32,202 nt of DNA from an uncultured Flavipsychrobacter sp. (GTDB lineage: Bacteria > Bacteroidota > Bacteroidia > Chitinophagales > Chitinophagaceae): assembly GCA_964585115.1 (NCBI GenBank), contig CAZPDA010000002.1, positions 1 to 32,202 of the forward strand, read 5' to 3'. The first letter of the stretch is position 1; each line of letters opens with the position of its first letter. Shown here one piece after another: positions 1 through 32,202 of the stretch. The position numbers and the translations under genes were made by a program. Under the pieces are notes generated by a model. That model saw only the letters and a list, made by a program, of their open reading frames with translations, had not been told where the DNA came from and searched no databases.

Positions 1-1
1 G

Positions 2-670
2 TTCTTGTTGATGAATAGATTTTATATTTCAGACAAGTTGACCATATCTAATGAGCTGCATGAACGTACAGGAGATATCCTTAGCGACCAAGCAGTATTC
101 ATAGAGCGTCCGTCTATTGACTATGCGCTAAATGAAAATACAGAGTTTTCTGTGGGGTATTCATACGTTCGCTCATCTCCTTACGAGCCTTATTGGCAGC
201 CAATAGCTACCGATGAGCATAATATATGGGAGCAAGCATTATTAAAGTTTACTACATGGAAAGTACTGATACAGAACCGTATTCGTTTTGAGCATCGTTT
301 TACTGATAATGTTGTTCCAGCAACACCAGGCAGTCAACAGTTTGAAAAAGATGGCACCAATTTCAGTAACCGTTTTCGCTTCCGTTTCAACTTGAGCTTT
401 GACCTACTAAAAGTAAATAAAGGGAAACATACCATATTCGTCAATGCCTTTGATGAGCTTTGGATAAACCAGAATGACAACTTAACCCCAAACAACTTTG
501 GTAGAAACTGGATATATACGGGGCTAGGCTATAAGTTCAATAAAGACTTCAATATCCAATTAGCACATTTGCACCAGTACGACAGGGTTGGCAATAATAC
601 TTTTATATCTTCATCCGTAATACAGCTATCCGTATTCAAAAACTTCAAGCTGTATAACAACGGGAAGTAA
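2..670 (+). CDS. DUF2490-like small outer-membrane beta-barrel protein, 5'-truncated at window edge
   Basis: The frame is open from the window edge to TAA at 668-670. The visible part has no signal peptide. Alternating aromatic/polar strand patterns (FRFRFNLSF, IYTGLGYKF, IQLSVF) suggest a small OM barrel. The family name is from memory and was not verified. Confidence 0.55.
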   Translation, partial: FLLMNRFYISDKLTISNELHERTGDILSDQAVFIERPSIDYALNENTEFSVGYSYVRSSPYEPYWQPIATDEHNIWEQALLKFTTWKVLIQNRIRFEHRFTDNVVPATPGSQQFEKDGTNFSNRFRFRFNLSFDLLKVNKGKHTIFVNAFDELWINQNDNLTPNNFGRNWIYTGLGYKFNKDFNIQLAHLHQYDRVGNNTFISSSVIQLSVFKNFKLYNNGK

Positions 671-702
671 CCACAACACTCAACACTAAAAAACTTACGA
701 CT

Positions 703-1716
703 TTGAAAAAGATAGATATACATACGCACATTATGCCGGAGCATATTCCGGATTGGTTCAAGAAGTTTGGCTATGGCGACTTTATTCACCTAGAGCATCA
801 TAAGCCATGCTGTGCACGTATGATAAAAGGGGATAAGTTCTTTAGGGAAATAGAAGAGAACTGCTGGGACCCAAAAGCGCGTACCAAAGAAATGGATATG
901 ACAGAGGTTGGCGTACAAGTACTATCAACCATACCTGTACTGTTCAACTACTGGGCAAAGCCTGAGCATGGGTTAGAAACATCTCGTTTCTTCAACGACC
1001 ATATAGCGCAATGTGTAGACCTTCACCCTACCCGCTTTGTAGGGCTAGGTACGGTCCCTTTGCAAGATATAGACCTTGCCATAAAAGAGATGGAGCGTTG
1101 TGTAACCGAACTAAAAATGCCGGGACTAGAGATAGGCTCCAATATCAATAATAAGAACCTTAGCGACCCATACTTTGAACCATTTTGGGAAGCAGCAGAG
1201 CAGTTGGGCTGTAGCTTATTCGTTCACCCTTGGGAAATGATGGGCGAAGACCTGATGAAGAAATACTGGCTACCATGGTTGGTAGGTATGCCTGCGGAAA
1301 CAGCACGAGCTATTAGCTCAATGATATTTGGAGGTGTGTTTGAACGTCACCCTAACCTTAAAGTTGCATTTGCACATGGTGGTGGTAGCTTTCCATTCAC
1401 TATAGGCCGTATAGAGCATGGCTTCAATGTGCGTCCTGACCTATGCGCTATTGACAATGACGTTAACCCTCGTGACTACATTGGTAAGTTTTGGATAGAC
1501 GCATTAACGCATGACGATAAAGCATTGAAATACATCGTTGATGTAATGGGTGAAGATAAAATATGCATGGGTAGTGATTACCCATTCCCACTGGGAGAAC
1601 ATCATCCCGGTAAGCTAATAGAAAGCATGAATGAGTTCTCTCAAGAGCTTAAAGACAGATTACTATTCGAGAATGCTCTGGAATGGATGGGCATTACCGA
1701 AGAGCGATTTAAATAG
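703..1716 (+). CDS. 2-amino-3-carboxymuconate-6-semialdehyde decarboxylase-like amidohydrolase (amidohydrolase_2 family)
   Basis: 337 aa. It has the N-terminal metal motif IDIHTHI and WLPWLVGMPAETA, AHGGGSFPFTIGRIEHGF and GSDYPFPLGE blocks, which closely resemble ACMSD proteins as I recall them. The start is TTG at 703; the first in-frame ATG (733) would delete the HxH motif. Confidence 0.88.
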   Translation: MKKIDIHTHIMPEHIPDWFKKFGYGDFIHLEHHKPCCARMIKGDKFFREIEENCWDPKARTKEMDMTEVGVQVLSTIPVLFNYWAKPEHGLETSRFFNDHIAQCVDLHPTRFVGLGTVPLQDIDLAIKEMERCVTELKMPGLEIGSNINNKNLSDPYFEPFWEAAEQLGCSLFVHPWEMMGEDLMKKYWLPWLVGMPAETARAISSMIFGGVFERHPNLKVAFAHGGGSFPFTIGRIEHGFNVRPDLCAIDNDVNPRDYIGKFWIDALTHDDKALKYIVDVMGEDKICMGSDYPFPLGEHHPGKLIESMNEFSQELKDRLLFENALEWMGITEERFK

Positions 1717-1770
1717 ACAAAAGAAACCCTTGCTCTTACAGCTAGAAAGCTTTGAGCAAGGGCCTTTTAC
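1717..1770. terminator. Bidirectional intrinsic terminator between convergent genes
   Basis: 9-bp stem CCCTTGCTC (1727-1735) / GAGCAAGGG (1754-1762). It is followed by CCTTTT on the + strand and TTTCTTTTGT on the - strand. Confidence 0.75.
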
Positions 1771-1838
1771 AGCACCTGTTAGCACAGGCAACACTTTACA
1801 TTTGGTTAAAATATAGAGCGGGAAACGTTAATTATTTT

Positions 1839-4283
1839 TTAGCCACCACTTCCATTACCTACTCTGCTTTTCTCATCTTCCGCACCACCCCTTCTTCTTG
1901 CAGACCTTATCTTACTATTACCAAAGCGATAAGTAAATGATAGTGATACTTGTCTTGATGTTCTTCTGGCAGTAAAGTCTTCTATATACTGGTCGTATGT
2001 AGATGTAGCACGAGGGTACCCTTTCCAAAAAGCATCTTGTACATTTAAGCGAAGGGTAGCTTTATTCTTCATCAATGTTTTCTGTATACCTGCGTTTAGC
2101 ATCCACATAGCTTGCAGGTCCATATAGCCATACACTTGTTTCGATTGATACCATCCGCTTAACTCGGCACTAAAACCTTTAGGTAATGTAAACCTGTTCG
2201 TAGTACTTAAGGTATACGCAGGCTGCCCTTTGCTTAGTGGAGTATTAGCGATATTACCTTCATAGTGTGCATAGTATAGGTTGAAGTTTACCATTGTATT
2301 CCACCACTTGGTTACTTGATATGGATATGCTCCGCTAAATGCATAGTATCGCATACGCGTAAGGTTCTTGTTAGTCTGCACGGTTACTCTACCCGTATCT
2401 GTTTCGCTAGGCTGTATCACTTGTGTTATGTTATCAGTGGTCACGCTATAAGTAAGTGAAGTAATAAAGCGTTTCATGAATGTATGAGATAGCTCTACAG
2501 AATAGGTAAGCGCGGGACGTAAGTAAGGATAACCTTCCCTATAAGTAGTATTATCAACAAAGTATTTGAAAGGATTTAGTTGTTGATAGTTCGGGCGTTG
2601 TATTCTTCTGCTTAGCGTTACACCTACATCGTTCTTTTTATCAATACTTCGCTGTACTGCTAAACTTGGGAATAGCTGTGTATAGCTCCATTCATACGTA
2701 CTGTCAAGCGTTATCTGGTCAGCTACAATATTTGTATTCTCAACCCTAAGCCCTACCTGCGTACTCCATTTTTTCCCACTCTTATTAGCATTTAAGTATG
2801 CTGCATTGATATTCTCCTTATAAATAAAATGGTTACTTCTTTTTGTATCTAAAGCAAAATCTCCCGTAGTACGCTCGTAGAAAAGTGGCTCATTATCAGA
2901 CGTTACATAGCTTGATTTTACTCCTGCTTCTAATTTTGTATTCTTCTTTAACAGATGTGTATAGTCTGCTTTGATAGAGCGTATCTGAGTAAGGCCAGAC
3001 AACTCACTTCTCATATGATAATTGGGAACAGAAGTAACACCATCAGTATAACTGTAAGTGGTTGTAAAGTTCTGTCTTGCTTTGCTCCAATAGCGTGCGT
3101 AGTCAGCATCAATAGTTAGCTCTCTGCCTGTGCTATCAAAACGATGACGTATGTTTGCATTTATAGTGTAGTTATAATAATTGTTCTTATGATTGCCACT
3201 AGTATTGAAATAGTAATCGATGTCATTGTTCTTATCCAGATAAGTTGAGTTATTATTTACATCGGGCTTGAAGCCGAATGTACTACCCGTTAACACCGCA
3301 CCTAAAGTTGTTTTTTTACTCAGTGAATAATCTCCACCGAGTGTTAAGCTGTGCGACTCAAAGTACATTTTAGAAAAGTTGTCTTGCCTGTAAGAACCTG
3401 CTAGGTTATCACTACTATCATAGAAGCGTCTATCCAGTATCAAATTGTTGAACCAACCACGCTTTGAATAATTATAACTGGTATAAGCACTTATCTTTTT
3501 ATTGCGATAGTTCAGGTTGCCCCCTGCGTTATATTTCGGATAAACCCCTTGCCCATAAGAAGCATTCACACTACCATTGATACCCATACGCTTATTCCTC
3601 TTCGTACGGATATTGATGATACCTGCCACACCGGCTGCATCATACTTTGCTCCGGGGTTACTGATTATCTCTATCTTTTCAATAGCATTTGCAGGCATAC
3701 TCTTTAGCATATTAGCAAGGTCAGTACCTGATATAGCCATTTGTCTGCCATCTATCATTACGGTTACCCCTTGCCTGCCTTTTATACTTATATTATCGTC
3801 TTGGTCTACATTCACATTAGGCGAGCGAGATAATATTTCTAAAGCTGAAGAACCTGCACTTACTATGCTATTTTCTACATTGACAATAAGCTTATCTGCT
3901 CTTACTTCTATTAGCGGTTTCTGTCCTCTTATAGATACTTCTTTTAAGTTTGTTGCTAAGCGTTTCATTTCTAGTTTACCCACAGATACATCTCCACTCA
4001 CTTGTATGTTATCTTTACTTGCCTCAGCATAGCCTAGCATAGTAACCTTAAGCTTGTATTTACCGTCTGCTATATCTGCTAATTGAAAAGAACCGCTTTC
4101 ATCTGTCAAGGCAGACTTTGACAATTGATCATTATCGGCATTAAGAAGTATTACATTTGCTGTGACTATGGGGTTGCCATTTTCATCAGATACTATGCCT
4201 GTAATAGTACCTGCATAGACAGAACCTGTAAAGAACATTAAAAGAATAGCCATAGTGTAGCGTAAGTGAGCAGCGTATTTCAT
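1839..4283 (-). CDS. TonB-dependent-receptor-like outer membrane protein (carboxypeptidase-regulatory-like domain + plug + beta-barrel)
   Basis: Long ORF. I chose ATG at 4283, which gives the signal peptide MKYAAHLRYTMAILLMFFTGSVYA; the track's TTG at 4304 is less likely. The N-terminal GTITGIVSDENGNPI..GKYKLKV is CarboxypepD_reg-like. The plug-like region contains ISIKGRQGVTVMIDGR and IEIISNPGAKYDAAG. A long Tyr/Asn/Ser-rich barrel ends in SFTYRFG plus a basic tail. Confidence 0.85.
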   Translation of the reverse strand: MKYAAHLRYTMAILLMFFTGSVYAGTITGIVSDENGNPIVTANVILLNADNDQLSKSALTDESGSFQLADIADGKYKLKVTMLGYAEASKDNIQVSGDVSVGKLEMKRLATNLKEVSIRGQKPLIEVRADKLIVNVENSIVSAGSSALEILSRSPNVNVDQDDNISIKGRQGVTVMIDGRQMAISGTDLANMLKSMPANAIEKIEIISNPGAKYDAAGVAGIINIRTKRNKRMGINGSVNASYGQGVYPKYNAGGNLNYRNKKISAYTSYNYSKRGWFNNLILDRRFYDSSDNLAGSYRQDNFSKMYFESHSLTLGGDYSLSKKTTLGAVLTGSTFGFKPDVNNNSTYLDKNNDIDYYFNTSGNHKNNYYNYTINANIRHRFDSTGRELTIDADYARYWSKARQNFTTTYSYTDGVTSVPNYHMRSELSGLTQIRSIKADYTHLLKKNTKLEAGVKSSYVTSDNEPLFYERTTGDFALDTKRSNHFIYKENINAAYLNANKSGKKWSTQVGLRVENTNIVADQITLDSTYEWSYTQLFPSLAVQRSIDKKNDVGVTLSRRIQRPNYQQLNPFKYFVDNTTYREGYPYLRPALTYSVELSHTFMKRFITSLTYSVTTDNITQVIQPSETDTGRVTVQTNKNLTRMRYYAFSGAYPYQVTKWWNTMVNFNLYYAHYEGNIANTPLSKGQPAYTLSTTNRFTLPKGFSAELSGWYQSKQVYGYMDLQAMWMLNAGIQKTLMKNKATLRLNVQDAFWKGYPRATSTYDQYIEDFTARRTSRQVSLSFTYRFGNSKIRSARRRGGAEDEKSRVGNGSGG

Positions 4284-4331
4284 GTAGCAATGTTTATGAA
4301 TCAAATGTACCCGTAGCAGTTATGCTCACTT

Positions 4332-4390
4332 TCCCCCACAAAGGGGGATATGCAAGTTTCGATGCCCCCCGTTTAGGGGGATTTATTTTC
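4332..4390. promoter_or_regulatory. Two tandem GC palindromes (C5-N5-G5) in a divergent control region
   Basis: TCCCCCACAAAGGGGGA lies at 4332-4348. CCCCCGTTTAGGGGG lies at 4366-4380 and is followed by ATTTATTTT. Both contain AGGGGGAT, and a third copy sits at 7418-7425 between the kinase and regulator genes. Confidence 0.5.
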
Positions 4391-4458
4391 ACATCTTAAT
4401 GAATGCTTATCATTCTATGGTTATTTTTATGATAGTAACTGATAAACGACGACACTGA

Positions 4459-7410
4459 TTGAGAGTAATACTTACATACCTACTGATATGCCTATGCACT
4501 ACCACTGTATATGCTCAGCGCTATCCATTCTTTAACCTAAGCGTAGAGAACGGATTGATACAATCGCAAGTAAGAGCTATTGTACAAGACAGATACGGAC
4601 ATGTATGGATAGGCACATACGGGGGCTTATCTATGTACGACGGCAGCAACTTCACTAACTATACAGTAAGGAGTGGGTTGCTGAATAATACCGTTAATGC
4701 TTTAGCGATAGACCATGAAGACAACATATGGATAGGTGGCCCTAACGGTGTAAGTATGTACGACGGGAAACACTTCAAACACTTCATATTTAAAGCACCT
4801 GAAAATACTAATGCTAACTCTGTAGTAGAGTTAAAGGTGGATAGTGACAATAAGGTATGGGCACGTGCTGCAGGGGCTATCTACTATATAGAGAATGGGA
4901 AAAGCAAAGAGCTGACCCTACCCAACAAAGCTGCCACTGCAACAGCCATATTGCCTACAAGCGAAGCTCTTCTAATTGCAACAGTTGGAGGTAGAATATA
5001 TAAACACACTACAACAAACTGGGATAGTATCTTCTATAACCAACAAAACATAAGTAACGACAGAATATATACAACCGACCTTTACCAAGACAAGACACAA
5101 ACAATATGGCTAACCACTAATGCTGGTCTATATCATCTAGACAATGACACGATATACAAAGCATTTGTAAAAAGTGCTAACATTAATAGCTGGCCTTTTC
5201 TCTTCAACATATCAGAGGATAGTACAGGCAGCCTATGGATGGGTACGACCGGAGTATTACAATATAAAGACTCCGTACTAACAGCATACAATAAAGATGA
5301 TGGCTTTACGAACAGTCAGGTAACAGACATCCTTACAGATAGAGAAGGCAATATATGGTTTGGTACAGACGGGCAAGGTGCATATCGCTTTTCGGGTGGC
5401 AGCTTTTCTATTCTTGATGAAGAAGCAGGATTAGGCTATGAGCAAGTAATGAGTATAGGAGCAACACCTTCAGGCAGGATATACCTTGGCACCTATTTAG
5501 GCGGACTTTACTACTATGAAAAAGGAGTAGTGCAGCAGCTGCCAATGCCTATAAAAGGGAACCTATCCATATCTGCCATTAATGTAAAAACTGAGTACGA
5601 CTTTTGGGTAGGTACAAATGTAAAAGGGCTATGGCATTATAAAGGTGGAGAGTTCAAACAGTACTCACCTTCTGTAGTTGGTTCCAGTATCATTACTTCA
5701 TTATACCGAGATGCTACTAACAAACTATGGATAGGAACTAGTAATGGCGCTACTGTATATGCTAATGACTCGTTTCAGATATTACCACTAGGTAATTCAT
5801 CTGCTGTTGCCTTTGCTACATTAGGTAAGGACAGCACACTTATTGCAACAGGCTATAATGGTCTTAAATTATATCATCACAACAATGTTTATCCGTATAC
5901 TACAGGTACTGCAGCTGACAGCGCATCGCCGCAATGTCTTTTAAAACAAGGAGGCAAACTGTGGATAGGCACTAGTGATAATGGTGTTATCTGCTATGAC
6001 CTCATCAACAAAAAAGCTCAGATCATCAATAAAAGCTCGGGGCTAGAATCTGATTTCATCTACAACATCACTGCGGATAAAGATGGGAATATATGGGTAG
6101 GTACAGGTTTTGGGATACACGAGATAACGATGAAAGCCGATACGCCTTACATAAACTTCTATGGTAAAGGGAAAGGCATAAAAGGTATGGAAAGCAACCA
6201 GAATGCGGTATATAACATGCCTGATGGTAAGATATGGTTTGGTACTACTAAAGGTGCACTTATATACAACCCTGCCAACGATATAACACAACCTCAGCCA
6301 GTTAGTATCGTACTACAATCTATCAAGCTATTTGGAGACAACATAAACGATACTAGTTATTACGACAGTGTAAGCTCATGGTACAATGTACCTTACCAAT
6401 TACACCTTCCTTATCAGAAGAACAATATAACCTTCACCTTTAAGGGTATCACCATGAGTGGTCCTGAACAAATAAGATACCGATATAGAATAGAAGGTTT
6501 AGATGCACCTTGGTCTGACTGGACGGAACTTAATTCTGTCACCTACTCGGCATTGCCTCCGGGAGATTATACTTTAAAAGTAGCATGCCAAACAAGCAAC
6601 AATGGTAACATAAGAGAGCTATCTTATCCTTTTACAATCGTTACTCCTTTTCATAAAACATCATGGTTCCGTATGCTGATACTCGGAACGTGTATTTTAT
6701 TAGGTATTACCATTCAGTACATCGTTAACAAAAGGAAAGAGAATAGGCTGGCGTTGCTAGAGCGTTTGCGCCGAGAAGAACAAAGCAAAGTAAGAGAGCG
6801 TACTGCTGAAGACTTTCATGATGAGGTAGGTAATAAACTAACAAGGATAAACGTACTGACAACCGTTCTCAGGTCGAAGATAACAGAACATACACCGGAC
6901 ACCCTAAGTATACTTGATAAGATACAGGAGAATGCAGGAGAGCTGTATAATGGCACAAGAGATATTCTTTGGTCATTAAAACCATCTAATGATAATCTTT
7001 ATGAAATAATACACCGCATTAGAGACTTTGGTGGTGAGCTATTTTCCGATGCTGATATCAACTTCATATTTGCAGGCTCTAATGAAAAGTGGAAACAATA
7101 TAAGCTACCGTTAGATGTAAGTAGAAACCTGATCATGATATTTAAAGAAGCGATGAACAATACTCTAAAGTATGCAGGAGCTACAACTGTAAAACTTGAG
7201 GCAATACTTAAAGAGCATGATAACCTGCAAGTACTATTTAGTGATAATGGCAAAGGCTTTGACATAGAGACCATAACAAGAGGTAATGGCTTGCAAAATA
7301 TGCAGAACAGAGCTAAGAGAATTGATGGCAGGCTCTATGTCGATAGTCACGAAGGGAAAGGAACAACCATTAGCCTGAACTTTAAACTAAAAGAGAAGGT
7401 GAAAAAATAA
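4459..7410 (+). CDS. Sensor histidine kinase with periplasmic two-component-regulator propeller repeats + Y_Y_Y domain, one TM helix, HisKA_3 and HATPase_c
   Basis: 983 aa with signal peptide MRVILTYLLICLCTTTVYAQ. Many propeller repeats are present (W.GT..GL..YDG). The Y_Y_Y-like block is IRYRYRIEGLDAPWSDW and the TM helix is WFRMLILGTCILLGITIQYIV. The phospho-acceptor box is DFHDEVGNKL, and the N and G boxes are NNTLKYAG and DNGKGF..GNGLQNM. TTG at 4459 is the only ATG, GTG or TTG start codon that retains the signal peptide. Confidence 0.9.
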   Translation: MRVILTYLLICLCTTTVYAQRYPFFNLSVENGLIQSQVRAIVQDRYGHVWIGTYGGLSMYDGSNFTNYTVRSGLLNNTVNALAIDHEDNIWIGGPNGVSMYDGKHFKHFIFKAPENTNANSVVELKVDSDNKVWARAAGAIYYIENGKSKELTLPNKAATATAILPTSEALLIATVGGRIYKHTTTNWDSIFYNQQNISNDRIYTTDLYQDKTQTIWLTTNAGLYHLDNDTIYKAFVKSANINSWPFLFNISEDSTGSLWMGTTGVLQYKDSVLTAYNKDDGFTNSQVTDILTDREGNIWFGTDGQGAYRFSGGSFSILDEEAGLGYEQVMSIGATPSGRIYLGTYLGGLYYYEKGVVQQLPMPIKGNLSISAINVKTEYDFWVGTNVKGLWHYKGGEFKQYSPSVVGSSIITSLYRDATNKLWIGTSNGATVYANDSFQILPLGNSSAVAFATLGKDSTLIATGYNGLKLYHHNNVYPYTTGTAADSASPQCLLKQGGKLWIGTSDNGVICYDLINKKAQIINKSSGLESDFIYNITADKDGNIWVGTGFGIHEITMKADTPYINFYGKGKGIKGMESNQNAVYNMPDGKIWFGTTKGALIYNPANDITQPQPVSIVLQSIKLFGDNINDTSYYDSVSSWYNVPYQLHLPYQKNNITFTFKGITMSGPEQIRYRYRIEGLDAPWSDWTELNSVTYSALPPGDYTLKVACQTSNNGNIRELSYPFTIVTPFHKTSWFRMLILGTCILLGITIQYIVNKRKENRLALLERLRREEQSKVRERTAEDFHDEVGNKLTRINVLTTVLRSKITEHTPDTLSILDKIQENAGELYNGTRDILWSLKPSNDNLYEIIHRIRDFGGELFSDADINFIFAGSNEKWKQYKLPLDVSRNLIMIFKEAMNNTLKYAGATTVKLEAILKEHDNLQVLFSDNGKGFDIETITRGNGLQNMQNRAKRIDGRLYVDSHEGKGTTISLNFKLKEKVKK

Positions 7411-7472
7411 CTTGTTAAGGGGGATAAGCATTATTTTGTAAATCACGATATTTGTATTAAATAAGATATGTT

Positions 7473-8102
7473 ATGAGAGACTTGGATATACTTGTTTGCA
7501 TTATAGAAGACGATGAAACTATTAGAGAAGGTTATGAGTACCTTATCAATGATACGTCGGGCTATCGTGTAGTGAGCAGTTATCCATCTTTTGAAAGCGC
7601 AGCTAAGAAAATAGCAAAGGACGACCCTGATGTTATCCTTTTGGATGTAGAGCTACCGGGTATATCCGGCATAGATGCCATACCTAAGCTAAAAAAGCTA
7701 GTTCCTGAAGCATATATACTTATCCTTACGGTTTACGAACAAGATCTGCTAATATTCCGTGCGCTTGGCAATGGCGCCTCTGGTTACCTTACCAAAAACA
7801 CACCTCACGATAAAATTATCAACTCGATAAGAGAGGTAATGGCAGGAGGAGGACCAATGAGTGCTAATATCGCACGTATGGTCATTGAGTCTTTTCAACG
7901 CAATGAGGAATCTCCACTGACTAGAAGAGAAACAGAGATATTAGAACAAATAGCTACTGGCAAAAGCAGAAAGCGTATTGCTGAAGAGTTATTCATCGAC
8001 CTAGAAACTGTAAAGTCTCACATTAAGAATATTTATAGCAAACTAAACGTCCATTCTAAGGCAGATGCTATAAAACTTGCCAGAGATAACAAATACATAT
8101 AG
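7473..8102 (+). CDS. NarL/LuxR-family response regulator (REC + LuxR-type HTH)
   Basis: 209 aa. The receiver has IEDDE and DVILLDVELPG acidic/phospho-acceptor motifs. The C-terminal LTRRETEILEQIATGKSRKRIAEELFIDLETVKSHIKNIYSKL is a GerE/LuxR HTH. It lies 62 nt downstream of the kinase. Confidence 0.92.
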   Translation: MRDLDILVCIIEDDETIREGYEYLINDTSGYRVVSSYPSFESAAKKIAKDDPDVILLDVELPGISGIDAIPKLKKLVPEAYILILTVYEQDLLIFRALGNGASGYLTKNTPHDKIINSIREVMAGGGPMSANIARMVIESFQRNEESPLTRRETEILEQIATGKSRKRIAEELFIDLETVKSHIKNIYSKLNVHSKADAIKLARDNKYI

Positions 8103-8210
8103 CACTAACAGTCAAGTAGTTACAGTACAAACGAAAATAAAACAAACATTTTTGTGACAATTAGCAAACCACTGTCATAGTATTGTCGTAGATACCACTA
8201 CACACCAAAT

Positions 8211-8636
8211 ATGGTATCTATGAAAAAGTTTCTACAAAAAACTGCAATAACATTCGGAACCCTATTTCTGGCATTCTTTGTCTACGCAAACTGGACTCCA
8301 CCAACCGCAGGTGAACGCATATATATGAGTAACCCAACGGGCATTACTGCTATAGACGTTCCTGCTAACTACACCGCACAAGACATACAAGCATTCTCTG
8401 ACGAACTGAACCATACAGAAGGAGTAACATCCTTTACTCATTCCCCAAACTTGCACATGTTCGCCGTCACCTACAGTAAAAAGGAGACTTGCGAAAAGAA
8501 CATTCTGTCTCAATTGAAAGACAAAGGGTTCAATGCCTCTAAGAAGGTAATAGAAAGCAACAAACCTCAATGTCCGGTACATGGGTATTTGGATGCTTTC
8601 TACAAAGCAAAGTATGCATTGAATATCAGGAAATAG
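8211..8636 (+). CDS. Small membrane-anchored hypothetical protein (ferredoxin-like/HMA-like fold guess, no CxxC)
   Basis: 141 aa, or 138 aa if translation starts at ATG 8220 (MKKFLQK). It has an N-terminal anchor AITFGTLFLAFFVYANW and a C-terminal QCPVHGY motif. I recognise no family. Confidence 0.55.
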   Translation: MVSMKKFLQKTAITFGTLFLAFFVYANWTPPTAGERIYMSNPTGITAIDVPANYTAQDIQAFSDELNHTEGVTSFTHSPNLHMFAVTYSKKETCEKNILSQLKDKGFNASKKVIESNKPQCPVHGYLDAFYKAKYALNIRK

Positions 8637-8674
8637 AGAACCAATTTTTAACCATAAAAAACGTAGAGATTATT

Positions 8675-9148
8675 ATGAAAAAAGTAGCCATTTTATTTAC
8701 AGCATTAGCGCTGACCTTATCTGCTACTATGTATTCGTGTAAGAATGATGACAACAACAACCCGACTCCAACACCAATGGAAAAAACGCTTTATGAGCGC
8801 CTTGGTGGTAATGAGTCTATTAAAGCTGTTGTAGACAAGTTCATAGAATATGTAGCTACAGATACTGTTATCAATAGCTTCTTCTCAGAAACTATTGCAA
8901 ATAACAGAGTTGATGACCTGAAGATGAACCTTGTAAACCAAATAGGAGAAGCATCCGGCGGACCAGAAGAGTATACAGGTCTTGACATGGTAACTGCGCA
9001 CAAAGGGATGAACATACAAGACGTACACTTTGATGCACTGGTAGGAGACCTTGTAAAAGCACTAGATTTCTATAACGTACCTGAAAAGGAGAAGGGAGAG
9101 CTTCTTTCTGTATTAGGGCCGATGAGGAGTGATATAGTAGGCAAGTAA
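8675..9148 (+). CDS. Group-1-like truncated haemoglobin (2-on-2 globin) with lipoprotein signal peptide
   Basis: I chose ATG 8675 (MKKVAILFTALALTLSATMYSC|KNDD); the track start at 8570 overlaps the upstream gene. trHb hallmarks are LYERLGG (AB Gly-Gly), GGPEEYTG (EF Gly-Gly) and a proximal-His context MVTAHKGM. Confidence 0.82.
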   Translation: MKKVAILFTALALTLSATMYSCKNDDNNNPTPTPMEKTLYERLGGNESIKAVVDKFIEYVATDTVINSFFSETIANNRVDDLKMNLVNQIGEASGGPEEYTGLDMVTAHKGMNIQDVHFDALVGDLVKALDFYNVPEKEKGELLSVLGPMRSDIVGK

Positions 9149-9182
9149 GCCTTATAATTTTCGTTTTTTGTTTTTCAAGTGG

Positions 9183-9211
9183 AAGCACCCTTTTCAGGGT
9201 GCTTTTCTTTT
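9183..9211 (+). terminator. Intrinsic terminator after the globin gene
   Basis: AAGCACCC (9183-9190), loop TTTTCA, GGGTGCTT (9197-9204), then TTCTTTT. Confidence 0.8.
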
Positions 9212-9223
9212 ATCTTTGTGGTA

Positions 9224-9868
9224 ATGGAACAACCTACGTTTATCTACATAATGGATCCGCTATGTGGATGGTGCTACGGCTTTGGCAATGTGATCAGCAA
9301 AGCTCAGGAAGAATACAAAGACAAAATGCAGTTCATAGTAAAGCCGGGAGGTATGGTAACGGGTGCTTCTGTGCAGCCTGTGGCAGCAACTGCTGACTTT
9401 ATACTTGGTGCATATAAGCGTGTAGAGGAATACGCAGGGGTTACATTTGGCGAGCCATACTTAAACATGCTAAAAGAAGGTACCGAGATAAGCAACTCAG
9501 AACCTCCGTGCAGAGCTATATATACTTTTAATCAGATAAAACCCGAGCAGTCAGTAGACTTTGCTCATGCCCTACAAAAGAAGCTCTATGTAGAAGGTCA
9601 AAGTCTTAATAGTGATGATACTTATATTTCACTTGCTAATGAATTTGGTATCGATGCTACTCAGTTCTTAACAGATATGAACTCTGAAGAAAATAAGTAT
9701 GGTACAGCTCAAGAATTTCAATGGGTGAAAGGTGCGGGCATAACAGGTTTCCCATGTTGTGTTATACAAAAGGGTGAGCAATATTTTCTTGTAGCACGTG
9801 GGTTTCAACCTTATGAGCAACTAAAAGATGTGATAGAAAAAGTGTTGGCAGATGATACACATCAGTAA
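9224..9868 (+). CDS. DsbA-like thioredoxin-fold protein (CGWC active-site motif), no signal peptide
   Basis: I chose ATG 9224 (MEQPTFIYIMDPLCGWCYGF); the track start at 9179 would read through the terminator. The N-terminal beta-strand followed by CxxC is typical of DsbA/FrnE-like or Thioredoxin_5 proteins. Confidence 0.72.
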   Translation: MEQPTFIYIMDPLCGWCYGFGNVISKAQEEYKDKMQFIVKPGGMVTGASVQPVAATADFILGAYKRVEEYAGVTFGEPYLNMLKEGTEISNSEPPCRAIYTFNQIKPEQSVDFAHALQKKLYVEGQSLNSDDTYISLANEFGIDATQFLTDMNSEENKYGTAQEFQWVKGAGITGFPCCVIQKGEQYFLVARGFQPYEQLKDVIEKVLADDTHQ

Positions 9869-9972
9869 TAAATAAGCAACTTTCAAAAAATCTAAATACT
9901 CAGGCAACCCTTTTAAAACTACTGGCATTTATAAGAGTGTTAAACCACTTTTATAAACCAAAAACAGTAGTG

Positions 9973-11307
9973 ATGAAAAGGAATATACTTACCATTATAC
10001 TATTGCTAGTAGCAAGCAGCCTATATGCACAAAACCTTAAATGCGGCTACACTAAAATAGTGAACCATTATAACCAATACCCTAAATTCACCAATTATTA
10101 CAACGGACTCTTTCAACAACATAACAGTCCTAACGCCGCAAAAACAACTAATACAGTTTACAGAATACCTGTTGTATTTCATATAGTCTATAAAAACCAA
10201 GACCAAAACTTGGATGACTCTGTGATACAAAACCAGCTACAGGTGCTTAACGATGCTTACAGGCATAGACATAAGGATGTAAACAATTTAAGAGCAGTAT
10301 TTCAACCTTTTGCAAGTGATACATACATTGAGTTCTACTTAGCAACAACAGACCCTAACGGCAACCCTACTACAGGGATCACACGTACTAAGACCGATGT
10401 AACATACTTTGGTGATTTTATAAATGACACTACGTTCAACTCTTTAGAACGAATAAAGAAAACTACAAAAGGCGGTATAGACCCATGGCCTACAGATAAG
10501 TACCTAAATATATGGGTGGGTAACATTGGAGACTCAACATATGGCATACCTGTACTAGTAGGTTATGCACCACCGCCAACCAACCCGCTACCTCCGAACT
10601 GGATGGGCACAGGAAATCAAGACTGGACCATACTTACAGATGGTGTTGTGATACAATATCAAGCTCTTGGGAATAATAATCCTCACGCTAGCGACCTGAA
10701 TGGACTAGCTATAGCAGGACGTACATTGGTACACGAAATAGGACACTACTTGGGCCTAAGACATATTTCAGGAGATGCACAAGGCACGTCTAAAGCATGT
10801 ACTGCGGCGGGAGATGATGGTATAGCAGATACTCCTCCTCAGGGTCAACAGTCTGCAATGCAAGTGAGCTGCCCTTCTTCAACACAGAATACTTGTGTAT
10901 CAACAACTAATGACCTGCCTGATATGTGGGAGAACTATATGGATTACTCAAATGATAAGTGCCAATCATTATTCACCAAAGGACAGGCTACGCACATGCG
11001 TGTAGTACTTGAGAACCAGAGAAGTAAACTGATAAACTACCAAGGAACTAATGTTTTTGCTCATACATCTCGTGATGAAGAGCTATCGGTTTTCCCTCAA
11101 CCCGCACAGAACGAGGTAAACATACAGTACAGTAAAGCTATTGACCATGTCCAACTGTACAATATGATGGGACAACTTGCATTCAGCAAAACAGGTAACA
11201 ACATCAAGCAGATAGACGTATCCAACTTACCGAGCGGTAATTATATTATTAAACTGCAAGCTAGCGGTGAGAAATCTATATCTAAACACATACTTATAAA
11301 GCAATAA
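9973..11307 (+). CDS. M43-family zinc metalloprotease with T9SS C-terminal sorting domain
   Basis: Signal peptide MKRNILTIILLLVASSLYAQ. The extended zinc motif is HEIGHYLGLRH, with a Met-turn region ENYMDYS. The last ~80 aa (LSVFPQPAQNEVNIQYS...LPSGNYIIKLQASGEKSISKHILIKQ) look like a type A Por secretion tail. Confidence 0.88.
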   Translation: MKRNILTIILLLVASSLYAQNLKCGYTKIVNHYNQYPKFTNYYNGLFQQHNSPNAAKTTNTVYRIPVVFHIVYKNQDQNLDDSVIQNQLQVLNDAYRHRHKDVNNLRAVFQPFASDTYIEFYLATTDPNGNPTTGITRTKTDVTYFGDFINDTTFNSLERIKKTTKGGIDPWPTDKYLNIWVGNIGDSTYGIPVLVGYAPPPTNPLPPNWMGTGNQDWTILTDGVVIQYQALGNNNPHASDLNGLAIAGRTLVHEIGHYLGLRHISGDAQGTSKACTAAGDDGIADTPPQGQQSAMQVSCPSSTQNTCVSTTNDLPDMWENYMDYSNDKCQSLFTKGQATHMRVVLENQRSKLINYQGTNVFAHTSRDEELSVFPQPAQNEVNIQYSKAIDHVQLYNMMGQLAFSKTGNNIKQIDVSNLPSGNYIIKLQASGEKSISKHILIKQ

Positions 11308-11325
11308 GCTATAAAACAAACACGC

Positions 11326-11372
11326 AAACCCGATGAGTAGCGTAAGCCATTACTTATCGGGTTTATTTTTTG
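11326..11372 (+). terminator. Intrinsic terminator after the M43 protease gene
   Basis: AAACCCGAT (11326-11334) / ATCGGGTTT (11356-11364), with inner AGTA/TACT pairing, then ATTTTTTTG. Confidence 0.75.
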
Positions 11373-11513
11373 TAGCACATGCTCCAAACACCCTATTATT
11401 CACACCTTCTTGAAAAATATCTGTTTTTTCAGCCAGCAATGTTGTTATTTTGTGCTTGGTAACGGTTGTATCTTTAAAAAAATGGATATACCTTTCAATT
11501 ACTAACTCACAAC

Positions 11514-11861
11514 ATGCTACTACGTCCGATATTATTAATAATTGCTGCTGTACTTGCTGTATTATTATACAGGATGCTAAGTCGTGGCGGTAAAACCTAT
11601 TCTTACGACCGCACACAAACTATCTCTTTTCTATCTGATGGCACAGAGCATGTATTACAAGACGTAACTAATGGTTCTATCATCATAGGTAGCAAAACCA
11701 TATTGATAGACGGCCTTGAATATGTGTATAAGCCTACCGAAGGTGAACCTGTACAAGCTTTGCTAGATTTTGATGAAAGTGGATTACGTAGTGTAAGAGT
11801 ACTCCTTCAAGAAGGAGAGAAGCAGTACTTCATCACTCGCGACTCTTCTAAAACGGTTTAA
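11514..11861 (+). CDS. Hypothetical small membrane-anchored protein
   Basis: 115 aa with an ATG start and N-terminal TM helix ILLIIAAVLAVLLY. No family is recognised. Its stop codon directly abuts the stop of the convergent receptor-like gene. Confidence 0.5.
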   Translation: MLLRPILLIIAAVLAVLLYRMLSRGGKTYSYDRTQTISFLSDGTEHVLQDVTNGSIIIGSKTILIDGLEYVYKPTEGEPVQALLDFDESGLRSVRVLLQEGEKQYFITRDSSKTV

Positions 11862-14267
11862 CTACATTCTATTCAGCTCATCTGTACTTGTACTCCTACT
11901 TTTTCTATCATTCTTCCCAAAGTTGTATGTAAAGCTAAGTATAGCTGAAGATGAACTAAAAGCATAACTCGCCTCACTTACAGAGTTGCCAGACATAACC
12001 GTTGGTCTATATCTATATACATTGAACGGGTCATTAAGCGAAAACTTAAGCGTACCTGAGTCGTTGAACATTCTCTTAGATACATTAGCCGACGACCAAA
12101 CTGATGGTGCTACATCACTTGCTGTATTCTGTTTGATACGGCTAGTATAGCCTACCTGTACATTTGCATACCACCCTTTATTGAATGTTAATTGACTATC
12201 CACACTTAAGCTATAACCCCATCCTTTATTCCTTTCATCTCTACTATAGTTATCTACATACCAACCTCTACCTGTGCTTACCAATAACCACTCTTCAATT
12301 ATAGGTAGATTCAGATACATAGAAAGGTCTACTGATTGGTTATGCCCATTATTGGTAGTAGAGTAGTTACTTACTTTGGTCTGCTCATTATAATCCAAAA
12401 CACTGGTAAAAAGGTTAGAGGTATAGTTGTAGGTAGCAGTACTTATCAACCTGTTTTTATAATTATGTTTTAGCTCAAAGTTGTGTGCATATTGCGGTTG
12501 CAAATATGGATTGCCACTAGTATATCTATACTGAGATTCAAACCTTCTAAAAGGATTTAGCTCTCGGTAGAACGGACGCTTGACCCTTCTACCATAATTC
12601 AGCTCTACAGTGTTATTACTATCTAGTTTATAATTGACGAACAATGAAGGGAAGAATGACAAACGATCTCTAGTGAAGCTACTACCCTGTACATACTCCT
12701 TACCTTTTATATAAGACTGCTCTGCTCTTACACCTGCTTTTGCTTGCCATTTGCCATATATTCTTGAGCCTGAAATATATGCAGCACTTATACTTTCATT
12801 GTATACAAAGTGATTACTGATACTGCTGTCATATTGCATTTTGCCATCCTTACTTGCATAGAATATATTCTCATCTTCTATCCATACGTAACTGCTTTTG
12901 ACACCAGCCTCTAGCTCATACTTACCTACACTCCCTGTATAATCTACCTTTGCACTATACAGGTCGGAGAGTGTTGGAATATCATTTTGCAGCAATACCC
13001 TATCGGGTAATGGACTACCATACTTATCATGGTTTGTAGTGGCTATTCTTTGGTAGATGTCCTTATCCGTCCTGAAAAAGTCTAACTGAGAAGACAGCTT
13101 ATGACCATCTGATAACTTATGGCCTAGATAAGCGTTGCCATACCATAGAGTTCTAGTATCTCCTGTATTACCATTAGCAATATTTACTGTTCTATTATCA
13201 TTGATATTATCCACTATCAAGGTCTTGGTCTGGTCTACTTCACTATTAGTATGATATACACCTTTTACATAACCACCAAAAGAAGTCTTATCGTTCAGGT
13301 CTATATCTGTACCTAGCTTCAGGTTATAATCATCATAGGTCTCTTTCATAAAAGCATCTTCATCCACTATTGTATTTACCACGCCAGTAGTGGGGTCTTT
13401 TGATGTAACCTTAGTTAGCCTCAACAACGAGTTTTGCCCAAAATAAGTACCGGGAGAAGCATATACCGTCACATTATTCCTCTTATAGTTGATAGTGGCG
13501 TTTGATGCAGACACCCCATAGTTACTCTGCGAATGTCTGGCCATCATATTACCACTCCATCCCTGTTTTTTCTTTCTGGTCATGTTGATATTGATGAGAC
13601 CGACATTACCTTCCGCATCATACTTAGCAGATGGCTGTGTCATCAATTCTATATTCTTTATATCTGCTGCCGATACACCTCTTAAATATGTGGTAAGCTC
13701 TTCTCCTTCTAAGTAGGTAGGCTTATCATTTATCAGTACTACTAAGCCTGTTTTGCCTTGTATTGATACACTACCCGTTGGGCTGACCTCTACACCCGGC
13801 AACTCTCGCAATATATCTAGCACATTCTTGCCTTGCTTAGCGTTATCACCAATATCCAATATTGTTTTACCAAGCTCAGTTCTTATAATATTCCTTCTAG
13901 TCCTTACCACTACTTGGTCTAGGTTATTGCTTTGTGTTTCTAATACTATCTTGAGATCACTTACATCCCCTAAAACGGTTAGGTCTTTATACATAGGCTT
14001 ATAGCCTATAGCATTAGTAGCTACTAAATATTTACCCGCCTCTACCTTTTCAAATGTATAAGCACCATGATCTTTAGATAAGGCAGTTTGCACCCAGCTA
14101 GAATCTGAATGGTTAAGTAATGAGACATTAACAGCCACTATACTCTGACCATCTTTATTCTCAATTGTTCCCGATACTTGGTACTGTTGGGCATTTGCAC
14201 TTGCACTTAACAGAGTGCAAATAATAAGAGCAGAAAGCTTAAAGGTATTATTCATAGTAGACGACAT
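11862..14267 (-). CDS. TonB-dependent-receptor-like outer membrane protein (CarboxypepD_reg + plug + barrel), paralogue of 1839-4283
   Basis: 801 aa with signal peptide ending SASANAQ. It shares the same block order as the first copy (GKY...GY, SIQGK.G..VLI, IELMTQPSAKYDAEGN, KADYT/KVDYT, RPxYxxLNPF, SFTYNFG plus a polar tail). Confidence 0.85.
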   Translation of the reverse strand: MSSTMNNTFKLSALIICTLLSASANAQQYQVSGTIENKDGQSIVAVNVSLLNHSDSSWVQTALSKDHGAYTFEKVEAGKYLVATNAIGYKPMYKDLTVLGDVSDLKIVLETQSNNLDQVVVRTRRNIIRTELGKTILDIGDNAKQGKNVLDILRELPGVEVSPTGSVSIQGKTGLVVLINDKPTYLEGEELTTYLRGVSAADIKNIELMTQPSAKYDAEGNVGLININMTRKKKQGWSGNMMARHSQSNYGVSASNATINYKRNNVTVYASPGTYFGQNSLLRLTKVTSKDPTTGVVNTIVDEDAFMKETYDDYNLKLGTDIDLNDKTSFGGYVKGVYHTNSEVDQTKTLIVDNINDNRTVNIANGNTGDTRTLWYGNAYLGHKLSDGHKLSSQLDFFRTDKDIYQRIATTNHDKYGSPLPDRVLLQNDIPTLSDLYSAKVDYTGSVGKYELEAGVKSSYVWIEDENIFYASKDGKMQYDSSISNHFVYNESISAAYISGSRIYGKWQAKAGVRAEQSYIKGKEYVQGSSFTRDRLSFFPSLFVNYKLDSNNTVELNYGRRVKRPFYRELNPFRRFESQYRYTSGNPYLQPQYAHNFELKHNYKNRLISTATYNYTSNLFTSVLDYNEQTKVSNYSTTNNGHNQSVDLSMYLNLPIIEEWLLVSTGRGWYVDNYSRDERNKGWGYSLSVDSQLTFNKGWYANVQVGYTSRIKQNTASDVAPSVWSSANVSKRMFNDSGTLKFSLNDPFNVYRYRPTVMSGNSVSEASYAFSSSSAILSFTYNFGKNDRKSRSTSTDELNRM

Positions 14268-14345
14268 TTGGTAAAAACTACTATATAAATGTAAGGCTAT
14301 CAGCTTAAGAAAGTTCTTTGAAGTGTAGATGTTTAGAGAACTTTA

Positions 14346-14383
14346 ACGGAATAAAGAACGGCGCACAGATACCTGTACGCCGC
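14346..14383 (-). terminator. Probable intrinsic terminator downstream of smc
   Basis: Interrupted stem CGGCG-c-ACAG / CTGT-a-CGCCG (14359-14382). On the minus strand it is followed by TTCTTTATT. Confidence 0.55.
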
Positions 14384-14407
14384 TTTATTTAAATATTTAA
14401 CTAGTGG

Positions 14408-17400
14408 TTAGTTTTCGCTAAGACTTCTAAAATCAACAGGCACTAACTTACTCACACCAGGCTCTTGCATCGTCACACCATAGATAACGTCTACTGATGC
14501 CATGGTCTGCTTATTGTGTGTCACCAAGATGAACTGTGAGTTGTCGCTGAACTGACGTATCATCTGTGTAAACTTGCCTACGTTAGCATCATCAAGAGGT
14601 GCATCTACCTCATCAAGGATACAGAACGGTGCAGGCTTTATCAGATAAATTGCGAACAAGAATGCTGTAGAGGTAAGTGTCTTCTCCCCACCCGATAGCT
14701 GCGTAAGCGTGCTTGGCCTTTTACCCTTAGGCTGAGCATATATCTCAATACCACTATCCGCTACATTCTCCGGGTCTGTAAGTCTTAGGTCACACTTATC
14801 TTCCTCTGTAAACAATGCTTTGAATACTGTAATAAAGTTCTCGCGTACTTTCTCAAATGTATCTTTAAACTTAGCATTTGCAGTATTTTCTACTTCTTCA
14901 ATAGTAGACATCAATGTCTGTTTAGCATCTACAAGGTCGTTCTTCTGCTCTACTATAAAGTCATGCCTTACTTTCATTTCCGTAAACGCCTCAATAGCTG
15001 TTGGGTTCACTTCACCCATATTTTCAAGGCGACGTTTCAAACGTTCTGCTTCGGCATTAAGCTCGTCTACAGTTAGTTCTGTAGTGCGGTCATCATCCAG
15101 TACTTCATCAAGGTTCACTTTGAACTCTACACTTAGCCTTTCCTTCATGCCGGCCAATTGTAGTTTCATTTCACTAAGCTTATCCTTTATGCTGGTTAGC
15201 AATGTTTCTACCTGCTCTTTCTCTCTACGCTTTTGGTTTAGTTTGCCTTCTTTTTCTGACAGCTCATTCCTTGTCTGATAATACAATCTATCCTTCTCGT
15301 TCAAGGTAGCTTCATCAGCTTCCTTCTTCTTCATCAGGTCATATAGTTCCGTATCATCACTGTTCAGTACTCCTTCTGTAGACTGTAATTCTTCAGAAGT
15401 TTGTTGCAACTGTTCCGTATTTGTTTTTATCTGCTGTTGCAAGTCACTCAACTGCTTGGTACGGAAACTCAGCTCCTGCTTCAGGCTATCTATCTTACTC
15501 TGCTGTCTAGTGAACTGTATATTCTGATTATTGAATTGCTCTCTAGACCTATTAAAATCGTCTTCTACAGACCTGAATTCATCTTCTGCAACAGATATAC
15601 GCTCATTTGCAGACTCAAGGCTTTCGTTTATATCGTCTAGCGCTGTACGCGTATCGCTAATATCGTCTTGTGTATCAGCAAGCTGCTCTTGCAAACCTGC
15701 TAAGCGTTCATCACCCGTGCTATTTAAATGTTGATAGTTCTTAACCTTATCCTCAAGGTTTACCAACTTATTTTGCAACTGGTTGATGTCTTGCTTCGTT
15801 TGCTCAATAGCTCTATCATTCAGCTCTTGGTTGAAGCCTGTTATCAATGTTTGAGTATCAGCTATCTCTTGCTTAAGCGTTGCGGTCTTCTCCGTAAGTT
15901 CTGCTATCTCTTTAGCAAGACGCTCAAGGTTCTTAGCACGCCCTATTTTATTACCTTCAAATAGCCCGACAGAACCACCACCAAATGTATACTTACCTCT
16001 TACCTGCTTACCATTTTTAGCCACAAGTACACAACCATTATCTAAAGCGGTGCCTGTAAGTTCAGCATCGTCTTCAGCAATGTACACATGACCTAGTAGA
16101 TGTTGTGCTAACTGCTTATGCTGCTCGTCAACAGTAACAACACTTAATGCCGGCACTACATTACCTGTAGGTGCTTGATGGTCTTTTGCTTGGTAGTTAT
16201 TGAATTGGTCTAGTATAAAGAAATTGGCTTTACCTTTCTTATTCTCATCCAATAGTTGAATGGCAGTCTTCGCATCATCTACATTATTTACCAGATAATA
16301 GTTCAAGTAGCTATCCAGTAGATTTTCTAATGCAGTACGGTACTCGTTCTTCACCACAAACACATCAGACAATAGTGGAGCATCCTTACCCCAGTCCTTA
16401 TGCTTGCTCAAAAACTTGATACTATCAGGATAACCTTCCAGACTTTCAACAAGCGACTTCAGAAGGTCATGCTCGTTAGACCTGGAATCTAGTTTTCTAT
16501 TCGCCTCCACAAGTTCAGACCTAAGCGTCTCTACTTGTTCTTGGCTTTGCAATATCTTACCCTTTACTTCTTCATGCTTTTCTATCAGCTCTTGTAGCTC
16601 TTCCTTCTTATCACCCAGCTGCTCTTCTGCATCTTTCTGTTCATCAGTAAGCTGTGTTATCTGTGTATTACGCTGGCTGGTCTCTTCCTGCAATTGATGG
16701 ATACTACGCTGAATATTCATAACAGAAGTATCCGCAATAGCAACCTTCTTTTCAGCATCGAACTGCTCTCTCTGCTTTTGTTGATACTCAGCTCGCAAGA
16801 CTTCCAATGCTTGCTTTTTCTCATCAAAAGAGGCTCTTTTTTGGTCTGCCTGCTCACGAAGTTTTTCTAACTCTTCCTTTATTCCTTCAAGCTTTTCTTG
16901 CTCTTCACCTATCTGTTCTTCAGAGAACTGTATGGAGTCAGACAAGCTACTCAATTGGTCGTCTGCTCCGGTAAGGAAATCGTTGAGGCTCTTTTCCCTT
17001 TCTCTAAGATGGTCTATCTTTTGAGAAGCTAGTCGCTTATCACTTTCTAGCTGACGAATTTTACCTACTAGCTCATTGAACTCTTTCTGTAAGCTATTTA
17101 GCTCTTGCTCTTTCGATACAAGCTGTACTTTTTCTTGCTCAATAGTTGCAGACTCCTTATTGATAATAGCCTCTAACTCCGTCTTCTTATCTACTTCTGT
17201 TGCTTGCTGGTCGTTCAGCTCTTTATACTGGTCATTAAAGTGTTCAAGAGAGGCTTTGGCCAGCTCTACACTTATTTCTTTGTAGTCTTTCTTTATCTGA
17301 TAATAACGTTCTGCCTTCTTGGCTTGGCTTTCCAGCGTACGAAGGTTATTACCTATCTCAAACAACAGGTCTTCTATACGCGAAAGGTCTTGCTCTGTAG

Positions 17401-17947
17401 CATTAAGTTTTAAAGTAGCCTCTTTCTTCCTCGTCTTATAGATGGAGATACCCGCTGCTTGCTCCAGCATTCTTCTACGCGAGTTATCCTTATCCTTAAT
17501 AATGTCGTCTACCATGCCTAACTCGATGATGGCATAAGAGTCATTACTAACACCAGTATCTAAGAATAGATTATGGATGTCCTTAAGGCGACACGCTACG
17601 TCATTCAAGCGATATTCGCTCTCACCACTTTTATAGAATTTACGTGTTATCGTTACAGTAGTAAACTCTGTAGGTAGTAGGTTTCTCGTATTCTCAAACG
17701 TTAGCGATACCTCTGCCATACCAGCAGCATTTCGCGAACGTGAGCCGTTGAATATAAGGTCGTCCAAACTATCAGAACGTAGCGACCTTATTTTATGCTC
17801 ACCAATGACCCATCGTATCGCATCTACGATATTCGACTTACCACAACCATTCGGCCCTACCACACCTGTAATAGGATGGTCGAGCTCAACATGGGTCTTG
17901 TCTGCAAAAGACTTGAACCCCTTTATATCTAAAGACTTTAATCGCAA
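14408..17947 (-). CDS. smc: Chromosome segregation protein SMC
   Basis: 1179 aa. It has the N-terminal MRLKSLDIKGFKSF..GPNGCGKSN Walker A, very long E/K/Q/L coiled coils with a central hinge, the LSGGEK signature and FCILDEVDAPLDD Walker B. The start codon is TTG, and the N-terminus matches the SMC consensus. Confidence 0.97.
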   Translation of the reverse strand: MRLKSLDIKGFKSFADKTHVELDHPITGVVGPNGCGKSNIVDAIRWVIGEHKIRSLRSDSLDDLIFNGSRSRNAAGMAEVSLTFENTRNLLPTEFTTVTITRKFYKSGESEYRLNDVACRLKDIHNLFLDTGVSNDSYAIIELGMVDDIIKDKDNSRRRMLEQAAGISIYKTRKKEATLKLNATEQDLSRIEDLLFEIGNNLRTLESQAKKAERYYQIKKDYKEISVELAKASLEHFNDQYKELNDQQATEVDKKTELEAIINKESATIEQEKVQLVSKEQELNSLQKEFNELVGKIRQLESDKRLASQKIDHLREREKSLNDFLTGADDQLSSLSDSIQFSEEQIGEEQEKLEGIKEELEKLREQADQKRASFDEKKQALEVLRAEYQQKQREQFDAEKKVAIADTSVMNIQRSIHQLQEETSQRNTQITQLTDEQKDAEEQLGDKKEELQELIEKHEEVKGKILQSQEQVETLRSELVEANRKLDSRSNEHDLLKSLVESLEGYPDSIKFLSKHKDWGKDAPLLSDVFVVKNEYRTALENLLDSYLNYYLVNNVDDAKTAIQLLDENKKGKANFFILDQFNNYQAKDHQAPTGNVVPALSVVTVDEQHKQLAQHLLGHVYIAEDDAELTGTALDNGCVLVAKNGKQVRGKYTFGGGSVGLFEGNKIGRAKNLERLAKEIAELTEKTATLKQEIADTQTLITGFNQELNDRAIEQTKQDINQLQNKLVNLEDKVKNYQHLNSTGDERLAGLQEQLADTQDDISDTRTALDDINESLESANERISVAEDEFRSVEDDFNRSREQFNNQNIQFTRQQSKIDSLKQELSFRTKQLSDLQQQIKTNTEQLQQTSEELQSTEGVLNSDDTELYDLMKKKEADEATLNEKDRLYYQTRNELSEKEGKLNQKRREKEQVETLLTSIKDKLSEMKLQLAGMKERLSVEFKVNLDEVLDDDRTTELTVDELNAEAERLKRRLENMGEVNPTAIEAFTEMKVRHDFIVEQKNDLVDAKQTLMSTIEEVENTANAKFKDTFEKVRENFITVFKALFTEEDKCDLRLTDPENVADSGIEIYAQPKGKRPSTLTQLSGGEKTLTSTAFLFAIYLIKPAPFCILDEVDAPLDDANVGKFTQMIRQFSDNSQFILVTHNKQTMASVDVIYGVTMQEPGVSKLVPVDFRSLSEN

Positions 17948-17971
17948 GGCAATATTATTTTAGGAGGAAAG

Positions 17972-17979
17972 CAAAAATA
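17972..17979 (-). promoter_or_regulatory. Bacteroidota-type -7 box (TAttTTTG) upstream of smc
   Basis: It matches TAnnTTTG on the minus strand, with its 3' end 24 nt upstream of the start codon. No clear -33 TTTG is present. Confidence 0.4.
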
Positions 17980-18069
17980 TACATTTCAACCATTAGAAAT
18001 ACTACCAATATAGCAAACTGTGCAGTAAATGTGGGTAATTCAGCCGTATATGTAGAAAATCGTTATTTA

Positions 18070-18573
18070 CTACTCTATAGGTTTAGGGAAATCATTCTTA
18101 TCAGCGTATTCTTCACGGAGCTGTTGCATGTTTTGCTGCATTTTCTGTTCTTGCTCACCCTGTTGCATTACAAGCATATATGCATTTTCAATAGTCTCAA
18201 GTGAGGTAGTGCTATCCATTTGCTCAAAAGCGGAGAAGTAACTATTGACCACATTCTTCTCAAACTTTAGGAATTCAAGCTCAGCTTGTTGCATATCCTC
18301 TGAGCCTCCTACATTTTCCATCTGCTCTACTTCTGTTATTTTACGGTCTATGTAGTTTACTAGACTAGTTCTATACTTAGACAACTGACTGAAATCCAAT
18401 GTATTGATAGCTATTTTCAACTCTTCAGCCCATTTGCTGCTATGTATTGCCAGCGTATCATTTGTTGCAGCTATCTCATTACTGAACTTCATTGCTTCTT
18501 CCTGCTTATCAAGGTCGCAAGAAGCAAATATGGTCATCAGTACAAATATCGGTGCAATAACTCTACGTAACAT
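18070..18573 (-). CDS. Hypothetical lipoprotein
   Basis: 167 aa. The signal peptide has lipobox IFASC followed by the acidic DLDKQEE. The mature part is helical and Glu/Gln-rich. Confidence 0.62.
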   Translation of the reverse strand: MLRRVIAPIFVLMTIFASCDLDKQEEAMKFSNEIAATNDTLAIHSSKWAEELKIAINTLDFSQLSKYRTSLVNYIDRKITEVEQMENVGGSEDMQQAELEFLKFEKNVVNSYFSAFEQMDSTTSLETIENAYMLVMQQGEQEQKMQQNMQQLREEYADKNDFPKPIE

Positions 18574-18713
18574 AAGCAGATTTGATAGTTAAAATACAGT
18601 ATTCAATAGCTATATCGTAGTACTAATCATAAAGTTACAATGATTTTAACATCATTTATACATGTCCGTTGTATCTACACTTTATTACTCTGCCTACAAA
18701 AGCTACCTTTGTG

Positions 18714-18721
18714 GTCCTGAA
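18714..18721 (+). promoter_or_regulatory. Bacteroidota-type -7 box (TAccTTTG) upstream of hscA-like gene
   Basis: It matches TAnnTTTG and ends 11 nt before the ATG at 18733, which implies a very short leader. There is no -33 TTTG at the expected spacing. Confidence 0.4.
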
Positions 18722-18732
18722 ATAGCAGAAAA

Positions 18733-20589
18733 ATGGGTAAAGTAGCGATAAACCTGGCAACAGGTAGTTTACAAAAAGAAGAAACAATAGTGGGTATAGA
18801 CCTTGGTACTACCAACAGTCTTATAGCTATTGTGAGAGAAGACAGCAAAAAGCCGGTAGCACTAAGAGAGACCGATGGGTTGACCTTAGTACCCTCTATC
18901 GTACACTTTGATAAAGAAGGCAATGTGCAGGTAGGTAATGAGGCTAAACAAAACCTTGTAGCTGCTCCTGAGCGTACTATCTATTCGGCAAAACGCCTGA
19001 TGGGTAAGTCTTATAATGACGTAAAAGACCACACAGCTCTTTTTGCTTATAAAGTGCTGGATAACGATACGGATGAGCTTGTAAAAGTGCAGATAGGCGA
19101 TAAATTCTACTCTCCTATCGAGCTTTCATCTTACATACTAAAAGAGCTAAAGCACAGAGCAGAGCACATACTTAAAACACCAGTTAACAAGGCTGTAATT
19201 ACGGTGCCTGCTTATTTCAATGATGCTCAACGTCAGGCTACCAGAGATGCCGGCAAACTGGCAGGTCTGGATGTACTACGTATTGTAAATGAGCCTACTG
19301 CGGCAAGCCTTGCCTATGGCATGGGTGTTAGCCCGGATGAAGATAAGACCATAGCTGTATACGACCTTGGTGGCGGTACATTCGATATATCAATACTTAA
19401 GATAACGAATGGCATATTTGAAGTATTGGCAACTAACGGTGACACCTACCTTGGTGGCGATGATATGGATAGAGCCATTGTAGAGTATTGGATAGCAGAG
19501 CTAGGGCTAAATAACGATGTAGCTGATAATAAGACCTTAGTGCAAGAGCTACGTGTACTTGCCGAAGAAGCTAAAAAGCATCTTACTAGTAATGACAGCT
19601 TTGAAGGTACTATTGATGGCAAACAAGTAGTGCTATACAAAGGGGTCTTCAACGAACTAATACAAGGATTAATAGATAGAACAATAAACGCTTGTAAGGG
19701 CGCACTTAAAGATGCAGAGCTTAAAAATAGTGATATTGATGCTGTGGTGATGGTTGGCGGTTCTACAAGAGTACCTTATGTAAAAGAGTGTATCAAAGAG
19801 TTCTTTGGTAAGGATGTACATGACGAACTGAACCCTGACGAGGTGGTGGCTCTTGGAGCTGCTGTACAAGCAGATATACTTGCCGGTAATAATACGGACA
19901 TGCTACTACTTGATGTCACACCACTAAGTCTTGGCTTGGAAACCATGGGCGGACTAATGGACGTATTGATACCACGTAACTCTAAAATACCAACCAAAGT
20001 AGGCCGACAATATACCACACATAAAGACGGGCAAAGCGGTATGCGTATCTCCGTATATCAAGGGGAGCGCGACTTGGTGAAGGATAATAGAAAGCTTGCT
20101 GAATTCAACTTGACAGGCATACCCGCTATGCCTGCCGGACTGCCTAAAGTGGAGGTAACCTTTTTGATAGATGCCGACGGCATCTTAAAGGTGAGCGCTA
20201 CGGAACTGAGGAGTGGTGTGGCGCAAAGTATTGAAGTAAAACCTCAATACGGACTTACCGACGAGCAAGTAGAACAAATGTTGATGGACTCTCTTACTCA
20301 TGCTAAAGAAGACATGACGACCAGAGCACTGGTTGAAGCAACAACAGAAGCTGAGCAGATGATAGACACCACTGAAAGCTTCATAAAAAAGCATGAGCAA
20401 TACCTTAGCGAAGAGGAGCAAACACTTACACTAAATCAGATACACGCATTAAGACAAGCTATTACTGCTAAAGATAAAGATGCGATACAAAAAGAGACGG
20501 AACAGCTTAACGATGTTACCAGACCTTTTGCTGAGCGCGTAATGGATGTTGCCGTGAAAGATGCAATGAAAGGAAAGAAAATAATGTAG
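18733..20589 (+). CDS. hscA: HscA-type Hsp70 chaperone
   Basis: 618 aa with [36 protein letters not shown] and LGGDDMD motifs. The substrate-binding region [17 protein letters not shown]...YQGER...[12 protein letters not shown] resembles E. coli HscA more than DnaK, as far as I recall. Confidence 0.85.
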
Positions 20590-20618
20590 TAGGCTTACTA
20601 CTAACTGAGCTATAATAT

Positions 20619-20640
20619 AAAAGCCCCTTTCGGGGCTTTT
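20619..20640. terminator. Bidirectional intrinsic terminator between hscA-like gene and aspartate kinase
   Basis: AAAAGCCCC / TTTC / GGGGCTTTT is a perfect 9-bp stem flanked by A and T runs. It abuts the aspartate kinase stop codon. Confidence 0.85.
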
Positions 20641-20641
20641 A

Positions 20642-21907
20642 TTATTTCATGACCAGCTGAACGGTCTCTCTTGTTTTTTGCTCTAGCAATATATGTTTGC
20701 CCTTGGTAAGGTTTGCCAATACTTCAGGAGTATAGTGCCTTATTGTTAACAGGCTCACCCCTTCATTATCAAACACTTTATAGTTCTTCTTCAGCTCTGC
20801 TAAAAGTTCAGGTAGTTTTCTCTCTCTATGGTCTATACATGCAATGAAACTAATTGCAGCATTTTGTATCAGGTTCACCTGTACGTTCATCTTGTGGAAG
20901 ATACCATACAGTTCGCTTAGCTTATCCTCTGTGATGAATGAGAAATCTCTTGCTGTAAGTTGTATCAATAGCTGGTTCTTCTTCAGTACTATCAATGGCG
21001 GGTAGAATAGATTACTCACTTCGCTTGTAATAATGGTACCTTTCAGTTCTTTATCTAAGAAACACTTTACGTATAACGGAATGCTATTGTTCTGTAAAGG
21101 CTTAATAGTTTTAGGGTGAACAACTTGTGCTCCATAGTAGGCCATCTCGATCATCTCATGATAACTAATAGCTTCTATCTTCACCGTATCAGAAAATTGT
21201 TTTGGATCCGCATTCTTCAAACCTTCAACATCCTTCCATATCGTCACGCTATCTGCATCGGTCATAGTAGCTAATAGTGCTGCTGAGTAATCAGACCCTT
21301 CTCTACCAAGAGAAGCTGTAGCATTGTCAGAAGTAGCACCGATAAAACCTTGCGTTATCACACTCTTGCCCTCTTCCAGCAATGGTGCTACGGTAGCATC
21401 ACATTGTTGTTTTGAATACGCCAGGTCTACCTTTGCATCGCGATAAGTATCGTTGGTTCTTATCACATCTCGTACATCAACCCAAGCAAAGTTTAGTCCT
21501 TCTTGATTCAAGTATTGATTGAATATAGTAGTAGATAGCAATTCACCTACACAAATTATTTGGTCGTATGTATAATCGAACTTATCTGCCGAAGCATCAT
21601 CTATTCCCCACTGTAGCTCTGTAAAGAACACGTTCATTTGCTTCGTAGCTTCCTTCAGACTTTCACCCTTCAACAGCTCTGTTGCGTATGCTATATGCTT
21701 TGCTTCTAACTCTTTTGCCAGCTTATGGGCATCCTCTTTTTTATCCTTACAAGCAGTCTCAATTATTGCTTCTAAAGCGTTTGTAGTTTTACCCAACGCA
21801 GATACCACCATTAGTATAGGATGAGTTGTCTCTTGAATAATAGGCAATAATGCCTGCATTCTCTCTGGTGTAGCAATAGATGCTCCACCGAATTTGTAAA
21901 CTTGCAT
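20642..21907 (-). CDS. lysC: Aspartate kinase (monofunctional, C-terminal ACT region)
   Basis: 421 aa with N-terminal MQVYKFGGASI, GREGSDYSAALLA and DVEGLKNADP motifs typical of the amino-acid kinase family. Confidence 0.92.
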   Translation of the reverse strand: MQVYKFGGASIATPERMQALLPIIQETTHPILMVVSALGKTTNALEAIIETACKDKKEDAHKLAKELEAKHIAYATELLKGESLKEATKQMNVFFTELQWGIDDASADKFDYTYDQIICVGELLSTTIFNQYLNQEGLNFAWVDVRDVIRTNDTYRDAKVDLAYSKQQCDATVAPLLEEGKSVITQGFIGATSDNATASLGREGSDYSAALLATMTDADSVTIWKDVEGLKNADPKQFSDTVKIEAISYHEMIEMAYYGAQVVHPKTIKPLQNNSIPLYVKCFLDKELKGTIITSEVSNLFYPPLIVLKKNQLLIQLTARDFSFITEDKLSELYGIFHKMNVQVNLIQNAAISFIACIDHRERKLPELLAELKKNYKVFDNEGVSLLTIRHYTPEVLANLTKGKHILLEQKTRETVQLVMK

Positions 21908-21925
21908 AATTACACTGTGTTATAT

Positions 21926-21957
21926 AACAAACAAGGCTTACCGATCGGTAAGCCTTG
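21926..21957 (-). terminator. Intrinsic terminator acting as candidate attenuator upstream of aspartate kinase
   Basis: On the minus strand, CAAGGCTTACC-GATC-GGTAAGCCTTG forms an 11-bp perfect stem followed by TTTGTT. It ends 18 nt before the lysC ATG. Confidence 0.7.
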
Positions 21958-21994
21958 TCTTAAAGTATGTTTTTCTACACACGACTATCTTGGC

Positions 21995-22045
21995 TTACCC
22001 GTTGGTAATGCATTTCTTAGTCTTGTATAGCTTTTTCATCATCAT
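21995..22045 (-). CDS. Putative 16-codon leader peptide MMMKKLYKTKKCITNG
   Basis: ATGATGATGAAAAAGCTATACAAGACTAAGAAATGCATTACCAACGGGTAA on the minus strand. Twelve of 16 residues are aspartate-family amino acids (3 Met, 5 Lys, 2 Thr, 1 Ile, 1 Asn). The stop codon lies inside the anti-terminator arm. Confidence 0.45.
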   Translation of the reverse strand: MMMKKLYKTKKCITNG

Positions 22046-22053
22046 TGTGGGTG

Positions 22054-22084
22054 CAAAAATATATCATTTTCCTAATCGTGCAAA
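22054..22084 (-). promoter_or_regulatory. Consensus Bacteroidota sigma-A-type promoter (TTTG-N19-TAttTTTG)
   Basis: On the minus strand, TTTG is at 22084-22081. A 19-nt spacer follows, then TATTTTTG at 22061-22054. The promoter starts 2 nt after the upstream gene's stop codon and sits just upstream of the leader ORF. Confidence 0.55.
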
Positions 22085-22086
22085 TA

Positions 22087-23706
22087 TTATTCAAAAAGCT
22101 CTTGTAAGCTACGTGGTCTTTTCTCATCTAGCCAGATGAACCGTTTGAGCTTCATATTAGCCAGGTCGGCCTCTAATAGAGGGGTCATTTTCTGCTGTAC
22201 ATCCTGCTCGAACAGAATGAAGTCTATCTGCTCATCTTTGAATACTATCCTAAGCCTTGCACTAGATGCTTCATTTACTCCTATGTAGGCATCATTATCA
22301 TCTTTAGAATAGTAAATAGTTTCGGCATTTGGTTTTACAACTATCTCATCTATCACCCCATTATGAAAGAAACCTGTAAGTGTTTTTCCTTGTATCTGGT
22401 CGAATAGCTGTGCTTTCTCCGGTCCTGACTGTGATACTACAAAAGACTTGCTAGGCACGTACATTTTTTTCAGGTTACTACTATCCATATACAGCAGTAT
22501 AGTATCACCTGTTATCTGGCTTTTTCTAGACCATAATACAGGGGTATATATCAAGCGCATCACAGAATCCACATCTGTATACACAAGGCTATCGCAGCGT
22601 CCTTGCAGCGAGTCAGAGAATATCATAACATTGTGATAGCAAGTAAAATAGCGTGTATCTACAGTATCTACTTGAGTAGTATCAGCAACCATCTGTACCA
22701 CCTCTTTTTTCTTCTTTCCCTTACCTACTACTTTTACCACTTCTATTGAGTCAACATCCTTGGCTATAGGAGCAGAGAAGAAAGTATCTGCTCTTATAAA
22801 CAAGCTATCATCACCATTCATCTTCTTCAGCACTGGCTTTATACTTGCCAGCATCGTTTCAGCATTTTCATCTATATCTGCTCTGCCACAATAGAGTGTT
22901 GACTTCTGTACCGTATCTATTGCTATAACGTTACCTACGGCTAAGCCTACGCCTTTCCCTCTATCGTAGTAAGAAGAATCTGACTCTATATACTGCTCTT
23001 CTGTTTGTGAGGAAGAACGGCAAGGGAAATGTGCTATTTCTTTCTCGGTATCATATGTGCCGCATGTTGTTATCAATACAGACTTATCGCTGGTAACAAT
23101 TGAGTGAGCATAGAATACTACTATCTTGGTCTGGGTATTATATCCCATATCCATAGAAGATATTTCATACTCAGGATCATAGACTAGTACATTTTGTGTA
23201 AACCGTGCATCTTTAGACCTTAGGTTATAAACACCTTGATCACTAGACAAAGTTGTGGTACCTGTTTGCAGAGTACCTCCATTTGAATAGGTACCAACCT
23301 TAGTGGTCATATCGTATACTACTTGGTCTGCCCATAGATTATCCTTACCGTCCGTAAGGTTTACACTACCTATCATATAGGCAAGTTTTTTATTGCCTAT
23401 ATAGCGCAAATAGTCTCCAGTTACACGTGTGCCATCAGGCTGCACTATAACTACATCTCCAAATGCCTCTACATTATTCGTCTCTATATTCAGGTAGGCA
23501 CTATCGCAATACATCTTGCTGTCTCCTTGCTTCAGTTGAACATCTCCTACTAACTTATTGAATGAGTTTGTATCTGTTTGTACGTATTCTGCATAGTCTG
23601 CATATACTATATCTACGTTCACCTTACTAGAGGTGTCGCTTTTAGGCTTTTGCTGGGCACTACTGTATAGGGACAATAGCAACATGCAAGCCATTAAGGC
23701 TTGCAT
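22087..23706 (-). CDS. OstA/LptA-like beta-jellyroll repeat protein (two modules joined by a Lys-rich linker), exported
   Basis: I chose ATG 23706, which gives signal peptide MQALMACMLLLSLYSSAQQ. The N-terminal half has the LptA/OstA_N-like pattern (LVGDVQLKQGDSKMYCDSAYLNIETNNVEAFGDVVIV..DGTRVTGDYLRY). A second similar module follows the GKGKKKKE linker (NVMIFSDSLQGRCDSLVYTDVDSVMRL..). The family call is by eye. Confidence 0.6.
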   Translation of the reverse strand: MQALMACMLLLSLYSSAQQKPKSDTSSKVNVDIVYADYAEYVQTDTNSFNKLVGDVQLKQGDSKMYCDSAYLNIETNNVEAFGDVVIVQPDGTRVTGDYLRYIGNKKLAYMIGSVNLTDGKDNLWADQVVYDMTTKVGTYSNGGTLQTGTTTLSSDQGVYNLRSKDARFTQNVLVYDPEYEISSMDMGYNTQTKIVVFYAHSIVTSDKSVLITTCGTYDTEKEIAHFPCRSSSQTEEQYIESDSSYYDRGKGVGLAVGNVIAIDTVQKSTLYCGRADIDENAETMLASIKPVLKKMNGDDSLFIRADTFFSAPIAKDVDSIEVVKVVGKGKKKKEVVQMVADTTQVDTVDTRYFTCYHNVMIFSDSLQGRCDSLVYTDVDSVMRLIYTPVLWSRKSQITGDTILLYMDSSNLKKMYVPSKSFVVSQSGPEKAQLFDQIQGKTLTGFFHNGVIDEIVVKPNAETIYYSKDDNDAYIGVNEASSARLRIVFKDEQIDFILFEQDVQQKMTPLLEADLANMKLKRFIWLDEKRPRSLQELFE

Positions 23707-23755
23707 CTTTATGCTTATGAAAAAGCTCTTTATCACGTTAGTGAGCAATGATCAG

Positions 23756-24712
23756 TTATTTGTCTTTATCTTTTTGCTTCTTACCAAATATGGTAACATT
23801 GATATAGCGAGAAGGGTGTGCATTGATGTCTTCGATCAATGTATTCAGCGACTCCATCGTTTGTGTAAGGTTTGTATACAGCTCTTTGTCGTTCACCATC
23901 ATACCCAACGAACCTTGCGTTCCGTTCAGCTTACTAACAACCGCTTGTAAATCTGATATAGTAGACTGCAGATCTTGAACTGTTTTCTCTATCGGGGCAT
24001 TTGCTAATTGTTTAGTAGTAGCCTCTGCATTCTGAATGATATTTGTAATATTCTCGTTGTTCTTAGCAAGGTTAGATGTTATGCTATTAGTATTCTGGAT
24101 GATAGACGCCAAGTTCTTACTCTCACCATTTAGCTGATTAGCTAGCTCAGAAAGGTTGGTCATGGTAACATCTAGTGATGCAATTATACTCGTAATATCA
24201 TTCGCAGTATTCTCATTTAGTATACCACCCAGACCAATAAGCACCGTATCTAAAGATGCAGCAACATGTCTTACCTCTAATATTAGTGGTGCAAGCTCAG
24301 ATGATATGTTATCTAACATACCACTTTGAACAGATGATGGCAATTCAGCTCCGTCTTCAACAAGGTCGTTGCCCGCTCCGAGGTTTAACTTTATGACCCT
24401 AGGCTCAATGATGTTAACAGAGGTAAGTTCCGCGGTAGTACCTACAGGAACGTCAACATTCTTACTTACTGCTATATTTACTTTAACCTTCTTCCCATTA
24501 TTATAGTCTATGCTTAAAACCCTACCAACACTCATACCTTTCACCTGTACTGCAGCAGATTGTTTAAGCCCTTGTACATTGTCGTAATAAACATAGTACT
24601 CATTCTCTCCTGAGAAGATATCTGCTCCTTTTAAGAAGTAGAACCCAAAGAATAGAATAAGGAATGATGCTGCTACTAACACACCAACCTTTACCTCATT
24701 AGAGAACTTCAT
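23756..24712 (-). CDS. mlaD: MlaD/MCE-family protein with long C-terminal helical extension
   Basis: 318 aa. The N-terminal anchor is EVKVGVLVAASFLILFFGFYFL and the MCE core is V.VKGMSVGRV..I. The following ~190 aa are Asn/Leu/Ser/Thr-rich heptad-like sequence. Confidence 0.82.
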   Translation of the reverse strand: MKFSNEVKVGVLVAASFLILFFGFYFLKGADIFSGENEYYVYYDNVQGLKQSAAVQVKGMSVGRVLSIDYNNGKKVKVNIAVSKNVDVPVGTTAELTSVNIIEPRVIKLNLGAGNDLVEDGAELPSSVQSGMLDNISSELAPLILEVRHVAASLDTVLIGLGGILNENTANDITSIIASLDVTMTNLSELANQLNGESKNLASIIQNTNSITSNLAKNNENITNIIQNAEATTKQLANAPIEKTVQDLQSTISDLQAVVSKLNGTQGSLGMMVNDKELYTNLTQTMESLNTLIEDINAHPSRYINVTIFGKKQKDKDK

Positions 24713-24731
24713 AGAATAGCTTGTTTAATGA

Positions 24732-24739
24732 CAAAAGTA
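24732..24739 (-). promoter_or_regulatory. Bacteroidota-type -7 box (TActTTTG) upstream of mlaD
   Basis: It matches TAnnTTTG on the minus strand, with its 3' end 19 nt upstream of the mlaD ATG. Confidence 0.4.
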
Positions 24740-24814
24740 CTAAATGCTCACTTTTAGCCTCTTTATATTTCTGTTGTTTTCAAATAATTATAATACTATT
24801 ATGATATATACTCA

Positions 24815-27800
24815 TTAAAAATCTGTACCAATAGAAAAATGCAGCATCGACTCTCTTTCCACATTGAATGCGTAGTCTAACCTTAAGAAATAACCAAATA
24901 CCATAGTTCTAGCACCTAGACCATAGCTAGCACCAATGCCATTACTCTTATCGTCTATAATTAAAGTAACTGGTGTTGTAGGTGGATGATTCGGATCCAT
25001 AACAGTTATATTGTTAGCTACATTTTCATCGCTAGGCCATAATCCCATCCAAGCAGAACCAACATCAAAAAACGCCACAGCCTGAAGGCTTCTCAAAATT
25101 CCTGACTGGATAGGCTTTTTAGCAAATGTTGTAACGACAGGTAGTCTTACTTCAGTATTTATTAGTGCAAACGTATTACCATTCCAAGTATTACGCGCAT
25201 AACCTCGCATATTATTTGCAACAGTTTGGAATGCATACTCTTCTGTGTTTCTAATAGGAGTATAAGAATTATACTCTGCATTCAGCCAATTGTCAACACC
25301 ACCTAAGAAATACAATACTTTTTGATTCCCTCTTGAGTGAGCCGCTGCTGTTCTGAAAGCCCAAATGCAATTCTTGTATATCTTTTTATAATACCTGATA
25401 TCAGTACCAATGTTATAAAAGCCCCCTTTACTATTGAGTCCATAAAAATATTCTCCATATATTTTATAGCGAGTACCATTCCATATATTAGTTATAGGGT
25501 TTATCGTATTATCAAATACGTACTCTGCCCTGCTTATAACCCAGTTGTTATTTCTCTGCTCAGGATCAAAAGACAAACTAAGTGTATCTTCTGCTTTAAA
25601 GGTCAAACGATCATTTCTAAAACCTAAATGCAAACGAAGACTACTTCTTCTGCTAAATGGATAGCTAGCAGTACCTGTTACTATATTCGATACAACTTTA
25701 CCAGTTTGAACATTTGTGTCAACAAAAGATCCATTCTGATCAAAATATGCTACGTTATACTGCCTTCTAGAATGAGACCTTAAATACAATACAGACCAAT
25801 CTACTCTTGTTTTGAAGTTTTCATATTGTAAAAAATAGTTGGTTCCATCAAAGCTTATTGGTACTCGGAAGCCACCAGTCACTCTGTGATCTTCTAGTAC
25901 ATCATCTAAACTCACTGATATTAGCCCTCCAAGAGGTGGGTTGTAGAAACTATTACCATTAAGTGCTGCCGGCTGGTATCTATTGAATAAAATACTATTA
26001 TCAAGTTTCACAGAGAAAAAGTCAGGCTGGAATGACAGTCTATATTTATACGACCTCATATTTACAAATGAGCTATCTACCTGATTTTTTTTATCTAACC
26101 CTATGTTGTCATCTACCTTTTTATCTGCTATGTCTACGTTTGCAATTTTACTATCATTATTACTATCATCGTCATCTTCAAACTGGGACTGAAAAACATT
26201 GCCTTTCTTTAAAATCGGTTTTGATTTAGTTTGTTGGTTATTTAGTACAGATGCTCCTTTTTTTGATTCTGACTTAGAAAGTATTGTTTTTGGCAACTCT
26301 ATTTTAGGTGAATTAGAGGTCGGTACTTTTACTGGTTCAAAATACACTTTATACTTACCTCCAACCCTTATCACATTTGCTATTTTATTAGTAGCTGCAT
26401 TATATTGATGATTAATGATATTACTTTGAAAATTAGTTACTGGTACTGAGAAAGCAGAATCTTTATTCCCAACTCCCCTATTCATTAATATGATATACTG
26501 GTTTTGTATACCATTCTCGTCATGTAGATAAGCATAGTTTTCACTACCGTATTGTATCGGCTGTCTGGCGTCTCCTTTTTCTATACGAGACATTTGAATC
26601 AACTCTTTGCTTTCAGTAGTAGTGTTGTAGAAGAACACATTCATGGGGCCGGTAGGTAGCTCATTTACTCCCATTGATACATCAATGTTCGGTTTAGGTC
26701 TATTAGATAAGAATAAAACACCTCTGCGTGTACCTCCGCTTACATACCATGGCTCTACGTCATCCCATGCATCATCTGTAATATTTGTCATCCTCTTTCC
26801 TCTTATCTTAAACTCATAGAGGTCTGTATTACCTTTTTTTATCGCAGAGAATATTAGTTTACCATCATCTTCCATAAAGGTCATACTTAGCACCCTATCG
26901 AATCTATTAGGAGGTATAACATAATTCTCTACAACTGCTTTCAGTGAGTTGTATATTCGTAACCTTGTCTCCAAGCCTACTCTATATAATATGGCTAGTT
27001 TATATCCATTATTAGACCATGTAATTAGTGGGTAATCTTGGTCTGGAGTTTCATTAAAGTCTTTAAAACCACCTCTTAAAACAACAGCTTTTGTCTGCTG
27101 TTGTTTTGTTTTCTGTATATAGACCTTGTATTCACCATGTTTCCACGTCACGTATGCTACATCTGCACCTCTTGGGGCTACTCTTATATCTCTTAGCACA
27201 GTACCATCATCCGGCACATCTATTTCTATAAGCGCTGTTGTACTATCTGGCTTTTGCCTTATCTGCTCATCAAGCGCATACATGTTCCTATAAAATGTCA
27301 TTACAGAGTCATAGGCTTCTTTAGCCTTCATACCCATAGTAGATTGTAAGCCCTGATTTAAACTACTCTTAAGCTGAATAGTATAAACCATATTCTTCAT
27401 ATTGTTTTCTCCATATCTATCAGATATATACTTCCAAAATGCCTTACCTGCAAGCTCTGGATTTTTCTCAGAAAGGTCATGAAAACCTTTATTAGGATAC
27501 ATTTCAACCATCCCCTTCCAATCACTATTAGCTTTTGTATCCCACCCGTCTACTATATAAGATATGAATCCATATACTGTCCAATCAGGCAAAGTGGCTA
27601 ATACAGCATTTCTAACAACATCTCTAAAACTGTCACCAAACAGCATTTTCTCCATAATGACTCTTGACATACCAGCTCGGGTTTGTCGCCTTAAGTCTTT
27701 ATGTTCACCTGTAAAATATACTACAAGCTTATCTCCTACTAAATTTACAGTTCCAGCAGGAATGTCACGTAGTTGAGACTCGTTTTTTCTACCAACATTT

Positions 27801-28123
27801 GTTTGGCGATATTCATCAAATGAATTGTAAAGGATAATATTAAAGCGCTTAGGGAATGAACCACCCATTTTGCTTTCTATTACAGCTATATCATTCTCTA
27901 CCTGCTCTGCTACATATTCTGCAAGCTCTCTACCTGCTCTATCATAATGGTATATTCTAAAGTGCTTGGTATCATAATACTTCCATTTGAACTTACGATA
28001 CTGAATTCTATTTTGGCCATATATTTCCAAATTGGTCTGAGCCTCAAGCGAGAAGGAAACTAACATAAGGGCTAAAAGCAATATAGAGCTAAAAGCAAAA
28101 CCTTTTGCCTTAAATATCTTCAT
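24815..28123 (-). CDS. Large outer membrane protein: N-terminal globular domain + TolB/PD40-like repeats + acidic/Lys-rich linker + Omp85-like C-terminal beta-barrel
   Basis: 1102 aa with signal peptide ending SLEAQ. Repeats resemble PD40 (DVAYVTWKHGEYKVYIQ, ITWSNNGYKLAILY, GKLIFSAIKKGNTDLYEF). The low-complexity linker is FEDDDDSNNDSKIANVDIADKKVDDN. The C-terminal ~400 aa have alternating strands, an MRGY motif resembling the Omp85 loop-6 (V/I)RG(Y/F), and a terminal ...HFSIGTDF. The domain calls were not verified. Confidence 0.55.
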   Translation of the reverse strand: MKIFKAKGFAFSSILLLALMLVSFSLEAQTNLEIYGQNRIQYRKFKWKYYDTKHFRIYHYDRAGRELAEYVAEQVENDIAVIESKMGGSFPKRFNIILYNSFDEYRQTNVGRKNESQLRDIPAGTVNLVGDKLVVYFTGEHKDLRRQTRAGMSRVIMEKMLFGDSFRDVVRNAVLATLPDWTVYGFISYIVDGWDTKANSDWKGMVEMYPNKGFHDLSEKNPELAGKAFWKYISDRYGENNMKNMVYTIQLKSSLNQGLQSTMGMKAKEAYDSVMTFYRNMYALDEQIRQKPDSTTALIEIDVPDDGTVLRDIRVAPRGADVAYVTWKHGEYKVYIQKTKQQQTKAVVLRGGFKDFNETPDQDYPLITWSNNGYKLAILYRVGLETRLRIYNSLKAVVENYVIPPNRFDRVLSMTFMEDDGKLIFSAIKKGNTDLYEFKIRGKRMTNITDDAWDDVEPWYVSGGTRRGVLFLSNRPKPNIDVSMGVNELPTGPMNVFFYNTTTESKELIQMSRIEKGDARQPIQYGSENYAYLHDENGIQNQYIILMNRGVGNKDSAFSVPVTNFQSNIINHQYNAATNKIANVIRVGGKYKVYFEPVKVPTSNSPKIELPKTILSKSESKKGASVLNNQQTKSKPILKKGNVFQSQFEDDDDSNNDSKIANVDIADKKVDDNIGLDKKNQVDSSFVNMRSYKYRLSFQPDFFSVKLDNSILFNRYQPAALNGNSFYNPPLGGLISVSLDDVLEDHRVTGGFRVPISFDGTNYFLQYENFKTRVDWSVLYLRSHSRRQYNVAYFDQNGSFVDTNVQTGKVVSNIVTGTASYPFSRRSSLRLHLGFRNDRLTFKAEDTLSLSFDPEQRNNNWVISRAEYVFDNTINPITNIWNGTRYKIYGEYFYGLNSKGGFYNIGTDIRYYKKIYKNCIWAFRTAAAHSRGNQKVLYFLGGVDNWLNAEYNSYTPIRNTEEYAFQTVANNMRGYARNTWNGNTFALINTEVRLPVVTTFAKKPIQSGILRSLQAVAFFDVGSAWMGLWPSDENVANNITVMDPNHPPTTPVTLIIDDKSNGIGASYGLGARTMVFGYFLRLDYAFNVERESMLHFSIGTDF

Positions 28124-28166
28124 AATATATTGAGCGTAGTTACAATTATTTTTATTAAGCTTCTTC

Positions 28167-28174
28167 CAAAGCTA
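28167..28174 (-). promoter_or_regulatory. Bacteroidota-type -7 box (TAgcTTTG) for the 1102-aa gene
   Basis: It matches TAnnTTTG on the minus strand, with its 3' end 43 nt upstream of the ATG at 28123. Confidence 0.4.
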
Positions 28175-28186
28175 TATTTTATACTA

Positions 28187-28194
28187 TAAGTTTG
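28187..28194 (+). promoter_or_regulatory. Bacteroidota-type -7 box (TAagTTTG) for the MBL hydrolase gene
   Basis: It matches TAnnTTTG and ends 29 nt before the ATG at 28224. It is back-to-back with the minus-strand box. Confidence 0.4.
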
Positions 28195-28223
28195 TATCTA
28201 AATTAATGAAAAAAGCTTAGGAG

Positions 28224-28868
28224 ATGCTATATATAGAGTCATTTACTTTTAATCCTTTTCAAGAAAATACTTATATCCTGTATAATGACAATAAACAATG
28301 CTGGTTTATTGACCCTGGCATGTATAATAGCGATGAAACTAGTATTATTGATAACTATATCAAGCAACATGAGTTAGTACCACAAGCTATTATCAATACA
28401 CATACGCACATTGATCACATATTTGGAGTTAGCTACCTTTCAGAAAAATACAAAATACCATTTCAGATACATAAACTAGACACACCCGTTCTTCAAGGAG
28501 CTGCGGGGTCAGCTATGCTATTCGGTTTCAATTTCCCTAAAGCACCAGAAGTATCAAGCTATATTGATGAGACCAAGCCATTGATACTAGGAGAAGATAC
28601 ATTAGAGGTCAAATTAACTCCCGGACATTCCCCTGGGAGTGTATCATTCTACTCTAAAGAGAACAATTGGGTGATAAGCGGAGATGTACTATTTGCTGGC
28701 AGTATAGGTAGAACGGATCTTCCTGGTGGAGACCATCCTACACTAATAAATAGCATTAACCAACACCTATTAACACTTGAAGATGATGTAACAGTATATT
28801 CCGGTCATGGCCCATCTACTACCATCGATGTTGAAAGGCGAACAAACCCTTTCTTAAACGGCTATTAA
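28224..28868 (+). CDS. MBL-fold metallo-hydrolase (glyoxalase II-like)
   Basis: 214 aa with the HTHTHIDH (HxHxDH) motif, TPGHSPGS, and GD.LF.GSIGRTD...GH. Confidence 0.85.
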   Translation: MLYIESFTFNPFQENTYILYNDNKQCWFIDPGMYNSDETSIIDNYIKQHELVPQAIINTHTHIDHIFGVSYLSEKYKIPFQIHKLDTPVLQGAAGSAMLFGFNFPKAPEVSSYIDETKPLILGEDTLEVKLTPGHSPGSVSFYSKENNWVISGDVLFAGSIGRTDLPGGDHPTLINSINQHLLTLEDDVTVYSGHGPSTTIDVERRTNPFLNGY

Positions 28869-29582
28869 TTTATCGCCTACAAGCTTTGGTAAAACAGGGT
28901 GTAAGTCTGGTGTAGCGCAATATTCCATGTCTTTTTCCAGACCAAAAGCTGAAAGCCTCTTATAGTGAGCACTATCCTCTAAATAAGATATTAGAGGAGC
29001 ACCTTTTGTTTGTTCGAATAAGCTTACAGCCGCTCTCAAGCTGTCACAGTTGCAATTAAAATTATCTTTGATTTGACTAGCAACTGCACCAGCAAATAAT
29101 GCATCCTCAAGGTTGAATCTATCTTTCCATGCAGCGCATGCTAACAATACATTTTTATCACTAGCCCTTAAATGATCAACTACTGCTGATAAATTAAGGA
29201 ATGAGCCTGTTACTATTTCATTAGCACACTCTACCATATGTAGCAGCTTCGTGCCGTTTGTAGTTGTTAGTACTAGTGACTTTCCTTCAACAAACTTGCG
29301 GGGATAAGCACTTGGAGAGTTTCCATACTGCAAACCTTCAACCACCTGACCATTTCTCTCACCAGCTGTAATACTATTAGGTGTATGCTCTCCAATTTCA
29401 ATACATTCAGCGACAGAAGCAACGGGTATCACTTCTTTAGCACCATTATGCAGAGCCGCAGCTATAGTAGAAGTAGCTCTAAAAACATCAATAATAACTA
29501 CAGTACTACCTGTAGTGTCATATAAGTTCAATAAAGCTGGGGAAAAGCATACTTCTAATCTTGGCTTGTTCTGATCACTCAT
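28854..29582 (-). CDS. comB: 2-phosphosulfolactate phosphatase-like protein (ComB family)
   Basis: I chose ATG 29582 (MSDQNKPRLEVCFSP). The blocks VVIIDVFRATSTIAAAL.NGA and VLTTTNGTK resemble the ComB family as I recall it. The 3' end overlaps the MBL gene by 15 nt. Confidence 0.75.
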   Translation of the reverse strand: MSDQNKPRLEVCFSPALLNLYDTTGSTVVIIDVFRATSTIAAALHNGAKEVIPVASVAECIEIGEHTPNSITAGERNGQVVEGLQYGNSPSAYPRKFVEGKSLVLTTTNGTKLLHMVECANEIVTGSFLNLSAVVDHLRASDKNVLLACAAWKDRFNLEDALFAGAVASQIKDNFNCNCDSLRAAVSLFEQTKGAPLISYLEDSAHYKRLSAFGLEKDMEYCATPDLHPVLPKLVGDKLIAV

Positions 29583-29640
29583 TAATACTGAATATTCAAA
29601 TTCGTGCAAAAATAGACGATAAAAGTATTCTTGCAATATT

Positions 29641-29677
29641 TATAAAATAAAAAGCCGCTCCAAAACTGAAGCGGCTT
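29641..29677 (-). terminator. Intrinsic terminator downstream of gldN
   Basis: On the minus strand, AAGCCGCT-loop-AGCGGCTT (29652-29677) is followed by TTTTATTTTATA. Confidence 0.75.
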
Positions 29678-29698
29678 AGTCTTATTTATAAGGGATAA

Positions 29699-30622
29699 TT
29701 AATATACCCACATATCATGTTCTTTATTAAACAAGCTTTGAGCTGCTTGTTGACCTTCGTACAGAGCATTCAAATCAGACATATATTGGCTTCTGTCTTT
29801 GTAACTCATATCGAATGGATTGCTTGTTTTGATAATTCTACTATCAAAGAAGCGTCCTTCAAAATAGTCATCCCAAGTCATACGTGCAACATCATTCTCA
29901 GGATTAAACACCTCATACTGAGCCAACATAGGACGCATTTCAGGATAATATAACCAGAATACTGCTTGAGAACCTCGGAACGTACCGTTATCATTATAGA
30001 TGTCAATTATAGGTGCTATACCTATTATTCTAACAACCATTCTACCAAGGTTTCTATCAAACATCCAGTCTTCTTTAAGACGATACTTGGTAACTTTACT
30101 AGGATCGAATTCACGACTAGTAATAACCATTGTAGTTTCCCCGGTTACCGGATCATCTATATAAACTGTATCTGGTTTTCCTATAAGTAGTTCCAATATT
30201 TGATCCTTAGTCAACGCATTAGCAAAACGATCATCTATATTAGAATATGCTTTTATTTTACCTTTTTTTACAGCATCAAGTACAATCTCGATAAAGAATC
30301 CACCACCAGTGTACTCATCACCAGGAAAGATAAATGCCATGTTTTGCTTTTGTCGTGTGTCAATCTCGCGCCATACGCGTTTTTTCCACATAACATCAGC
30401 CTCCCTAAGAGGTTGCCAATCTAATATCTTATTAATATGAGGCACCCTATCATATGCTCCATCTGGCACCAATGAAGGCTGCCAAGTGTCATTCACTCCG
30501 TTGTTTGGATCAAACTGAGAATGAATGTCAGTTACTGAAGTATTTTGGGCAAAGGCCAAACTACTAGCAAATACTAGTGCTGTAGAGGCCGCAATTCTGT
30601 ATAGTCTGAGGATACTCATCAT
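29699..30622 (-). CDS. gldN: Gliding motility / T9SS periplasmic ring protein GldN
   Basis: 307 aa with signal peptide ending SLAFAQ. It lies immediately downstream of gldM. The size and the VMWKKRVWREID...KQN block are as I recall for GldN. Confidence 0.82.
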   Translation of the reverse strand: MMSILRLYRIAASTALVFASSLAFAQNTSVTDIHSQFDPNNGVNDTWQPSLVPDGAYDRVPHINKILDWQPLREADVMWKKRVWREIDTRQKQNMAFIFPGDEYTGGGFFIEIVLDAVKKGKIKAYSNIDDRFANALTKDQILELLIGKPDTVYIDDPVTGETTMVITSREFDPSKVTKYRLKEDWMFDRNLGRMVVRIIGIAPIIDIYNDNGTFRGSQAVFWLYYPEMRPMLAQYEVFNPENDVARMTWDDYFEGRFFDSRIIKTSNPFDMSYKDRSQYMSDLNALYEGQQAAQSLFNKEHDMWVY

Positions 30623-30686
30623 CCTTGTACAATTTGCTTATGAACGTTAAATATAATCAATTTGTTTCAACATGACAATACTATTA

Positions 30687-32201
30687 CTATAGTAATGTCA
30701 ACGTAATGGAATTCAACTTTCTGGTTCTTCCATCAGGACCTCTGGCCCTAATTTCTTCAATAAATATCTTATCACCAGGTTTAGTTCTTCCTATTAAATC
30801 TTGTACTTGCTTATTACCTTTAAAATAGGCTCCTGTAACAGGGAATGGTCCAAGAAGTTCACTTCTCTTTGGTAGCATGCTAAAATCAAAACTAGTTACT
30901 ACAAACCTTGCTTCGAAATCAAAGTTTTTAAGAACGGCACTAACACCAGGTATAACCTTAAAAATGTTAGAAGGCATACCTCCACCAGAATACTTACCAA
31001 CCATTGCAATAGGGTCAGGAATAAACTTAACACGTATCTCAAGACCACCAACTTTCTCAGTACCTCCACCAGCTTTCTTAGCAATAATGCTAGCAGGTAC
31101 ATTACCAGGCTTAGTTACGTTCACTATATAGTGTCCACGACCTTTATCATTATCTTCTTTTACCGATGCGCCAGGTATATCTACGGTGATATCTTCAAGC
31201 GAATAACCTGCTGCAGATACAGTAATTGGATTAGGTACACCTATATAGAATACGTTCATCTTATCAAGCTGCATAGAAGCTCCTGTAGAACCTACCATAT
31301 ATTGGAATGTATATGGCTTCTCTTCAATTCTACCACCAAGATCTATCTTAACGGTACCAGATACAGTTTTAAGACCAATACCAGTAGCTGTCGTTTTCCA
31401 ATGAGAGATACCGCTATCGACTCTTACTTCCTGTCCTGAACTGTAGGTAACTGTAGGATTAACAGCATTGTTATACGCTGCAAGCATTACACGGGCTGTA
31501 ATCTCTTGACCTTCAAGTGCATAAGATGGGGTAGGTATTGCGATTGCTTGGAACGCATCAAACTTAAGCTGAATATCTCCTGCTTCTTTCGATAGTTGCT
31601 CCACCACTAACGCTTCACTACCACGGACATCATTCTGGAATTTAGAAAGTAATGTTACCGCAGCCATAGTTGGCATATTGTAAAAATATGCTGTTGACCA
31701 GTCTGCTTGTGGATTATTCTCCGTTTTTTCAACTTGCTTAATGTTAATAGGAAAATCTTCTTCTATAAGTGCTTTTGAGCTAGGAGATAACACACTTAAC
31801 ATAGAGCTTTTAAGTTGAGTTAATTTAGCCTTAATCTCATTACCTCCTTTATTCTCTACAAGTAATAATGTACTTGCATCAATATTATCTTGTCTTTTAA
31901 TGGTAACACCATCATCATCGTAACCACCAGCCTCTATTACTACTTTCTTCTTCCATTCTTCAAGATAAGCAACCATTTGATCGGCTTGTTGCTTAACCTG
32001 CTTAGCCTTATCATTAAATGGTTTTATACGATCAAATTGACCTTGTTGCTTTTGTTGTTCATCAAAAGCGTCATACATCTTCTTATTCTTGTCCTCAATG
32101 GCAACATTAGAGGCATTGATGCTCTGATTGATAACTTTAAACGCGTGCAAAATCTCCGATGATACATTCAGTGCCAACATAGCTGTAAGCACGAGGTACA
32201 T
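30687..32201 (-). CDS. gldM: Gliding motility / T9SS protein GldM, N-terminus cut by window edge
   Basis: The visible N-terminus MYLVLTAMLALNVSSEILHAFKVINQSI corresponds to the single TM helix region of GldM (consensus INLMYLV..AMLALN), which normally follows ~10-15 residues. The rest is a long periplasmic part. Confidence 0.88.
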   Translation of the reverse strand: MYLVLTAMLALNVSSEILHAFKVINQSINASNVAIEDKNKKMYDAFDEQQKQQGQFDRIKPFNDKAKQVKQQADQMVAYLEEWKKKVVIEAGGYDDDGVTIKRQDNIDASTLLLVENKGGNEIKAKLTQLKSSMLSVLSPSSKALIEEDFPINIKQVEKTENNPQADWSTAYFYNMPTMAAVTLLSKFQNDVRGSEALVVEQLSKEAGDIQLKFDAFQAIAIPTPSYALEGQEITARVMLAAYNNAVNPTVTYSSGQEVRVDSGISHWKTTATGIGLKTVSGTVKIDLGGRIEEKPYTFQYMVGSTGASMQLDKMNVFYIGVPNPITVSAAGYSLEDITVDIPGASVKEDNDKGRGHYIVNVTKPGNVPASIIAKKAGGGTEKVGGLEIRVKFIPDPIAMVGKYSGGGMPSNIFKVIPGVSAVLKNFDFEARFVVTSFDFSMLPKRSELLGPFPVTGAYFKGNKQVQDLIGRTKPGDKIFIEEIRARGPDGRTRKLNSITLTLL

Positions 32202-32202
32202 C

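Follow-up and report, generated by a model that had tools for sequence, protein, structure and literature searches.

A conserved leader with a lysine-rich short open reading frame ahead of the aspartate kinase gene in Flavipsychrobacter and its relatives: a probable lysine-responsive transcription attenuator

The genes of lysine biosynthesis are the standard example of riboswitch control, and the amino acids for which leader-peptide attenuators have been described are mostly Trp, His, Phe, Leu, Thr and Ile/Val. The locus studied here raises the question of whether a gene for aspartate kinase (lysC) in Bacteroidota could be controlled by such an attenuator, with lysine as the amino acid that is sensed. 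In the window (the whole stretch of DNA that was analysed, 32,202 nucleotides), a gap of 179 nt on the minus strand lies between an OstA_2/LptD_N-like gene (22087-23748) and the aspartate kinase gene (20642-21907). An earlier note on this DNA had placed in this gap a promoter, a short upstream open reading frame (uORF) and four segments able to pair alternately. Direct reading of the minus strand found all of these elements at the positions given for them; they are listed here with the structures that were recognized by folding and by comparison with related loci.

20642-21907, minus strand: the regulated gene, for a monofunctional aspartate kinase (lysC-like, 421 aa), by Pfam AA_kinase, NCBIfam and solved-structure matches
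21907, minus strand: the lysC ATG, by direct reading
22081-22084, minus strand: -33 element TTTG of a Bacteroidota-type promoter, 2 nt past the stop codon of the OstA/LptD_N-like gene
22054-22061, minus strand: -7 element TATTTTTG (TAnnTTTG), separated from TTTG by a 19-nt spacer
21995-22045, minus strand: leader ORF MMMKKLYKTKKCITNG plus stop, 16 codons, with its ATG at 22045 and its TAA at 21997-21995, by reading and by comparison of 14 homologous ORFs
22036-22034, 22033-22031 (invariant), 22024-22022 (invariant), 22018-22016 and 22015-22013, minus strand: Lys codons of the ORF in the window
22011-22004, minus strand: segment 1 GCATTACC, 5' arm of the apical P1 stem
21992-21999, minus strand: segment 2 GGTAAGCC, 3' arm of the apical P1 stem and 5' arm of the antiterminator, holding the ORF stop TAA (21997-21995)
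21957-21947, minus strand: segment 3 CAAGGCTTACC, 5' arm of the terminator
21942-21932, minus strand: segment 4 GGTAAGCCTTG, followed by TTTGTT at 21931-21926
21975-22030, minus strand: P1, a three-part protector (possibly pause) hairpin of 56 nt, by folding and covariation
22030-22024 with 21981-21975, minus strand: P1a, CTATACA with TGTGTAG, outer helix of P1
22022-22018 with 21987-21983, minus strand: P1b, GACTA with TAGTC, middle helix of P1
Segment 1 with segment 2, minus strand: P1 apex, UUACC with GGUAA, tip of P1
21947-21999, minus strand: antiterminator, segment 2 with segment 3, 8 bp, by folding
21982-21977 with 21970-21965, minus strand: a possible, weak inner hairpin of the antiterminator, GTGTGT with ACATAC
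21926-21960, minus strand: intrinsic terminator made of segment 3, the loop GATC, segment 4 and the run TTTGTT (21931-21926), by folding and covariation

The product of the regulated gene is an aspartate kinase (Pfam AA_kinase, 4.7e-43) whose top NCBIfam match is lysine-sensitive aspartokinase III, with a score under the family cutoff, and whose best solved relative is the lysine-sensitive AKIII of E. coli (2J0W). Its nearest homologues are proteins of Chitinophagaceae (Flavipsychrobacter, Taibaiella soli). The end of the terminator and the lysC ATG are 18 nt apart with no promoter box between them, so that lysC would be expressed only by read-through. At the other end of the gap, the full TTTG-N18-20-TAnnTTTG pattern is matched once in the 32-kb window, at the leader only, and it agrees with the primary-sigma consensus of Bacteroidota, which is TTTG at -33 with TAnnTTTG at -7 (PMC7366714). 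The full-consensus promoter claimed at 22084-22054 is indeed present, and its -7 box is kept in the relatives: TAnnTTTG occurs in 13 of the 13 that have 5' sequence, with TTTG at a comparable distance from it in most, and the ATG of the leader ORF follows it by 6-25 nt there and in all 14 complete, distinct leader copies. In the window, the ORF begins 8 nt past the -7 box, and it is probably leaderless or almost leaderless; counting against a near-leaderless ORF, 5' UTRs of less than 10 nt were rare (about 3.7%) in one Bacteroides transcriptome (PMC7366714).

Several lines of evidence suggest that the short ORF is a coding sequence maintained for its Lys codons. Across the 14 ORFs (14-22 codons), and with the caveat that related sequences do not give independent counts, the leader frame contains no stop codon as compared to 31 and 21 in the other two frames, and Lys accounts for 57 of 243 codons (23.5%) as compared to 8 and 22 AAR triplets out of frame. 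For individual sequences, the excess of Lys over nucleotide shuffles is modest (P = 0.0003-0.13), and Lys is common in A-rich sequence. The aligned peptides share an invariant core, K-x-[Y/H/Q]-K, in which x is L, F, M, V or K, and every copy of the short type has a third Lys 3 or 4 codons after this core. The first invariant Lys codon (AAG, 22033-22031) is unpaired in P1, and RNA pairing therefore does not explain its conservation. The alignment of relatives had been proposed as a check for a conserved short ORF enriched in Lys and Thr codons, and it returned a frame conserved in 14 of 14 copies, but with Thr not conserved. More generally, the ORF had been described as rich in residues of the aspartate family; the ORF and its Lys richness are conserved, but Thr (18/243), Ile (17/243) and internal Met (12) have no positional conservation, the Asn is likewise not conserved among relatives, and the Thr of the L-T pair is set by segment 1 (CTTACC, read as CUU-ACC). 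As only Lys is positionally conserved, "aspartate-family-rich" narrows to "lysine-rich".

The ORF is also interlocked with the RNA structure. The stop codon reported within segment 2 is there in the window copy, but in four relatives it lies outside this segment. A long type of leader (L091, L092, L094 and L008) is defined by a 1-nt difference in the apical loop, and its frame continues via GUA-GGC and ends within the 3' strand of P1a, at a conserved ...G/D-I-V stop; these ORFs have 3-4 Lys in 22 codons together with 2-3 Arg, a modest enrichment. In another copy (L093), a 3-nt insertion stays in frame and the stop remains in segment 2 (GG-UAG-GCC).

The leader of the window folds far below the energies of shuffled sequences (-43 kcal/mol, z = -6.3; none of 200 shuffles was as stable), and its parts do so as well when folded separately: P1 at -16.9 kcal/mol (z -4.8), the antiterminator from segment 2 to segment 3 at -16.7 kcal/mol (z -4.8) and the terminator at -21.8 kcal/mol (z -7.0). 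P1 and the antiterminator are thus isoenergetic alternatives. The folding check that had been proposed for the minus-strand leader came out in favour of the switch on both counts, in the energies and in the constrained folds described below. The GC-containing terminator stem of 11 bp can be lengthened into the T-run, to 14 bp, and for this reason a simple terminator scan did not list it; the U-run of the window is interrupted (UUUGUU). Segment 2 and segment 4 are duplicated as claimed, and the competition between the 2:3 and 3:4 pairings is present and conserved in relatives; furthermore, the segment 1:2 hairpin as a whole is a 28-nt direct repeat of the terminator hairpin, with 75% identity. 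The pairing of segments 1 and 2 had been taken for a small hairpin, and the two segments do pair, but folding places them at the apex of the much longer P1 (22030-21975, 56 nt).

The leader was found at 16 related Chitinophagaceae loci, from Flavipsychrobacter, Taibaiella soli and allied bacteria. Their aspartate kinases share 60-100% identity with that of the window, and at all 16 the promoter, the ORF, the segment 2/segment 4 duplication and the terminator are kept; the earlier note had itself named a lack of conservation of the uORF and of the duplication as evidence against its reading. The leader invariably stands ahead of lysC or of an aspartate-aminotransferase-like gene directly upstream of lysC. 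At loci with 90, 83, 75, 74, 72 and 71% kinase identity, the same gap of about 179 nt holds the same leader, and at others (L088, L091, L008, L010, L014 and the incomplete L007; 60-71% identity) a class-I aminotransferase gene sits between leader and lysC. About one relative in two has the leader ahead of such an aminotransferase-lysC pair. No TAnnTTTG box was found between aminotransferase and lysC at the leader-bearing loci, which suggests a single operon. As an LL-diaminopimelate aminotransferase this enzyme scores 105 bits, where the cutoff is 593, and the assignment was rejected; class Ib aspartate aminotransferases come nearest to it, under all cutoffs. A covariance model built from 12 leaders, which with their near-duplicates score 77-120 bits, found three unseen copies (E = 3e-15 to 9e-12), all before aminotransferase-lysC, in Taibaiella soli GCA_003236175.1, in a 'Bacteroidetes bacterium 43-93'-like contig and in Chitinophagaceae bacterium MMS25-I14.

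Beyond these, the covariance model found no further copy in 389 kb comprising the rest of the window and 72 loci (L015-L086) whose kinases are about 44-58%, mostly 44-52%, identical to that of the window, and no other type of leader came out of a generic search for a terminator with a short ORF ahead of the lysC genes at 44-52% identity. Among the loci compared, the leader is restricted to the Taibaiella/Flavipsychrobacter-like part of Chitinophagaceae. Within this part it is absent from four loci (L001, L009, L011 and L013) in the same range of kinase identity as the carriers, where lysC or the aminotransferase gene follows a short gap with no hairpin and with an ordinary promoter box, which in L009, L011 and L013 is lysC's own. 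The close relatives came from exact-protein look-ups; a metagenome protein scan gave only relatives of at most 68% identity, and a scan of genome contigs with the kinase gave one locus, the leaderless L001 (67% identical). A strict terminator scan of 260 nt upstream at 86 loci had pointed to a leader limited to relatives of at least 74% identity. This proved wrong: many leaders lie about 1.4 kb upstream, and the scan missed them because the inserted aminotransferase gene separates them from lysC.

Known RNA families do not account for this leader. The lysine riboswitch model (RF00168), which had been suggested as a negative control, gave no match at the gathering threshold in the window and 12 related loci, and none even at E <= 10 within 21700-22300. 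The Rfam models Thr_leader, His_leader, Leu_leader, Trp_leader, Bacteroid-trp, the leu/phe leader and T-box likewise gave no match, either at the gathering threshold or, within 21700-22300, at E <= 10, and no Rfam family of any kind matches the leader in the window or in its relatives.

Covariation supports two parts of the predicted structure. In a model-fitted alignment of the 16 leaders, where the fitting itself biases the counts towards the structure, standard pairs fill 90% of pair cells, as compared to 83% after shuffling and 33-48% with slid partners; 11 of 29 pairs show changes on both sides, and none of 500 shuffles reached the covariation score. The covariation is located in two places. 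One is P1a, where, for example, a pair changes in a compensatory manner through CG/UA/AU/GC and a second one through UA/CG/UG; the other is the base of the terminator, where four pairs covary, the inner 7 being invariant or varying by wobble only. A MAFFT alignment put the 3' strand of P1a out of register, so that RNAalifold gave no more than the apical hairpin and the terminator from it; supplying the structure by hand and realigning to the covariance model brought P1a back. P1b is poorly conserved in a fixed register, and yet a middle helix equivalent to it forms in every sequence. The cores of segments 1 to 4 (CUUACC/GGUARGC and GCUUACC/GGUAAGC) show G-U wobble changes or none: GGTARGC in segment 2 is invariant in 15 of 16 leaders, and its complementarity to segment 3 extends over 7 bp in 15 of 16 and over 6 of 7 in L014. 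The 2:3 helix being invariant, covariation speaks neither for nor against this pairing. Frozen cores with covarying flanks are what would be expected if each segment pairs with two partners, and segment 2 also encodes the ORF stop, in which the sole change seen is UAA to UAG. The inner antiterminator hairpin is plausible but weak, and we make no claim for it: its conserved core in fixed register is 3 bp only, and its shuffled-linker z is about -0.4 to -2.2, from a test in which the automatic definition of the P1 end was unreliable. The linker also contains a nearly invariant CATA motif with no clear pairing role.

How the position of a ribosome would bear on these alternatives was modelled by folding. 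In transcripts ending at segment 3, P1 forms and segment 3 is free in 11 of 14 leaders; in the remaining 3 of 14, the antiterminator beats P1 by 1.5-5 kcal/mol even without a ribosome, and P1 would form first during transcription in these leaders too. When the 5' half of P1 is removed, the 2:3 helix is closed in the minimum-energy fold of all 14 leaders (-11 to -17.6 kcal/mol). Next, a ribosome was placed at successive positions on the ORF, and all sequence as far as 9 or 12 nt beyond its A-site was masked. With the A-site at codons 3 to 12, approximately, the antiterminator forms in 14 of 14 leaders, and this zone includes all conserved Lys codons together with Leu, Tyr/His, Thr, Ile and Arg codons; with the A-site in the final 4-5 codons, or in the final 10 of a long-type ORF, segment 2 is masked, again in 14 of 14. 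It had been proposed that a ribosome stalled on the KTKK codons would cover segment 1 and free segment 2. A stall does free segment 2 in the constrained folds, but the protector is the long P1, and what a ribosome at the Lys codons melts is the outer helix of this hairpin.

Based on these results, we propose that the leader acts as a ribosome-mediated leader-peptide attenuator, which would tie lysC transcription to the supply of charged tRNA-Lys. The inferred transcription start, a few bases past TAnnTTTG, would put the 16-codon ORF at or near the 5' end of an RNA able to adopt three mutually exclusive structures: P1 with the 1:2 pairing at its tip, the antiterminator (2:3) and the terminator (3:4 with the U-run). 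When lysine is scarce, the ribosome would stall at Lys codons 4-11, which flank and lie inside the 5' strand of P1; by holding this strand it would let segment 2 pair with segment 3 and so permit read-through into lysC, or, in many relatives, into the aspartate-aminotransferase-like gene and lysC. When lysine is plentiful, the ribosome would reach the stop in segment 2, or move past segment 2 in the long-ORF variants; segment 2 would then be masked or refolded with segment 1, leaving segment 3 free to form the terminator. If the ORF is not translated, P1 would form, segment 3 would again be free, and transcription would be predicted to end at the terminator 18 nt ahead of the lysC start.

The features of classical leader-peptide attenuators that can be sought in a sequence are all found here in silico: a conserved short ORF, Lys codons, a terminator and exclusive pairings. 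The trp/thr-type attenuator that the earlier note had proposed for lysC thus gains support, at the computational level, from conservation, the open frame, covariation, the stalled-ribosome folds and the lack of a riboswitch match. The conserved cis-regulatory leader ahead of lysC is real, and that it works as an attenuator of some kind dependent on the uORF is in our view likely. Translation of the ORF, stalling at its Lys codons and a response to lysine are inferred, and we consider it probable, with less assurance, that lysine is the signal and that the leader is a lysine-responsive, ribosome-mediated transcription attenuator of lysC. Its target is best explained as lysC, with the aminotransferase-lysC operon as the ancestral or alternative target.

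Three other explanations have to be weighed against this one. The leader could be an attenuator coupled to translation and not specific for lysine, reporting on general translation capacity or on several amino acids (Lys with Thr, Ile and Met). Any stall at codons 3-12 yields the antiterminator in the fold model, Thr, Ile and Met codons also occur in the window copy, and the long-type ORFs have few Lys and 2-3 Arg. Nevertheless, positional conservation is limited to the Lys codons while those for Thr and Ile shift about, the Thr of L-T derives from segment 1, and the regulated enzyme resembles a lysine-sensitive aspartate kinase; we judge this reading unlikely, though it deserves consideration. 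A structured RNA recognized by a protein or by a small molecule, at P1 or at the repeated GGTAAGCC/GGCTTACC motifs, and thereby set to antitermination or termination, with the short ORF incidental or auxiliary, appears to us rather improbable. The invariance of the GGTARGC and GCTTACC cores while other stems covary could reflect sequence-specific recognition, and the same can be asked of the CATA linker; there is also the precedent of the Actinobacterial LEU element, which resembled an attenuator and behaved otherwise (PMC1262725). The frozen cores are explained equally well by dual pairing and the embedded stop codon, however, and an incidental ORF sits poorly with a frame that is open in 14 of 14 copies, with an ATG that always follows the promoter, with invariant Lys codons and with an insertion of 3 nt that preserves the frame. 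Moreover, P1 is a simple irregular hairpin unlike the known lysine aptamers, and it has no Rfam match.

The third explanation reduces the hairpin to a mere terminator of the OstA/LptD_N-like gene, or of an independent gene for a small peptide, with lysC transcribed separately. The hairpin is strong (-21.8 kcal/mol) and lies downstream of the OstA-like gene, as this would require; yet a conserved promoter stands between the OstA stop codon and the hairpin, and the short distance from hairpin to lysC ATG leaves no promoter box for separate transcription. In addition, L001 and L009 keep the OstA-lysC synteny with neither leader nor hairpin, and elsewhere the leader accompanies the aminotransferase-lysC pair and not OstA. 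That the hairpin could serve OstA only had been named beforehand as a reason to give up the attenuator, and the synteny of L001 and L009 contradicts it, which makes this explanation very improbable. Finally, within the lysine attenuator that we favour, a role of the conserved K-hydrophobic-[Y/H]-K peptide as an arrest peptide is unlikely.

While the mechanism of attenuation is textbook, its use for lysine and lysC in Bacteroidota has apparently not been described before. We lean, on balance, towards regarding this leader as the first family of lysine-codon attenuators in Bacteroidota, one that has a leaderless or nearly leaderless ORF in a non-Shine-Dalgarno phylum, takes the place of the L-box and co-regulates an aspartate-aminotransferase-like gene with lysC. 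If this is true, a conserved lysine-codon attenuator fills a gap among the amino acids sensed by attenuation, and control at the RNA level extends to the entry of the aspartate pathway in a riboswitch-poor lineage (Chitinophagaceae). The rules of translation initiation in Bacteroidota differ from those of E. coli, and the leader would offer a compact, testable model of how transcription is coupled in this phylum to the translation of a (near-)leaderless ORF. Taibaiella soli, which has an NCBI genome and which we take to be a cultured isolate, carries the leader, and experiments should therefore be feasible. The arrangement would also give a functional hint for the co-regulated class-I aminotransferase, namely aspartate supply or a transamination of the lysine pathway.

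Among known systems, lysC of Firmicutes and gamma-proteobacteria is usually controlled at the RNA level by the lysine riboswitch (L-box), which has lysine as its effector and often a terminator/antiterminator as its expression platform (PMC2659441, PMC1262725). The leader described here has no five-helix junction aptamer as RF00168 does, and sensing would occur through the charging of tRNA-Lys, via the ribosome, and not through lysine binding. Closer in phylum are Bacteroid-trp (RF01692), listed as a cis-regulatory motif of Bacteroidetes (PMC2864571), and the leaders of Flavobacterium psychrophilum, where a 25-aa peptide with 8 Ile precedes ilvE and a trp leader also occurs (supplement of PMC9723704). 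Our leader has its phylum, promoter type and proposed mechanism in common with Bacteroid-trp and the ilvE leader, and differs from them in amino acid and operon and in matching no model. In the same supplement, the lysC rows have no leader comment and lysC is not among the leaders reported (PMC9723704). The earlier note knew of no Lys/Thr leader-peptide attenuator for lysC in this phylum, and our literature search found no published lysine leader peptide of lysC in Bacteroidota; the reviews and comparative papers that it covered place lysine and lysC under riboswitches.

The classical leaders of E. coli, thr (thrL; Thr_leader, RF00506), trp, his, leu and pheA, consist of a promoter-proximal ORF with codons for the end product, alternative 1:2, 2:3 and 3:4 pairings and a terminator, and thrA encodes AK I-homoserine dehydrogenase. 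The leader of Flavipsychrobacter and its relatives differs from these classical leaders in its size and codon content (14-22 codons, with 2 invariant Lys and 1-4 more), in its Bacteroidota promoter and the lack of a Shine-Dalgarno sequence, in an ORF that is probably (near-)leaderless, and in the absence of any similarity in sequence or model. With the thr leader in particular it shares architecture and logic, including an intrinsic terminator just ahead of an aspartate-kinase gene, but it carries Lys codons and not those for Thr/Ile, and its target is a monofunctional kinase of the lysC type. In Thermus thermophilus, a leader peptide with Lys codons at the lysine cluster reportedly attenuates lysine biosynthetic genes. 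That system belongs to another phylum and to the alpha-aminoadipate cluster, not to lysC and the DAP route, and its sequence is presumably unrelated; it would nonetheless be a functional precedent for the sensing of lysine by attenuation.

In about half of the relatives that carry the leader, a gene for a class-I PLP aminotransferase of ~420 aa sits between the leader and lysC. In the related loci compared with the window (L008 to L094), its positions are:

L008, 197-1453: class-I PLP aminotransferase gene
L010, 162-1454: class-I PLP aminotransferase gene
L088, 1221-2501: class-I PLP aminotransferase gene
L091, 1164-2426: class-I PLP aminotransferase gene
L092, 1152-2414: class-I PLP aminotransferase gene
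L093, 1205-2470: class-I PLP aminotransferase gene
L094, 1063-2319: class-I PLP aminotransferase gene

The closest proteins are class Ib aspartate aminotransferases (PDB 6F35, 7e-39). Against NCBIfam, the enzyme fell under all family cutoffs, and its identification as a DapL-type enzyme (LL-diaminopimelate aminotransferase) was rejected. That one lysine-rich leader controls both this gene and lysC hints that the enzyme takes part in supplying aspartate or in making lysine. The gene is absent from the window, whose clade either lost it or never had it. Directly before the lysC ATG, two aminotransferase-lysC spacers carry tandem TTTTGAC repeats (TTTTGACTTTTGACTTTTGAC...):

L091, 2440-2500: tandem TTTTGAC repeats
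L092, 2440-2500: tandem TTTTGAC repeats

Neither spacer has an exact TAnnTTTG box (the Bacteroidota -7 promoter box), and the repeat spacer is a candidate for a weak internal promoter.

The surroundings of lysC in the window comprise:

18733-20589: dnaK, convergent with lysC
20617-20642: palindromic hairpin, perfect 11 bp, ATAAAAGCCCC-TTTC-GGGGCTTTTAT, between lysC and dnaK
22087-23748: gene for an OstA_2/LptD_N/LptC-like protein (553 aa), upstream of lysC
23756-24712: gene for a protein with an MlaD domain (plus DUF8434/Helical_needle in relatives), upstream of lysC

The synteny of this envelope lipid-transport pair with lysC and dnaK is conserved throughout the clade. The 11-bp hairpin appears to be a terminator for both directions. 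In relatives, the leader model (the covariance model of the leader) weakly matches the reverse strand of the corresponding site.

Within the leader, the CATA motif of the linker between the P1 hairpin and the terminator (window 21969-21966) is almost invariant across all 16 leaders. Its fixed-register pairing with the 3' strand of P1a, the outer helix of P1, is limited to a 3-bp core, and the motif may belong to the antiterminator, act as a pause signal or serve as a binding site.

Immediately 5' of P1, the leader ORF of the window reads G-AAA-AAG (22037-22031, minus strand), where a -1 shift would, from the sequence, end at the UAA within GAC-UAA-G (22020-22018). As the slippery heptamer is not conserved over the whole leader family, it is probably incidental; at the equivalent ORF site, three relatives (L002, L005 and L006) have the exact A-AAA-AAG, a -1 slippery heptamer of the dnaX type.
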